From a virus, in IMG/VR virus record IMGVR_UViG_3300026538_000054, positions 1 through 64,000 of that record: a DNA stretch of 64,000 bases. One strand, 5' to 3'. The position numbers were made by a program, and so were the translations under genes. This document shows positions 1 through 64,000 of the stretch, piece after piece. Under the pieces are notes generated by a model. The model was not told the DNA's origin and did no database searches. It saw only the letters and a program-made list of their open reading frames with translations. How positions within the stretch are numbered: position 1 is the first letter of the stretch; each line of letters begins with the position of its first letter.

Positions 1-717
1 ATGGCCGTCCAGTCTTTAGACCACGACCCCCTGCTTGCTCTTTTCCGGCGCGACTGTGAGCGCACCCGCGCCGTCTATCTCCACGAAAGAGCCGGCTTTC
101 TCCACCGCACGCAAGGCGGTCCTCTCGAAGTCCACCTGGACAGGCCCTGCCCCTGGGATGGCGGCCGCGGCCCGTCAGGGAAGAAGATCAACTCGTCATG
201 GCCCGGCCTCGTGGACTTCGCCTGGAAGAACGGTGTTGATCCGACGGACCTGGTCGCTGCGGCCTTTCTTGGCTGCTCGAACCAAAGGCCGCCTTTGCCC
301 GACATGCTCAAGACGCAGGCCGCCCTGAGCGCGGCCAGGAAGTATCGCGAGGCCCTTCTCGTCAAGTTGACGGGCAGGGCCAGGGCGGACCTTGATCGGC
401 TGGGCGCCAGGCTCTACGCCCAGAGGCGCGCTTACCCGCTTCAGGACGGCGAGCGACAACTTCGCGAGGTGTTGTCACTCGCCTCGTTCTCGCCCTTGAT
501 TGCTTTCTGCGCCGCGCTCGAGGCCGGCGCTACGAACCTGGTTCGGGAGCTCTTTGACGCCGCCTTTCTTGAGTATCTTCCTTCGAGGGCCGAGTGGGCC
601 CGAGTGCTGGGCGACCGATTACCCGACGACTTCCCCGAGCTGGCCGACCTTCTTTCAGGTCGGCTCAGAGAGGGATGGTTCGCGCCTCGCGACAAGGAAC
701 GCACTGATGCTCTCTGA
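1..717 (+). CDS. hypothetical protein upstream of helicase (true start may lie outside window)
   Basis: 238-aa ORF, stop overlaps start of helicase gene. Confidence 0.6.
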   Translation: MAVQSLDHDPLLALFRRDCERTRAVYLHERAGFLHRTQGGPLEVHLDRPCPWDGGRGPSGKKINSSWPGLVDFAWKNGVDPTDLVAAAFLGCSNQRPPLPDMLKTQAALSAARKYREALLVKLTGRARADLDRLGARLYAQRRAYPLQDGERQLREVLSLASFSPLIAFCAALEAGATNLVRELFDAAFLEYLPSRAEWARVLGDRLPDDFPELADLLSGRLREGWFAPRDKERTDAL

Positions 718-2383
718 GAAGAAAGGCCGGGGCGGTCAGGTGGAAAGCGCCAAGCTGCGCTACCGACTGCAGAGCGAGCAGAAGGACCAGATGCTTCGCC
801 ACGCCCTCAGGCTGCCCGAGCTCTTCCCGATCGCCAGGGACAGGCTCAAGGATGGACTATTCGACCCGCGCTTCGAGCGGCACTACTTACTGACCCTGGA
901 GTCGGTCTTCGCTTGCGTGGACCGCTACGCAGGCGGCGCTCTGCCCAAGTCGGTGGAGGCCCTCCACGCCATGACGCGGGCGGAGATGGCGGCCAGGCTC
1001 GCCGCCGGCCCGCCAGACCCGGGCATGGCGCAGTTACTGCTGGGCGATGGCGGGCTGCTGGACTTCCTCTTTGACGAGACGTCCGTTCTCGACCACGCCT
1101 GGGGCCGGTCCCTGCTCGTGGACTTCCTGCGCGAGCGATCCGTCTACGACCCCCTCTGCGAGCTGATCGCCACGGTCGGCAGGGCCTCGGTGCCTGAAGG
1201 GCTCGGCCCGTTGCTCGAGCAGGCCCGAAACAGCGACCTGCAACTGGAGGCGCTCAAGGCGACATCAGCCCGTTCGGCGGCGGCGTTCGGCCACAAACTG
1301 CGACCGCTCGACAAGACCTCCACCGGTATTGACTTCCTCGACGACTTCATGGCTGGCGGCGACGCCGCGTCGGAGGTCTACGGCGTACTGGGCGGGTACG
1401 GCAGTGGCAAGACCGCGTTGGCCATTCAGTCGTGTTATGCCAAGTCGCTGCAGTTCCAGTACGAGGCCGACTGCAAGGGCAAGGACTTACAGCACTGTCA
1501 TCTGTTCACGTACGAGGCCGACTACGCCGAGTGCGTCCGACGGTTCTGGGCGCACGCCGCCAGGATCAGGATGGACTCGCCCGGCATGCCCGAGCTCGAG
1601 CCCGAGTTGCTCTCACACACGGGCCAGCTCAGGGAGTACGAGCGTTGTCTCTTCGCCAAGGAGATCGCCAGGGAAGGCATTGATAACTTCCCTGGCGAGT
1701 TCGAGCGACTGCAGGCCGCCCGAGAGTTGATGGCCAGGAACGTGTGGGTGCATGACTACTCGGGCGCAGACGAGAACCGGCAGAGGGGAACGGGCTACGT
1801 CGACGAGATCGTGGCCGAGCTCATGGCCGCTACCAGGGACGGTCGGCCGCCTGGCGCCATCTTCGTCGACTACGCCGGGCTGGCGGCCAAGCGCTACCTG
1901 CTCGCCCGCGGCCGGAGCATGGACGAGCTGCGCCATTACGTCGGCGGCATGCCGGACGAACTCATGCAAAAAGTGACCCGGCCCTTCAACTGCCGGGCCT
2001 GGCTCTACCACCAGCTCTCGGCGGCGGCGAACGCCAAGGGATTCACCAGCACCTTTCGTTACACCGACTCCGCCGAGGCCAAGAACTTCGGCGAGAACGT
2101 CGCGTTCTGCTTCCAGTTGGGCGTCCGGGACAAGGCGACCAACTGCCTGCAGTTTTTCTGCGACAAGACACGAAGAGCCAAAGGCGCGGAGGCCCCGGTC
2201 CTCCTCTATCTCCGAGGCGAGATCAACACCCTGGAGCGGGCGACCGACATGACCATCAACCCCTCCCTGGGAAGGCCCGTCTCCAAGTCCGACGCCTCTT
2301 ACCTGGACATCGCCATACCGCCGCAAGGCGGGCAAAAGAACAAGGCCGCGCCTGATGTTCAGGGCGTGGCCGACCTGGATTGA
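707..2383 (+). CDS. DnaB-like (SF4) replicative helicase
   Basis: Walker A GGYGSGKT, catalytic TYE, Walker B IFVDY, HQL motif; precedes primase; likely start ATG 707 rather than 500. Confidence 0.75.
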   Translation: MLSEKKGRGGQVESAKLRYRLQSEQKDQMLRHALRLPELFPIARDRLKDGLFDPRFERHYLLTLESVFACVDRYAGGALPKSVEALHAMTRAEMAARLAAGPPDPGMAQLLLGDGGLLDFLFDETSVLDHAWGRSLLVDFLRERSVYDPLCELIATVGRASVPEGLGPLLEQARNSDLQLEALKATSARSAAAFGHKLRPLDKTSTGIDFLDDFMAGGDAASEVYGVLGGYGSGKTALAIQSCYAKSLQFQYEADCKGKDLQHCHLFTYEADYAECVRRFWAHAARIRMDSPGMPELEPELLSHTGQLREYERCLFAKEIAREGIDNFPGEFERLQAARELMARNVWVHDYSGADENRQRGTGYVDEIVAELMAATRDGRPPGAIFVDYAGLAAKRYLLARGRSMDELRHYVGGMPDELMQKVTRPFNCRAWLYHQLSAAANAKGFTSTFRYTDSAEAKNFGENVAFCFQLGVRDKATNCLQFFCDKTRRAKGAEAPVLLYLRGEINTLERATDMTINPSLGRPVSKSDASYLDIAIPPQGGQKNKAAPDVQGVADLD

Positions 2384-3444
2384 CCACCGTGGACGTCCTT
2401 AGGCCTGCGCTTTACTTCGCGCTCCAGTCCCTGTTTCGTCACGTCAAGGTCCTGCGACACGGCGAGCCCTTCGCCGCAGTCAAGACGGCCGACACCTTCT
2501 ACGCGCAGCACGGCTTCACGCTCGATATCTCCGCATGGGGGGAGACGTACGTCGTCTGTTGCCCCTTCTGCAACGACACCAGGAACAGGCTGTACGTTTG
2601 CCACGCCTGGGGCCTTCCCGAGTCCTTCGGCCGGCAGTCCTGGCGGTTCGTCAAGTGCTTCAACGACGACTGCCTGAAAGAGCCTGGTAATAGGCGCTCG
2701 CTCGCCCACATGGTCTTCGAGCAGGCCATGTTCTCCTATGGCAAGAGCGACGTGGTTCTTCAGGCGTCGCCAGGAGCCCCGAAGAGGACATCCGGGCCTG
2801 TCTCCTACCCTGGCGTCTGCTACCCCTTGTCTCAGCTCACAGGGCCTCACCCGGCCAGGCAGTACGTGATCTCACGCGGCCATGACCCTGACGAGCTGTG
2901 GCGACTTTATGGCGTGGCCTGGTGCATGGACGCCTGCTCGCAGGCCCTTGCTCTCGCCTCAGGGAGGTTGATCATCCCGCTGCGCGCCGCCTCGGGCGAC
3001 ATGGTCTCCTGGCAGGCCCGCTACATGGGCGAGACGGACTGGAAGCTCACGCCCAAGTACTACAACTGCCCGGACGCGCCACGATCCGGTTTGCTCTACG
3101 CCCTGGACCGAGCGTCAAGCGCGCCTGTGCTGGTAGTGGTTGAAGGCGTCACGGATGTGTGGCGCTATGGCGATGGCGCCGTCGCCATTTGCGGCAAGGA
3201 GGTCTCCTGCGAACAGGCGACCCTTCTCATCAAACACGCCAGGGATCGTCCGATTGCGATCCTTCTCGACCCTGAGGCCTGGGAGGAGTCGGGAAAGGCC
3301 TTCTCAAGATTGGCCCTGGCCGGCGCGAAGTTTCTTTTCCGGATCAAACTTCGCGCCGGGCCTGATCCCGGCTCTCTTCCACGCCCGCTTCTTCGCGCTA
3401 TTGTCAAGCAGGCCCTTCTCGCGAACTACCCGGAGTTTGCCTGA
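2380..3444 (+). CDS. DNA primase (Zn-binding + TOPRIM)
   Basis: CPFC..C zinc motif, IIPL..WQARY..PKYYN, VVEGVTD and LLDPE TOPRIM motifs. Confidence 0.85.
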   Translation: MTTVDVLRPALYFALQSLFRHVKVLRHGEPFAAVKTADTFYAQHGFTLDISAWGETYVVCCPFCNDTRNRLYVCHAWGLPESFGRQSWRFVKCFNDDCLKEPGNRRSLAHMVFEQAMFSYGKSDVVLQASPGAPKRTSGPVSYPGVCYPLSQLTGPHPARQYVISRGHDPDELWRLYGVAWCMDACSQALALASGRLIIPLRAASGDMVSWQARYMGETDWKLTPKYYNCPDAPRSGLLYALDRASSAPVLVVVEGVTDVWRYGDGAVAICGKEVSCEQATLLIKHARDRPIAILLDPEAWEESGKAFSRLALAGAKFLFRIKLRAGPDPGSLPRPLLRAIVKQALLANYPEFA

Positions 3445-3475
3445 GTAGGAGATCCACGAGAACAAGGATTGAAAC

Positions 3476-6400
3476 ATGGACCACCAAAGGCTGATTCCTC
3501 CTATGGAGGAGAATGAGTTGCCGCCGGGCCCCTCCTTTCTCGAGCAGGCCGAGCTCATGGGCGGCGGCAACTCCCTTGTAGAACTGCGACGAGACGTTCT
3601 CTACCGAAACGGGACGTGTCTGAACGTTCGGGTCAAGAAGGCGATCGTCACCGTCTCCTGCATCATCGGGCATCTCTGGGGCGAGGAGCTGCCCAGAGGC
3701 CCCGTCCCGGCTGACGTGATGGTCGTTGGCAAGTGGCCCGGCGATCAGGAGGCCTCGGCCCGAAGAAACCTGACCGGCCCGTCGGGCATCATGCTCTCCG
3801 AGTGTCTGAAAGAAGCCGGCGTCACGGGTGACGTGCAGGGAGGCCTCTACGTCACCAACCTGGTCAAACACCCCAGGGCCGACCCGTCTACGGACCAGGT
3901 CTCCTCCACGCAGTTCAAGGACTGGGCCCCGGTCCTTTCCGACGAGATCGCGCTGGTCAGGCCCAAGCTCATTCTCGCCCTGGGCGCCGAGGCCGCCAAG
4001 GCCGTGCTTGGCGCGAAGACGGCCGTCAAGGACGCGCAGTGCTGCTACTTCGAGCGGCAAGTCAGGGCCTTTGGCGAACATCCCGCCTACGCGGCCAGGG
4101 TCGTGGTGGTGACCCACCCTGCGGCCGTGGTGCGCTCCCCGGAGCAGCGCGCCTTCTTCATGGACGGGCTGCGTTACTTCGCAGGCGCCCTTCAGGGCAA
4201 GGTGCAGGCCAAGGAAGCGCCTGTGGACCATCGCGTGGTCTTTGAAGAGGACGAGCTTGCGCAAGTCGTGGACATGGTGATTCAGCGAGGAGGTCCGTCA
4301 CCCCTCATCGTCGTTGACGCCGAGTGGCACGGCGAGCACCAGTCGGAGAACGGCGCTTACCTACGTACCATCCAGTTCTCCGATCAACCGCGCTTCGGCT
4401 GCTGCGTGGTCTTGAGAGGGCAAGGAGGCGGCCCTGGTTTCTGCCCGTCGATCTCCCGCGCCGTCCCTCACCTGCGCAGGCTGTTGACCTCCTCTCCCGG
4501 AAGAGAAGTGCGCATCGCCGGCCACCATCTGCGTGCCGACATCCCGCGCATTTATCACGAGCTGGACAAGGAGCTGGGGCTGGCCCTGATGCGCCAGTAC
4601 GAGGCCGCCAAGAGCCCGGAGGAGATGCGCACCAGGGGCGGCCACGACACCATGCTCATGGCCCACGCGATCAGGGAGACCGGCTTCGCCGAGGGCTTCA
4701 AGCTGGAGTACGTGGCGCAGTCGCTTTTGGGGATGAAGCGCTGGAACGTCGAGCTGGAGCAGTGGAAGCACGACTACTGCCTCAAGCGAAAGATCCCGCA
4801 GAAACATCTGGAGGGTTATGGCGAGTGTCCTGACGAGGTTTTGCACCTTTACTCGATATACGACGTGGATGGCCCACAGAGGCTGCTCGAGCTCTTCACC
4901 AGGCCCGGCGGGCTTCTCGATGCGGACGAGCACGGCAACTCCTCCTGGTTGCCCTACTGGATCAGCATGCGGGCGCAGCAAGCATGGCTCGAGATCGAGA
5001 TGACTGGCCTCTACACCGACAAGAAGGAGAGAGGCCGAGAGCTCACGGAGACCTATCACCAGGCCGCCGTCGCGCTTCTTCAGGAGCTGAAGGTTGACGC
5101 GAACTGGACTGCGTTCAACCCTGGCAGCCACTTCGACTGTCGGGAGCTGCTTTTCGGCGAGCAGTACGCGGGCCGGAAGGACGACCGGACCAGGCCTCAG
5201 GGCGCGGTGTCGCTCTATCTCACTCCCGTCAGGACCACGGGCAAGCCGCCCAAGAACTGGGAAAAGGTGGTAGCTCGCAATGAGCAAGGGCTTTATACGC
5301 CATCGACTGACAAGGAGGTCCTGGGCATCCTTGCGCCCGGTAACCCCCTGGTGAAGAAGCTGCGCAACTGGCGCTTCCTGAGGCAGGTCACTACCAACTC
5401 TCTCAGGGCCCCTGAGACCGACGATGATGGACTGGTGGTGGAGGGCGATGACGGCGAGCCCTTGCAGCTGGGTGGTCTCCTGGGCTCGGTCCGCAGGGAT
5501 GGCCGGATCTACTCGCACTTCTTCCAGACGCAGGAGACAGGCAGGGCGCGATCCGTTAGGCCCAACCTGATGAACTGTACGAAGAGGAGGGAGAAGGACT
5601 ACAAGAAGATCCTTGGTGCGCACTACAAGTACGCCGTCCGTAGCATGTTCACGGCCACGCCCGTGGCGGAGGGCGAGGACCCCTGGCTGCTTGTGGACTT
5701 CGATCTCAAGGGTGCCGAGCTGATGATGACGGCCATCCAGGCGGCCGATCCCGTCATGCTTGACCATTGCCGTCGCAACAACCTGGATGAGGACGACCCG
5801 AACTATTACGACATCCACTCTGCGACGGCCGTGCGAGCCTTTAAGCTGCCATGCCCGCCTACCAAGAAGGGCCTGGAAGGTATCGGCAGGGAGAACTTGC
5901 GCATAGCCGCCAAGTGCGTTGTCTCAGGCTCCAGGCTCCAGACCACGGCTGGCTGGTTTCTGGTCGACTCGCTAGCGGGCGATCTTCCGCCTGACCAGGG
6001 CCGTCTCCATACCGGTGGCCTGGGAGTAGTCAATCACGTCTCGACGACGCCGGTCGTTGGCGTCTACAACGGCGGCGTCAAGCCGTGTCTGCGGGTCGAG
6101 ACCGAGGACGGCTACTCGCTGGAGAGTACGTACACGCATCGCTACTGGGTCATGGGCCCTGACGGCGACATGGTCTTCAAGCAGGCTGGCGATCTTCGGC
6201 TCGGCGACTGGGTGGTTGTGCGTGACGCGGTCGGCCCCTTCGGCGACGATATTGCGTTCCCGAAGGTCCCCTGCTCGCCCAGGACGAGCTTCAAGCCCGT
6301 CGATTTCCCCGAGGAGTTCACCGAGGACTGGGCCGCCTTCCTGGGCCTTTATATCTCTGAGGGCTGGTCCGATCCGGTGAGCGGCGCGGTGGCGATGCAC

Positions 6401-7882
6401 CTTGCGCGAGAGAAAGACCCCGAGCTGGCGGACTTGACGATCGATTTGTACAGACGCCTGTTCGGGGGCCGACCACGTTTTGAAAGCGCCTTCCCCACTG
6501 GCTACCAGGAGCAGACGCGCTACCTGATTAGTTCTGTGGCTCTCGCTCGGTGGATCTACGCGTTCTGCCCAGGGAAAGCTGAGCAGAAGCGCGTGCCGGA
6601 CTTTGTCTTCCGCTGGCCGGAACGGTTGCTAGCGGTTTTTCTGCGCTGGTTGTTCGAGGGCGACGGCTCGATCACCAGGAACAAGACGTCCTTCAAACCG
6701 CGTTACTCGACGTCCAGCCTGGGCCTGGCTCGCGACGTCCGTACGCTGCTTCTCTCCTTCGGCATCACTTGTCACTTGGTCAAAGAGCGACGAGAGGGAT
6801 ACGACAACGACTATTACGCCATAGAGGTCAAGTCGCATCGGTCGAGGATGCGTTTCGCCGAGAAGATCGGCTGCGTTACGAAGTTGAAGACCGACCGGCT
6901 CAAGGTGACCTCGCGATACCAACGAGACTGCTACCCGATACCAGGGCAGCTCAACCGTCTTTTGGCAGTCATGCCCGGCTTGCGCGGCGTGGCCAGGGAG
7001 AAGTGTCGGGAGTGCATCCGGGAGAACGTGCGCGTCGCGTTCAACCGCGTTCGGCTCGTGATGATTATCAAGTCGGCAGACGAGGCGCTTCTGGACGAGA
7101 ACGGTCGCAAGTCCCTGGCAGCGCTTCGTGAGCTCCATCTGGCTCAGATGACGTTCCAGCAGGTAACGGCGTTGATAGACATAGGCGAGCGGCAGGTTTA
7201 CGACGTTCAGACCACTGACGAGCAGAGGCATATCGTCTCCTATGACGGTCTGTTAACTCATCAAACTTGTCTGTTCGGCCTACTGTACGGACGTGGAGAT
7301 GATGCCGTCGTTCGGGCCGTCAAGGAAGAGGAGGTGGACATCACCGCTGAGGAGGCGGCCACGGTTCGCGAGGGCATCTTTGAGGCCTACGCCGGCTTGT
7401 TGCCCTTCTTCGCGTCGGCACAGAGATGTGTGATCAGGCCTGGGCATATCACGAACTGCTTCGGACGACATCGTCGTTTCCCGATGACGAACGATCGGGA
7501 AGCGCTTGAAAAGATGAAGAGGGAGGCTGCCAACTTCAACATCCAGTCGGGCATCGCCGACCTGGTCAGCCGTTGGATGGACAAGCTCTACTCTTACCCC
7601 GGCCGCTTCTTCTCCGACGGTTCGCCGCGCTATCGCCTGGTGTTGCAGCTGCACGATGCGCTCATGGCCGAGTGCCGGGCCAGCCAACTGAGTTGGTTCT
7701 GCGAGGTCGTCATCCCTTCCACCCTGGCCTCCATCCCCGTCTACCGCTGTGACATGGACGGTAAGCGGCTCTCCGCCGAGCCGTTCCATCTCTCCACCGA
7801 CATCGACGTGCAGTACCGCTGGGGCGAGACGCTCACGCCCGAGTTGGCTGATAAGTTGCATGTTCCGCCCGACCTGATCTAG
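3476..7882 (+). CDS. polA: family A DNA polymerase with N-terminal uracil-DNA glycosylase-like domain and an intein
   Basis: UDG family-4-like motifs (VVGKWPG, YVTNLVK, THPAAV); exonuclease DAEW; TGR..S..PNLMN; motif A DFDLKGAEL; motif B RIAAK|TCLFGLLYG; motif C QLHDA. Confidence 0.9.
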   Translation: MDHQRLIPPMEENELPPGPSFLEQAELMGGGNSLVELRRDVLYRNGTCLNVRVKKAIVTVSCIIGHLWGEELPRGPVPADVMVVGKWPGDQEASARRNLTGPSGIMLSECLKEAGVTGDVQGGLYVTNLVKHPRADPSTDQVSSTQFKDWAPVLSDEIALVRPKLILALGAEAAKAVLGAKTAVKDAQCCYFERQVRAFGEHPAYAARVVVVTHPAAVVRSPEQRAFFMDGLRYFAGALQGKVQAKEAPVDHRVVFEEDELAQVVDMVIQRGGPSPLIVVDAEWHGEHQSENGAYLRTIQFSDQPRFGCCVVLRGQGGGPGFCPSISRAVPHLRRLLTSSPGREVRIAGHHLRADIPRIYHELDKELGLALMRQYEAAKSPEEMRTRGGHDTMLMAHAIRETGFAEGFKLEYVAQSLLGMKRWNVELEQWKHDYCLKRKIPQKHLEGYGECPDEVLHLYSIYDVDGPQRLLELFTRPGGLLDADEHGNSSWLPYWISMRAQQAWLEIEMTGLYTDKKERGRELTETYHQAAVALLQELKVDANWTAFNPGSHFDCRELLFGEQYAGRKDDRTRPQGAVSLYLTPVRTTGKPPKNWEKVVARNEQGLYTPSTDKEVLGILAPGNPLVKKLRNWRFLRQVTTNSLRAPETDDDGLVVEGDDGEPLQLGGLLGSVRRDGRIYSHFFQTQETGRARSVRPNLMNCTKRREKDYKKILGAHYKYAVRSMFTATPVAEGEDPWLLVDFDLKGAELMMTAIQAADPVMLDHCRRNNLDEDDPNYYDIHSATAVRAFKLPCPPTKKGLEGIGRENLRIAAKCVVSGSRLQTTAGWFLVDSLAGDLPPDQGRLHTGGLGVVNHVSTTPVVGVYNGGVKPCLRVETEDGYSLESTYTHRYWVMGPDGDMVFKQAGDLRLGDWVVVRDAVGPFGDDIAFPKVPCSPRTSFKPVDFPEEFTEDWAAFLGLYISEGWSDPVSGAVAMHLAREKDPELADLTIDLYRRLFGGRPRFESAFPTGYQEQTRYLISSVALARWIYAFCPGKAEQKRVPDFVFRWPERLLAVFLRWLFEGDGSITRNKTSFKPRYSTSSLGLARDVRTLLLSFGITCHLVKERREGYDNDYYAIEVKSHRSRMRFAEKIGCVTKLKTDRLKVTSRYQRDCYPIPGQLNRLLAVMPGLRGVAREKCRECIRENVRVAFNRVRLVMIIKSADEALLDENGRKSLAALRELHLAQMTFQQVTALIDIGERQVYDVQTTDEQRHIVSYDGLLTHQTCLFGLLYGRGDDAVVRAVKEEEVDITAEEAATVREGIFEAYAGLLPFFASAQRCVIRPGHITNCFGRHRRFPMTNDREALEKMKREAANFNIQSGIADLVSRWMDKLYSYPGRFFSDGSPRYRLVLQLHDALMAECRASQLSWFCEVVIPSTLASIPVYRCDMDGKRLSAEPFHLSTDIDVQYRWGETLTPELADKLHVPPDLI
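5915..7264 (+). mobile_element. intein with LAGLIDADG homing endonuclease (450 aa) in PolA motif B
   Basis: starts CVVSGS, block B TYTHRYW, LAGLIDADG-like FLGLYISEG and FLRWLFEGDG, ends VYDVQ..LLTHQ/T; removal restores motif B. Confidence 0.9.
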
Positions 7883-7891
7883 GAGACAATC

Positions 7892-8254
7892 GTGATCGAA
7901 ACGCCCGGCCAGCGCCGGGTCCTGTTACCCGACGACGAGCCTACGCCTGACCAGCTCCCGGTCAACAAGTCGCCCCCGACGGACGAGGATCTCCTGGCCT
8001 ACCAGGACGCGGCCACGCCCGAAAGCGCCGAGTACCTGTCCCTGGCGATCTTTCTCCGACGAACGCGGGCCCTCTTGCCTGACGGCCTGGACCTGCGCGC
8101 GGCGGAGAGAAAGCTCTCTCGCCTAAGTCGAAAATCAGGCCGGCCCGTCAAACGGGCCCCTGATGGAAAGGGCGGGCTGGTCGCCTGCTTCGCCCTCGAA
8201 GTGCTGGTATTCTTTTGCTCTGCGAACGAAAAATCGCGAAAAACTTCTTCTTGA
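7892..8254 (+). CDS. hypothetical protein
   Basis: AGGAG RBS, ORF in replication operon. Confidence 0.55.
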   Translation: MIETPGQRRVLLPDDEPTPDQLPVNKSPPTDEDLLAYQDAATPESAEYLSLAIFLRRTRALLPDGLDLRAAERKLSRLSRKSGRPVKRAPDGKGGLVACFALEVLVFFCSANEKSRKTSS

Positions 8255-8325
8255 CGCTTTAAGTCATTCTTCCCTCTCTTGCGTGGTATTCTGAACTTCT
8301 GTACAGTTACAACCAAGTTCACGAG

Positions 8326-10035
8326 ATGCTTCCCATGCAGCACCGCAACCCACCTCCCGAGCCTCGCTTTGACTGGGGCCGCGACGCCGACCGAGCCCAG
8401 GGCTCCTTTGGCAACCATCTGCTCAAGGCGGGCATCAACGCCGTCTTGAAGAAGCCGTCCTACACGGCCGGCGAGACGGTGGTCCGTCCCTTCCCGAGCC
8501 TCTCCTACCAGGACGTCAACCAGTTCGAGCCCTACCGCAAGAACGCCCAACTCGACAGTCGCTTCGGCAACTGGATCAGGAAGTACGACTGCGCCTGGAG
8601 CGTCGGCCAGGGCCCGCAGCGCAAGACCTTCCTGACTCACGATCCGGGCTCGGGCAAGCCCTACGACCCCGACGGTACGCCCCTCAACATCCTCTACAAC
8701 GCGATCTACCAGGCCAAGAAGCGCGAGGAGGACATTCGCCGCAACCCGAACTTCGTGATGCTCTTCGAGAGGGAGCGCGATGCGGGCCCGCCCCTCGAGA
8801 GGACCAAGACCGTCTACCTGATCCAGGGCATGGTGATCCTGTCGGACGGCAAGCCGACCTACTCCCACGACCGACCGCCCCTGGGAGGGGGCGGGCCGAC
8901 GTCGCCGTCGTGCATCTTCATGATCTCGGGCGGCAGCCCGATGGGCAGCTTCTCGGCGGGCAACCAGCTCTGCAGCCAGCTCAACGAGGAGAGGCTGGAC
9001 TACCAGGGGCCGGCCGACGACTTCGAGGCCCGTTACGTCCACGGCGACCCGGTGGCCCCGGAGCATGGCCGGTTCTTCCATTTCCGAAAGTCCGGCACGG
9101 CCGTTACGGCCCCCGGCGCCGGGCCAGGCGGCCCCGCCGGCTGGCGAGCGGCCCCGGCCGTACAGCAGGCCGTCCAGGGCGGGCGCCAGCAGGCCCTCCA
9201 GGGCGGCTACGACGTCTGGGTCTCCAACGGCCCTTTGTTCGACAACAGCACGCCCTACATGGGCTCGGCGGAAGACCTGGAGATGATCCGGCAGAAGTGG
9301 ATCTACTGGGAGGACGCGCTGCACTTCCCGGACTACGAGGAGCAGGCCTACTACCTCAACCAGGTCTTCCCGCCCAACGCCATCGTCTACGCCTTCCAGG
9401 GCGCCAAGAGGCACTGGATCAGTGACGAGACCTGGAGGGCGTTCAACGGATCGGTGACCGCTCAGGCCTTGACGCCCGACGCTGTGCGGCAGCCGCAGTT
9501 CGCGCCGCCGACGGCTCAGCAGGGCGCGCCGGCGGGCGGCGGGCAGGGTTGGCGAGGCGCTTCGGCGGCACCTCTCCAGCAGCCGCCGGTGGCGAGGGCT
9601 AGCCAGCCGCAGGTCGCCCCGCAAAAGCAGCAGGCGGCCCCCGGCCAGATGGACATGCAGGCCGAGCTCGACCGGCTGCGCGCCCTCGTCAGGCAGGGCC
9701 AAACTCAGGTCGCGGCGGCCGAGGCTTCGGTGTTACGCGGCCCGAGGGCCCAGGAGCTTGTGGACTTCCCGCCGCGCGACGACATGCCGGCCAGCCCGCT
9801 GGACACCGTCATGGGCGGCGACGAGCCGACGGTCTACCAGGCCGGCCAGCCGGTCCAGATCGGCGGTCACGTCGGTCACCCCGACGGGCGACAGCTCGCG
9901 GTGGACCCGGTGGTGCCCAGGGGAGGCATGCCGGACGAGCCGGCCCCGGTCGAAGGCGATAACAGCGCGCCCGTCTTCTCTCGGCTGGCCGACATGCTGC
10001 GCCAGCGACGCGGCGAACAGCAGCCGCCCAAGTAA
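8326..10035 (+). CDS. hypothetical protein, possibly ssDNA-binding/recombination mediator, with Q/P/A-rich tail
   Basis: strong GC3 codon bias; position between polA and recA; function is inferred from context only. Confidence 0.5.
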   Translation: MLPMQHRNPPPEPRFDWGRDADRAQGSFGNHLLKAGINAVLKKPSYTAGETVVRPFPSLSYQDVNQFEPYRKNAQLDSRFGNWIRKYDCAWSVGQGPQRKTFLTHDPGSGKPYDPDGTPLNILYNAIYQAKKREEDIRRNPNFVMLFERERDAGPPLERTKTVYLIQGMVILSDGKPTYSHDRPPLGGGGPTSPSCIFMISGGSPMGSFSAGNQLCSQLNEERLDYQGPADDFEARYVHGDPVAPEHGRFFHFRKSGTAVTAPGAGPGGPAGWRAAPAVQQAVQGGRQQALQGGYDVWVSNGPLFDNSTPYMGSAEDLEMIRQKWIYWEDALHFPDYEEQAYYLNQVFPPNAIVYAFQGAKRHWISDETWRAFNGSVTAQALTPDAVRQPQFAPPTAQQGAPAGGGQGWRGASAAPLQQPPVARASQPQVAPQKQQAAPGQMDMQAELDRLRALVRQGQTQVAAAEASVLRGPRAQELVDFPPRDDMPASPLDTVMGGDEPTVYQAGQPVQIGGHVGHPDGRQLAVDPVVPRGGMPDEPAPVEGDNSAPVFSRLADMLRQRRGEQQPPK

Positions 10036-10053
10036 GCCCTCCACGTTCCTGTC

Positions 10054-10082
10054 GGCGAGGCGGCCGGGCCGCCTCGCCTTTT
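10054..10082 (+). terminator. intrinsic terminator
   Basis: GGCGAGGCGGC-CGG-GCCGCCTCGCC followed by TTTT. Confidence 0.6.
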
Positions 10083-10106
10083 CACCCTTGAGCGGAGGGA
10101 GCTCTA

Positions 10107-11423
10107 TTGGCCAAAAAGAAGCAACAAACTGATGAATCGCAGACACCCAAGGGCGCTGATTCTCTGGACGCGGTGTTCCAGGCGGCCCAGAGGGACATGC
10201 GCAAGCACTGGGGTGAGCGGCAGTACGTAGGCGGCGCGGAGGAGAGCAGGCTCTTTTGCCTGGACGCGCCCTTGGCCCTGCAATCACTGCTCGGCCTTCC
10301 GGGCCTGCCTCTGGGCAGGAGCTACGTCTTCGTCGGCGAGCCGGGCTCTTGCAAGAGCGCCGGCATGTACGAGGTCGGCCGCATCTTCAGGCGAGCAGGC
10401 GGCGGCTTCACCCTGATCGAGACCGAGAAGAAGGAGAGTGCTTCTCTTCTCAAGAGCATCTCCGGCTACGACAACCGGAGGCGAGCGGTCTACTACGCCC
10501 GGACCGTGGAGGAGTGGCAGGAGTGCGTGACCGCCAACCTCGACGCCACGCGGAAGATGCTGGCCGAGCACGACCCGCCCAGCGCCTATCCGTGGTTCTT
10601 CATCGTGGACTCGATCGGCGGCGTTACCACGGCCAGCGTCGGCGAGGCGATCGAGTCCGAAGGCGCCGCCAAGTTGGTACAGCCGCAGGCGGCCAACATT
10701 CTCAACACCTACCTGAAGCGGATGGGGCACTGGTTTGACCTGAGCCCGTTCGCCGTCGGGTTCGTGAACCACCTGAAGTTGTCCCCGGACCGCCACGGCA
10801 ACAGAAACGTGCGAAACATGCAGGGCGGCTACGCCCCGCGCTTCCACGAGTCGCTGGAGATTGAGTTTCAGCCGGTTGGCCGGCAGTTCGAGAACCGCTC
10901 ACCCGTCCACGAGCTGGGCCGACGCATCCGGCTCAAGATCTACAAGAACTCGTTGGCCGGCGAGGGGCAGCCCCTGGAAGTGGAGATGCGCTGGTACTTC
11001 GAGGAGCTAGCCGCGGGCGGCCGCATCCAGCGCACCTACTGGGACTGGGAGACCGCCCTGGTGGATCGCCTGCTGGATAGCGACTTGCCCGCCAAGGTGA
11101 GAAAGGAGATCGACGCCCTTGTTGACATCCGGCCCGTCAACAAGGGGAAGTCCGTCTCATTCGCCAGTGAGCGGCTGGGCGTGTCGGAGAAGGAGCCCGT
11201 GAGCGCCAGGAAGTTGGGTTGCCTGATCGAGGCGAACCAGGAGCTGCGCCGCGCTTTGCGGGGCCCGCTCGGTATCCAGGACCGCTTTGTTTTTCAGCCC
11301 GGTGTCGACATCGACGGGCAGAGGCGCGAGGCGGTCCAGAGGATCGTCGCCATTCCGGGCGACGGGCTTGATCTTGCGACCTTGCCCGATGACCCGCAGG
11401 GCATGGAGGGGGCCCGTGCTTGA
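10107..11423 (+). CDS. recA: RecA/UvsX-like recombinase
   Basis: GLPLGR, Walker A GEPGSCKS, IETE, IVDSIG, FVNHL, GG.A..F, KIYKN. Confidence 0.8.
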   Translation: MAKKKQQTDESQTPKGADSLDAVFQAAQRDMRKHWGERQYVGGAEESRLFCLDAPLALQSLLGLPGLPLGRSYVFVGEPGSCKSAGMYEVGRIFRRAGGGFTLIETEKKESASLLKSISGYDNRRRAVYYARTVEEWQECVTANLDATRKMLAEHDPPSAYPWFFIVDSIGGVTTASVGEAIESEGAAKLVQPQAANILNTYLKRMGHWFDLSPFAVGFVNHLKLSPDRHGNRNVRNMQGGYAPRFHESLEIEFQPVGRQFENRSPVHELGRRIRLKIYKNSLAGEGQPLEVEMRWYFEELAAGGRIQRTYWDWETALVDRLLDSDLPAKVRKEIDALVDIRPVNKGKSVSFASERLGVSEKEPVSARKLGCLIEANQELRRALRGPLGIQDRFVFQPGVDIDGQRREAVQRIVAIPGDGLDLATLPDDPQGMEGARA

Positions 11424-11970
11424 CCAGCCGCGCGAGTATGAGCCGGACGGCCCTGACCTGGGCGAGGTGCAAAAGCGATTTAGCGCCAAGCTGCGCGAGC
11501 AGCGAAAGCACCGGCTGGAGGAGTCGGTGCTCAAGCGGCTCTTCAAGCACCTGGGCCTGGAGGGCATGTCGCCCGACGTCAGGCGGCGGACCAGCGTTCT
11601 TACTGGCGTGCCCCGACTCGGTTTTGCCGCCTTCACGGATCTTTGCCCGCAGTTCCCTTTCCGGTTGGTAGCGCGCCCTACGGGCTGGTTGCACCAACTG
11701 GAGCTGACGGCCCTTCTGTCGCCCGGACTGCTGCGCTCGCGAGGGCGCTTTGACTGGGGCGATCTGCTCGACGAGAACTTCTTGCCGGGCGGCAGCCCGC
11801 CGGCCTTGGTTCTCGGCCCCTGCACGAAGGTGCCGGGCCGTGCCCTGGTGTTCACCCTGGCCAACGGCCTGGAGAGAGGACCGTGTTTTTTTCTGGGCGG
11901 CGAGAAGGAAACGCGATTCGTTCTGCGCTCTCTAATCGCCTTTCTCGACGAGATACGATCGAGTTGGTAG
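11416..11970 (+). CDS. hypothetical protein
   Basis: GTG start with GGAGG RBS overlapping recA stop. Confidence 0.55.
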   Translation: MLDQPREYEPDGPDLGEVQKRFSAKLREQRKHRLEESVLKRLFKHLGLEGMSPDVRRRTSVLTGVPRLGFAAFTDLCPQFPFRLVARPTGWLHQLELTALLSPGLLRSRGRFDWGDLLDENFLPGGSPPALVLGPCTKVPGRALVFTLANGLERGPCFFLGGEKETRFVLRSLIAFLDEIRSSW

Positions 11971-11973
11971 CTG

Positions 11974-11993
11974 ATTCTTTTCCGGAAAAGAAT
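11974..11993. promoter_or_regulatory. 20-bp palindrome ATTCTTTTCCGGAAAAGAAT; its TTTTCCGGAAAA core recurs at 21696, 32250, 37809, 56959, 61101
   Basis: six exact intergenic copies of an AT-rich 12-bp palindrome. Confidence 0.6.
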
Positions 11994-11996
11994 TGC

Positions 11997-12033
11997 CTAC
12001 CAAAGCCCTCTGTAGCGGGCTAGAAGCTGCAAA
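11997..12033 (+). repeat. solo diverged CRISPR repeat
   Basis: CTACCAAAGCCCTCTGTAGCGGGCTAGAAGCTGCAAA vs array repeat. Confidence 0.8.
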
Positions 12034-12097
12034 CGGAAAACGAACGCGCTACCAAAGACCTCTGTGTCGTCCAGGACGGCGAGGACGGAAAGCACTC

Positions 12098-13162
12098 GTG
12101 ATCGTGTCCGAACGCAAGAGAACTGGTCTGTACCTCGCCCACGAGAGACGGCTTTTCCTTGATGAGCTGCCTCGACTGGGTTGCGCTTCGGTCGTGGTCA
12201 GATCGCCAGAGGACCTCCTGCTCGACGACGCCCGGTCAGAGAGGTTTCTCAAGACACGCCGTGGTCTCTACCTGGCCCGGTCGGCCTGGGCGTCTCTGGC
12301 CAGGGCCATCCAGCCAGGGCTGAGGCGTCGACTTGAGAGGTTGAGACGGCCCGTCACGCCCAAGGACTGCCTCTTGCGTCGTGGCCGTTCTGAGCTGTTC
12401 CTCAAGGTCTGGAACGACGCGATTAGGTCGCACTTCGCCAACGTCAAGGGGCGCAGCCTCCTGGTCCGGCACGGCCAGGCCCTGACGTCCGTTTCAAACG
12501 ACTACGTCCTTCTGAGCCCCTGGGAGCTGTGGTCGTCCCTGGATGAGCAGGCGGAGCGGCTGGGCCTTTCTTTCTTCGCCGCCTCCCTGACGGGCGTCGA
12601 TCGGCTCTTCTACTGGGCTGCGCCTGAGCAGGGCGAGGACGGGCCGCAGGTCGTTTTTTGCTGCCGCGACGCGCCGAGCGCTCCCTGGAGGGCGATTACG
12701 CTGTGTTACGGTTTGCGGCCCGGCGGTGGTTCTCCCGCGGCTTGCGCGCTTGGCCAGTGGCCCACGGTTGCCGTGCCGCATGATCATCGTTTGAAGTCGA
12801 TCCTGCCGGGCGCTGCGGGCATGCTCGAGCGACCGACTGTGGACGACCTGCCTTCCAGGCTTGAGCGCCTGCAGGGGCAGACGTTCCAACCGTCCCGACG
12901 ATCGGGCCGAAGGCTTCTTCAGTCCTTGACGGGCGCGGGCCCGCTGTATCGACTGGCGCTGGGCCGAGCCTGCGACTGGCTGTGTCGCTCGCCGGCCTTT
13001 CGAGGCGAGGCCGACCTGGAGGACTGCTTTTCTGCGCTTCTGTCTCTGGCGGAACGGGCCGGCGGCAGAGCGCGTTTCCTGTACGAGAGGACGGCCGGCA
13101 AGGTGTTGGCCTCCTGCAACCCAATGGAGGGTGTACCGTGCCTAGAAAGAAGCAGACCATGA
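12098..13162 (+). CDS. hypothetical protein, weak DUF932-like resemblance
   Basis: ORF; SVSNDYVLLSPWEL segment. Confidence 0.45.
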   Translation: MIVSERKRTGLYLAHERRLFLDELPRLGCASVVVRSPEDLLLDDARSERFLKTRRGLYLARSAWASLARAIQPGLRRRLERLRRPVTPKDCLLRRGRSELFLKVWNDAIRSHFANVKGRSLLVRHGQALTSVSNDYVLLSPWELWSSLDEQAERLGLSFFAASLTGVDRLFYWAAPEQGEDGPQVVFCCRDAPSAPWRAITLCYGLRPGGGSPAACALGQWPTVAVPHDHRLKSILPGAAGMLERPTVDDLPSRLERLQGQTFQPSRRSGRRLLQSLTGAGPLYRLALGRACDWLCRSPAFRGEADLEDCFSALLSLAERAGGRARFLYERTAGKVLASCNPMEGVPCLERSRP

Positions 13163-13983
13163 GCGAGGCGGACCGCCTCAGGCTCGTGGAGCAGTTGACC
13201 CGGGAGCAACAAGAGAAGCTCGACGTTTTGACCGGTCTGGAGGCGGAGAAGAACGCCGGCGAGCTCCGTACCACCTGGTTGTTCGGGCGTGAGCTGGTGG
13301 AGTGCCTGGACGAACACGACAGCGGGCAGTCGTTCATCGAGATCGTGGCCAAGATCGTGGGCTGCGGCCCGGCCATGCTGCGCAAGCGCATCCACTTCGC
13401 CCAGCGCTTCGACGACGAGGAGATCGCCGCTCTCCTCAAGCTCAAGCGGTCCGGCTCCGGCGCCCCCCTCGAGTGGAGTCACGTGGTCCAGGTCCTGCCC
13501 ATCGAGGACAAGGACCAGCGCTGGAACCTGCTACTCACGGCCGCTTCGCAGGGCTGGTCGTCGAAGCGCTTCAAGACCGAGGTGGCCGCGGTCATCCCGA
13601 AGGAGAGGCGCCGCCCCAACAAGGGCCGAACGCCCGAGGTCCCGAAGGAGGTCGACGGAAAGATCTCGGACATCCAGGACCACCTGACGACCTGGACCAA
13701 ACGGGCCGCCCTGTGGGCCGACGAGAAACAGGGCCTGTTGGCGGCCGTGATCAAAGAGCCGGTCGAGCGGCTGAAAGAGGGCTGGGGCGCCAAGCTCACC
13801 AGTATCGCGGCGCAGGCCGAGGCGTTGGAGGGCGTGCTCAGGATGGTGCGAGACCACGCCGTTGAGTCCAAACGACTGCTGGACAAGGCCCTGTCGGATG
13901 GCGCCGCCACCGGGCCCGAAGAGCCCGAGGACAAGGACCCTGTCTCGGCGGACGAGTCGGTCCTTCAGGGCATGTTCTCGTGA
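13138..13983 (+). CDS. DNA-binding protein, DUF1016/YhcG N-terminal-like
   Basis: LEWSHVVQVL.IEDKDQR..LL..A..QGWS pattern. Confidence 0.5.
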   Translation: MPRKKQTMSEADRLRLVEQLTREQQEKLDVLTGLEAEKNAGELRTTWLFGRELVECLDEHDSGQSFIEIVAKIVGCGPAMLRKRIHFAQRFDDEEIAALLKLKRSGSGAPLEWSHVVQVLPIEDKDQRWNLLLTAASQGWSSKRFKTEVAAVIPKERRRPNKGRTPEVPKEVDGKISDIQDHLTTWTKRAALWADEKQGLLAAVIKEPVERLKEGWGAKLTSIAAQAEALEGVLRMVRDHAVESKRLLDKALSDGAATGPEEPEDKDPVSADESVLQGMFS

Positions 13984-13998
13984 GGAGGCACTTTCTTT

Positions 13999-14382
13999 AT
14001 GCGATTTGAGGCGTCCTTCGTGGACGTTGAAGCAGCGCTGAAGGCCGGCGAGAAGCCGGCCGACATCATCACCAGCAGGCCGAGCGCGTGGAAGAGCCTG
14101 ACGTCGCCCGTGCCCCTTGACGGGGCTCCGTTGAAGGATGGTCAACTGGGCGACAACTTGGGCGAAGCGGCGCGGGTGCCGCTCTTCCCTTACCTCACGC
14201 GCTTCGACCCGGCCTCCGCCCTGGCCTTCGCTTTTCAGATGGGGCTGGTGGTTGCCAAGCTCGCCCCTGGAGCGAAGGCCTGCCGGGTGTCTCTTGGCCA
14301 GATCGTTCAGGCCCTGCCGCCAGAGGGCGGACAGGGCCCGATGTTCCGGTTCTGGATGGGCGTCGCCCTGGAGATGACCTGA
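13999..14382 (+). CDS. hypothetical protein
   Basis: GGAGG RBS, ORF. Confidence 0.6.
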   Translation: MRFEASFVDVEAALKAGEKPADIITSRPSAWKSLTSPVPLDGAPLKDGQLGDNLGEAARVPLFPYLTRFDPASALAFAFQMGLVVAKLAPGAKACRVSLGQIVQALPPEGGQGPMFRFWMGVALEMT

Positions 14383-14404
14383 TGGCCGTATCGCTCAACA
14401 GGAA

Positions 14405-14441
14405 GTCGCAGCATTGAGCCCGCCGCAGAGGGCTTTGATAC
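14405..14441 (-). repeat. solo diverged CRISPR repeat
   Basis: reverse complement GTATCAAAGCCCTCTGCGGCGGGCTCAATGCTGCGAC. Confidence 0.85.
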
Positions 14442-14513
14442 GGTGTCCAGCTTACCACCTGTGGTGCCGGTCAAGTCGGTAAGAGACCTACGAGAAAAGG
14501 GATTGAAACAAGC

Positions 14514-15374
14514 ATGGCTGGGTACTCAGTCAAGAAGGTGCTCGCTATCAGGGACAAGCTCGTCTCCGAGTGGCTGACCGTCGCGGATGGCCACGCGATG
14601 GTTGGCGACGTCTTTCTTGACCTGGTCGCCGTCGCCAAGGAAGTCCTGCCCGGCGGGCCCTTCACCGACGTCCTGCGCCGATCCATGGTCGACCTTCTGG
14701 GCCGTACCGCGGACAAGCAGACCTTTCGCGCAGTCGCCTGGAGGCTGGCCGGCAACCATGAGAGACTTGCCCGCGGGGTGGCCGCCTTGCCCTGGCGAGG
14801 GCAGCGGCACAGGGAATGGTGCCCGTCTCGGTGCGTCCTGGTGGAGGCGACCAGGAAGACCGATAGGAGAAAGGAAGGCGCGGTCCTGACCTGGGAAGTG
14901 CTGGCAGGCACGCCAGCCGGCAGGAAGGTCGGGCGTTACTTCTCCCTGGCTGCGCTGGCCCATTCGAGAAGAGAGTGGGGCTTCGCCAAAAGGCGCGTAC
15001 GGCCGGAGAACCATCCGCCCGAAAAGCCGTTTCTGACCTACGAGCGACCCGAGCAACTCTTTGGCCTGAGGGTCCTGTTGCTCTTTGAGCCCTTGACGTC
15101 GACCCTGGAGTCGCCTGTGCCGGCGGCCATCAAGGGAACGCAGTCCCTCCTGAAGTTCAACAGGCCGCTCCTCGCCATGAGAGCTCGCTACGGTTTCGTC
15201 TGCCCGGAGGGATTCAGTCACCCCTGCCACGTCTGCCCACGCGGTCTTGACGCCTGCCCCGTCGCCTGCCGTCTTCGCAGTTGCGACAGGCGTATCTGCC
15301 CGCAGTGCTCCAGGGAGAGCTGGGTGGCGCCGGACCGGCCGCAGGCTTGCCTCGTTTGTCTTTCAAAGGGATAG
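14514..15374 (+). CDS. hypothetical protein with Cys-rich C-terminal zinc-binding region
   Basis: multiple CxxC motifs. Confidence 0.6.
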   Translation: MAGYSVKKVLAIRDKLVSEWLTVADGHAMVGDVFLDLVAVAKEVLPGGPFTDVLRRSMVDLLGRTADKQTFRAVAWRLAGNHERLARGVAALPWRGQRHREWCPSRCVLVEATRKTDRRKEGAVLTWEVLAGTPAGRKVGRYFSLAALAHSRREWGFAKRRVRPENHPPEKPFLTYERPEQLFGLRVLLLFEPLTSTLESPVPAAIKGTQSLLKFNRPLLAMRARYGFVCPEGFSHPCHVCPRGLDACPVACRLRSCDRRICPQCSRESWVAPDRPQACLVCLSKG

Positions 15375-15378
15375 ATCC

Positions 15379-15807
15379 ATGACCTTCATGATGCCCAACA
15401 ACCTGCCTGACGGGACCAACACGAGGATCGACCCCGCTTTCAACCTGCGGTTCTTCTGGCCCAGTGTGGCCAAGAGGCTCATGGACGTCACGGCCAAGGA
15501 GCTGGAGGCGGGGACCATGAGCATGACCGAGGCGAGGGCCACGGCCGCCTTCTGCGGTTTCGCCGCCTGTTGCCTCGACCCGAACCAGGGGTCGCCGGAG
15601 CAAGCGGCGCATTCGTCTGGCTTTCTGTTTTTTGACAAAAGGATCAGAGACGCCGTCCTGGCTCGGTTCGGTCAGATCATGACCGCTTCTCTCTGGTGGC
15701 CCCTGAGAGAAGGCACCCTGCAGGGTGAGTGCCCCGTGGACATCAAAGGCCTTTCTCGTATGAGCGAGAACCTGTTCAACATGCTTTCCGGGAAGGTGAA
15801 GCCTTGA
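15379..15807 (+). CDS. hypothetical protein
   Basis: ORF in operon. Confidence 0.55.
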   Translation: MTFMMPNNLPDGTNTRIDPAFNLRFFWPSVAKRLMDVTAKELEAGTMSMTEARATAAFCGFAACCLDPNQGSPEQAAHSSGFLFFDKRIRDAVLARFGQIMTASLWWPLREGTLQGECPVDIKGLSRMSENLFNMLSGKVKP

Positions 15808-16385
15808 GCAACGACTTCCGGCTTGGCTCGTTCGTTCTCGGCGTGGACCCTGGCAAGGACGGCGGCGTCGCCGCACTTCTCCTGGCGGGTGAACCGATGA
15901 TGACGGTCACCGCCATGCCCACACTGGGCAAGTCTGCCGGCGCTGAGATGGACATCCGCGAGCTCAAGCACTGGCTTGACTCCCTGGTCCTGACAGGTTT
16001 TCTCCAGTTGTCTCTGGTCTGCATCGAGAAGCAGTCGTCCAGGCCCCAGCAGAGCTCCACGGCCATGGGCACTTTCTTGCGCGGCTACGGCGAGCTCCTG
16101 GGCGCTTTCAAATGGGCCGGCGCCCCTTTGGTCTTGGCCACGCCTCAGGACTGGAAGGATGACGTCCTGCGTGGGACCAAGAAGGAAAAGGACGACGCGG
16201 TAGCGTATGTGAAGAGGCGCTGGCCTGCGCTGTCTCTCCTCGCCACCGAGAAGTCACGATCGCCTCATGATGGAATGGCCGAGGCCGTCTGCATCGCCGA
16301 ACACGCCCGCACGCTTCTTCTGGGCGGTGGCAAGTCACCAAGAACGAACAAGAAGAACAAGAAAGACGAAGGAGAAGGTCCGTGA
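15804..16385 (+). CDS. RuvC-like Holliday junction resolvase
   Basis: GVDPGKDG, CIEKQ, TPQDWK, DGMAEA. Confidence 0.8.
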   Translation: MSNDFRLGSFVLGVDPGKDGGVAALLLAGEPMMTVTAMPTLGKSAGAEMDIRELKHWLDSLVLTGFLQLSLVCIEKQSSRPQQSSTAMGTFLRGYGELLGAFKWAGAPLVLATPQDWKDDVLRGTKKEKDDAVAYVKRRWPALSLLATEKSRSPHDGMAEAVCIAEHARTLLLGGGKSPRTNKKNKKDEGEGP

Positions 16386-17002
16386 TACGCAAGCCTGGCT
16401 ACGGGCCAATGGAGAAAGTCAGGGCAGTGCCCCTTCAGGCGCTCAGGCCCGGCGTCGTTTGTCTGGCCGATCTCGCCTGCGAGTACGCGCTGTTTCACCA
16501 CGGGCTATTCTTCACCAAGGGGCATTTGCTCAGGGACCCCATGAGCGACTTCCTTGCCGTCCAGAAGAGGCCCGTCAAGGCCTTTTACATCGATCTGCCA
16601 GCCAAGCTGGTGTCCGGTACGGACGACATCTACGACCGGCGCGTTTTCGGCGTGGAGCTCCCGGCCTGGTCGGCGGTGTTGTCGTTTCTCGGCACCGTCG
16701 CCGCTCTGGGCAGAAAGCAAGGTCGTTACTGGCGCTCCGCCTTGCAGGTGCTCTCCTGCCCCGACCCTCTGGACAAACGCGATGGCCCGCCGTCCGTCGT
16801 CGCCATCTACCTCTTCGGCATCGACGGCCACGACGCCGCCTGGGGCTATTTGCCCGGGCCCAGAGGATCGCCACCTATGGCCTCAAGCGCTCCTCCTCGA
16901 CCCGACACCGTTCGGCTTGCCAAGAGGTTGATCGCGGGCGAGAACGATCCCTTCCAGGAAGACGAGCAGGAAGAGGCTGCCAAGGAGAAAGAGAAGTCAT
17001 GA
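16382..17002 (+). CDS. hypothetical protein
   Basis: GTGA overlap with resolvase. Confidence 0.55.
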   Translation: MIRKPGYGPMEKVRAVPLQALRPGVVCLADLACEYALFHHGLFFTKGHLLRDPMSDFLAVQKRPVKAFYIDLPAKLVSGTDDIYDRRVFGVELPAWSAVLSFLGTVAALGRKQGRYWRSALQVLSCPDPLDKRDGPPSVVAIYLFGIDGHDAAWGYLPGPRGSPPMASSAPPRPDTVRLAKRLIAGENDPFQEDEQEEAAKEKEKS

Positions 17003-17346
17003 GTAACAGTGCCGCCACCGGTGTCAAGTACCACGCCGTGTTCGTCCCCGACGGCTCACCGCCTGTTGTCACCGAGACGGACGAGCTCCAGTCGGCCCTG
17101 TCAGCCCTGGGCGCCTCCCTCTCCGGCGAGCAGAGGGGCTGGGCGTATCTTTTCAAGGGGGAGAGGATCTACCTCACGGGCGGCGAGCGGCCGTTCGCTC
17201 TCACCCCTGACGGCCCCTCCTTGCCGCTTCTGCCCGAGCCCGCCCCCGAGCAACTTGCTCCTTCCGGCAGGGTCGGCGACGACAAGGCTGACCCTGCCTA
17301 CGCGGCCTTGACACCAGCTTTTTCCTCGCCGCCCAATACACCTTAA
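16999..17346 (+). CDS. hypothetical protein
   Basis: ATGA overlap. Confidence 0.55.
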   Translation: MSNSAATGVKYHAVFVPDGSPPVVTETDELQSALSALGASLSGEQRGWAYLFKGERIYLTGGERPFALTPDGPSLPLLPEPAPEQLAPSGRVGDDKADPAYAALTPAFSSPPNTP

Positions 17347-17360
17347 TTTCTACCTACTAG

Positions 17361-17380
17361 GTGTCAATATTTCTTGCCGC
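17361..17380 (+). promoter_or_regulatory. conserved upstream motif GTGTCAATATYTCTTGCCGC (also 42103-42122 minus, 47056-47068 minus partial, 58555-58574, 62041-62060)
   Basis: near-identical 20-mers, each pointing into a gene start. Confidence 0.6.
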
Positions 17381-17446
17381 CATTTAGCAGGGCCTACCGT
17401 GTCGCAACGGTAGGCCTCTTTCGTTTTTAGGTGATGGAGGAGGAAC

Positions 17447-17656
17447 ATGGACCGGTTGATTGACGGCCTGAAGGTGCAGAGGACCAGGCGTCGGCAGGAC
17501 GGCAAGGTCCTGGTCTATTTCAAGGCTGAGCCAGGGCTGCCGCGCAGAGAGCCGTTGGCCCTGACGGACAGCGAGTACTCCTGTCGGCTTACTTACCTGG
17601 CCCCATCTCCTGACGACGCGGCCGACTCCTCGGCCGGTGATCTCCAGCAGTCGTAG
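17447..17656 (+). CDS. small hypothetical protein
   Basis: GGAGGAGG RBS. Confidence 0.55.
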   Translation: MDRLIDGLKVQRTRRRQDGKVLVYFKAEPGLPRREPLALTDSEYSCRLTYLAPSPDDAADSSAGDLQQS

Positions 17657-17716
17657 AGGCGCGATACGATCGCGTCTGTTGCGTCTGGGTTCGTTTCTTT
17701 TTACGGAGGTGAGAAC

Positions 17717-19060
17717 GTGATGCTTACTGACTTGAACATCGAGAACGCGACGACCAGGCTCGAGTCGATGCCTACGGCGCAGGCCGCGACCGGCGGCACG
17801 CTGGCTGACTCCTTGGCCCGCGGCCGCGCCTTGCCGGGCGATGAGTGGCCCCTGGCGCCCGATGACGTTCTGGCCGGTCTCCTGGTCGAGTCGGGCTTGC
17901 GCCCGAGGGCCTCGGGGCTGCAGCACGACGGTTTGTTAATAGCGGCCCGGGCGCGATTCAAGGAGCTCGTGTGCGAGCTGCCGCCCGTTCTCCAGAGGCG
18001 GCTGGACCACGTCTGGCTCGCCGCGCGCGGTTCCCGCGCCGATTATCTGGCCGCCAACTACGTCGCCGTGACGTTCGCCTCGGGCTCTCGCAGCGCGCCG
18101 TTTGCGCCGTGCGGCTGGATGAACGGGCTGGCTGCGGACGAGCTGGCGGTCGCTCTGCGCTCCACTTCCGACGGCTGGTCCGAGGACCGGCAGCGGCTGG
18201 GCCAGGCCTGGTGCCCGCTCCAGCACGCCCGTGCCCTGGTGGTGAGCCGTCGTCGCTGGGCGGGCTCCGGCGGCAAGGCCTCCTGGCGGCTGGACGTCTT
18301 CGGGTTGTGGCAAGACGAGGGCGGCAATTTGCGCATCGGCGGTCACGAGCCGCTGGACCACGACCACTACAAGGACCACCACTATTTCCGGGCCGATGTG
18401 GGAGGCACGGCCCCGACCCCGGCTTACGACCCGCTACAGCTCGTCACCCGTTATCAGGCTTGCTACCAGCAGGCCCTGGACATGCTCTTCCACCTGGAGC
18501 TGACCGGCTCCTACAACGTCCGCGCCCGGAAGTGTCTGAGCTGGCCGCGTATCGCCCTGGGCCTGCCTGCGGGCGAGCACGAAGGGCACGCGGAAAAGGC
18601 CAGGGGCGAAGGCCTCTTCCTGGGGCTGGCCGCCTGGGCCGACAGGCGACTGACTGGCGATCTGCGGGAGAGCGTGGACGAGCCCTCCCATCTCCTGTCG
18701 TCTTTCTACGGTCGACTGGTCAGGAGGTGGGAGTCGGCGATTCAGGACGGCCATCGGTTGACCTCCACGGACATCGAGGCCGCCATGGGACGGGCGGCCT
18801 TCGCGGAGCTCGTACAGGCCTACAGGCGAAGCTGTCTCTTCCGCGCCGACGGGCTCGAGTGGTTGCCTGCGGACCACTATCGGCCCGGTGCCGTCCCCGA
18901 GGGCCGGCTGATGCTGGTGCTCAGGCCTGACCAGCTTGGTCAGGATGGCGACCCGCTTCTGGCCGTCTCGCAGGTCGTCCCCCTGGGCAGGCGCGGCGAG
19001 CTCCAGCCGGTCTTGTGCGGGCGCGTCGGCCGAGTCATCTACGAGATGACCGGCAAGTAA
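17717..19060 (+). CDS. hypothetical protein
   Basis: 447-aa ORF, GGAGG RBS. Confidence 0.6.
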   Translation: MMLTDLNIENATTRLESMPTAQAATGGTLADSLARGRALPGDEWPLAPDDVLAGLLVESGLRPRASGLQHDGLLIAARARFKELVCELPPVLQRRLDHVWLAARGSRADYLAANYVAVTFASGSRSAPFAPCGWMNGLAADELAVALRSTSDGWSEDRQRLGQAWCPLQHARALVVSRRRWAGSGGKASWRLDVFGLWQDEGGNLRIGGHEPLDHDHYKDHHYFRADVGGTAPTPAYDPLQLVTRYQACYQQALDMLFHLELTGSYNVRARKCLSWPRIALGLPAGEHEGHAEKARGEGLFLGLAAWADRRLTGDLRESVDEPSHLLSSFYGRLVRRWESAIQDGHRLTSTDIEAAMGRAAFAELVQAYRRSCLFRADGLEWLPADHYRPGAVPEGRLMLVLRPDQLGQDGDPLLAVSQVVPLGRRGELQPVLCGRVGRVIYEMTGK

Positions 19061-19141
19061 GCTCCGGCGTAGCTCAGTGGCTCAAGTGGCGTTGGTGCCT
19101 ATCGGTTATCATGCTCGGCCGTACCAGAGGCCGAGGCCGTT

Positions 19142-19735
19142 ATGAGCGAAGGCGCCTATATCGTCGGCAAGAATGGCGATAGCGATAAGCCACCACGGAT
19201 CGTCATCAACCCTGACTTCGACGGCGGCAAGGAGACCATGCCCTCCCGCCCTGTTGTCAGGGACGTTCCTATCGCCTCAACGCCTCAGGGCCGTTCGGGC
19301 GGGCTTAACGCCGGAACGGCCGTCACGGCCGAGGCCTTTGCAAGCCCGCGCGGGCCTTTGCCGTCGCGCGAGCCGGCCCCTCTTCCCGCTGCCCCTATCG
19401 CTTCTCCACCGCCGGCCAAGAAGCATGTTCGCGTCACCTTTGAGCGAGAAGGCAGGGACGGTCGCCCCGGCGATGTCGTCGAGGCCGTCTTCCACGAGGT
19501 GGTCATCCACGACGACGGGCTTTTCCTCACTCTGGTTTATGACCACGAGGGCGGCTCACAGTTCGTCTACCGTCCGGCCTTTACGGACGAGGCGCTGGCC
19601 GTTTGCGTCCACGGCGAGGACAACCGGCCCGATCGCGTCTTCCTTTGCTTCGCTACGGGCTACCGACTACGACATGGTCGGTTCGAGTATCAAGCCTTGA
19701 CGATTGGCGACGGGGCCCTGGTGGAGGGCCGGTAA
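19142..19735 (+). CDS. hypothetical protein
   Basis: ORF translationally coupled to portal-like gene (TAATG). Confidence 0.6.
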   Translation: MSEGAYIVGKNGDSDKPPRIVINPDFDGGKETMPSRPVVRDVPIASTPQGRSGGLNAGTAVTAEAFASPRGPLPSREPAPLPAAPIASPPPAKKHVRVTFEREGRDGRPGDVVEAVFHEVVIHDDGLFLTLVYDHEGGSQFVYRPAFTDEALAVCVHGEDNRPDRVFLCFATGYRLRHGRFEYQALTIGDGALVEGR

Positions 19736-21615
19736 TGGGGCCGTCTGCTGATCACCAGGGCCCGAACTGGTTGGGCTACGACTCCAGCTTTCCCAACCCG
19801 TGGTCCGATATCGCCAGTCTGCACATGCCGCAGACTATCCAGCGGGCGCTCTACTACTGCGAGTACGTCGCCAACCAGGATGGGACCTACGCCCAGGCCA
19901 TTAACCGGGTGGTCTCCTACTTCGTCACGGAAGTGGATTGGACGGGCGTCGGCGACGACGAGGCCGACAACTGGCGGAAGTTCTTTGACGAGTCCCTGGA
20001 CATCAAGAACTGGTTGGCGGTCATCGGCAAGGACGCAATCACATACGGCAACTCCTTTTTTTCCGTTCTTCCAGGGTTCAAGCGTTACCTGCGATGCTCT
20101 CGTTGCCATCGGTTCGAGGCGCCTTTGCGCGCCGTCGCCGAGGCGAGAGACCGTCTCAAGTACCGATGGAGCGGCTTCAAGTTCCTTGCCCAGTGTCCGG
20201 CCTGCGGCCACGACGGCGAGATGCAGCATGTGGACCGGAGGGTCTTCGACGAGACGTCATGCCGGGTCAAGCGGTGGTCGCCTCACGACATCGAGATCCT
20301 TTGGGACCCCTTCACCGACGACACCCGGTACGTCTGGAAGATCCCGGAGGAGTACCGGCGCGCGATCAGGAAGGGCGACCTCTTCCACCTGGAGAGGGCC
20401 CCCTGGGAGGTCGTCGAGGCGGTCAGGGACAACCAGCACTTCCTCTTTGAAGACGGATTTGTTTACCACATGCGGGAGTGTGCTCTGGCCGGCATGCGCA
20501 ACCGCGGCTGGGGCATCTCGCGGATGCTCTCCAACTTCCGCCAGACCTGGTACGTGCAGGTCCTGAGGAGGTTCAACGAGGCCATCGCCCTCGACTACGT
20601 CATGCCCTTCCGGCTCTTGACACCGGCCCCTGGCGACAAGCAGGCCGGCACGGACCCGCTCACGAACATGAGCGCTGGCGGCAACGTGGCCCGTATCAAC
20701 TCCATGTTGCGACACAGGAAGCGCGACCCGGCCGCCTGGCACGTGTTGCCCTTCGCCCTGCAGTACCAGGCCCTGGGCGGCGAGGCCAAGCAACTGGCCC
20801 CTGTGGAGTTGATCGCGCAGGGCCAGGAGACGCAACTGGCCAATATCGGCATTCCGATCGAGCTGTGGAAGGGCAGTCTGACCATGCAGACCGCCCCGCC
20901 GGCCATTCGCCTTTTCGAGGCGAGTTGGAGCTCCTTGCCGCACGGCCTCAACGGCGCGCTTCGTTTCTTGAAGCGTGCTGTTGCCCGCATCAGGAACTGG
21001 GAGGAGCCGGACGCCTCGCTCGTGCCGCCGACCCATGCGGACGACCTCACGGCGCAACAGGCGATCCTGCAGCTCATGATGGGCGGGCAGGTGTCCCCCA
21101 CCACGGGCCTGCGCGTCTTGCGGCTGCGCTACCGGGACGAAGCGAAGAAGATACTCGACGACCAGAAGTACCAGGCGGAGCTCCAGGCTCGGTCGCAGAA
21201 GGAGATGGAGAGCGCGGCCCAGATGGAACAGATGGCCAGCCAGCCCGGAGGGGCTGGCCCCGGACAGGCGCAAGGGCAAGGAGGCGGCGCTCCCGCGGAT
21301 CAAGGCGCTCAGGGTGCTCAAGGCGGACAGCAGCCTGCCGGGCCCCAGGGGCAGGCCCTTCAGGACGTCGCCTCGAGCCTCAAGATCGACGAGAACTCGC
21401 CTATCACTCCGCAAGAGATGTTCCAGCGCGCCGACACGGCTGCGTCGCAGTTGCTAGGAATGAGCCCGACCCAGCGCAACAGCGAGCTGCGAAAGATCAA
21501 GCAGTCGAACCCGCATATTCATCCCTACGTGGTCGAGCGGCTGGAGGCCAAGCGACGCGAAGCGTCCAACCAGGGGAGAGAGGCGGTCTTGCAACAGCAG
21601 TACGGCGGTGGATGA
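19735..21615 (+). CDS. putative phage portal protein with zinc-ribbon insertion
   Basis: about 626 aa; D..TYGNSF and GWGIS-type motifs typical of portals; CxxC..CxxC insert; Q/G-rich C-terminus. Confidence 0.5.
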   Translation: MGPSADHQGPNWLGYDSSFPNPWSDIASLHMPQTIQRALYYCEYVANQDGTYAQAINRVVSYFVTEVDWTGVGDDEADNWRKFFDESLDIKNWLAVIGKDAITYGNSFFSVLPGFKRYLRCSRCHRFEAPLRAVAEARDRLKYRWSGFKFLAQCPACGHDGEMQHVDRRVFDETSCRVKRWSPHDIEILWDPFTDDTRYVWKIPEEYRRAIRKGDLFHLERAPWEVVEAVRDNQHFLFEDGFVYHMRECALAGMRNRGWGISRMLSNFRQTWYVQVLRRFNEAIALDYVMPFRLLTPAPGDKQAGTDPLTNMSAGGNVARINSMLRHRKRDPAAWHVLPFALQYQALGGEAKQLAPVELIAQGQETQLANIGIPIELWKGSLTMQTAPPAIRLFEASWSSLPHGLNGALRFLKRAVARIRNWEEPDASLVPPTHADDLTAQQAILQLMMGGQVSPTTGLRVLRLRYRDEAKKILDDQKYQAELQARSQKEMESAAQMEQMASQPGGAGPGQAQGQGGGAPADQGAQGAQGGQQPAGPQGQALQDVASSLKIDENSPITPQEMFQRADTAASQLLGMSPTQRNSELRKIKQSNPHIHPYVVERLEAKRREASNQGREAVLQQQYGGG

Positions 21616-21633
21616 CAGGGCCCTGTCATCCAC
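21608..21633. terminator. perfect 26-bp palindrome at portal stop, followed by T-rich tract
   Basis: GTGGATGACAGGG|CCCTGTCATCCAC. Confidence 0.5.
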
Positions 21634-21823
21634 ACGTTTTGATTTTCCCTTTCTTTGGCACTGTCTGTCTCTCTTTTAGCGCCATACAAAACTTGTTTTC
21701 CGGAAAAGAACGAGTTAGTATGGTTCTGGTCGGTCACATCGGTGCGAACTGGTATACTGGAAATAGTTTCTTTTCACTTTTTAACCGGTCTGTTTCCGCG
21801 AAGCGCGCCAGGAGGCGGTACGG

Positions 21824-22627
21824 ATGTCGGACAGAAAAGCTCGTCCGGAAGGCGATGCCAGAGAGCTGGGCCTGAGTCGTCAAGAGATCGACGACGAATG
21901 CAACGAAATAAGTGACAAGCTGTCCTCCTCCGCCAGGCGGGAGGTCATTGAGCGCCATGCTCTCGCGGCCTACGGCGACCGGCCGCACTTGCGAGGGACG
22001 AAGCAGGAGCATGCCCGGGCAGTAGCCAAGGCGGCCACAAGGCTTGCCGCGCAGGTCTTTGGCTCAGATGAGTCCCTGACCCTGGGCGAAAGGCGCATGA
22101 ACTGTCTGCACGCCGAGATGGCGGGGCTTCTCCACGAGGCCTTGCTCTTTACCGGCCTGACCGGCGACGTCGAGATGCTGGCCGTCACTGACGACCCTTT
22201 GCTCAACAGGCTCATCTGCCGCCTGACGCCGGCCGTGGCCGACCCCGAGCCGATCCGGCTGGATCGATTGCGCAACCGCGTGGGCTTCAGTCAGGTGGCG
22301 CAGGTAGTCAAACTGGCCGACTTGTGCCACGACATGGGCCTGGCCTTGAGGCTGATACGCGAACCTCGTACGGGCTGCTTCGAGAGGTTGCGTCTGCTCT
22401 CCAGGGAGGTGGAGGTCTTCTTGAAGCTGGAGGCCACCAGCACGCCTCAGGGCTTTCGTGATCTGTGGCGCTGCTCAGAGGTCCGAGAGATCGTCGGCTC
22501 CTTACGGCGTAGCAACAAGAAGTTGACGGGCTATCTCGACGACCTGGATGCGCGCGAGAAGAAACGCGAGGTCCGACGCGTGCTGGCCGAGGCCCTGGAT
22601 ACGGACGAGGAGCTGACGAACTACTAG
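21824..22627 (+). CDS. HD-domain-like protein (RelA/SpoT hydrolase-like, HD changed to HE)
   Basis: AGLLHEAL, AQVVKLADLCH. Confidence 0.55.
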   Translation: MSDRKARPEGDARELGLSRQEIDDECNEISDKLSSSARREVIERHALAAYGDRPHLRGTKQEHARAVAKAATRLAAQVFGSDESLTLGERRMNCLHAEMAGLLHEALLFTGLTGDVEMLAVTDDPLLNRLICRLTPAVADPEPIRLDRLRNRVGFSQVAQVVKLADLCHDMGLALRLIREPRTGCFERLRLLSREVEVFLKLEATSTPQGFRDLWRCSEVREIVGSLRRSNKKLTGYLDDLDAREKKREVRRVLAEALDTDEELTNY

Positions 22628-22689
22628 TCCGTTTCAGCCTGCAACATATGTCACAATGAACACTGCAACTTGCACAAAGGTTAGCAGCA

Positions 22690-22920
22690 ATGGCATTCTA
22701 CGTGAAGAGCAACGATTCAGACATGATTGACGATGGCTGGACGATCGAGGACGAAGACGGCGTGGTGCTCGCGCATGTCGAGACCGAGGGCATGGCCGAT
22801 GTGTTGTTGACCTACCTACTGGGTCAGGCGGTCCCGCCCGGCGGTTGGCCGTCTGACTGCGAGATCGCCGACCTGGCCGAAGACTACGAGGAAGACGAGG
22901 AGGAGGAAGAGGATGATTGA
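22690..22920 (+). CDS. small acidic protein
   Basis: ORF with acidic tail. Confidence 0.55.
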   Translation: MAFYVKSNDSDMIDDGWTIEDEDGVVLAHVETEGMADVLLTYLLGQAVPPGGWPSDCEIADLAEDYEEDEEEEEDD

Positions 22921-23272
22921 GCCGGCCCACGAAGTGGTCATCGCGGTCTTCAAGGACCTCTGCGCCCACGCCTATGCCACGGCCAAAGAGAAGGGCTGGT
23001 ACGACCCGCCCAAGACCTTTGGCGAAGAGATGGTCATGCTGCACAGCGAGGTCTCCGAGGCCGTGGAGCTCTACCGCAAGTCGGGCGATCCGGCCCTGGC
23101 GTACCGCTCTCCGGAGGGGAAGCCGGAAGGAGTGCCTGCCGAGCTGGCTGACGTGTTGATCCGTGTTTTTGACCTCTGCGCTCACCACGGTATTGATATC
23201 GGCAAGGCCGTGATCGAGAAGATGTCTTTCAATGAGCGCAGGCCCTATCGCCACGGGAAAAAACTACTGTGA
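22913..23272 (+). CDS. MazG-like nucleotide pyrophosphohydrolase
   Basis: HSEVSEAVE, ELADVLIR, EKM.FN..RPYRHG. Confidence 0.8.
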   Translation: MIEPAHEVVIAVFKDLCAHAYATAKEKGWYDPPKTFGEEMVMLHSEVSEAVELYRKSGDPALAYRSPEGKPEGVPAELADVLIRVFDLCAHHGIDIGKAVIEKMSFNERRPYRHGKKLL

Positions 23273-23889
23273 CAGGCACCGTTGACCCGTCCTTGCGCGT
23301 CTTGCTGGAATCATGCGGCGAAGAGCCAGGCGAGGCGGTTCACAGGTTGGCTCTTGCTGACTGGCTGGAAGAGATGGGAGGGCGCGATCTTCCAGCCGTC
23401 TTGCGCAAGGAGGCCAGCCCGGACCACAAGGGCCCCCGCCTGGCCCTTGTCCCTTTTGTGGCTTCTATGTCTGGCCCGTCGGTTAGTAGTAAGAAGACCG
23501 TCGTGTCCGTGCGGTGCGCCTACCAGGCGTTTCTTTTTCTGGCCGGCGAGCTGTTTCGCTTTCTTCCCGTCGCCGACGTCAATCTCTACGACTGGCGGCC
23601 CGTCGGTTTTCATGACCTGTTCATGAGCGGAGACCGATGGGTGCTCAACCAGCCTCGGGGCCTTGTGGGCGAGCCTGACGCGCTGATCTGGGAGGACCTG
23701 ATCCGGGCCGCCGGCGCCTCCGTTGACGCTGTTATGGCCACCAGTTGGGTGTTCGACGACCGCGTAAAGGCCATGGTTTGCCGATCCCTGGCGTGTCTCT
23801 ACTACGGTCGGCGCGTCGCGGGGCGGTTGCCGGTGACCTACCCGAACGCCATCTTGCCGATGCTGTTGGAGATCTACCGTGGTGAGTAG
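23269..23889 (+). CDS. TIGR02996-like domain protein
   Basis: EPGEAVHRLALADWLEE N-terminus (planctomycete family). Confidence 0.6.
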   Translation: MTGTVDPSLRVLLESCGEEPGEAVHRLALADWLEEMGGRDLPAVLRKEASPDHKGPRLALVPFVASMSGPSVSSKKTVVSVRCAYQAFLFLAGELFRFLPVADVNLYDWRPVGFHDLFMSGDRWVLNQPRGLVGEPDALIWEDLIRAAGASVDAVMATSWVFDDRVKAMVCRSLACLYYGRRVAGRLPVTYPNAILPMLLEIYRGE

Positions 23890-23946
23890 TCTGGCGCGTC
23901 TGCCTTCGGGGGGTGAAAAGTGCCTACTCGTGACCGCGCGTACAAC

Positions 23947-24099
23947 ATGAACGCCCCGAAGTGCAAGGCTTGTTACGGCCTTGGCGAGGTGCCGCACCAG
24001 CACTTGATGCTGGTGCGGTGCTTGGTGTGTGACGGGACCGGCAACGTGTCTGAAGGTGACGAAGACGAAGAGGGAGGCCCTGATGGACCTGGTACGTGA
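23947..24099 (+). CDS. small DnaJ-type zinc finger protein (not in ORF track)
   Basis: CKACYGLG and CLVCDGTG. Confidence 0.5.
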   Translation: MNAPKCKACYGLGEVPHQHLMLVRCLVCDGTGNVSEGDEDEEGGPDGPGT

Positions 24100-24547
24100 C
24101 TCGAAGATGACCGATGAGATCGAGGCGGCCGTGCGTTGGTGGGTAAGCGCCTTGCGCAGCCCGCACTTTGACAACGGCGACGCGCTTACGAGCGGCCTCG
24201 CCAGGATGGCCGCCTTACAGGTGAGTGTGTCGGAGGAGGCCCTGGCTACGTTCGGTCGCCTTCTCTCGGAGAGGCTGCCGGCTTTCCTTCGGGCTGGCTG
24301 GTGGGACAAGGCCATCGCCGAAAACTGCCAGTCTCTTGGCTCTGCCGCCCGCGTGCTCGTCTGCGACTACGGCCCTGGCGGTCTTCTGCGCGACTGCGCC
24401 AGCGACGCCGGCGTGTCTGGGCTGCGGTTCCCTTTCAAGACCTGTATGCGTATCAACCCCGGCTGCGTTCAGGTAGGTTGCGGTTACCGAGCGCCGTTCG
24501 AGGTGATACACGGTGACGTTCAGCCACGCCAGGACGACGAACCATGA
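24083..24547 (+). CDS. hypothetical protein
   Basis: GGAGG RBS, ORF. Confidence 0.6.
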   Translation: MDLVRDSKMTDEIEAAVRWWVSALRSPHFDNGDALTSGLARMAALQVSVSEEALATFGRLLSERLPAFLRAGWWDKAIAENCQSLGSAARVLVCDYGPGGLLRDCASDAGVSGLRFPFKTCMRINPGCVQVGCGYRAPFEVIHGDVQPRQDDEP

Positions 24548-24616
24548 CCGAGGAGTAATAGTTCTGGCCAACAAGCAGTTTGAGCACCTTTTGGAGGACC
24601 AGTACGATGGCGAACA

Positions 24617-24653
24617 GTCGCAGCATTCAGCCCGCTGCGGAGGGCTTTGGTCC
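24617..24653 (-). repeat. solo diverged CRISPR repeat
   Basis: reverse complement GGACCAAAGCCCTCCGCAGCGGGCTGAATGCTGCGAC. Confidence 0.85.
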
Positions 24654-24786
24654 AGCGGTCATCGTAGCACGTGCTAACTCTGTCGCCCGTCGAAATGAGC
24701 GCTCGCGAGTGGCTGATACAGGTCTGCGAGGCCCACAGGGCCAGGCAGCCATGGCGTCTTGTTGATTCACAGGCAGGTCCTTAACC

Positions 24787-24823
24787 GCGCCAAGGCTCTC
24801 TGCAGCGGACTAAATGCTGCAAA
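24787..24823 (+). repeat. solo diverged CRISPR repeat
   Basis: GCGCCAAGGCTCTCTGCAGCGGACTAAATGCTGCAAA. Confidence 0.7.
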
Positions 24824-24948
24824 ACCAATCGGTCCCACCTTTCAGGCCCCCTCTGTTGCTACCGTACATCCGTTCACAGAGTCAGGGCCTGCGCGGCGGC
24901 GCGGTAGCCGCGGCTGGCGATCCGGCCGACCCATGAAGGAGCGCTATC

Positions 24949-26835
24949 TTGAGCGAACAACTTGACGACACGCCCGAACAACCGAACGAGGTCGAAGAGA
25001 CCAAGAAGAGGAAACAACGCAACAAAGGCAAGCACCCGGCCAGGATCTGGAGCGTCTTCTCCAGATACCTGGTCTCGGGGCGTGAGCACTTCGACAAGCA
25101 GGTGCTCCTGGCCCATCGGTTCAGGAACAAGCTCGTGGAGCTGGAGCTCCAGCGGCGCGCCGCCGCCAACGTCGTGATCGCGCAGGCCTCTTCCGAGCTG
25201 CAGCCTTTGATCGACGCCCTGGCCGCCGCTGAGCAGGTTCTCGAAGTCAGTCTTCAAGAGCTGAAGGCCGTGAGGGCCAAGCACAGGAGAAGGGCTGAAA
25301 GCGCGGCGCAACGAGATGCTGTCACCAACGCGAGGACGGCTAGGAACCAGGCCTCCAAGGCCCTCTCTAAAGCCAGGAAGGACGCCTTCGCTTCCGAGGC
25401 GGCGCAGGTCGGCCTCTGGCTTGCGGAGGAGCACCACTTCCAGGCCGTCCTGGCCGCCCGTCATGCTTTCATCAACGACGGCCTCTACTGGCCGACGGCC
25501 ACGGACGTCCAGGACCGTGCGCGCGCCATGCGAAAGGGTGCCCCTCCCGTCTTCAGGCGGTTCGGCGGCGCGGAGCAAGCGGGCCGCATCGCCGTCCAGA
25601 TCCAGAAGAGCACCGACAAGTCCCAGTCTGAGGGCGGCATCACCTTTGAGGAGGCCTTCTCCTGCTCCCACGGCTTCTTCCGGCTGGAGAAGAAGCCAGG
25701 GCGCGACCCTTTGCCAGAGATCGCCGACCAGCCCGACTACAAGTCCAAACGGCAACAGCTCCTGACCTACGCCCGCGCCTGGCTGCGCGTCGGCTCGGAG
25801 GGCAAGGGCGCCAGGGCCAAGCCCTGCTGGGTCGTCGCCGATGTGCTTCTCACCCGGCAGGCCCCCAAGACGGCGCGGATCGTCCAGGTCTACCTGGACC
25901 ACTCGGTGATCGGCGATCGAGAGCGCTGGCGACTCAGCTTGGTGCTCACCAACCAAGAGGGCTGGCCCAAGCCCAACCGGGCCTCGGGCTGCATGGTCGG
26001 TATTGACCTCGGCTGGCGACTGCTCGATACCGGTGAGCTGCGAGTCGCCTACGCCTGCGGCGCCGATGGACAGCACCACGAGCTGCGGCTGCCCGCCTCC
26101 CTGGTCAAGGTCTGGCGCCGGCCCGATCGCATCCAGCAGGAGAGGGACAACCTCTTCAACGACGTCAAGGCGAGGCTCCTTGAGTGGCTCAAAGGGAGGG
26201 AGGACCTTCCCGACTGGCTCAAGGAGCAAGCGGAGCATCTGCATCTCTGGAAGTCATCCACCAGGCTCTCGCGGCTGGTGGATCACTGGGCCGGTCGAGA
26301 TATCAACTGGTCGAGCCAGAGGCGCATCGCCGGGGACGAGGAGATCCTCGCGTCCTTGCGCGGCTGGGTGAAACGCAACCTCCACCTGCGCGACTACCAG
26401 TATCACGAGCGTGAGCAGTTGGCGGCCCATCGTCTTGATGTCTACAGGAAGTGGGCTGACGGTCTGGCCAGGCTCTACCAGACGGCCGTCCTCGAAGACG
26501 CCGACTGGCGAGACCTAGCGCGACTCCCATCGCCTGAAGACGACGCCGTCAACGAGACCGCGCGCTACAACCAACGCATGGCCTCGCCCGGTCTACTGGC
26601 CTCCGTGATCACGAACATGTTCGCGATCACGAGCAGGGTGGAGTGCGCGAACACCACCAGGGAGTGCTGGCGCTGCGGCCATACGGAGGCGTTCGACGCC
26701 GAGGCGCAGTTGATCAGGGTTTGTCCTGGCTGCGGTGATGCGTGCGACCAAGACGAGAGCGCTGCTCGCGTCCTGCTCGCGAGAGGGCAGGCCCTAAACC
26801 AGTCACAAGTCGCCGAAGCTGCGCCAAGTTCTTGA
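24949..26835 (+). CDS. cas12m: compact type V CRISPR effector, Cas12m (V-M/V-U1)-like
   Basis: 628 aa; LAHRFRNKLVE, LYWPT, GRIAVQIQ, long coiled coil; RuvC-I GIDLGWR, RuvC-II VLED, CxxC-CxxC Zn finger, RuvC-III DQDESAA; directly followed by CRISPR array. Confidence 0.75.
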   Translation: MSEQLDDTPEQPNEVEETKKRKQRNKGKHPARIWSVFSRYLVSGREHFDKQVLLAHRFRNKLVELELQRRAAANVVIAQASSELQPLIDALAAAEQVLEVSLQELKAVRAKHRRRAESAAQRDAVTNARTARNQASKALSKARKDAFASEAAQVGLWLAEEHHFQAVLAARHAFINDGLYWPTATDVQDRARAMRKGAPPVFRRFGGAEQAGRIAVQIQKSTDKSQSEGGITFEEAFSCSHGFFRLEKKPGRDPLPEIADQPDYKSKRQQLLTYARAWLRVGSEGKGARAKPCWVVADVLLTRQAPKTARIVQVYLDHSVIGDRERWRLSLVLTNQEGWPKPNRASGCMVGIDLGWRLLDTGELRVAYACGADGQHHELRLPASLVKVWRRPDRIQQERDNLFNDVKARLLEWLKGREDLPDWLKEQAEHLHLWKSSTRLSRLVDHWAGRDINWSSQRRIAGDEEILASLRGWVKRNLHLRDYQYHEREQLAAHRLDVYRKWADGLARLYQTAVLEDADWRDLARLPSPEDDAVNETARYNQRMASPGLLASVITNMFAITSRVECANTTRECWRCGHTEAFDAEAQLIRVCPGCGDACDQDESAARVLLARGQALNQSQVAEAAPSS

Positions 26836-27015
26836 TAGGCTGGAACTTGCGTCGCTTTTGAGCCAGAAGTGGCGCTCGCGCGACGCAAGTTCCATACTAG
26901 TTAGTGTTTACGGCGGCTACCGTGTAGCAACTTGTCGTAACGGGTCGTCTGGTTGGTAACGCGCTCGCGTGGCTGGTTGTAACCTCTTGTCCTATCGCGT
27001 GCTACGCTACCGAGG
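26836..27015 (+). promoter_or_regulatory. CRISPR leader
   Basis: non-coding, lower GC, GCGCTCGCG repeated at 26872 and 26961; the degenerate repeats are at the far end of the array. Confidence 0.6.
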
Positions 27016-28304
27016 GTGACAAAGCCCTGTGCAGCGGGCTCAAAGCTGCGACGGGTCGTGAGCCGTCTGCTCGAGACGGTCGGCGATCTGGTGACAAAGC
27101 CCTGTGCAGCGGGCTCAAAGCTGCGACTCGCTCATGGTTGCGTTCCTTTCGGTGGACCCGGTGGTGACAAAGCCCTGTGCAGCGGGCTCAAAGCTGCGAC
27201 TACAAGACCTGGATGACGATCTTCCCCAACGTCCCGCAGTGACAAAGCCCTGTGCAGCGGGCTCAAAGCTGCGACGTTGTCCGGCGGCTTCGGCTCGACC
27301 TGGATGATCTCGTGACAAAGCCCTGTGCAGCGGGCTCAATGCTGCGACGTACTATGTACCGGAAAAGGCTCTCGAGGAGGCCGTGTGACAAAGCCCTGTG
27401 CAGCGGGCTCAAAGCTGCGACGGCGGCTGTCTTCGAGTTCGCCTCCGGGAGGAGATGGTGACAAAGCCCTGTGCAGCGGGCTCAAAGCTGCGACTAATGC
27501 TCCTTTAACAGGCGGAACGCTTCTTCCGCCGTGACAAAGCCCTGTGCAGCGGGCTCAAAGCTGCGACAAACCGTGCCGAAAGGTATCCTCATGTCCGATT
27601 CGTGACAAAGCCCTGTGCAGCGGGCTCAAAGCTGCGACGTGCTGCTCGGGCTGCTCGGGCTGCTTGGGCTGCTTGGGGTGACAAAGCCCTGTGCAGCGGG
27701 CTCAAAGCTGCGACCGGCAAGCTGGACGTTCAGCGAGCGGCCGACGTGATGTGACAAAGCCCTGTGCAGCGGGCTCAAAGCTGCGACTAGCTGGCTGCCT
27801 TGCACGACTGCGCAAATGCCCGGAAGTGACAAAGCCCTGTGCAGCGGGCTCAAAGCTGCGACTGGGTGCGCGTTGACCAGGACAACCGCGAGCTGATCGG
27901 TGACAAAGCCCTGTGCAGCGGGCTCAAAGCTGCGACTCCAGCAACTGGGGCCCAGGCCGACCCTCGGGCACATCGTGACAAAGCCCTGTGCAGCGGGCTC
28001 AAAGCTGCGACGACCGGCGTTCCTCAAGTCGCAACACGGCCTTGCCAGGTGACAAAGCCCTGTGCAGCGGGCTCAAAGCTGCGACGCACATGTGTTCTTT
28101 TGTCCCCTGCTTCGCCACCGTGTAACAAAGCCCTGTGCAGCGGGCTCAAAGCTGCGACGGTTGCTGCCGACCGCTTGGTCGCGGAGGAGGTTCGCGTGCC
28201 AAAGCCCTCCCCAGTGGGCTAAAAGCTGCGACCGCCACTCCGTCACTTGAATGCTGTCGGTCTTTTTGTGCCAAAGCCCTACGCAGCGGGCTACAAGCTG
28301 CAAC
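27016..28304 (+). CRISPR. CRISPR array: 18 repeats (37 bp GTGACAAAGCCCTGTGCAGCGGGCTCAAAGCTGCGAC), 17 spacers of 34-39 bp
   Basis: counted directly; last two repeats degenerate. Confidence 0.98.
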
Positions 28305-28335
28305 GACGTGAATCGCTCCCAAACAGGAGTCAGCG

Positions 28336-29052
28336 ATGCCCTTTAAGTCCGAGGCGCAGCGTGGCTGGATGTTTTCAAACCATCCTTCCATGGCCAGGCG
28401 CTGGCAGAAAGAGACGACCTCGGGCAAGAAACTGCCTCGCTACGTCAAGGATAAAGACAGCAAGAAGAGCGCCATGGAGTTGCTGTTCGGCGTGAAGTCG
28501 GCCGAGGACGACGACTCCGAGTCAGGCCCGCCGCCCAACCTGCGAGACGCCGTCGGCTCCGTTACCACGTGCGGCACGTGCAAGCACTTCGACCCCGCTC
28601 AGGCGGCCTGCAGGAAGTACGGTTACCCGGTTGGCGCCGCCATGACCTGTGACGCCTGGGAAGGAAAAGCAAGCCCGTCGATCTCTTTGGGCATGGCCGG
28701 GCCGGCAGCGCCTACTCCCGCGTCCACGCTCGGGATGACATCTCAGGAAGAGACCAAGTCCGCCGCTGACGCAGGCCCCGTCAAGCCCATTCGGCCCGTT
28801 GGCTTCAACAGCGCTTATGGCCCCACGTCTCTCTTCCGTTCTTCCGTAGGGGCCGCTTCTCCTGCGCAAAGAGCAGGCGGTCTTCCTGCTCTACTTGGCC
28901 ACCTGGCGCGCGGCCCGATCGGTCCCTCGTTACCTGCTAATCTGCAACAGGAGCAGAGGCCGGAAGAAGGCCCCGTCACCACGACGAGTGGTGCGCCCCT
29001 GCCTCAGCCGAAACAGCCCGGTCCTTTCCCTTTGCAGGCCCTGCGCGGCTGA
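28336..29052 (+). CDS. phage protein, MPFKSEAQR-type N-terminus plus Cys cluster; putative virion protein
   Basis: MPFKSEAQRGWMFSNHP, CGTCKHF..C..C, KSA motifs. Confidence 0.55.
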   Translation: MPFKSEAQRGWMFSNHPSMARRWQKETTSGKKLPRYVKDKDSKKSAMELLFGVKSAEDDDSESGPPPNLRDAVGSVTTCGTCKHFDPAQAACRKYGYPVGAAMTCDAWEGKASPSISLGMAGPAAPTPASTLGMTSQEETKSAADAGPVKPIRPVGFNSAYGPTSLFRSSVGAASPAQRAGGLPALLGHLARGPIGPSLPANLQQEQRPEEGPVTTTSGAPLPQPKQPGPFPLQALRG

Positions 29053-29077
29053 GGCGCTCGAACAAAAAGGCTATTTC

Positions 29078-30331
29078 ATGAAGACCGAGATCACCGTTGA
29101 CGCCGACCTGGAGCTGGTGCGCGGCGCGTTTCCGGGCGGTGCCTACGCACAGGCTCGTCAGGCCATCCTGGACAAGCGATGCTGCAAGGTCGTGATCAAG
29201 AAGTTGGGCGAAGGCGTCTGGGAGGCGACCTTCCAGGGCACGGGCGTGGACGGCGAAGAAGATCTGGTTGTCTGGCTGGACAGGCTGCCGGAGAAGGTGC
29301 TTGCTCTCTTCGCGGAGCCCGTGCAGATTGACTACCGGGATGAATTGAAGAAGATGGTCGAGGAAGCGAAGTGCCAGGCGGAGGCTGAGGCTCGGTTGAT
29401 GGAGGCGATGGCGACCGGCGCGTTTCCGCCTTACCCGGTCATCATGCCGCTCCTGCCGGCGAGCTACCGGGAGGAAGTGAAGAAGATCCTCGCAGAGCAA
29501 AAGCGGGACCCGGCGGCCTGGACGAAGGTATTGCCTACCGACATCGAGATGAGACCTGGCAGGTCGACGGAACTGCTCCAGCTCGCCGAAACTGCCGAAA
29601 CTTATGCCCAACACCTTCTCGGTATGGGTGGCGACCAGCGAAGCATCGAGCTGCGAAAGCTCCAGCAGTCGGACTCGGTCCTCTATTCCTACGTGGTCGA
29701 GCGACTGGATACCTGGCGACGGGCCGCCACCGGGCTGCAAAACGTGCCAGGTGCCGACCCCAAGGACGAGACGCTTCAGTCGGTCCGCGTGGACGAAAGC
29801 GCCAACTACCTGCTGCCGGGAGAGCGCGCGTTTCTTGTCCCACGGTCGGTTGTTGCGCAGTTTCTGAACTGCCCGTGCGACCGTTGCCGCAGGTTTCTCT
29901 CGTGTCTCGCCGATGTTGCCGCTGTCGCCATCAAGGAAGACTATTGTCGCGTCAGTATCCGGTGTATCGGCGTCAAGTCGACTAACTGGATCGGGGCCAC
30001 CTCGAGCTTCGGCGAGGCGATGTTCGAGCTTCGCGACATGCCTCCCGCTATCCGGGCCCTCTGGGACAGGCCCGTTACCGTGTCCGCGGCCGACGGTTAC
30101 TATCGGCTCTTTGAGGGCGAAGTTGTCCCTGGCAAGGGAGCGTTCGTCCATGCCGCCTGGCTGAGCGCCATCCTCGCCGTGAGTCCGCCCGAGCTTGTGC
30201 TCGGCCGCCCCTTCCGTCCCATCGTCTGCGACGGCCCTGGTCAGTGGTACTACCTCAGTGACGACGGCAGCAAGCACCCCTTTTCGCTGGCGGCAGCGTT
30301 CAAGGCCAGGGCCATTTTCGTCAAGACTTGA
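29078..30331 (+). CDS. hypothetical protein containing a copy of the portal C-terminal helical domain
   Basis: internal similarity to 21409-21560. Confidence 0.6.
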   Translation: MKTEITVDADLELVRGAFPGGAYAQARQAILDKRCCKVVIKKLGEGVWEATFQGTGVDGEEDLVVWLDRLPEKVLALFAEPVQIDYRDELKKMVEEAKCQAEAEARLMEAMATGAFPPYPVIMPLLPASYREEVKKILAEQKRDPAAWTKVLPTDIEMRPGRSTELLQLAETAETYAQHLLGMGGDQRSIELRKLQQSDSVLYSYVVERLDTWRRAATGLQNVPGADPKDETLQSVRVDESANYLLPGERAFLVPRSVVAQFLNCPCDRCRRFLSCLADVAAVAIKEDYCRVSIRCIGVKSTNWIGATSSFGEAMFELRDMPPAIRALWDRPVTVSAADGYYRLFEGEVVPGKGAFVHAAWLSAILAVSPPELVLGRPFRPIVCDGPGQWYYLSDDGSKHPFSLAAAFKARAIFVKT

Positions 30332-30349
30332 CCGTGGAGGACTGCCACC

Positions 30350-31483
30350 ATGCCGCTCGGCCTTCTTGCCATCGGCCTGACCAAGCGGGCCGGGCCTGTG
30401 CGCGCCTTCCTCGGCGGCCTCAATCCATGGAGCTCCAGGCCCGTCGCGCCGCCCGTGCCGACGGGCCTCCCCTACCCGCGCCCGCCGGTAGCCGCCCCCT
30501 TGGTCGCCTCCCCTCCAGGCGGCGCCGGCTCGCCTCTCTCGCCCAGGGTCGCTCCCGGCGTGGCCGAACTGGAGAACCGCCTGGCCGTCATCAGGCGTTA
30601 CCAGGCCCTGCGTGATACAGCGAGGTCGCGAGCCGGTTCGCCGGCCGCCGAGGCTGCGGCGCAGGAGATCGCTGCTCTGCGCGGCTCGCACTCCTGGCTA
30701 CCTACCACCATGGGCCACATTGACGCCGGCCGGCTGGACCCTGCCAGGATGCAAGCGACGGCCGCCAGACATCGTCTGGCCCTGAACCGACTCAACTACG
30801 GGTCCACGCCCCTGAGTGACTTGAGTCACGCCGACACGCCCGGCATCCTGCGGTCGTCTTTGCCTCTCGACGCTCAAGGGCGCTTCCTCTACGAAGGGGC
30901 CCCGGCTATGCTGAACACCGCTAGGGGTGTGCCTAGCCACGTCTCTACGGTTGGCGACTATCGCGCTTTTCTCAAGCAAGTAGAGGCCGGTAACGACGCG
31001 GCCCGAGGGCGAAGCAGTCGCGCCCACGCCAGTGCGCAGCAGGAGCTGAATAACTGGCGGGCGCGCGGGCAGGCTGTTCCAGGGGCGGTGTTGGCCGCCG
31101 GCGCCCCTGTCGGGCTGGGCGCTGCTGCTCTGCTCTCAGGCCGTGGCGCGGCACCTCCCGAAGGCCAGGTCGCGACAGGAGCGAGCGCTGGCGCTGGGCC
31201 GACGACCACCACTGGCGGCGGAGGAGGCGACAGCGGACAGGCCGCGCCGGACGTAGGCGAGGGCGGTGGCGACTGGGGCGGCTCAGCGACGGCCCCTGGA
31301 GCCAAACAGCCTGATAAGCCTTTCCTTCCTCCCAACCTGACCGACCCCTCCAAGTGGCCCTCTTGGGTCGCCCCGGCCGGCGCCGGCCTCCTGGGCACTG
31401 GCGCTCTGGGCCTGGCCGGCTACGGGCTTTACCGTGGACTTCGCAAGCCAAAGAAGGCCCCGGAAGAGGACGAAGACCAGTAG
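30350..31483 (+). CDS. Gly/Ala/Pro-rich putative virion protein with C-terminal hydrophobic segment
   Basis: GGAGG RBS; glycine-zipper segment near C-terminus. Confidence 0.55.
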   Translation: MPLGLLAIGLTKRAGPVRAFLGGLNPWSSRPVAPPVPTGLPYPRPPVAAPLVASPPGGAGSPLSPRVAPGVAELENRLAVIRRYQALRDTARSRAGSPAAEAAAQEIAALRGSHSWLPTTMGHIDAGRLDPARMQATAARHRLALNRLNYGSTPLSDLSHADTPGILRSSLPLDAQGRFLYEGAPAMLNTARGVPSHVSTVGDYRAFLKQVEAGNDAARGRSSRAHASAQQELNNWRARGQAVPGAVLAAGAPVGLGAAALLSGRGAAPPEGQVATGASAGAGPTTTTGGGGGDSGQAAPDVGEGGGDWGGSATAPGAKQPDKPFLPPNLTDPSKWPSWVAPAGAGLLGTGALGLAGYGLYRGLRKPKKAPEEDEDQ

Positions 31484-31517
31484 GATGGGCGGGCCGCCCC
31501 TGCAATCGGAGCCTTTC

Positions 31518-32237
31518 ATGACCCTGGACATCATCCACCGAATTGCCGATCGGGCCGCGTACGGCCCGATGCGCCTCTGCGACGTCGTCGGCGAGCTGGC
31601 TGTCAAGAGCGCCGCCGCTGGTGCCGGAGCGCGTGTCAACAAGCCCGATCTGACTACGCCTGCCACTAACAACGGTAGGCCTGGCTCCATGTTTGGTCGG
31701 TTCGGGCCGACCTCGGATGCGGCCTTCGTCTCTGTCGACCCGCATGTCAGCTCGTATGTCACTCCAGCCCCTCCCGGTGCCGCTTCTCACCCCGAGGTGC
31801 GCGTTAGTCCGCCCGTGAACGAGATGGGCGTGCCCCACCCGACGCCACCTCCCCAGCCTGGCGGCCCGCTGCAGACGTTGCTCTCCAATCCGCTCTACAC
31901 GGGCGCGGGCGGGGCCGCTCTCGGCGCTGGAGCGGGTGCCCTGGGCGGCGGTATGCGAGGTGCTCTGCGTGGTGCGGCCACGGGCGCCGGCGCCGGGCTG
32001 GGCCTGCACTACGGCGGTGACCTGGGCGAGCGTTACATCGGCGGCCCTCATGGCCGATACCTCGGTATGGGCGCGGGAGCGCTGGGTGGCGGTCTGGCTG
32101 GCCGCATGGCCTCTGGCCTTCTGCCAGGCGGCGATGACGACGAGGAAGACGACCCGCGAGCCAGGCGGCTCAGGAAGCGGTCCTTCGTGGAGGACCTGGC
32201 TGACAGGGCGGCCGCTGCCTCGGCTGGCGTGAAGTGA
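31518..32237 (+). CDS. glycine-zipper putative virion protein
   Basis: GAGGAALGAGAGALGG repeats. Confidence 0.55.
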   Translation: MTLDIIHRIADRAAYGPMRLCDVVGELAVKSAAAGAGARVNKPDLTTPATNNGRPGSMFGRFGPTSDAAFVSVDPHVSSYVTPAPPGAASHPEVRVSPPVNEMGVPHPTPPPQPGGPLQTLLSNPLYTGAGGAALGAGAGALGGGMRGALRGAATGAGAGLGLHYGGDLGERYIGGPHGRYLGMGAGALGGGLAGRMASGLLPGGDDDEEDDPRARRLRKRSFVEDLADRAAAASAGVK

Positions 32238-32267
32238 GGATTGGAATTCTTTTCCGGAAAACGCTAT

Positions 32268-32750
32268 ATGGCCCGTGGTGCTGCTTGGTGGGACCGGTTC
32301 TTCCTGGGCATGGCGCAGTACGTCTCGACGGCGTCTAAAGACCCCAGCACGAAGGCTGGCGCCGTGGTTGTGGATGACAAACGCAGGGTCGTAAGTGTCG
32401 GCTACAACGGCTTCGCACGCGGCGTGGTTGACGACCCTGCACGCTACACTAATCGCGAGCTCAAGTACAAAATGATCCTGCACGCTGAGCGCAACGCGCT
32501 ACTGTTTGCCGGCCGATCGCTTGAGAACTGCGTCCTCTACACCTGGCCGTTCATGACCTGCTCCGTCTGCGCGGCGATGGTCATCCAGACCGGTATCGTT
32601 CGGTGTGTCGCCCCTCCCATACCTGACCATCTGCAAGCTCGCTGGGGCGAGGACATGGCCCTGGCCGCGACCATGCTCCGCGAGGCCGGCGTCAGTCTGG
32701 TCGTTTATGAGGGGGAGATCAACGAGCGCAAGGACTGTTGCAGCACGTAG
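32268..32750 (+). CDS. dCMP deaminase
   Basis: SKDPST..GA, GYNG, HAERNA, P..C..C. Confidence 0.9.
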   Translation: MARGAAWWDRFFLGMAQYVSTASKDPSTKAGAVVVDDKRRVVSVGYNGFARGVVDDPARYTNRELKYKMILHAERNALLFAGRSLENCVLYTWPFMTCSVCAAMVIQTGIVRCVAPPIPDHLQARWGEDMALAATMLREAGVSLVVYEGEINERKDCCST

Positions 32751-32778
32751 CCCTCTGCAGCGGGCTGAAAGCTGCGAC
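32742..32778 (+). repeat. solo diverged CRISPR repeat overlapping dCMP deaminase stop
   Basis: AGCCCTCTGCAGCGGGCTGAAAGCTGCGAC. Confidence 0.85.
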
Positions 32779-32801
32779 GTCGAGGTGATGACGCCAGGAC
32801 A

Positions 32802-33167
32802 TCACCTCCTTGGTGCTGGCGTGAGGCTGATCCGCGGCGTGCCGTAGTCGCCCTCGGCCGTCCCTCTTAGTCTGCCGTTCAGGCGGACGGACCACTTGTG
32901 CTCCCAGCCATTCTCGCCGAGCTTGCTCGTCACTTTTAGGACGCCGTCCTTGAGCGACCAGCGGCCCGTATACCACGCTCCGTCGATCTCTCTGCTGCAC
33001 TCATACTTGCCGTCTGCGTGGAAGGTCACCTGGTAGTCCTGTGTGCCCCAGATGAGTACGTACTCGCCCTGCAGCCTAATAGGCTTCGTCGCGGGCACCG
33101 GTGCGCTCCATCCAGGGAACAAAGTCGAACCCGTCACGACTGTTGCCAACAAGATTGCGTTTCGCAT
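32802..33167 (-). CDS. small secreted protein
   Basis: signal-peptide-like N-terminus ending SAPVP (planctomycete-like). Confidence 0.6.
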   Translation of the reverse strand: MRNAILLATVVTGSTLFPGWSAPVPATKPIRLQGEYVLIWGTQDYQVTFHADGKYECSREIDGAWYTGRWSLKDGVLKVTSKLGENGWEHKWSVRLNGRLRGTAEGDYGTPRISLTPAPRR

Positions 33168-33197
33168 GGCTTCGCATTGCTCTGACAGGGAAGTGGT

Positions 33198-33234
33198 GTC
33201 GTAGCTTTTAGCCCGCTACGGAGGGCTTCGGCAC
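33198..33234 (-). repeat. solo diverged CRISPR repeat
   Basis: reverse complement GTGCCGAAGCCCTCCGTAGCGGGCTAAAAGCTACGAC. Confidence 0.85.
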
Positions 33235-33280
33235 TCTCGGTATCGTAGCATGCCCGGTAGCCCTTTTTCCGGAGACCTTT

Positions 33281-34144
33281 ATGGCTGTGTTCATGGAGCT
33301 CGGCAAGCATGTTGCCGATATGGATCAGGACTGTTACGTCCGGTTGACGGCGCTTCAGAAGATCTCTGGCGACGATCGTGAGCCGCGGACGTACGCGAGG
33401 ACCGTGTCCGGCAAGGCCGCCATGAAGCGGTTGGAAGCGGAGCTGGGCCTGCGCCAGGAGGAGCTCTTCCGGATCGGCAAGGGCGGCGCCAAGTACGCCC
33501 ACCTGCGCGTTGTCGAGCTGCTCGTCAACTGGTGGGGAAAGAGCGACAAGGTCAAGCCGGGGTTCGTCTCTTACTGCAGGCAGCGAATCGCGGACCTACT
33601 GGCCGCCCGAAGCGGCGACCCTGAAGCGAAGTCCCGCGCGAGCGCCCAGACGGCGGCCTTTCAAGAGAGCCAGAAGAAGCTGCACACCTGGCACGGGATC
33701 GGCTTTCACACGGCTAGCGGTTACTTCTACGCCGACGAGATGTGCCGACCCTACGGCAGGCGGCTCGACGACTTTCTGGCTACCCAGGAGGGGCGAGCCG
33801 TTCTGGAGCAGACCTCCAAGAGGTCGAACAGGCCCGTGGCCGACCTGGTGCGGCTCGCCCCTGACGGCGTGAATCGTTTGGTCCACGGGGTGGTGGGCGT
33901 GGCGCTTGCCCACTGGCTGGACGTCGAGTTCTTCGTCTACTGCCAGGACTGGCTGATCCGGCACGGCCTCAACGTCCTGTCGCCCCGAAACGGCGCTCCG
34001 GTCTACGACGAGCTTCACGGTCGAATTGACGCCCTGGAAGAGCAGGCCTGGCAGGCGGCGCAGGAGTTTGCCAGGCTTCGTCGAGATCTGGACATTGCCG
34101 CCGCGTGTATTGAGTACTGCGACGCCAGGCTTCGGCGGTCCTGA
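33281..34144 (+). CDS. KilA-N/APSES-like DNA-binding protein
   Basis: GYFYADEMCRPYGRRLDDFL..., VHGVVGVALAHWL; C-terminal coiled coil. Confidence 0.6.
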   Translation: MAVFMELGKHVADMDQDCYVRLTALQKISGDDREPRTYARTVSGKAAMKRLEAELGLRQEELFRIGKGGAKYAHLRVVELLVNWWGKSDKVKPGFVSYCRQRIADLLAARSGDPEAKSRASAQTAAFQESQKKLHTWHGIGFHTASGYFYADEMCRPYGRRLDDFLATQEGRAVLEQTSKRSNRPVADLVRLAPDGVNRLVHGVVGVALAHWLDVEFFVYCQDWLIRHGLNVLSPRNGAPVYDELHGRIDALEEQAWQAAQEFARLRRDLDIAAACIEYCDARLRRS

Positions 34145-34173
34145 ACGGCCCTGAGTATCTGACCTATTACCCG

Positions 34174-34224
34174 GCGGTCGGTGGTGACTGGTTGTTCCAG
34201 TCACCACCGACCGCTTTGTTTTTT
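34174..34224 (+). terminator. intrinsic terminator
   Basis: 18-bp stem GCGGTCGGTGGTGACTGG / CCAGTCACCACCGACCGC plus T tract. Confidence 0.75.
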
Positions 34225-34235
34225 GAGGTAGTGTT

Positions 34236-35543
34236 ATGTTTCGTGTACGAAGCAGGCGGCTGGGCGTTGAGTGCTTGAGCGAGCGCGTCGTTCCCGCCGC
34301 CATGACCTGGGGCGGTGGCAGCATGCTTGACGCTTCCGTTCTGAGAACAGACAACTGGGCTGGTGGTGTGGTGCCGGGCGCGAATGACAGTGTCACGATC
34401 GGCGTGAGCGATCATCCGCCCTGGGTCCCGGCCGGCTGGCCTGTCACCTGGGGGGCGTTAAGCCTGGCGTCTAACGCCGTCATTCACGATACCGGGTTGT
34501 TAATCATTACCGGGGCTGGCGTCGCGGGCGACTATCCTAGCGTCATTTCCGGCAGCGTCGATTTCCATTACCAGGGACCGCCGAAAGGCCCTGCCCCTGG
34601 CAGGATTGAAGAGAACGGAGTGTTGGCGTTCGAGTCCAGGGGCGCGCTCTGGAACTCGGGCGGGATCGGTGACGGGACCGGACTGGGAACTGTCATTATC
34701 GATACTGGCGGGACGTTAGAGGCTCGCTCGAACGCCGTGGGCTTCAACTGGTGTGATGTCGTTGTCGGCTACAACGGCAAGCTAAACTTAACCAGCTTGA
34801 ACGCCAACCTGCTAACGACGGTTACGGATATAACGATTGAGAATAATGGGCAGCTTAACTTCACCAGCACTGACACGGGACAGGGCGCGCGAGGCGGCTT
34901 GGCGGGTGATGGGCGGGTATTCCTGACGGACGACGGCGTGATCATGAACCAGGCCAGGGTTGCTCCCGGTCAGGGGGTTGGCTGGTTGACGCTCAACGTA
35001 AAGTTGACCATTTCGGGTGGCAACTATACGGTTGACACCGAAAGCTATAGTAAGCACTCCGGTGCCGATCTGATCTTCACCCAAGACGTCTATCAGGACG
35101 GCGGTGCCATGCACCTGCACGGCCGTTGTGACGCCATCTGGTACGACGACGGCGGGATCTTCAAGTTTGAGTTGGGAGATCACCCAACTATCTGCGGCAC
35201 GCTCACGATTGACGACGGCGGCGTGTTGAGCTTCGACCAGTGCGGCAATGAGTCGAAGGTCATCGGCGACCTGATCTTCACCGAGGGCACGTACAACTTG
35301 CCCCTCGGTGACGCGGCGATGGTCCCAAAGCTCCACGTTACCGGCAGCGCGACGTTTGGGTCGAACGAGTTCGGCCCGACCGCCTGCCTGAACTGGTTCG
35401 TCCCGCCGAACCAGACCGCGCCCGCCAACGCCGTCGAGTTCTTCCTGTGCGACGGGACGGTCACGGGCACTCTGGGCGAGCTGCAAGTGCAGCGGTTCCT
35501 GACTGTCGCGGTTGTTAACGGTCAGACGCGCTTCTCGATTTGA
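34236..35543 (+). CDS. planctomycete-type extracellular protein (Planc_extracel-like signal plus beta-helix-like repeats)
   Basis: RLGVECLSERVVPA N-terminal motif; G/T/N-rich beta-strand repeats; lower GC. Confidence 0.6.
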   Translation: MFRVRSRRLGVECLSERVVPAAMTWGGGSMLDASVLRTDNWAGGVVPGANDSVTIGVSDHPPWVPAGWPVTWGALSLASNAVIHDTGLLIITGAGVAGDYPSVISGSVDFHYQGPPKGPAPGRIEENGVLAFESRGALWNSGGIGDGTGLGTVIIDTGGTLEARSNAVGFNWCDVVVGYNGKLNLTSLNANLLTTVTDITIENNGQLNFTSTDTGQGARGGLAGDGRVFLTDDGVIMNQARVAPGQGVGWLTLNVKLTISGGNYTVDTESYSKHSGADLIFTQDVYQDGGAMHLHGRCDAIWYDDGGIFKFELGDHPTICGTLTIDDGGVLSFDQCGNESKVIGDLIFTEGTYNLPLGDAAMVPKLHVTGSATFGSNEFGPTACLNWFVPPNQTAPANAVEFFLCDGTVTGTLGELQVQRFLTVAVVNGQTRFSI

Positions 35544-35635
35544 CATATTCGGACCGCCACGAAAGCAACCATGTTTCTCAGCAATTCTCAGCAACAAGGC
35601 CGCTGAGAAGGCCTTCATCTCTGATGGTAGCAACC

Positions 35636-35857
35636 ATGTCAGACTTTGATGTCTTGTATTGCTCGAGCGTCGTCTTCTGCTCCGCCCTGGTTGCCGCGAT
35701 TGTCATCGGCCCCTGGGAACCAGTTCTTCGCTTTTTCGGGCTTCGTCGATCGGCGTGGGCCCTCGGCAAGGTCCGAGGGCTTTGCTGGGCCGCGGCCGCT
35801 CTGGCCGCGGTGTTCTTTCTCGTCTGGCTCGTGCGGCTAATCTTTTTCGGGAGTTAA
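35636..35857 (+). CDS. small two-helix membrane protein
   Basis: two hydrophobic stretches. Confidence 0.5.
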   Translation: MSDFDVLYCSSVVFCSALVAAIVIGPWEPVLRFFGLRRSAWALGKVRGLCWAAAALAAVFFLVWLVRLIFFGS

Positions 35858-35862
35858 CGGTC

Positions 35863-36345
35863 ATGTCAACCAAGGCCAGTCAAGAAGTCGTCATCATCGA
35901 GGCTGAGATCGCCGTCTCCAGGGCGAAGGGGAGGTGCCCCTGGCCCAGCCAGTCCTTCCCGAACGGCTTTGAGTTCTTCTTTGAGCGGCTCCAGATCAAG
36001 CGCATCGAGAAGTGCGCGTACCCCGCGGACCAGGGCCTCGCGGTGCTCAGTCCCTGCGAGGACGACGACTGCGTCACCATCCTGGTCGACGAACCGGCCC
36101 GCCTGGGCGGCGTGCTCCGGCGCTACTACGACCAGGAACGTGCCGAGCTGCGTGTTCCCGGTCGTCTCTGCACTATCTGGCTGGGGGTGAGTCAGTTCAA
36201 GCTCATGGACCTGCTCCAGTCGCAGGCCCCCGAGGCCATCACGGAGGCCCTTGCCCTGGCCGTCCTCGCCCGCAACTACACCACCATCACCGCGCAGGTC
36301 CAGGGTGGGAAGTACACGGAACGGAGAGCGCAGGCCCCGGCGTGA
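35863..36345 (+). CDS. hypothetical protein
   Basis: GC3-biased ORF. Confidence 0.6.
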   Translation: MSTKASQEVVIIEAEIAVSRAKGRCPWPSQSFPNGFEFFFERLQIKRIEKCAYPADQGLAVLSPCEDDDCVTILVDEPARLGGVLRRYYDQERAELRVPGRLCTIWLGVSQFKLMDLLQSQAPEAITEALALAVLARNYTTITAQVQGGKYTERRAQAPA

Positions 36346-36385
36346 CCAAGTGCTGTTTCCTTGCTCTTGTGCGGAGGCACTGATC

Positions 36386-36856
36386 TTGAAAGCCGCATCG
36401 ACGGTGTCGCCGGAGTATCGAGAACTGGCCCTGGCAGCACTTGAGCGGGCGGCCGGGCCATTGACCTGGCTGGCGCTGGCGCAACTGGCGTGCGTCGCCG
36501 ACGTCTCGAGCGCCTATCTCGAGTTCGCGGCGGCCCTGAGGGAGTTGGCGGCCTCCGGCCAGGCCCTGAGACAAGGAGGCCCGGCGGGTGATCTTTTCAG
36601 ACGGGTTGATCAACCAACTCAGCTCGGCGACAAAAGACCCGGTCGGCTGGCCCGTGCCCTCACGAACCTGCGAATCAAGCATGGGCTTTCTCAGGAGCAG
36701 GCGGCCTTGCAGCTTGGCTGGCCGCCCACGCGGGTCGTCAGGCTTGAAAATTCGCCCGACGACGAACAGAAGTTGGGTGAGCTCAAGACCTACGCTCGCG
36801 CGCTAGGTAGAGACTTGTTCGTTGCCTTCGCCGTTGCTGTGGGCGAGGCGGACTAG
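36386..36856 (+). CDS. XRE-family HTH regulator
   Basis: LRIKHGLSQEQAALQLGWPPTRVVRLEN; start uncertain. Confidence 0.65.
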   Translation: MKAASTVSPEYRELALAALERAAGPLTWLALAQLACVADVSSAYLEFAAALRELAASGQALRQGGPAGDLFRRVDQPTQLGDKRPGRLARALTNLRIKHGLSQEQAALQLGWPPTRVVRLENSPDDEQKLGELKTYARALGRDLFVAFAVAVGEAD

Positions 36857-36862
36857 CTCGTG

Positions 36863-37181
36863 TAATGCTGGCCCTCTGCAGCGGGCTGAATGCTGCAAAA
36901 ATGCTGCAAAAAGAAATGGGCCGAGCGCCAAGCAGAGACAAGGCCGGTGGCAATTGCCACCGGCCTTGTCTCTTTCTCTTAGCTATCGAGCCGCGTGCGC
37001 CTTTCCCATGCGGGTGTTATGCTGTAGGCCGTACCAGAGCCATACGCAGCGGGCTAAAAGCTGCGAAGGATGGCGACCTGTGTCAAAGCCCTGCGCAGCG
37101 GGCTGAATGCTGCGAGAGGATGTCCCACTCCCTGGCCACGGTGGGTGACAAAGCCCTTTGCAGCGGGCTTAAAGCTGCGAC
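36863..37181 (+). CRISPR. degenerate repeat cluster: 4 copies (36863, 37031, 37080, 37145) with irregular spacing
   Basis: each copy retains the AGCC..GCAGCGGGCT..GCTGC core. Confidence 0.75.
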
Positions 37182-37223
37182 GCAGCGGGGTAAGTGCTGT
37201 AACAGCCGAAGGATGAGCGAACC

Positions 37224-37724
37224 ATGTCCGAACACGAGTTGCTGCGCTCCATCAATCAACGCCTCGCACACATAGGCCGCTCGACGGACGCTATCGCCTC
37301 GGCTGTCTTCCTTATCGTGCGAAAGTTGCTCGATGAGGAGCAAGGTGGCCTGTCGCCCGAAGACGCCGCCAAAGTGCTCGCCCGACTGACGGCCCACGAC
37401 CAAGCTCTCGAGGACATCGTCGCCGAGCAAACCGACGAGAGCTCTTCCACGCTCGGCAAACACCACTCAGTAGCGAGAACCGCGATGGCTATTCCGCAAG
37501 CCTTGCAGGACATCTTGGCCAAGATTGACGCCGACACCAGCGCCCTGGCCGCGGTGGTCCTGGACCTGCGCAACAAGATCAGCACGGGCATGTCCCAGGA
37601 GGACGTGGTCGCCGTACAGACCACCCTGGGTCAGATCGCCGACCGTCTCGAGCAGACGGCTCACGACCCCAACGCGCCGGTGCCGCCCGGCCCTCAACCG
37701 GTCTTCGCCGGCCGCAAGCCGTAA
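37224..37724 (+). CDS. coiled-coil hypothetical protein; contains the protospacer for spacer 1
   Basis: ORF; 37632-37669 is the exact reverse complement of spacer 1. Confidence 0.65.
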   Translation: MSEHELLRSINQRLAHIGRSTDAIASAVFLIVRKLLDEEQGGLSPEDAAKVLARLTAHDQALEDIVAEQTDESSSTLGKHHSVARTAMAIPQALQDILAKIDADTSALAAVVLDLRNKISTGMSQEDVVAVQTTLGQIADRLEQTAHDPNAPVPPGPQPVFAGRKP

Positions 37725-37925
37725 GGCGGCCAAGAGATCACGTTGTTCGGTAGGTGGTCGGAACGAGCCGAGTGCCCCTCACGGGGAGTCGGCTCGTTTC
37801 GTTTTCCCTTTTCCGGAAAACGTTTTGTCGCGTGCGTGTTAACCTGGCGACAGGCCTACTCGGCGGCCTAATAGCCGAGAAGTAGCCTAGAACGGAAAAA
37901 GAAACGAGCTAATAGCTAAAAGAAA

Positions 37926-37965
37926 AACGTACCAGGCCACCCGTATACGGGTGGCCTGGTACGTT
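37926..37965. repeat. perfect 40-bp palindrome
   Basis: AACGTACCAGGCCACCCGTA|TACGGGTGGCCTGGTACGTT. Confidence 0.9.
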
Positions 37966-38478
37966 ACTCGTTGACGTTCGTCAACGAGTGGCCAGGTCAC
38001 GAATAGCCGCGACCAGAACGGTCGCGAAAAACACCATCGCCATGAAGGCGATGGTCATACCTCTTGTCCAGCTCATTTTTTTTTTACTCATTACCCGAAC
38101 ACGCAGACGGCGCTCGGGGTCCTTTCCATCCGAACCTGCTGCTCGCGGATGCGGTAGGTGAACCGCTCCACCCCAAAGACGACGCAATCGTCAGTTTGCG
38201 TCGTCGACCTGCCGCCGGCACAGGCGAGGACGCTCGCCAGCGCATCTTCTCGGCTGGCAAAGACGGCGAGGCCTCCCCCGCCGTTCCAGCTCACCACCCA
38301 GACAGATCTCATCGCAGCTCCTCGACCATCTCCCCGTCGCCCCACCATCCCCGGTCGTTGGGGTGGTCGCTCAGGTACGCTTGGGCCTCCGCGCGGGTGC
38401 GGAAGGCGACACCGAGGTGCTGCGATCCGGCGTGCCCGCCGTCGGTGGAACAGTGGGTGTGGACAGGCACGTAAACTA

Positions 38479-38931
38479 TCATTGACTATCCTCCTCCTTC
38501 CGCACGGTGTAGCGCGCGAGCCGCGGGAGCGCGGCTCGCATGTCTTCCAGGCCGTACTCCTGGCCTCGCGGCGGCGCGCCGCTGAACTCGACGGCCGTTA
38601 CGCTGGCGGCCTCTGCGGCCAGGTTCAGCGGGACGTTCCCGGAGGACGTGCTTGCCGCGCACGTCCTCCGGGCGGGCGTCCCCGGTGATCAACTGGATGT
38701 GCCAGTCCTCCGGCGCCGACGGCAGCAGGCCGTCGGCGTACGAGGAGGACTGGTCCCGGGGGTCCAGCGGGTCCTCCTCGTACGCGAGGACCACTTTGTC
38801 CGCCTCGACACGAGCGAGGCGACGAATATCGGGGCGTCGTGTTCCGGCTCGCACGGCAGGGCAACATAGGCGAGCTTCTTCTCGGCCGCCAGCTTCTCGG
38901 CCGCGAAGAAGATCGGATCGGTTTTCTTCAT
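38479..38931 (-). pseudogene. Csx16 (VVA1548)-like gene broken by two frameshifts
   Basis: joining frames gives ARPEDVRGKHVL-GNVPLNLAAEAASV..EF..PPRGQEYGLEDMRAA..RL.RY.V. Confidence 0.5.
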
Positions 38932-38970
38932 CTCTCTCGCTCCTTGCCCCTTGGGGCGGGCTTTCGCATC

Positions 38971-39441
38971 TCACTCCACGTCCGGCCCCTCGGACCGAAC
39001 ACCATCGTCGGCGCAGATCACCAGCCGGCAAATAAAGGCCTGCAGCGGCCAGTCGCCCGCATACTTCAGGTCACCCGCCCGTGGTGGTAAGAGTTCTCGC
39101 CCCAGCCATTCATGCGCCTCGGCGGCCATCTCCCGCCACGACTCCGCTCGTCCACAGAGCCAGGCGACCAGGTGGCCCATGACCGCCGCGTCCACCCCTG
39201 GCCCATTCGCCTTGTGGTTGGCGAGGTCGAAGAGAAGGCCTGCGCCCCGTCTTCTTTCCTCCGCGCCAGCCAGCCGCCCAGCCTCCTTGTCCCTGGCGAA
39301 GGCCTCTGCCGCAGCCCGGCCAGCGCGCCGGTGCGAGGACGGATCGGCGCGCTTCTCCCGTATGAACGCCTCGCCGGCGAGGACGTGAGCGACCACGCGA
39401 AAGGCCACGGCGCGAGGGACCAGGTGCGGCGGGTCAATCAT
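38971..39441 (-). CDS. hypothetical protein
   Basis: ORF in minus-strand block of small genes. Confidence 0.5.
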   Translation of the reverse strand: MIDPPHLVPRAVAFRVVAHVLAGEAFIREKRADPSSHRRAGRAAAEAFARDKEAGRLAGAEERRRGAGLLFDLANHKANGPGVDAAVMGHLVAWLCGRAESWREMAAEAHEWLGRELLPPRAGDLKYAGDWPLQAFICRLVICADDGVRSEGPDVE

Positions 39442-39583
39442 GATTTTTCTCTTGGCGCCGGGCGCTGTCCCGGCTAACATCTCATTAGTCGAGGCCGAAT
39501 TGAAGCGAGGCCTTCAGCAGTCTCGGAAAACCCCTCCTCGACTTTTCCCGCTCCGGCAATCTCTTGCCGGAGCGGCCCCGTTT

Positions 39584-40981
39584 CTACTCCTCGTAGCCGC
39601 ACCCGCGGGGCAGCCGCCCGACTTGCGATAGTGGTAAGCGCCAGCAACGGTTCTTGGCGTCCCATCGCGCTCCGTTGATGGCCTTGATGGCCTCTCTGAC
39701 CGGGTAGGTGTTGCCGGTCACGGTGACCATCGGGTCGGCCTTCCGCGCCGCCGCCTTGGTCTTGCGGCTAACCGCTTTCTGTTCGGCCTCTGCCTTCTCC
39801 TTCTTCGCCGACTCCAAAGCGCCGGCCAGCTCGGCCGCGATGTCCGTGCGGTGGCTGTACTGCTCCCACCCCCGCTTTTGTTCGGCGGCGAGCTCGTTGG
39901 CCGCCTCTTGCCCGATCGCCTCGATGGCCGTAGGCAGCCAATCGGCCAGGGCGGTCTCGTAAGCGGCATTCCTCTCAGCCGTGATACGTCGGGCGACCGC
40001 CGCCAGTACCTCGTGGTAACTATCCAGGGTCGCGGCGTCACCAGACTCGACGTAGGCCGTTGACGCGGTCTTGGCGGCCTCGTCGCAGCCCGCCATCCTG
40101 ACGGCGGCCTCCGTGCAGCCCTCCGTCACGAGCGCGGCCCTGTCAGCCTGGTACGCCTCGACGGTCTCCTGTTCGCGCGCCCGACGGACGGCGATGGCGG
40201 CCTGAGCAGCCTCGATGACCGGCAGCAGGGAGACCGGGACGTAGTAGTGGTCCTGGTGGTCGTCGTAACTGCGGTGAGACAGGTGACCGACCACGCCACC
40301 GTCCGGCAGATCAGCGATGTAGCGCACGTTGCCGGAGCGGAACTTCGCGTCCCGCTCGTCGCTTAGCACTCGCCAGGCGCTGGCGGGTATCAGGCCCTCG
40401 GGGAGGGAGTAGATGTGATGCTGCGCTGAGACGGCGCTCCACGTCGCCTCGATCGCCTTCTTCTTGGCGGCGGCCTCATCCTCGGCCGACCGCTTCGCCG
40501 TCTCATCGGTCTCCCGTTCTTTCCGCTCCTTGTCCGTCTCCTCGACGGGAACGGCGACCCAGCGGCTGTACTTGCCTGGCCCATCCGGGTATTCGGCCCA
40601 GGCGTCCATGTCCTCGATGGCGTCGCTGCTCACGTAGCGCAGCGCGGATGACTCGCTGACCACGAACATGCCGCCCCACTTCTTGGAGCGGAAGATCTCG
40701 CCCAGCTTTCGCCGCTCGTCACGTCGGTTGCCCTGGATACCGTCGCCCGGCCGCGGGATGCGCTTGTGCTTGCGGGCGGGGGCATCATGCTCCGCCCGAA
40801 CGACGTGCCCCGTCTCGGGGACGACCACGACGGCCTGATCGGTCTTTCGCAGGATGCGACTCTCGACGGCACGCCCGGCGTCGGCCAGGGCGTCGGCGGC
40901 GACCAGACGACTGACGGGGTCGCTCAAGTCGAAGGTCATGGTCCCGACGGTGAGAGTCAAGGAGATGGTCTCTATGGACAT
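39584..40981 (-). CDS. hypothetical multi-domain protein (TIGR02996-like N-terminus, C-terminal GNTYPVRE..GARWD domain)
   Basis: AAGGA RBS before MSIETIS at 40981. Confidence 0.6.
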   Translation of the reverse strand: MSIETISLTLTVGTMTFDLSDPVSRLVAADALADAGRAVESRILRKTDQAVVVVPETGHVVRAEHDAPARKHKRIPRPGDGIQGNRRDERRKLGEIFRSKKWGGMFVVSESSALRYVSSDAIEDMDAWAEYPDGPGKYSRWVAVPVEETDKERKERETDETAKRSAEDEAAAKKKAIEATWSAVSAQHHIYSLPEGLIPASAWRVLSDERDAKFRSGNVRYIADLPDGGVVGHLSHRSYDDHQDHYYVPVSLLPVIEAAQAAIAVRRAREQETVEAYQADRAALVTEGCTEAAVRMAGCDEAAKTASTAYVESGDAATLDSYHEVLAAVARRITAERNAAYETALADWLPTAIEAIGQEAANELAAEQKRGWEQYSHRTDIAAELAGALESAKKEKAEAEQKAVSRKTKAAARKADPMVTVTGNTYPVREAIKAINGARWDAKNRCWRLPLSQVGRLPRGCGYEE

Positions 40982-41228
40982 TGATATTTCCTTTCTTGCC
41001 GGGGAGAACAGGCCCCGGCGGCAGGGTGGCAAAAGACTCAAAGCAGAAACTCGTTGAAAAGGGAACTGGACGCCAGTTTGGTCCTGGTCGCCGGGACCGT
41101 CGCTCTGTGACCGGGATAGGCCCCGCGGCGACGCTCCACCAGCAAGTCCTCTCCGGCACGTACCGCGGCGGCCTCTGCAACCTGCCCCGCATCCTCCAGG
41201 TGATCGGCCAGGGCGATTCGGGCGAGGG

Positions 41229-41648
41229 TTAGGCGTATCGCGCCCGGAGGGCCGTGCAGGCCGCGTAAGTCGCCTCGAAGTCATCGCGCTGCATGGCTGC
41301 GACCACCTCGTCATCCGTGGCCATGCCAACGAAACCGCGGTCGCTCCAGTTCGCCGTAAATCGTCGCATGCGTACGCGGCACGCCTCGGGGCAGTCAAGC
41401 GGACCGATGACGCGCTTCACGGCCGAGGCCGGCACTCTCACGCCCTCGAACAGCGCAACGCTCGGCTGAGCGAAAATCTCGCGCTTCCACTTCTCGATCA
41501 ACCTCGAGGTGCGCTTGCCGCCGTCGTCGTAGTAATAGGTCACTTTTCGGCCGGGCTCGACGACCGGCGCGCCGTCGCTGGCAGCCTGGACCGTTCCGTA
41601 GCCGTCGCCGTAGCCTTGATGCAACTCCACCATCAACAGCGTGGTCAT
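41229..41648 (-). CDS. hypothetical protein
   Basis: AGGAGG RBS. Confidence 0.6.
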   Translation of the reverse strand: MTTLLMVELHQGYGDGYGTVQAASDGAPVVEPGRKVTYYYDDGGKRTSRLIEKWKREIFAQPSVALFEGVRVPASAVKRVIGPLDCPEACRVRMRRFTANWSDRGFVGMATDDEVVAAMQRDDFEATYAACTALRARYA

Positions 41649-41660
41649 GGTCGCCTCCTG

Positions 41661-42029
41661 TTAATCACCGGCGGCCAATCGGCCGAAGTGGTGTCCGAGC
41701 TGATCGCTCGCCGGGGGCGGGGCGCTCCCGTCCGCCTCATGCCCCACCACGACGCCCTCGAACCGCCAGTAGCCCGCGTACTCGATGCTGCCGTGGTACT
41801 GGCTGTACTCGGGGTCGTCATCCGTGTTCACCGGCCCCAGATCGGCGGTGATCTCCACCAGCGGCACAGGGCCGTCCCGCCCCGCGAAGCAAGACACGGG
41901 AACTCGCTCCCCCACTGCCGGCCGAATGACTTCGCCTGCCGTATCCACCTGGATGGCCCATGTACGCCATCGAACCTTCGCCCCGACAGGGACCGGTTCT
42001 TTCGTGTACGTTGCCACAACATCGCTCAT
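41661..42029 (-). CDS. hypothetical protein
   Basis: AAGGAG RBS; TTGGCG-16-TATAGT promoter-like sequence upstream. Confidence 0.6.
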   Translation of the reverse strand: MSDVVATYTKEPVPVGAKVRWRTWAIQVDTAGEVIRPAVGERVPVSCFAGRDGPVPLVEITADLGPVNTDDDPEYSQYHGSIEYAGYWRFEGVVVGHEADGSAPPPASDQLGHHFGRLAAGD

Positions 42030-42231
42030 GCTTTCTCTCCTTGACTGTACCTAACTATACCGCGCTGAAATCCGGCGCCAAGCCCGGCCTGGCAGGTAAA
42101 GAGCGGCAAGAGATATTGACATCTTTTTGGTAGGAATTAAGCAGCCAGCCCACCCCTGACCAGGGGTGGGCTGGTGCGTTTCCTGCTTCGTGTCCGATCT
42201 GTCTTGTACTGGCGTGCCCAGACAAGAAGAC

Positions 42232-43278
42232 CTATTCTTTCTGCGCCGGCAGCAGATCGAGCTGGACTTTATGCCCACGCTTGGGGTAGGCGCGGTTGAC
42301 CATTTGCATCAGGTGGTCCCAAGAGTCGGCAGCGCGCATCAAACCGATCATCGCGTAGAGGTGTTGGGCAAGCGCCGGGTGTCCGACATCATCCGTGAAC
42401 CACTGGTGGTGCTTCGCTTCCCTGCCGCCGCGATCGGTCTTCGGGTTCTTCTTTTCCAGCTCTTCCAGCACTCCAGGAGCAAGGCGGGCATACACCAGGT
42501 CCTTGGTGTAGTTCGCCACGCACTGCGGTCGGTTGACCTTCATGCCCTTCCACTCCCACTTGCGCAGGCGGAAGATTTCCTTGTAGAAGTCATCCGGGAA
42601 CCGCTTCGCCCAGGCGGCGAACTCCTTGCGCAAGAACGCGTCAAGGATCGCCTGGAGGGCCTGTCGGTCGCGGATCTCTTGGTAGCCCGTCGCCTCATCG
42701 ACCAGCGCGATGATAGCGACGTGAGCCAGAGCACGTATCAGCATGTACGCCTTTTCGGCGGTCTGCTTCTGTGAGTCGGTCAGCACGCCAGCGTCCTTGG
42801 CCTTGAGCCAGACATCGCAGATGCGGGGGACCAACTCGGCCTTGAATCCGTAAGCCGTGCGGCCTCCGTGTTGCGGAACGTACTCGATCGGCTCAGTCAG
42901 CGACGCCGCTAAGTCTATGTCGATAAAGGGCTTGAGGTTGTCAGCCATCAAGAAATTGGGGAGTTTAGCGACGCCCTCCGACGAGGGCTCCGCGCCCGTC
43001 TTCTGTTTCGACGGGCCGCTGCCGGTGGTGTGGCGCCCTAGCGCAGCCGACATACCACGTTGCGAGACGACCCGAATGCCGCTCTTGAGGACGGCACAGG
43101 GAATGACTGCATCGCCGATGGTCAGATTGCCTTCGTGAGTCGCCTCAGGTGGCCCCCAGCGAGCGGCCGCGCCCTTCTTGGCGATTTTCTTCCTTTGTTC
43201 TTCCGACAGTTTCGCCGCTCGCGCACGGCCGCCCTTCGACGGGTCAGGGACGCCAGGTGGCTTCTTTTCCGCACTCAT
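42232..43278 (-). CDS. P63C domain protein
   Basis: GGRARA.KL..EQR..IA..AARW; IALVDEATGYQ; KRFPDDFY; KHHQW. Confidence 0.85.
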   Translation of the reverse strand: MSAEKKPPGVPDPSKGGRARAAKLSEEQRKKIAKKGAAARWGPPEATHEGNLTIGDAVIPCAVLKSGIRVVSQRGMSAALGRHTTGSGPSKQKTGAEPSSEGVAKLPNFLMADNLKPFIDIDLAASLTEPIEYVPQHGGRTAYGFKAELVPRICDVWLKAKDAGVLTDSQKQTAEKAYMLIRALAHVAIIALVDEATGYQEIRDRQALQAILDAFLRKEFAAWAKRFPDDFYKEIFRLRKWEWKGMKVNRPQCVANYTKDLVYARLAPGVLEELEKKNPKTDRGGREAKHHQWFTDDVGHPALAQHLYAMIGLMRAADSWDHLMQMVNRAYPKRGHKVQLDLLPAQKE

Positions 43279-43604
43279 GACGCATCTCCTTCATGACAGG
43301 TGATGATCACATTATCTCCTTGCTCGGCAAGTATGTCAAGGGTAATTTATGCTTGCCGATCAGGCTGTGGTCGATGGAGACCGGGCGGTAGCCTCAAAGT
43401 GGTGAAGCGCGGTAGTCAGCAGCGAACCGCCGATTTGGTGGCCGGCCTAGAACGCAAAGCTAATGCCTACAAGAACTTGCGCGGCAACAGCAGGAGCTCG
43501 CGGCACCTGCTCGATTGACTAAGTAAGCGACGCCGTTAAGTCGCTGGCTGCAAAGGACTTGCGGCTGCCAGCACCCCAAAAACAGGGTAGTTTAGCGACG
43601 CCGA

Positions 43605-44933
43605 TCAGGGCGCTCGCTGCTGCCCGCCGGCCGCCTGCCTTGACGCTTCCATCAGCCGCTGCGCGCGTGCCTCAATGGCAGCCAGCGTCTCGTCGCTCAT
43701 ATGGCTACGCCTGATGCCTTCGGCCGCCCGCTCCGCCGGCGGGCCTGTTCGCTTGACCGCCTCGCCAATCTGCCGGGCATGCTCCCGAATCACCTCCGGC
43801 GGTATCTCTTCCCCCGACGTGGCCGCGCTAGACGCCACGCCGAGGAGGCGCCCCAGGGCCGTGGCCGGTTCGCGAACGGCTCGTTGAATGTCTTCGTGGC
43901 CCCTGGCGTCCCGGTACATCGCCCTGGCGGCCGGTCCGTGTTGGACGACCAGGCCAGCGGCCTCCGGGGCCGCCGCTCGGTACACCTCTCTAAGCCTGTC
44001 GCGGGTGCCTTGTGGCATTCTTTCGCGCATGAGCCCGAGTTGATCTCTCGCCTCGCCCAGCCCGTAGAGGTCGAGCAAGGTGCTTCGCCCGATGTCGGCG
44101 GGGTCAGCCATGAACCTTTCCCTGGTGTCCGCCCAGGCCTTGCCGGCCACGTTTCGGTAGAAGTGCGGCGGCAGCTTCTTGGCCGAGCTGCGCATGGCCA
44201 GGGTGCTCATCAGGCCCAGGGGTGATGTGCTGCGCAAGGCGTCCCAGCCGGCCGCCAGATAAGGGCCGTGCGATTGCCGCCAGCTCTCCGGGAACACCGC
44301 CGGGCCTTTTTGCCCGTGCTCGTATTGCCCGTGGCGAAAAGCGCCGACGAGAGCGTGCCGGAAGGCGCTTCGGTGAAAGTCGCCCACGGCAGTGTCATCA
44401 CCGCCAGCCCAGGAAGGGGCGTAACTGCCGTATGCCGCCATCGCAGGCCCCATGGCCGACGTGGCCATCACCGAGGTCTTGAATGGCTCTCGGTCAGCCT
44501 CCGGGACCTGCAGGTAGTCGGCCATCCTGTCACCGGCCCGGTTGGCGGCCTGGTAGGCCCCTGTTGCCGCCGAGTAAGCCGCCGAGCCCAGGCCCACCGC
44601 CGGTAGAAGAGCGAACGGTAATCTCACGGCGTTGGCCAGTCGGGGGTTGTTCTTCCTGATCCAGGGGTCGAAGACCGGCGTGGTGGCGAACCTGAGAGAG
44701 GAGCGCAACGGCTTGTCCGCGAAGTTCTCTCCAGGTTTCAGGCCGGCCATGGACCGCAGGTGGGACAGCACAGGCCCTGGCTTCTTGGGCGCTGGCTCTT
44801 CCTCTTCGTCCTCGTCGGCCTCGAGCGGCTTGAGCGCAGTTGGCAACGGAGCGGCCGTCTTGATCAACCGTTTGATCAGCTCGGGCGGTTCGAGAAAGGA
44901 CCTGAGGCCCAGGACTTCGGCGGCGGTCTTCAC
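43605..44933 (-). CDS. Ala/Gly-rich putative virion protein
   Basis: KTAA motifs, hydrophobic Gly/Ala segment. Confidence 0.55.
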   Translation of the reverse strand: MKTAAEVLGLRSFLEPPELIKRLIKTAAPLPTALKPLEADEDEEEEPAPKKPGPVLSHLRSMAGLKPGENFADKPLRSSLRFATTPVFDPWIRKNNPRLANAVRLPFALLPAVGLGSAAYSAATGAYQAANRAGDRMADYLQVPEADREPFKTSVMATSAMGPAMAAYGSYAPSWAGGDDTAVGDFHRSAFRHALVGAFRHGQYEHGQKGPAVFPESWRQSHGPYLAAGWDALRSTSPLGLMSTLAMRSSAKKLPPHFYRNVAGKAWADTRERFMADPADIGRSTLLDLYGLGEARDQLGLMRERMPQGTRDRLREVYRAAAPEAAGLVVQHGPAARAMYRDARGHEDIQRAVREPATALGRLLGVASSAATSGEEIPPEVIREHARQIGEAVKRTGPPAERAAEGIRRSHMSDETLAAIEARAQRLMEASRQAAGGQQRAP

Positions 44934-44935
44934 GA

Positions 44936-45394
44936 TCAGGCTCGCTGACTAGCAAGGAGGATGGCGAGCGGGCTGCGGGGTGCAGAGGCTTGTTTCTTCT
45001 TGCCCTTGTCCTCTTTGGGCTTCTTCTCTTCCTCGGCGTCATCGTCGTCTATCGGCCGCTTGTTGCCTCGGGCCTTGTCCCACATCGCGCCCCAGAGGCT
45101 TCGCGGGTAGGACCAGGAAAAGCCCGGCTCGCCTCTGGTGTCGAAACCGAGGCCGCCCAACTGCGGCGGCGCCACGCGCAGCCCTAAGTCTCTGTCGCCG
45201 ATTCGCGCGCCGACGTAGGGATGCGGGATCAGGCCAAGCGCGTGGCTGTAGCCAGCCTCCAGGCCCATGGGGAACTTCTCAGGGTCGCCGAGCAAGTAGC
45301 GCCCGCCGCCCCAGGAGATCACGGCCTCTTTCTCCATCTGTACGGAGAACCACGCCGCCTTCTCTGCCAGCCGCTCGATGATGTCGTTCTGCAC
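44936..45394 (-). CDS. putative virion protein
   Basis: EKAA/EKEA motifs. Confidence 0.55.
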   Translation of the reverse strand: MQNDIIERLAEKAAWFSVQMEKEAVISWGGGRYLLGDPEKFPMGLEAGYSHALGLIPHPYVGARIGDRDLGLRVAPPQLGGLGFDTRGEPGFSWSYPRSLWGAMWDKARGNKRPIDDDDAEEEKKPKEDKGKKKQASAPRSPLAILLASQRA

Positions 45395-45489
45395 GTCGCG
45401 TCCTCTTGAGCCTGCTGATTGTACGCTCTCGCCGATAGCTAAAAAGAAAGACGCCAGGGCCCCGCAAGGGGCCCTGGGTCGTTGCTCGA

Positions 45490-45866
45490 TCAGGGCGTCA
45501 ACGTTTCTTTCAGGCGCTTGCGCGCCCTCTCGGTCAGTTCTCGGGCCGCCTCGTTGCCCGCGGCCTCACCCTCCACCTCGATGATGATGGCGGCCTTTAT
45601 CTTGCTCAGGGTATCCCGGCCGTACTCGGCTACTAGCTCGTCCGTCAACTGGTCAACGACCCGCCAGGTCTGTTCCTTCGCCGCCTGGCTCTTCTTGTCC
45701 CACCCGCCTGCCTCTTCCTGGGTCAGTCGGTGAGTGTGTTCGACGCTGACGACCTTGATGTCGAATTGGATGGGCGCTCTGAAGACCGGGCCGCTGTGGG
45801 GCGCGACCATGGCGAACAGCACAACCAGGGCGATGGCGAACAGCGCGCAGATGATCTTCTTCATGG
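45490..45866 (-). CDS. secreted/membrane-anchored protein
   Basis: MKKIICALFAIALVVLF signal. Confidence 0.6.
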
Positions 45867-45955
45867 TTCTGATCCGGAAAAGAAACGGCCGGAGCACATG
45901 CTCTGGCCTGGGAGGTGGAAACAGGTTGTTGGTTGACTTAGTCGGTCTACTCGGC

Positions 45956-46441
45956 CTACTCTTGCAGCCAGTTGATCAGTTTTTTGGCCGCTTCCCTGCC
46001 CTCCGCGTGTTCTGGGTGGGGCGAAGTCGCGATCAATTGCAGCCCGTACCACAGCCGGACCGTGTTCATTTGCTCTCTCGCCCGTTGACCGGCAGGGCCC
46101 TGTTGCGCGCAGTAGTTGTCAACCATAACCGTCACCTCCCGGATCGCCTCCCTGGCTTCGTCGTCGATATCGGCCCTGGTCTTGTCTTTGGCCATGCGCC
46201 ACAGCTTGTCCAGGGCGTCGGCGAGACTGTCCTTGTAGAGCGCGTCGAGGGTCAGCTCGTTCGGCCGTTTTCTCTTCCCAGCCGCCTTCCCGGCTCCACC
46301 GGCGGCGGCCTTCTCGGTCAGGACGGAGGTGGTCGGGCCGGAGCGAACCGAGCGTTCGCTGTCGTCCTGGTCGCGCTTGACACCGCCACAACCGACGGAC
46401 AAGGCCAGCAGACCGACCAGGACGAAAATGAGATTCTTCAT
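45956..46441 (-). CDS. putative lipoprotein
   Basis: MKNLIFVLVGLLALSVGC lipobox-like. Confidence 0.65.
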   Translation of the reverse strand: MKNLIFVLVGLLALSVGCGGVKRDQDDSERSVRSGPTTSVLTEKAAAGGAGKAAGKRKRPNELTLDALYKDSLADALDKLWRMAKDKTRADIDDEAREAIREVTVMVDNYCAQQGPAGQRAREQMNTVRLWYGLQLIATSPHPEHAEGREAAKKLINWLQE

Positions 46442-46541
46442 TTTCCTTCTCCATAAAATGAGAACGGTCGGAGCGCGTGCTCCGACCTTCTGCTTGCGAC
46501 TTTGTTGGTTGACTTAGTCGGCCTGGGCGGCTGTTACGCGG

Positions 46542-47006
46542 TTACTTCGCCGCCTGCCCGCCGGCGAAGACCATGACGCGTGGCCCCGAGAGCGGACCGC
46601 AGACGGCCAGTTGCGGTTGTCGAACGGCTTCGCGGCCGGTGTAAGGCCCGAACTCGTGGTACTGCGCAAAGCGCGTCCGCTCTCGATTGTCCCTTTCGGC
46701 GACGGCATCCGGCGCGAAGTAGGCCGCGATGTCGGGGGACGGCCACAGCCCCGGCGCCGCGTCAATGGTCCAGTGGCGGGCTTCGTTTTCGTCCCTTTCA
46801 GCGGTAGCGGCCTCAAGGCTCTTGAGCTTGTCCAGCAGGTCATACGCCTTGAGGGACCTGGCGATCTTGGCGTCGCTCTCCGCTTTTCCCTTCACCCAGG
46901 CCTCGTGCTGCTTCCTATCGTGCTCGTCGATGTGGCGAGCGAGCGCCATGGCGAGGACGCCACCGATGCCCGACATGGCCACCAACACGGTCAGAAACTT
47001 CTTCAT
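46542..47006 (-). CDS. secreted/membrane-anchored protein
   Basis: MKKFLTVLVAM signal. Confidence 0.6.
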   Translation of the reverse strand: MKKFLTVLVAMSGIGGVLAMALARHIDEHDRKQHEAWVKGKAESDAKIARSLKAYDLLDKLKSLEAATAERDENEARHWTIDAAPGLWPSPDIAAYFAPDAVAERDNRERTRFAQYHEFGPYTGREAVRQPQLAVCGPLSGPRVMVFAGGQAAK

Positions 47007-47330
47007 TTTCCTTCTCCCGAAGTGGAACCAGAGGTCTGAGCTAGACCTCTCTCAGGAGATATTGACACAAAAACTATCCGAATTAAGCAGTTGCCGGCGC
47101 TCTGGTTTGTCGCGCGGAAGTCGCCTAATGTGACCGGGATCGCCCTTCATGCCCGGAGAGACCAGATGACTACCGAACGCGAAGGCCCCGTCGGACTGTG
47201 GCATCCGCCGAGCGGCGAGGGCAAATCAGATACTGGCCTGGACGTCTCAGTTAGTTTGGCATAGAACTTGCTATGAGGCGCGTCGCGCACCGCTTGATTT
47301 TGACCGGAGGGTCCGGTACAAAGGTGGAAC

Positions 47331-47762
47331 ATGGCGAAAGACAGCGAAAGCCGCCGTGAGGGTCTGCTTGTTCAGGCCGTCAACCCCGTGGACGGCAAGA
47401 CCTGCACAGTCCAGATTTCTCACGCTCGTATGCAGACGGTGGCGACAAGGGGCCTGATCCACGCAAGCGAATGCGGATACATCGTGCCGGCGATCCTGAG
47501 AGGACCGACGGCGATTTTTGAGGGCCTTCGTCGAGAGGAGGACGAAGACCAGTGGGGCGTGGGGTGGCGATGTTACTGCGGCGTGCCGTCCTGCAGCTAC
47601 AGAAAAGACGGCACGAAGGGGCCGTCTTACCCTGGTCAGGTGTACTTGGTATTTGTGAACTCGGACGGAGTGGCCTATAACTGGCGGTGGGAGAAAGCGG
47701 ACGAAGACAACCAGAAGTTGCCGGTTGGCCACGCGGATAGGTTTAAGAGGCGTTTACTATGA
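47331..47762 (+). CDS. putative toxin (RelE/BECR-like RNase fold, tentative)
   Basis: ILRGPTAIFEG..VYLVFV; coupled to a DUF2283-like gene. Confidence 0.4.
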   Translation: MAKDSESRREGLLVQAVNPVDGKTCTVQISHARMQTVATRGLIHASECGYIVPAILRGPTAIFEGLRREEDEDQWGVGWRCYCGVPSCSYRKDGTKGPSYPGQVYLVFVNSDGVAYNWRWEKADEDNQKLPVGHADRFKRRLL

Positions 47763-48187
47763 ATACGGTTTCGGAGAACGATTTCGCCACGAAGGTTATG
47801 TCATTGGTTAACCCGGAAGAGCCGTTCAAGCCCGTTGCGACCTACGACCGGGATGGAGACTGCATCGAGTTCCTGATGCGGCCTGATGCGTTCTACGCCG
47901 AGCGGGTGGACGACCTCGTGACCGTCTACTACAGCCAGGACACGAAGGAAGTCATCGGTTCCCTGATCAAGGGGGTCTCCGGTTTCTGCGCCAACGTCTT
48001 GAAGAAATTGCCGGGCTTCCGGATCGATATCATCGACGGGCGCGTGAAGCTGGTTCATATCTTCCGCGCGAAGCTCTGGTCAAGCGAACGCGACCCCGTC
48101 GCCGGCAAGACCGTGACCTACCGCAAGTTGATTGAGGCGGCCGAGGAGTCGGAGCTCGATGTCGAAGCCGAGAGCTGCGTCAGTTGA
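47759..48187 (+). CDS. DUF2283-like putative antitoxin
   Basis: YDRDGDCIEF..ERVDDLVTVYY..KEVIG. Confidence 0.45.
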   Translation: MNTVSENDFATKVMSLVNPEEPFKPVATYDRDGDCIEFLMRPDAFYAERVDDLVTVYYSQDTKEVIGSLIKGVSGFCANVLKKLPGFRIDIIDGRVKLVHIFRAKLWSSERDPVAGKTVTYRKLIEAAEESELDVEAESCVS

Positions 48188-48217
48188 TCCCGCCCGTTTG
48201 ATTTTCCGCAACAACAC

Positions 48218-48255
48218 GAGACGACGGAGGAAGATATTCCTCCGTCGTCTCGCTT
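48218..48255 (+). terminator. hairpin terminator
   Basis: GAGACGACGGAGGAA / TTCCTCCGTCGTCTC. Confidence 0.55.
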
Positions 48256-48412
48256 CCGGTCTCGGGACCGGCTGAGGGTGACTGACCCCTCCCCTTTCTT
48301 CCGCTCCCGTGCCTTGTCACCCCTCCTGAATTTCCTTGCTTGTCGGACGAATACCGTCTAGTCTGGTCTGGTAGGGTCTCGTTTCTTCTTGCGCCTGGAA
48401 AGAGGAGGACGG

Positions 48413-50329
48413 ATGGGCGGTCTTCGTGCGGTAACCAGGGCGGGGGTCGTGGCGGTCTTCTGTCTGGTGGTGGGGGGAGTAGGCGTTTTCAACCTGTTGT
48501 CCTGGTCTGCACCGGCGGCCACAGAGATCGTGCTGCCTGGTCAAGCGGCGGCTGTTGCGCGGAAAGGGCTACCGGTCCAGCTGACCGGCGCGCTGCTTCG
48601 CGAAGGTATGAGGCTCATCCCGTGGGCGTCGTTGTTGGAAGTTAACGCCCGCGCGAACTTCACAGTTCGGCTTCAGTCGCTAGGAGTGACCGGCCAGTTT
48701 GAGGTGTCTACGGGACAGTCGGATGACGAACGAGCGCTAGTCGAGGCCGGCAAACGGTTTAAGAGCGAAACCAACGCCATCCTCAAGCAGCAGCTCCTGG
48801 TCATGATCGACACGCTGAAGGAGCAGAAGGAGCGCAACCGCTTGCTCAGGGAGCAGACGCGAGTTGCCCAGCATCTTCTTGACCTCCAGATACGCGCCTT
48901 CGATTACCAGAAGTGGGTTCAGGAAGAAGCCATTTTGCGCAAGAAGGAGTACAGCGTCCCAGTTGACAAGTTAGTGGTCGTCGTGGCGGACTTTTCCAGC
49001 GGCAATCAGGACGAGGGGCGCGAGGTCGCCGACGAGATCGCCCACCACTTGACTGAGCTGTCCCGAAACGGCCTGGACATCCATGTTCTCAATGGCGAGA
49101 TACGGCCGGGCGTCGCGGTGCGAAGCGAGGAGATGGCCCGTGATATTGGCCGGCACTTCCCTGGGACCGACTTCGTCGTGGTCTGGGGCTCGATGTCGCC
49201 ACGCACCGTCGGCCGCTACCGCCCGCATCTGACTTGCGTGCAGTACGTCAAGGGCGCCAAGGCCGCCAGCGTCACCACGTCGATAAACCTTGACCCCGGC
49301 GAGCTGCCGGAGAAGGGCAAGGCGGAGGCTTACCAGCGGGCGTGTTACGAGCGGCTGATCGGCGCGACCTGTGCCGCCATCCCGAGTCTCTACGCGGCCT
49401 ACCAGATCAGACGGGACAAGGTGCCGCAACTGAGCGGTATCTTCAAACTGCTCGGTGACGAACAGCCGGAGACCAAGCAACTAAAGGCGAAGCTCTTGCC
49501 ATTGACCCGGTGGGCCAAGGTCAGTTCGGCTCTGAAGGCCACCCGGTTGTGCCGACTCTCTGACATCTCCTCGGATCGGCCGTTCCCGCTCCGTGTGGTC
49601 AACGAGAAGGATGGCAGCCTTATGGCCCTGGTCACGGATGAGAAGGGCGAACCGCGCAAGTTCTACAACGAGGCGTCGAAGAAACAGGAGTACGTGTACG
49701 TCGACGTGCTTGAGACGACGGTGAGTCAGTTCATCAGGTTCCTGAACGCGAGCGGCGGCAACAAGAAGGGAGGCGGTCACGACTGGCTCTATATGAAGTC
49801 GGACGTCCCGCACTGGGACATTGCCGAGGAGAAAGGGACTTTTATCGAGCGGCCAGATGCTAAGCGCAAGGAGGGGATCGTCCGCGGTCGGCTGCCTGTC
49901 ACCAACATGAGCTGGTTCGGGGCGGTTGCTTACTGCGAGTGGGCCGGCAAGTCGCTGCCGCGTAGAGAGGAGTGGCAGGCTGCCGCCGAGCCTCAGGGCG
50001 GCGGAGAGTTTCCGTGGGGCAAGGACGGAGCTAGTTTTGCCAGGCTTTGCAACGCGGGCAACCGTGACTACCACCTCCACGGCGGCTCGCGCCCTCGTGA
50101 CTGCAGTCGTGTGGGCTGCTTCGACATGGCCGGCAACGTGGCCGAGTGGTGCGCGGACTGGTTTGACGAGAAGGCGGGCAAGCGCATGGTCATGGGAGGG
50201 CACTGCGAGGACACCGAGGTCGCCAACGTCAAGATTACGGCGAAAAAAGGCGAGTACCAGACAAACTACGACTGGAAGATCGGCTTCCGCGGGGTCGTGC
50301 GTATCCCGGTCGATCTCGGGCAGGACTGA
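48413..50329 (+). CDS. membrane-anchored FGE-sulfatase (SUMF1)-domain protein
   Basis: ETTVSQF..F, PVTNMSWFGAVAYCEWAGKSLP.EEW, FPWG, DMAGNVAEWC, IGFR. Confidence 0.85.
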   Translation: MGGLRAVTRAGVVAVFCLVVGGVGVFNLLSWSAPAATEIVLPGQAAAVARKGLPVQLTGALLREGMRLIPWASLLEVNARANFTVRLQSLGVTGQFEVSTGQSDDERALVEAGKRFKSETNAILKQQLLVMIDTLKEQKERNRLLREQTRVAQHLLDLQIRAFDYQKWVQEEAILRKKEYSVPVDKLVVVVADFSSGNQDEGREVADEIAHHLTELSRNGLDIHVLNGEIRPGVAVRSEEMARDIGRHFPGTDFVVVWGSMSPRTVGRYRPHLTCVQYVKGAKAASVTTSINLDPGELPEKGKAEAYQRACYERLIGATCAAIPSLYAAYQIRRDKVPQLSGIFKLLGDEQPETKQLKAKLLPLTRWAKVSSALKATRLCRLSDISSDRPFPLRVVNEKDGSLMALVTDEKGEPRKFYNEASKKQEYVYVDVLETTVSQFIRFLNASGGNKKGGGHDWLYMKSDVPHWDIAEEKGTFIERPDAKRKEGIVRGRLPVTNMSWFGAVAYCEWAGKSLPRREEWQAAAEPQGGGEFPWGKDGASFARLCNAGNRDYHLHGGSRPRDCSRVGCFDMAGNVAEWCADWFDEKAGKRMVMGGHCEDTEVANVKITAKKGEYQTNYDWKIGFRGVVRIPVDLGQD

Positions 50330-50345
50330 TACCAGGAGAGGCTAG

Positions 50346-50672
50346 ATGTCTGTTGAGCACCAAGCCAGCCAGGGCGTGACGTCGCAGCCCGCCAGCCCGC
50401 CTGTCGCACCTCCGACCGATAGACAGGCCGGGTCCCAGCCGATTTGGCAGTGCTACACGCCCGGCTCGGTCAGGGCCTTTGGGGACATGCGGTTTATCGC
50501 CGGCCTTCTGATGGGCATGGGTGTAGTCGGCACCGCGGCTGTAGTCGCGAAATTTTTCGGTTACGCTCCCTACCTGCCGCCCTGGCTCGGCCTTGCGGGA
50601 CCGGTTCTCTATTTCGTCGGTTGGTGGCTTAACAGCCGTGCTCGACGTGAATTGCAGTCTCCGCAAGGTTGA
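50346..50672 (+). CDS. small membrane protein
   Basis: two hydrophobic helices. Confidence 0.55.
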   Translation: MSVEHQASQGVTSQPASPPVAPPTDRQAGSQPIWQCYTPGSVRAFGDMRFIAGLLMGMGVVGTAAVVAKFFGYAPYLPPWLGLAGPVLYFVGWWLNSRARRELQSPQG

Positions 50673-50730
50673 CAATTCGGTTGTTATCTGCTCATGATCT
50701 CCCCTGGCCCTTCTCTTACCAGGGGAGATC

Positions 50731-53253
50731 ATGGAGAGCCTCGGTCTCGCGAAATACGCCGCCGACTACTACCGCCGCACCGTACCTGATGCTTTCAGCT
50801 CCGGCCTCGACGACTTCACCGCCGGCTTCGTGCAGTGCTGCTGGGACGAGGACCTCGACGACGAGGAGATGGTAGATCGCATGGTCAAGGCCGCCATGGC
50901 CGACCCGGAGGTCGCTAGCGAGTTCGCGAAAGAGTGTGCCAAGTTCGAGCTGATGGAGAAGCAGGCCGATGGTGTCGGCGCGGCTGTCGCTAAAGGCATT
51001 GGCAGTTGGCTGGCGCCCGCCGGGAGGAGACTGAATGCTCTCAACCCGTTCAGCAGAGGCGCTCGGCCTCCGGTGCCGCACGCTCCCGTGCCGCCAGCGC
51101 CACACGTTCCTGTGCCGCCAGTCGGACAGGCTGCCGGGCAAGCGGCCGGTCATGGCGCGGCCCAGGCGGCGGGCCACGCCGGCGGCGACGCGTTGTCGCA
51201 TCTCCTTTCTGGGCCTGTCGCCTCTGCCGCTCCGCAGCGAACTTACGCGCAGATGTTGAGCGGCAACCCGTTGGCGCGCGGGACGGGCAGGGCGCTTGGC
51301 TATGGGGCCGGCGCGGTTAGCGCTGTGGGCGGTGCCGCTCTAACCGGTCAAATGGTTGCCCCTGGAACCTACCAGCGCTTGACCGAGAGCGACCAGCAGC
51401 GCACCCTCAGAGAAGGCGGCGAGCGCGCGCAGACTCAAGCTCTGCAACAAGACCAACGTCGGCAATTCGGTGAAACGCTGGCGGGCGAGCTGGAGCACGG
51501 CTTCGCAGGCGGCGAGGGCCTGCGCCCTGTCAACCGAGGCATGAACCTCACCGCCCACGGGAACATGCGTTCAGACACGCCATCGGGCTACGCTCTCCTT
51601 GATGCCGGCGACCAGGGCGGCTGGCTGGGCCGCTATCGCCAGAACCTGCCGGAGCAAGACCGGGCGTCCTTTGATCGCACCGCTCCCTATATCGCCGCCA
51701 TCAGGCAGGACCCACGGCTCGTTCAGCTTCTCGCGACCAACCCGACGGGCGCGGCCGGCCAGACTTTCACGCAGGCCCTTGCGCACGGCGCCGTCGAGTC
51801 AGGTAACAGGACCGGCCTCATGGGCGCCAGGCGCAACCCGACGCAGTTTGTCAATCAGCTTCGTGAGCAGTTCCTGCCCGGCGCTCCCGCTCTCGCTTCT
51901 CTCCCCCTGGATCGAGAAGCGATCGGCAAGACCATGGACGCCCCTGTCCCGCAGGGCATAACGGACGCCCAGCTCACGACCTACTTGCAACAACAAGGCT
52001 TCAATCCCGACGCCTTCCGACAGCTCCCTCCTCAGCAGCAGCAACAGCCCGGTCAGACAGGCCAGCCTGACCCTCAACGACAAATCCGTGCCGGTCAGCT
52101 CGTCAACCAGGAGAGCCAGACCTTGCAGACGGCGCTGGGAGGCCCACGCACCCCGGAGGCCATGCGCAACGCCGTCACCACGCTGCAAGACCCGGCTGCG
52201 TTCGAGAGCTATCACCAAGGGCTGGAAAACCTGGAGCAACAAGTTGCCTCCCAGGCGGGCAGGATCTCCCGAGACCGCGCGCTCTACATGACGGATCAAA
52301 TCAGGCACGCGCGCAGCATTGCCGCCATGGCCAGGGCCCAGGGCGTCACGGGACAGCCGATCGTCTCGCTGAACCATTTGCAGGCCAGGCTCAACTCCGC
52401 CGACATGCGGGACCCCGTGGTCCAGACCGCCCTGGACAACATCAAAAAAGACCCCGAGTTCGCGCGCCAGGCCCGCGCCTTCGAGGCGCAATACCCTGAT
52501 GTACACGAGCCGACCGGTAACTTGCTGGAAGACATCTGGGGCCAGGCCGGCAAGGCCTTTGGCGGCTGGGGCAGGACCATGCTCCTGGGCGGCATGGGCC
52601 TGGGCCTCTTCGGCATGCTTTCCGGCCTGACCGGCCAGACCTCCGGGATGGGCATGTGGGGGCCGCTCCTGGGCGGCGTCGGCCTCGCTGGTCTCGCCGC
52701 CACGGGCGGCTCGCAGCAAGGTGCCGGCAACTTGATGGGCGGCCTGGGGAGCCTCTTCGGCATGGGCCAGGCCCCGCAAGGCTTCTCGCCCTTGCAGGCC
52801 CCGCCCGCTCCTGCTCAGCCTGCTCCGGCGCAACCAGCCCCCGCCGCGGGCGCTGCTCCTCCCGCTGCCGCCGGTAACGCGCCTGCGCCTACCCAGCAGG
52901 AGACGGCCGAGCAGAGAACGCAGCGTACGCAACAGACCAGGGCGCGAGTCTCCGAGTTGGTGGGCTCCGGCCGTCCCGCGGATGTTGAGCGTGGCTCGCA
53001 GATGTTCGCCGACATGTTGGTCAGTGACATGCCCGACCGGGCCAGGGAGCTCGTCGATCGGGAGACGCAGTTTAGAATGGCCACCCCGAAGATGATCGCT
53101 GAGCGCTCGGGCGGCGCCCTCACCGAGCAGGAAGCGACCATGCTCCAGCGCAACCTGGTCCCGGTCCTGACCGCCCTTCGGAAGAAGCTCGGCATGCCGA
53201 GCAAGTTCGTCCCTAACCGCTTCATGCCCGGCGGCACGTGGTCGCAGGAGTAG
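50731..53253 (+). CDS. large Gly/Gln/Ala-rich putative virion (ejection-type) protein
   Basis: 840 aa; EKQA after acidic N-terminus; glycine-zipper hydrophobic segments. Confidence 0.55.
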   Translation: MESLGLAKYAADYYRRTVPDAFSSGLDDFTAGFVQCCWDEDLDDEEMVDRMVKAAMADPEVASEFAKECAKFELMEKQADGVGAAVAKGIGSWLAPAGRRLNALNPFSRGARPPVPHAPVPPAPHVPVPPVGQAAGQAAGHGAAQAAGHAGGDALSHLLSGPVASAAPQRTYAQMLSGNPLARGTGRALGYGAGAVSAVGGAALTGQMVAPGTYQRLTESDQQRTLREGGERAQTQALQQDQRRQFGETLAGELEHGFAGGEGLRPVNRGMNLTAHGNMRSDTPSGYALLDAGDQGGWLGRYRQNLPEQDRASFDRTAPYIAAIRQDPRLVQLLATNPTGAAGQTFTQALAHGAVESGNRTGLMGARRNPTQFVNQLREQFLPGAPALASLPLDREAIGKTMDAPVPQGITDAQLTTYLQQQGFNPDAFRQLPPQQQQQPGQTGQPDPQRQIRAGQLVNQESQTLQTALGGPRTPEAMRNAVTTLQDPAAFESYHQGLENLEQQVASQAGRISRDRALYMTDQIRHARSIAAMARAQGVTGQPIVSLNHLQARLNSADMRDPVVQTALDNIKKDPEFARQARAFEAQYPDVHEPTGNLLEDIWGQAGKAFGGWGRTMLLGGMGLGLFGMLSGLTGQTSGMGMWGPLLGGVGLAGLAATGGSQQGAGNLMGGLGSLFGMGQAPQGFSPLQAPPAPAQPAPAQPAPAAGAAPPAAAGNAPAPTQQETAEQRTQRTQQTRARVSELVGSGRPADVERGSQMFADMLVSDMPDRARELVDRETQFRMATPKMIAERSGGALTEQEATMLQRNLVPVLTALRKKLGMPSKFVPNRFMPGGTWSQE

Positions 53254-53545
53254 TAAGCACGTCCCACAGCTCCAAGCAGACGTCTTCGCTGAGCTCTAGC
53301 GCCACCTACCTGGCGGTACTAGAGCTCTTGTCGTTCAGTGCCTTCTTCTCCTTTTTGCCAGCCGCTACACTAAGCATTTCCGATCTGATTTTTCGTCGTA
53401 AGCCAGTCGCTGATAAGGACTTTCGTCCGCGATACCAGTCTTTTGACCCGACGGATTTGTTGCCTGTCAGCCAGGCGCTGCGTAGCATAGTCATGCTTAG
53501 CCTAAGCACAGCCTGTCAGCCTACTTGGCGACTTAAAAGAGGAGA

Positions 53546-54601
53546 TTGTTGGTGGAAAAAGTCATCGCTAAAGACGCTCCCTCACTGAGTGACGGAGCCA
53601 GGGGAGGCAAGAAGCGCGCGGAGGTCTTGACGGCCGAGCAGCGCAAGGCGATTGCCAGGCAGGCCGCGGAAGCTCGCTGGTGCAGCAAACTGCCTGTCGC
53701 CACCCACACGGGGACCATCAAGCTGGCGGACAGGGAGATTGCCTGTGCGGTCCTGGAGACGGGCCAGCGTGTCTTAACGCAGGAATCTTTCCTGGCGCTT
53801 ATCGGCCGATCGATCAAGCAGCGGGGCGGGCAGACCGTGGTTTTGTCCGAGGGCCTACCTCCCTTCCTGGCGGCAGACAACCTCTACGCGTTCATCTCGG
53901 ACGACTTACGGCGCGCCGCCACGCCCATCCATTTTTGCGCGCCGGCGACTGATGAGGGTCGCGGGCACCATCCTCGTCGCGCCTACGGTTACGATGCCAA
54001 CCTGTTGCCGATGGTCTGCGAGGTCTACCTGTCCGCCCGAGATGCCGGGAAGGCAACGCTGCAGCAATCGCACATTGTCGCCGCCTGTGATCTGCTCATG
54101 CGCGGCCTGGCCCGTGTCGGCATCACTGCGCTGGTAGACGAGGCCACGGGGTTCCAGGACTGCCGCGCCCGCGACGCGCTGGCCAAGATCCTGGAGGCGT
54201 TCGTTGCCAAGGCCTTGCGGCCCTGGGTCAAGACCTTCCCGCCCGAGTTCTACAAGGAAATGTTCCGGCTTCGTGGGCTGCCCTTCGCTGAGACGGTTCA
54301 GGGGCCGCGGTACATCGGACACCTGACCAACAACCTGGTCTACAAGCGCCTTGCGCCGGGCCTGCGCGAGGAGCTGGTCAGTAGGAACCCGGTCGGTGAC
54401 GACGGTCGTCGGAAGGCCAAGCACCACCAGTGGCTGACGCGGGACATCGGTCACCCCAAGCTCCTGGAGCACTTGCGAATCGTCACGTTGTTCATGCAGG
54501 CCTCCAAGGACTGGACCTCGTTTCAGCAGCAACTCGACATCGTCTTGCCGATCCTCTCCGCCGACGAGGAGCCGAAACCGAGCAAAAAGAAGAAGGCCTG
54601 A
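53546..54601 (+). CDS. P63C domain protein (second paralog)
   Basis: ITALVDEATGFQ, KTFPPEFY, KHHQW. Confidence 0.85.
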   Translation: MLVEKVIAKDAPSLSDGARGGKKRAEVLTAEQRKAIARQAAEARWCSKLPVATHTGTIKLADREIACAVLETGQRVLTQESFLALIGRSIKQRGGQTVVLSEGLPPFLAADNLYAFISDDLRRAATPIHFCAPATDEGRGHHPRRAYGYDANLLPMVCEVYLSARDAGKATLQQSHIVAACDLLMRGLARVGITALVDEATGFQDCRARDALAKILEAFVAKALRPWVKTFPPEFYKEMFRLRGLPFAETVQGPRYIGHLTNNLVYKRLAPGLREELVSRNPVGDDGRRKAKHHQWLTRDIGHPKLLEHLRIVTLFMQASKDWTSFQQQLDIVLPILSADEEPKPSKKKKA

Positions 54602-54657
54602 GAGTCACGTCCCACAGCGTCGACTAACCTGTCGCTGTGCGAGGTAAGATGGCAGCG

Positions 54658-54767
54658 GTTCCAAAGCCCTGTGTAGCGGGCTAAAAGCTGCAACCGGTAG
54701 ACGGGGTGGCGCGAGAGCCACGGCTCGGCCGTGCCAAAGCCCTCTGCAGCGGGCTGAAAGCTACAAA
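54658..54767 (+). CRISPR. mini-array: 2 diverged repeats plus a 36-bp spacer
   Basis: repeats 54658-54694 and 54731-54767. Confidence 0.85.
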
Positions 54768-54806
54768 AAATCTGCAACATGCCGCGGATACCGCCAAGAG
54801 GCTCCA

Positions 54807-56297
54807 ATGCCATCTATCAGACACCAGGGGCCTCTTCTCCTTGGCGCCTCCCGCGCCTTTCACAAGATCGCCGCTCCTCTCTCTGACGACAACCTGGTGC
54901 AAACGGCCAGAGATCACGGCGGCGAGTACCTGGGCGAGATGGCACGGCGCCTGGTCGCCCAGGGCATGCGCGACCAGGTGCAACAGGCCCTTGATCAGTC
55001 CGTGTTCGCATCGGGCATCAACTCGACGAGGGAGAAGCGCCTGCGCCTTAACCAGCTCCTGGTACGGGCCTACCACAGCCCGACGTCCAGGATGCTGGCC
55101 GGCCTGGGCCCTTCTCTTTCAGGCGCCCCTGCCAAGAGAGAGGCCACCGCTCCGGCCGCCTCGCAAGGCGCCGCCATCACCGCGGGAGGGCAAGCTCCTG
55201 CGCCCGCTCCTTTGGTCACAGGCCCCCTCTCTCAGCCGCAAACACAGCAGCCGCTCAAGGACCACTCGCCCGAGCGCATCTACTCCGAGGGCGTGCCGGA
55301 AAGACAACCAACCACGCAGCGGGAGCTCATGCAGGACCGGCAAGCTCTTCAGCCTTCGAGGGAGGTCCGCGAACAGACGCCCGGCAGTGCGGCCGACCTT
55401 TATCACGACTACGCCAACTGGGCCGAAGAGAACCTCGGCAAGTCCATGGGCCTGGAGACCGCCTGGGGCCTCGTCCCCTTACTGGGCGGCGCGCCTGACG
55501 TCGCGAAGGGCATGGCGGCCATGGATGAGGGCCGTCGCTGGGACGCGATGCGCCACTACGGCATGGGCCTTCTCGGCACCATCCCTGGCGCGAAGTTGTT
55601 GACCCGAGGAGGCATGGGACTAACCGCCGGCATGCGCGCCGCTCAGGTGGCTGGTCGAGTTGCTCAAACGGCCAGTCACGTAGCGCCTGTGGTCACGGCT
55701 GGCGCGCGTGGTCTGCAAGCCGTCGAGCATGCCGCCCCTGCCGTGGCCTCGGCCGCCGCTCCGTCGCTAACTCGCAGGGTCGCCACGACCACGGGCCGTG
55801 TGGTTGGTCAGACCGCCGGTCAGATTGCTGCCGGCGGCGCCATCGGCGCCGGCGCCGCGTTGGGAGAGTCCATCGAGAACGCAGGCACTCTAAGGCAGTC
55901 GCTTGCCACGGCGGACCAAGCAGAGCGGTCACGTGCTCAGGCCTTCCTCGACCAGGTCAACAAGAGGCGTGCTTATCTCAACTCCCTGGTGCCAGGGGTC
56001 AACATCGGGGCCCAGGCCCCCGCCACCCTGGAGGCCGTCTCTCAGCCCGGTGCGCTTTCGCGTTTTTCCACCGAGGCCGATCTCCACGAACTGGCCGCCC
56101 ATCCTGCCTGGCAAGAGACTGTCAGGCGACACACCCCCGGCTGGGGCGGCGCTGCCAGCAGAGAAAGTCTTCTGGGGCACGTGTCCCAGAACCTTGGCTT
56201 CGATCTCTCCAGGCCTGTTGCGCCACAGGCCGCTCCCGCTGCGCCGGCGGCCCCTGCGCCAGCTCCTGCCCCGACGCCCACGCCGCCTGCGCCTTGA
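54807..56297 (+). CDS. Ala/Gly/Pro-rich putative virion protein
   Basis: HKIA motif, glycine-zipper segments. Confidence 0.55.
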   Translation: MPSIRHQGPLLLGASRAFHKIAAPLSDDNLVQTARDHGGEYLGEMARRLVAQGMRDQVQQALDQSVFASGINSTREKRLRLNQLLVRAYHSPTSRMLAGLGPSLSGAPAKREATAPAASQGAAITAGGQAPAPAPLVTGPLSQPQTQQPLKDHSPERIYSEGVPERQPTTQRELMQDRQALQPSREVREQTPGSAADLYHDYANWAEENLGKSMGLETAWGLVPLLGGAPDVAKGMAAMDEGRRWDAMRHYGMGLLGTIPGAKLLTRGGMGLTAGMRAAQVAGRVAQTASHVAPVVTAGARGLQAVEHAAPAVASAAAPSLTRRVATTTGRVVGQTAGQIAAGGAIGAGAALGESIENAGTLRQSLATADQAERSRAQAFLDQVNKRRAYLNSLVPGVNIGAQAPATLEAVSQPGALSRFSTEADLHELAAHPAWQETVRRHTPGWGGAASRESLLGHVSQNLGFDLSRPVAPQAAPAAPAAPAPAPAPTPTPPAP

Positions 56298-56394
56298 GCG
56301 CGATTCGTTTACATCAGGTTCGCTCAGATACAATCAAGGGCCGACACGGCCTGGCGGCCGCGCTGTCTTTTTTGGCCGCAAGGCGAGTTGAAAT

Positions 56395-56817
56395 ATGAGC
56401 ATGTTGGTGGAAAGACCGGAGAAACTGATCCAGGTCCTCGAGCAAAGTCGCGACATCCTGCGGGAGATCCGAGACGGCATAGGCGGTGCTCCGCAGGAGC
56501 GCCCGGCTGATAACGGGCCTGACTTGTGGCTCTCGATCGAGCAGGCGGCGAAGCACGCTGCTCTCTCGCCTACCACGCTGCGTCGGGCCATCAAGCAAGG
56601 CCTTCTCGACGCCAAGAACGTCTCTTTGGGCAAGAAGCGCCCGACCTATCGGGTCACCATGCGACAGCTCAACAACTTCATCGAGAACGGAGGCGCCCCG
56701 GCGGACGAGCGCGTGCTCGAGTACCGGAGCCGCCACCTCCCTGAGCTGGCCCATGAGAACGGCGACGTGCTCGACGCCGACGTGGATGTCGAGACGAACT
56801 CAGGTGACCCGTCGTGA
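56395..56817 (+). CDS. excisionase-like HTH protein
   Basis: WLSIEQAAKHAALSPTTLRRAIKQGLL..YRV; convergent with integrase. Confidence 0.7.
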   Translation: MSMLVERPEKLIQVLEQSRDILREIRDGIGGAPQERPADNGPDLWLSIEQAAKHAALSPTTLRRAIKQGLLDAKNVSLGKKRPTYRVTMRQLNNFIENGGAPADERVLEYRSRHLPELAHENGDVLDADVDVETNSGDPS

Positions 56818-56820
56818 TCG

Positions 56821-56930
56821 GTTGCGGCATCCAGCCCGCCGCACAGGGCTTTGACACACGGTGAGACTGGGCGTAGCGTCATCGGTTCACGATGTTGCAG
56901 CTTTCAGCCCGCTGCAGAGGGCTTTGGAAC
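56821..56930 (-). CRISPR. mini-array: 2 diverged repeats plus a 36-bp spacer
   Basis: repeats 56894-56930 and 56821-56857 on minus strand. Confidence 0.85.
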
Positions 56931-57068
56931 AACGGCTAGATTATCAACAGGGAAGTTCTTTTCCGGAAAACGTGTTGTAGGCCCCGAAAATTCCTCTCCT
57001 GGGCGCGTATAAGAATAGTAGGGAGGGGCGGCCGGGTAAGGCCGGGACGGACCTGCCGGCCGCTCTTC

Positions 57069-57105
57069 CCATCTAAGCCCTGTGCAGCGGGCTCAATGCT
57101 GCAAA
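57069..57105 (+). repeat. solo diverged CRISPR repeat at integrase 3' end
   Basis: AAGCCCTGTGCAGCGGGCTCAATGCTGCAAA. Confidence 0.85.
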
Positions 57106-57118
57106 GCGTTGTCGAATA

Positions 57119-58189
57119 TCAGCGACCCATCCTCTCTTTCTCGTCGGCCTTTTTCAGCGCTTCCGCAGCCAGGTCGCCCGCCCGCGAGACGTCCTCGGCG
57201 CTCAGGTGCAAGTAGTGCTTGGCCATGGTCAGGCTGGTCCAGCCGCCCAGAAGCTGCAACTGCGGCCCGGTGGCCCCGCCTCTGGCCGCCTGGGTCAGGA
57301 TCGTGTGTCTGCTGGAGTAGGCCACGAGTTGTTCGCCGTCTTTTTCTTCCACGCTCGCTCTTTCTCTCAGCCGCCGAAACCAGACGCAGAAGTAGTCCTT
57401 GGTCCAGCGACCGCCCTCGGAGTTGGGAAAGAGCGGCAGGCTCTCCACTCCCGGTCGCTTCTTCTCCAGCCAGACGATCATCTTCATGAGCGGCGCGGGC
57501 AGGCTGATCACCCTGGGCGCCTTGGCCTTGGTCGTCCTGGCCGTCTTGTGCTGCCTGAGGATCAGGAGCCGCTTCTCTTTATCCAGCATCGAGCGCTGCG
57601 CCGTTCTCATCTCCCCCGGCCGCATGCTGGTGAGCCGCAGCGCGTAAAGGGCGATCTTCTGCTCGGGCGCCTTGCAGGCCGCGAGTAGCCTGCGAAACTC
57701 CTCGTTGGTCATGAGCCTGGACCTCGGCTCGGCGGACAGCCTCTTGACGCCGGCGGCCGGGCCGTCGTCGGCGAGCAGCTCGGCCTCTTTCCAGCCCCAG
57801 CGCCAGAGCCTTCGCAGCGCCCTGATCACGTTGTTGACCGTGGCCGGCTTGTACTTCTCGGCCATGTCGTTTCGCAGCTTGAGCACGTCCGCCTTCTTGA
57901 CCCTCCCCACGCGCCAGCCCTTCCAGGCCCTGAGGGCGTAGCGGAACTGCTCCTTGTAGAACTCGTAGGTCCTTTCCGCCTTCGTGGCCTTGACGTCGTC
58001 GAGGAAGAGATCAACGAGCTTGGTCAGGGGCATGTTGGCCCCTTCTCGTCCTCCCTGCGCCTGTCGGCCCTGGAGCTTCGCCAGGGCCTTGGCCGCCTCC
58101 GCCTCGGTGTCCGCCAGGAAGGTCCTCTCCTTGCCGGCGTCGGTGTACCAGCCGTCTCTCCAGAAGAAAGGCTTCGCTCTTCGGGGCAC
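57119..58189 (-). CDS. int: tyrosine integrase
   Basis: MRPGE, HKT, YSSRHT, LLGGW, KHYLH; likely GTG start at 58189 with GAGGTGG RBS. Confidence 0.9.
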   Translation of the reverse strand: MPRRAKPFFWRDGWYTDAGKERTFLADTEAEAAKALAKLQGRQAQGGREGANMPLTKLVDLFLDDVKATKAERTYEFYKEQFRYALRAWKGWRVGRVKKADVLKLRNDMAEKYKPATVNNVIRALRRLWRWGWKEAELLADDGPAAGVKRLSAEPRSRLMTNEEFRRLLAACKAPEQKIALYALRLTSMRPGEMRTAQRSMLDKEKRLLILRQHKTARTTKAKAPRVISLPAPLMKMIVWLEKKRPGVESLPLFPNSEGGRWTKDYFCVWFRRLRERASVEEKDGEQLVAYSSRHTILTQAARGGATGPQLQLLGGWTSLTMAKHYLHLSAEDVSRAGDLAAEALKKADEKERMGR

Positions 58190-58238
58190 GCGCCACCTCT
58201 TTTCCGGCCCTAACCTGTCCGATCTCGTCTGATCAACT

Positions 58239-58515
58239 AAAACTGACACGAAAACTGACAGGGGTCTGTTTCACATTACCCATCTCCAACAGCCGTAAGA
58301 GGTTGCGACCTGGAAAGACAAGAAAGCTCGCACGCCTGGCACATGGGCGAGCGCTGTTCCAACGCCTTCACCTCTTCTGCGCCTTAGCTCAGCTAATGCC
58401 TTTCATCGCAACCACTTACGGCAACCAAGTCAACGAGCGACACGCTCGATGACGGTGCTTTTCTTACCTGATTGCGACTCGTTTGACCACGGGAAAACTG
58501 ACAGGAAAACTGACA
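58239..58515. other. putative attP site
   Basis: paired AAAACTGACA arm repeats on both sides, 17-bp inverted repeat, central tRNA-5'-like TAGCTCAG. Confidence 0.55.
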
Positions 58516-58610
58516 CCACCCTGGCAGGTATTAAGCTAAAATCTCTCCTGAAACGTGTCAATATCTCTTGCCGCTCTTTAGCCAGCGGTTACTGTTCCGC
58601 GTACGGAGAG

Positions 58611-58880
58611 ATGTCCATGAGCGACGAGACGAAGACCGTGGCGCCCCTGACGAACGCCAAGCCCGAGACCAGGCCGCTGACCCCGTTCGTACTTCGCTGT
58701 CCCTGCTGTAACGAGGAGAAAGCCAGCTTCGCGCTGTTCCTCGGCAACCTGGGCGACGGCGAAGAAATGCAATGCCAGGAGTGCGACCATACCGTCAACC
58801 TGGATGATGTGAGGGACCTCATCGATCGTTGGTCGGTGTTTCTGGCCTGGCTGGCGTTGTTGCCGGCCGGGAAGGGTTGA
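58611..58880 (+). CDS. small zinc-finger protein
   Basis: CPCC..CQEC, GGAG RBS. Confidence 0.6.
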   Translation: MSMSDETKTVAPLTNAKPETRPLTPFVLRCPCCNEEKASFALFLGNLGDGEEMQCQECDHTVNLDDVRDLIDRWSVFLAWLALLPAGKG

Positions 58881-58908
58881 GCGCAGTGCGTAGAAAGGAG
58901 TGTGTGCG

Positions 58909-59166
58909 ATGTTGATCCGTCTGGTGTTGCCGCCCGAGAAGGCGACATTCGCCTGCGTCAAGAAGCTGCCTGGTCTGGATGGTCTGAAGCTCGACGCAAA
59001 GTACGGCCTGGTGCCGATCGGCGGACATGGCTACGTGGTGAGAGCGAAAGGCCCGCCCGAGAACGTCAAGCCGCGGGTCAGCCCGGAGATCCAGAGTTGG
59101 TATCCGGGCCCGCAAGTCTCACCCGTCGGTGAGAAGAAAGGCGAGGGCACAGTATGTCGATCGTGA
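58909..59166 (+). CDS. hypothetical protein
   Basis: AAGGAG RBS. Confidence 0.55.
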   Translation: MLIRLVLPPEKATFACVKKLPGLDGLKLDAKYGLVPIGGHGYVVRAKGPPENVKPRVSPEIQSWYPGPQVSPVGEKKGEGTVCRS

Positions 59167-59213
59167 AGATACAAGTGACGGCCGAGGACATCGCCACTTG
59201 AGCACCGGCAACG

Positions 59214-59258
59214 CCACAGCGATCCCTGGGGGGATCGCTGTGGTATTTTCTTCCTTTT
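59214..59258 (+). terminator. intrinsic terminator abutting a solo repeat
   Basis: CCACAGCGATCCC / GGGATCGCTGTGG plus T-rich tract. Confidence 0.6.
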
Positions 59259-59288
59259 AGCCCTCTACAGCGGGCTAAAAGCTGCGAC
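59252..59288 (+). repeat. solo diverged CRISPR repeat
   Basis: AGCCCTCTACAGCGGGCTAAAAGCTGCGAC. Confidence 0.8.
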
Positions 59289-59316
59289 ATGGACGTGAAC
59301 AACGAGTACCGCCAAG

Positions 59317-61029
59317 ATGCTTGCCCTTGACGATCCTGACCTGCGCGCCTTTATCGCGCGCACTGCTGCCTCGACCTACTCGCTTGGCAAGGAGGCGGTC
59401 TCCCTGGTCAAGAAGGGAGGCACGCCCGAGACGACCCACGCCCTGGCCGGCAGGCTCTACCTCTCCCGCTCGGGGTGGCTGCTGCTCAGCGTCCCCAACG
59501 CCCTGGTGCGAGGCGCCTTCGACGCCCTGGACGAGCCAGGATTGGAGCTGCCTTCGGGTCACAATGGTGGACGACTAAACTCTCACATCTCTGTTATTTC
59601 GCCCCGCGAGATGGAGAAGGCGAACCTTGACCCTGAGGCCGTGTCCGAACGCGGACACTCGTTCCACTACACCCTGGGCCCGATCCGCACGGTCAGGCCG
59701 AAGAACTGGGAAGAGATCGAGCGTGTCTGGTACATCCAGGTCAAATCGCCTGAGCTGGAGAAGTTGCGTTTGTCCTACGGTCTCTCGGCCAGGCCTAATA
59801 ACGACAAATTCGATCTGCATTGTACGATAGCGGTAAGGCGCCGAGGTGTTCTACGAAGTAATACCGAAGTCAAGAAGGAGGCTGCTACGGACAGAGCGAC
59901 GCGTGGAGAGCGCGTGTTCACCAGTATGGTCCCGCGCGCTGCGTTGGCTTACGTTCGGCGGCATGGGTTGCTGGGTGGCAAGGCCCTCATGGACCGGCCG
60001 GACGCTCTGGCCGCTGCGGCCAGCAGTAGAGGGCTTAGCACGGGCGAACTCAGGGCTGATATCCAGCGCACCCTGGACGGCTGGAAGAGGGGTGAGGCTG
60101 GCGGGCCGAATGTCTTTTTCCATCTCCCGCCTGACGAGACGCAGTTTCCGGACAATCACCCCTTCAGGAAGCATGACCTGGTGCCGGTGAGGGTTCGGTT
60201 CGACGAGCTTGTGCGCGACGCTCCGGACACCAGGGTCTACGGCATGGAGCTGGAGCCCTACGACCCTGCCAGGCACGTCACAGGCATGGAGCGGCACCGC
60301 TATCTGAAGCCTGACGAAGTGGATACCTTTCTCAGCAAGTCTCCGCGGGACCTCTGGGCCAACTACGCCGACCCTGACAAGAGCGGCTACTACGCCCCCA
60401 ACGTACCGCACGCTTCGCTGCACACGCCGGACGGCACCGTGCCGGCGAGATATCTGGACTTTCCCGATGAGCTTGATGAGGGGCCCAGGCTGCCAACGGC
60501 GCTTAGAGGCTTGAAGTCCGCGGGCGCTTCTTCACCGGTCGAGAAGGCCAAGGAGCTTCTCGCCTCCTGGGGTGATGACGCGCCGTCCATCTACCTTCAC
60601 CAGACCGACAAGAAGGCCTGGCTGATGGTCGGCGACTGGCATGAGAGCGAGTCGGTCAAGAAGTGGTGTGAGGAGCTGGAGAAAGCCCTGCCCGGCTACG
60701 AACTACAGTGCGAGAGCGAGGCCCAGCCCGTGTCCGTGAAACCAGGGAAAGAGAAGGACGGCTGGCTGCGTGTGAAGACCGCTGCCGAGGTGCTGGGCCT
60801 CAGGGTCACCCGTGTCGCTCTTGGCCTGCCACATGCTCTTGCTTGTTTGAGCGGGTGCAGCGAATCGCCCGCCCAGGAAGACAAACCGCCCGACATCTAC
60901 GACAAGACGGAGGCGTTGAAGCACCCGACCACCGCGGCGGATGAGCCACCGCCACCGGCCGACGAAGACGAGTCGCCCGCCGAAGAGCTCTTTGAGGACC
61001 TCGAAGACCTTGACGACGCTGTGAGATAA
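59317..61029 (+). CDS. multi-domain protein with N-terminal 2H phosphoesterase-like domain
   Basis: HISV and HCTI motifs about 78 aa apart; further domains separated by KxA motifs. Confidence 0.55.
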   Translation: MLALDDPDLRAFIARTAASTYSLGKEAVSLVKKGGTPETTHALAGRLYLSRSGWLLLSVPNALVRGAFDALDEPGLELPSGHNGGRLNSHISVISPREMEKANLDPEAVSERGHSFHYTLGPIRTVRPKNWEEIERVWYIQVKSPELEKLRLSYGLSARPNNDKFDLHCTIAVRRRGVLRSNTEVKKEAATDRATRGERVFTSMVPRAALAYVRRHGLLGGKALMDRPDALAAAASSRGLSTGELRADIQRTLDGWKRGEAGGPNVFFHLPPDETQFPDNHPFRKHDLVPVRVRFDELVRDAPDTRVYGMELEPYDPARHVTGMERHRYLKPDEVDTFLSKSPRDLWANYADPDKSGYYAPNVPHASLHTPDGTVPARYLDFPDELDEGPRLPTALRGLKSAGASSPVEKAKELLASWGDDAPSIYLHQTDKKAWLMVGDWHESESVKKWCEELEKALPGYELQCESEAQPVSVKPGKEKDGWLRVKTAAEVLGLRVTRVALGLPHALACLSGCSESPAQEDKPPDIYDKTEALKHPTTAADEPPPPADEDESPAEELFEDLEDLDDAVR

Positions 61030-61207
61030 GCGAGTTCTTTTACGGCCTCGGCAACAAGGCCGCCAGAGAGGCCTGCGTGTAGGATAGCGACCGGAAACTG
61101 TTTTCCGGAAAAGATTGGCTTCCCTCGCTAGTCTACACACAGGCCTCTCTGGCGGCCTTGTTGTCAGGAACGGAAAAGCAGCTTACGGTGCTGCTACGAT
61201 GACCGCT

Positions 61208-61315
61208 AGACCAAAGCCCTCCGCAATGGGCTAAAAGCTGCGACGGAGGCGGGAATACGCGACGACGCGACGTTCTACTTGCCAAAGCCCTCTGTAGCGG
61301 GCTAAAAGCTGCAAT
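61208..61315 (+). CRISPR. mini-array: 2 diverged repeats plus a 34-bp spacer
   Basis: repeats 61208-61244 and 61279-61315. Confidence 0.85.
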
Positions 61316-61393
61316 GTTAGGTGGCGCCTGTGTGGCCTTCCCGGCGGCCCGGTTGCCAGGGACGGAAAAGATCGACTCTAGAGGGGCACGCTC

Positions 61394-61993
61394 GTGAAGT
61401 CGCATCACGCTCCGGTCGTCATGGTCCCTGTCGGTGGCGAGGACGCTCCTGTGTGCCCGCACTGCGGCCAGGTCATCTCTCCTCAGGACGTCTACCGAGA
61501 CAAGCGTGGTTGGACGTTTCACCGTCCTTGCTTCCGCGCCGGCAAGGGCTCGGTGCTCCTGGAAGAGCCAAGGCCTTCCGGCCTTCCCTCCCTGGAGAAA
61601 GAGGCCAGCAATCCGTCTCTGGCCAGGCCCAGAGCGTTGAACGCGCTGGACGACACGGACAGGGTGCGTCGAAACCTGCTCACGCTTGGCTCAGCACAGC
61701 CGCCGGGCACTCTGCCTTCCGCACCGAGTTTTCTCACCCCTGGAGTGGTTCTTCCCGCTGCCGGCGCTGCGGGAGGCGCTCTGCTCTCAGGCGGCGATGA
61801 GGACGAAGAGGCGGAACGACGCATCCCGGCCAGGCTGCGCGGGGCGCTTCGCGGTATTGCGACCGGAGGCGGTGCCGCGCTGGGGCAGCACCTGGCCGGC
61901 GAGGCGACAGGTGGTGACCTGGGCTCTCGCGCGGGCGGCGGCCTTGCAGGGGGCGCCCTGGCCCTTCTTCTTTCCAGGGCGATACCGAAATGA
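61394..61993 (+). CDS. zinc-finger plus glycine-zipper putative virion protein
   Basis: CPHC..HRPC, EKEA, GGxxG segments. Confidence 0.55.
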   Translation: MKSHHAPVVMVPVGGEDAPVCPHCGQVISPQDVYRDKRGWTFHRPCFRAGKGSVLLEEPRPSGLPSLEKEASNPSLARPRALNALDDTDRVRRNLLTLGSAQPPGTLPSAPSFLTPGVVLPAAGAAGGALLSGGDEDEEAERRIPARLRGALRGIATGGGAALGQHLAGEATGGDLGSRAGGGLAGGALALLLSRAIPK

Positions 61994-62090
61994 GACCAGC
62001 ACAGGTGCTCATTCCGACCAGCTAAAAAACGACCGAAAAGGTGTCAATATCTCTTGCCGCCGGTCTATCTCAGGCCGGCTTTTTCGTTTC

Positions 62091-62531
62091 ATGCAAGAGG
62101 TGGACATGATCTTCCTGGACCGATCCGCGCTGGACCACGTCAAGTTCGCCCGCGTCATCGCTGTTCACAGGATCGTCCCGCCGGTCTATGAAGAGATTAG
62201 CGAGGGCCGTGTAACCTCCACGGGCTACCGCGTGGAGTGGCAGTCCTTCCGGGCCTCGGTGCTCCGGGGAGAACAGCCCGCTCCGCCCGAGGGCTGGCGG
62301 CCCCTCTGGGCGCGTCTGGTCGAGAAGATACGCCGGGCCCTGGCCTCCTCCGAGGCGCACGAGGCCGTCGCCCAACTGGTCTACGAAAGCGGCCTGGAGC
62401 GACTGGATGGCCCCCTGGTCGCTCCGCCTGCCGATCCCGACGAAGAGGCGCAGGGCCTCTTCGCCTGCGCCATCGCCGACCGGCCGTCCCACGGCCCCGT
62501 GGAGGCCCTGCGGAAGTTGATCTGGGCCTGA
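62091..62531 (+). CDS. hypothetical protein
   Basis: ORF downstream of the conserved 20-bp motif. Confidence 0.55.
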   Translation: MQEVDMIFLDRSALDHVKFARVIAVHRIVPPVYEEISEGRVTSTGYRVEWQSFRASVLRGEQPAPPEGWRPLWARLVEKIRRALASSEAHEAVAQLVYESGLERLDGPLVAPPADPDEEAQGLFACAIADRPSHGPVEALRKLIWA

Positions 62532-62546
62532 TAGGAGAAGTAGCAC

Positions 62547-63338
62547 GTGCCCGAAGAGGAATGGCTGCTGCCCGTCGGGGCGCTGGAGAAGCTGAACTAC
62601 GTGTCGCCGAAGTCATCGTTCAGGAAGCTGCGACTCTTCGCCTGCGCGTGCTTTGCCGCAGTGGACATTCCTCTGTGCGAGGCGGAAGAGAGCCAGATCG
62701 ACTTCGGCGAACAGGCCGCGGAGTCGCCGAATACCTGCTTCGGCATCAATATGCGATTCGAGTGGCTCGCCTGGCGCGAGGCGAACAACAAGCCGACAGG
62801 AGGTACACAACTACCGTGCATCCATGATGATCCGCTTAGCGCCGCGGAAGAGTCGCTTTTCGATTCCGCCTCCCTTGTCGCAGCCGTGCTGGATTGCCCA
62901 GCGACTGGCCACCTGTACGCCGAGAAGATTACCTCCAGGCTCAGGTCCCTGGTGTGGGACCTCTTCGGCAACCCGTTCCGGCCCGTGGAGATCAGGAAGA
63001 AGTGCCGGCGTTGTGCAGGCGTCGGCAGGTACAAGACAGTCGTCTATGTCGGCGACGGGAAAAGCGGGAGGATGGATCGCCACTGCCAGGCCTGCCGGGG
63101 CGTCGGGTGGTTTCAGCCTGACTGGCGCTCCTCTCGCGTGATCTCTCTGGCACAGCCGGCCTACGACGAGCGACTCCCTTCAAGAGAACTGGACACGGCA
63201 CGGCTCTTTGTCCTCTCCGACGCCATGGAGGAAGAGGCCGACGCGAGCCTTGATATCAGACTGCTCGAGCACCTACGCTCACCAGGGCCGCACTACCGCG
63301 GGTGCTGGGCCCTGGACCTCATCCTGGGAAAGGAGTGA
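62547..63338 (+). CDS. Gemmataceae-expanded family protein with DnaJ-type zinc finger insert
   Basis: RKLRLFACAC, DLFGNPFRPV, CRRCAGVG..CQACRGVG, HLRSPGPHYRGCWALDLILGKE. Confidence 0.65.
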   Translation: MPEEEWLLPVGALEKLNYVSPKSSFRKLRLFACACFAAVDIPLCEAEESQIDFGEQAAESPNTCFGINMRFEWLAWREANNKPTGGTQLPCIHDDPLSAAEESLFDSASLVAAVLDCPATGHLYAEKITSRLRSLVWDLFGNPFRPVEIRKKCRRCAGVGRYKTVVYVGDGKSGRMDRHCQACRGVGWFQPDWRSSRVISLAQPAYDERLPSRELDTARLFVLSDAMEEEADASLDIRLLEHLRSPGPHYRGCWALDLILGKE

Positions 63339-63344
63339 TTTCTT

Positions 63345-63992
63345 GTGACCGAGCAGGAATGGCTGAATAGCAACAACCCTCATGCGATGTTGGTCTGGAT
63401 GAAGCAAGAGGGGCGGGCTGTTAGCCTGCGCACGTTGCGGCTGTTTGCCGCGGGCTGTGCGAGGAACGTCAATCCGCCTCGCGGAAGCAGCCTTATCGCC
63501 CAGGGCTTGAGCGTGGCGGAGCGTTACGCCGACCGTCAGGCCACCGCTCGTGAGCTTGCAAACGCCTCGCTTCAAATGCCCAAGGGCTGTATCCAGGGTA
63601 GGGCCCTGTGGGGCAATAGAGAACTGTGGGCGGGAGTGGAGGACATTCTGTGGTATCGCAGCTCAATGGGGCTGATGGACGCCTTCTTGTTGCGGGATCT
63701 GGTTGGCAATCCGTTCAGGCCCTGGTTGAGCGAGCCCGCGACGGTGAACGAACTTGATGCCCGTCCCGGCGCGCAGATTTTTCTTTACCGCTGGTCGCAC
63801 GCCAACGACCATCTGGCCTGGTGCCTGGCGGATGTTTGTTACGAGAAGAACGACTGGAGGTCCTTGCCCGTCATCGCTGACGCCCTCGAGGACAACGGCT
63901 GCGAGGCCGCAGACGTCCTGACGCACCTTCGGTCCCCCGGCCCTCACGCCAGGGGATGCTGGGCCCTGGACCTGGTCCTTGGAAAGTGGTGA
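63345..63992 (+). CDS. Gemmataceae-expanded family protein (paralog)
   Basis: MTEQEWL, LRLFAAGC, DLVGNPFRP, LPVIADALEDNGC, GPHARGCWALDL. Confidence 0.7.
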   Translation: MTEQEWLNSNNPHAMLVWMKQEGRAVSLRTLRLFAAGCARNVNPPRGSSLIAQGLSVAERYADRQATARELANASLQMPKGCIQGRALWGNRELWAGVEDILWYRSSMGLMDAFLLRDLVGNPFRPWLSEPATVNELDARPGAQIFLYRWSHANDHLAWCLADVCYEKNDWRSLPVIADALEDNGCEAADVLTHLRSPGPHARGCWALDLVLGKW

Positions 63993-64000
63993 GAGAGAGG

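Follow-up and report, generated by a model that had tools for sequence, protein, structure and literature searches.

An intact D-E-D RuvC site in ApCas12m, a published type V-M effector encoded beside a self-targeting CRISPR array on a phage-like element

The cas12m locus and its carrier element

The window analysed in this study, a 64,000-nt stretch of viral DNA (IMG/VR record IMGVR_UViG_3300026538_000054, positions 1 to 64,000), carries a cas12m gene followed by a CRISPR array, and the features of this locus are collected in Table 1. The TTG at 24949 is the earliest start codon in the cas12m open frame. The frame is intact over 628 codons with a GC3 of 0.82, similar to that of the neighbouring genes, and the 5.4-Mb assembly holds no second copy of the gene. 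The first-pass annotation of this DNA had described a Cas12m-like protein with an acidic triad and a zinc finger, and both were confirmed. The translation places D353 in MVGIDLGWR, E516 in TAVLEDADW and D602 in CDQDESAAR and agrees with the alignment of the catalytic columns, and the cysteines C573/C576 and C592/C595 are present in columns conserved in the family. The sole Pfam match was a weak one below threshold, to the Cas12f1-like TNB domain PF07282, which is common to TnpB, and NCBIfam assigned no family to the 628-aa protein. In the 64-kb window neither Rfam at gathering thresholds nor a tRNA scan gave a match, and no promoter was detected in a scan of 24400-28500.

Table 1. Coordinates of the features of the cas12m locus and of its self-target, numbered from the first nucleotide of the window
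Feature	Position	Strand	Basis
GAAGGAG resembling a Shine-Dalgarno site, 7 nt ahead of the TTG start	24936..24942	+	sequence read directly
cas12m gene, 628 aa (ApCas12m / TMJ00921.1)	24949..26835	+	open reading frame, coordinates and published tables
D353 codon (RuvC-I, GIDLGWR)	26005..26007	+	translation, alignment columns
E516 codon (RuvC-II, VLED)	26494..26496	+	translation, alignment columns
Zinc finger / TNB domain, C573-x2-C576 ... C592-x2-C595	26665..26733	+	translation, alignment, PF07282 below cut-off
D602 codon (RuvC-III, DQDESAA)	26752..26754	+	translation, alignment columns
Presumed leader, 180-nt gap from cas12m stop to first repeat	26836..27015	+	inferred
CRISPR array (18 repeats, each 37 nt; 17 spacers, each 34-39 nt)	27016..28304	+	sequence read
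Spacer 1, self-targeting, adjoining the presumed leader	27053..27090	+	sequence match
Protospacer of spacer 1, 38/38 (37632-37669), with 5'-TTG PAM (37670-37672)	37632..37672	-	sequence match

The protein encoded here is already in print. The window corresponds to the minus strand of G000:C51:102146-166145, which places cas12m at C51:139311-141197, equal to VBAH01000059.1:139311-141197 (-). Table S1 of Bigelyte et al. 2024 (PMC11013384) gives VBAH01000059.1 139311 141197 -, TMJ00921.1, Alphaproteobacteria bacterium and 628, and Table S2 of the same paper lists ApCas12m with D353, E516, D602, 628, 71.2 and TMJ00921.1. About 400 N-terminal residues of our translation agree with Table S1, and the last 120 residues agree with Table S3 apart from a single extra letter in the machine-read PDF. 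The 'Ap' crRNA of Table S5, marked like the crRNAs of the other seven variants for use in Figures 1D and S3, consists of GG, the 37-nt repeat of the window and a 20-nt guide. The open reading frame at 24949-26835 is identical to ApCas12m in coordinates, length, triad numbering, the checked sequence stretches and the repeat, and is the published ApCas12m; the D-E-D observation is real but not new. A literature search on ApCas12m / Cas12m4 found no further papers.

The carrier contig (C51) has a length of 199,122 bp and a 100-bp terminal overlap, and because of this overlap it is circular or terminally redundant. Among its genes are those for a DnaB-like helicase, a 1,468-aa DNA polymerase, a UvsX-like recombinase and a dCMP deaminase, for proteins with KilA-N and P63C domains and for a baseplate wedge subunit, and one further gene is virion-protein-like. 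Terminase_6N matches were found on other contigs of the assembly and none on this one. On account of the baseplate wedge match, the virion-protein match and the replication genes, the contig is, as judged from its gene content, a large phage or phage-like element assembled together with an alphaproteobacterial genome.

Family placement and the state of the RuvC site

A single-sequence search of the PDB chains returned 23vw_A (Cas12m) at E 2.8e-52, and a family profile built from 70 relatives was used for the comparison with solved structures. This profile matched nearly the whole chain of 23vw (E 4e-154) and of UnCas12m4a (23vu, E 7e-56), and in both of them the columns of D353, E516 and D602 hold D, E and D. 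It also matched nearly the whole chain of Cas12m2 (8hhl and 8hio, E about 2e-73, 1.8e-73) and of GoCas12m (8pm4, E 4.4e-71), and these scores lie far outside the range of chance. In case of Cas12m2 the triad columns hold H317, D485 and D579, the residues named as its active site (PMC10442227), and in case of GoCas12m they hold H, D and D. Chains of TnpB, Fanzor and Cas12f aligned only to profile positions ~420 to 560, the C-terminal 130-140, at E 1e-14 or weaker. The placement among the named Cas12m proteins is based on these profile E-values against PDB chains; a scan of genome contigs for named Cas12m references with a 12-sequence alignment gave 5 loci, none of them a characterised orthologue, and the tree described below was built without the named Mm, Go and Ms sequences.

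The structure prediction proposed in the first-pass annotation leads to the same placement. The AlphaFold2 model of the 628-aa protein has a mean pLDDT of 89.9 and a pTM of 0.86, and it shows a bilobed fold with WED, a REC1/REC2 coiled-coil insertion (the long helices at 45-176), RuvC and a TNB zinc finger. The triad lies at the usual positions of the RNase-H fold, namely the strand 349-358, the end of the strand 512-517 and the start of the helix 601-624, and the 10-residue blocks around D353, E516 and D602 have a pLDDT of 95-97. The best Foldseek matches were Cas12m2 (8hhl) and GoCas12m (8pm4), which align over the full length with a TM of 0.71-0.75, whereas Cas12f and TnpB reached at most 0.6. 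Alignment and model together indicate that the product is a type V-M Cas12m effector and that D353, E516 and D602 occupy the RuvC catalytic positions; the concern that these acidic residues might lie elsewhere is answered by the columns of the solved Cas12m chains. An intermediate between TnpB and Cas12m, which had also been suggested, is not supported, because the Cas12m structures match over the full length including the REC coiled coil, whereas TnpB and Cas12f match the C-terminus only. Active RuvC nucleases additionally have a supporting arginine in the zinc-finger (TNB/Nuc) domain and an open path (lid) by which the substrate reaches the active site. The family consensus has no Arg that is conserved from one CxxC pair to the other, although the position equivalent to this arginine may lie elsewhere.

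A word-indexed protein search returned 5 relatives only, whereas the exhaustive search returned 2,902 cluster representatives, of which 1,142 had an E-value below 1e-30. Among the nearest 150 cluster representatives, the triad columns hold D in 129, E in 127 and D in 149, and the four zinc-finger Cys columns are kept in 145-150 of the 150. The phage-borne IMG/VR loci show D-E-D in 53/62. A FastTree phylogeny of 199 sampled relatives contains 166 D-E-D sequences, which makes D-E-D the majority state of the family among the sampled relatives. The query and its 86%-identical partner, an orthologue in which the triad and all four zinc-finger cysteines are kept, form a long branch within a D-E-D-majority clade of this tree, and the nearest sampled relatives apart from P0002 are at most 40% identical.

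The midpoint root of the tree is reconstructed as D-E-D, and the tree requires no fewer than 22 departures from this state. The first Asp and the Glu are both present in 166 of the 199 sequences and both absent in 25, and one occurs alone in 8. Among the 22 independent groups without D-E-D, both of these residues are changed in 15 and the third Asp in 1, figures which are to be read with moderate branch supports, a midpoint root and a sample of top hits only. Because D353 and E516 are lost jointly in 15 of the 22 lineages, the intact pair looks as if it were selected as a unit, which a single-metal clamp does not obviously demand.

The array, its repeat and the self-targeting spacer

The arrangement at the locus is that of a type V-M array, which is adjacent to the effector gene, lies on the same strand and is built from a 37-nt repeat with a stem and a pseudoknot. 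Fourteen of the repeats are identical, two carry one mismatch and the last two carry 6 mismatches each. This degeneracy at the far end is the reason for presuming the leader in the gap between cas12m and the first repeat. Among the IMG/VR relatives, 43/63 are accompanied by an array, and nearly all of these arrays start a few hundred bp or less downstream of the gene. The repeat can be read as a stem (8-12 with 21-25) and a pseudoknot (16-20 with 30-34). Dispersed copies of the repeat show compensatory changes, from GCAGC/GCTGC to GCGGC/GCCGC and GTAGC/GCTAC, with the pseudoknot kept. The minimum-free-energy fold of the repeat scores no better than shuffled sequence; pseudoknots lie outside what the method can represent, so this was to be expected. 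The remark that no tracrRNA was obvious also holds, and none is expected, since Cas12m uses a single crRNA (PMC11013384).

The perfect self-target claimed in the first-pass annotation was recovered, with all 38 nucleotides of spacer 1 matching. The TTG stands immediately 5' of the protospacer on the non-target strand and fits the PAM types of Cas12m2 (TTN) and PmCas12m (YTN), and this one informative site constitutes the natural PAM evidence. The target lies inside an open reading frame at 37224-37724 (+) to which no function could be assigned. Spacer 15 has a near-match of 34/36 that is preceded by ATC and resembles a duplicated repeat-spacer unit. In the other 106 contigs of the assembly no convincing match to the spacers was found, the best being a 19-nt GC-rich match to spacer 4, and the leading 24 nt of spacer 1 and of spacer 2 had no exact match in IMG/VR.

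With a nuclease, guide 1 would cut its own replicon, and with a binder it would only repress or stall it. A perfect, PAM-flanked self-target fits binding without cutting and agrees with the published absence of cleavage. The element probably tolerates this target because Cas12m binds without cutting. The first-pass annotation had offered an inhibitor, conditional activity or structural inactivation to account for it; only structural inactivation finds support in the literature.

Proposed role of the triad and comparison with known systems

ApCas12m was one of four D-E-D variants among the eight Cas12m proteins tested in PMC11013384. In the PAM-library assay none of the eight, ApCas12m included, gave double-strand breaks or an adapter-ligation signal, while six of them protected a restriction site in a PAM-dependent manner and so bound DNA; the text of the paper does not name these six. 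The belief that all characterised Cas12m proteins have a non-canonical site is hence out of date, as D-E-D clades 3 and 4 were defined by Wu et al. 2022 (as quoted in PMC10442227) and four tested variants are D-E-D, and the proposal of a nuclease-active member is not supported by these assays. Moreover, purified MsCas12m, which is also D-E-D, left both DNA and RNA targets uncut and was free of collateral activity, and Cas12m2 remained unable to cleave after its site had been converted from HDD to DED. The D-E-D triad is necessary but not sufficient for an active RuvC nuclease, the latter because neither the D-E-D Cas12m variants nor the converted Cas12m2 cleave double-stranded DNA.

The best explanation of the locus, to which we assign a probability of about 0.78, is that the published type V-M effector ApCas12m and its own array reside on a circular phage-like element of ~199 kb and act by binding without double-strand cleavage. 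The array would be transcribed from the cas12m side, and Cas12m would retain a crRNA of about 50-60 nt whose 5' handle is formed by the stem and pseudoknot of the repeat. The complex would then find double-stranded DNA with a 5'-TTN-like PAM, form an R-loop and stay bound, blocking transcription or replication instead of cutting. The D-E-D site would be the ancestral state of the family, one that gives no double-strand cleavage. By analogy with H317 and D579 in Cas12m2, the triad most likely holds a Mg2+ that clamps the displaced strand.

It is unlikely that the RuvC of ApCas12m is catalytically competent on another substrate or under other conditions than those assayed. Such an activity could be a nick in the displaced strand, cleavage of single-stranded DNA or of other RNA, shortening of the guide at its 3' end, or one confined to the native host or phage; in case of RNA, the phage's own repeat-bearing transcripts may be trimmed. 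The three acidic residues are intact in a confidently predicted model, and the first two co-vary and are mostly lost together while the third is kept. For the D-E-D clades 3 and 4, an ability to hydrolyse DNA was put forward as a speculation by Omura et al., and Cas12c keeps D-E-D for pre-crRNA processing without DNase activity. Further, ApCas12m was tested in a crude in vitro transcription-translation mix in which only double-strand ends were scored, therefore nicks and single-stranded or RNA substrates would be missed, and the negative result says little if ApCas12m is one of the two non-binders. On the other hand, no double-strand breaks were obtained with ApCas12m or with other D-E-D variants, purified MsCas12m was inactive on DNA and RNA targets and in collateral cleavage and its D274A mutant still processes pre-crRNA, the gene coexists with a perfect PAM-flanked self-target, and at least 22 lineages dropped the triad and kept the protein.

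A decaying, non-functional relic that has kept its triad by inertia is very improbable. A Cas1 search across the assembly found none, the last two repeats are degenerate and a self-targeting spacer might point to an inactive system; against this stand the intact frame with a GC3 like that of its neighbours, the 86%-identical orthologue with its conserved triad and cysteines, the near-uniformity of 16 of the 18 repeats and the compensatory changes by which the dispersed repeats keep the pseudoknot. An ordinary IS200/IS605 TnpB transposon nuclease that lies near the array without using it can practically be dismissed, since, despite the TNB domain being the sole Pfam match and the lack of an NCBIfam name, the protein has 628 aa and a REC coiled coil against the ~400 aa of a TnpB lacking REC2, structural and profile matches to TnpB are partial as described above, the gene is flanked by an array instead of IS ends and occurs once, an array follows the gene in most viral relatives, and the authors of PMC11013384 paired ApCas12m with this very repeat. 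Typical TnpB genes sit in an IS element with an omega-RNA and frequently occur in several copies.

With the protein, its triad and its repeat in print and D-E-D the norm of the family, the original finding matters little by itself. What is added to the published record is a context: the ApCas12m attributed to 'Alphaproteobacteria' sits on a ~199 kb circular phage-like element with a perfect PAM-flanked self-target, and in the available parts of the text and supplements of PMC11013384 the phage-like replicon, the self-target and the dispersed repeats are not mentioned. The apparent co-selection of D and E also keeps alive the matter of what purpose an intact RuvC serves in a non-cutting effector. 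We give only a small chance to the reading in which the intact site would form, in ApCas12m and in the D-E-D majority of its family alike, a selected catalytic unit for a substrate outside the published assays.

Next to the published ApCas12m itself, the closest known systems include MsCas12m, TfCas12m and UnCas12m (PMC11013384), together with clades 3/4 of Wu et al. 2022. They are type V-M proteins with a single crRNA and a D-E-D site for which double-strand cleavage was not detected, and in case of TfCas12m plasmid interference proceeds by binding. ApCas12m differs from these three by an additional ~25-30 Lys/Arg-rich residues at its N-terminus, and the set of purified proteins does not include it. 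MmCas12m2 (8HHL/8HIO) and GoCas12m (8PM4) share the fold, the REC coiled coil, the zinc finger and the handle of stem and pseudoknot, but their triad is H-D-D and they are only ~20-22% identical to ApCas12m. Cas12c (type V-C), as cited in PMC12669027 and PMC10442227, provides a precedent for an intact D-E-D site without DNase activity and for silencing by binding. It is, however, a separate and larger Cas12 family in which RuvC carries out pre-crRNA processing, whereas in MsCas12m this processing persists in the D274A mutant. MvCas12m of myxophage MV-1 (bioRxiv 10.64898/2026.09.14.751636), compared here with ApCas12m by its description only, is likewise a phage-borne, adaptation-less V-M effector with an adjacent array and the triad D305/E463/D555, but it has 610 aa and 8 spacers for which no targets were found, whereas spacer 1 of ApCas12m matches the element that carries it.

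Dispersed copies of the CRISPR repeat

The CRISPR repeat also occurs outside the array, in about 33 diverged copies on both strands, every one of them on the contig of the phage-like element (C51). The copies inside the window are intergenic or overlap with a stop codon only, and the pseudoknot is kept in the dispersed copies via compensatory changes, GCAGC/GCTGC being replaced by GCGGC/GCCGC or GTAGC/GCTAC. Two repeat-like copies in mutually divergent orientation are located in the 400-nt gap directly upstream of cas12m, and an anti-repeat RNA would result if the minus-strand copy of this pair were read on the plus strand.

Window coordinates of the repeat copies and of the other features discussed
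Feature	Position	Strand
Dispersed repeat copies, span	11997-61315	
Dispersed repeat copies	11997, 24787, 32742, 37031/37080/37145, 54658/54731, 57069, 59252, 61208/61279	+
Dispersed repeat copies	14405, 24617, 33198, 56821/56894	-
Repeat-like copy upstream of cas12m	24617-24653	-
Repeat-like copy upstream of cas12m	24787-24823	+
Large flanking gene	19603-21615	
Large flanking gene	28895-30331	
First ~30 Cas12m residues	24949-25040	
Spacer 9	27639-27677	
Spacer 15	28086-28121	
Single-base mismatch	38798	

Array spacers and the carrying element

Spacer 15 matches positions 938-973 of the reverse complement of C51 at 34 of 36 nt, the first 26 nt being perfect. The match site lies outside the window (window coordinate about -32039) and its 5' flank, ATC, is similar to a decayed repeat end; the site has less the look of a target with a PAM beside it than of a repeat-spacer unit that has been duplicated. 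Spacer 9 consists of GCTGCTCGG / GCTGCTTGG units in a low-complexity tandem, from which the other spacers differ. No Cas1 (PF01867) was found across the whole assembly (G000), the genome being rated 100% complete. The assembly encodes nothing that could extend the array with new spacers. The same assembly contains only one Cas12m gene.

The first 100 bases of C51 are repeated at its end, hence the element is either a circle or a terminally redundant molecule, and its unit length is 199,022 bp. The cas12m-array cassette is flanked by two large genes which have a common domain (153 aa aligned at 33% identity, E 3e-13), and neither of these genes obtained a family assignment. At one position the window has G vs A in the genome sequence, which is the sole mismatch in 64,000 bases.

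Cas12m triad and N-terminus in comparison to relatives

Among the sampled Cas12m relatives (P0001-P0154) and the IMG/VR loci (L001-L063), eroded triads have usually lost the first and second positions jointly, the states including NGD, NAD, NDD and HxD, and loss of the third Asp is almost never seen. The N-terminal ~30 residues of Cas12m are acidic and then Lys/Arg-rich (KKRKQRNKGK), with pLDDT of <=60. Of the relatives, only the 86%-identical orthologue has this acidic-Lys/Arg stretch as well; the remaining relatives begin ~22-25 residues later.
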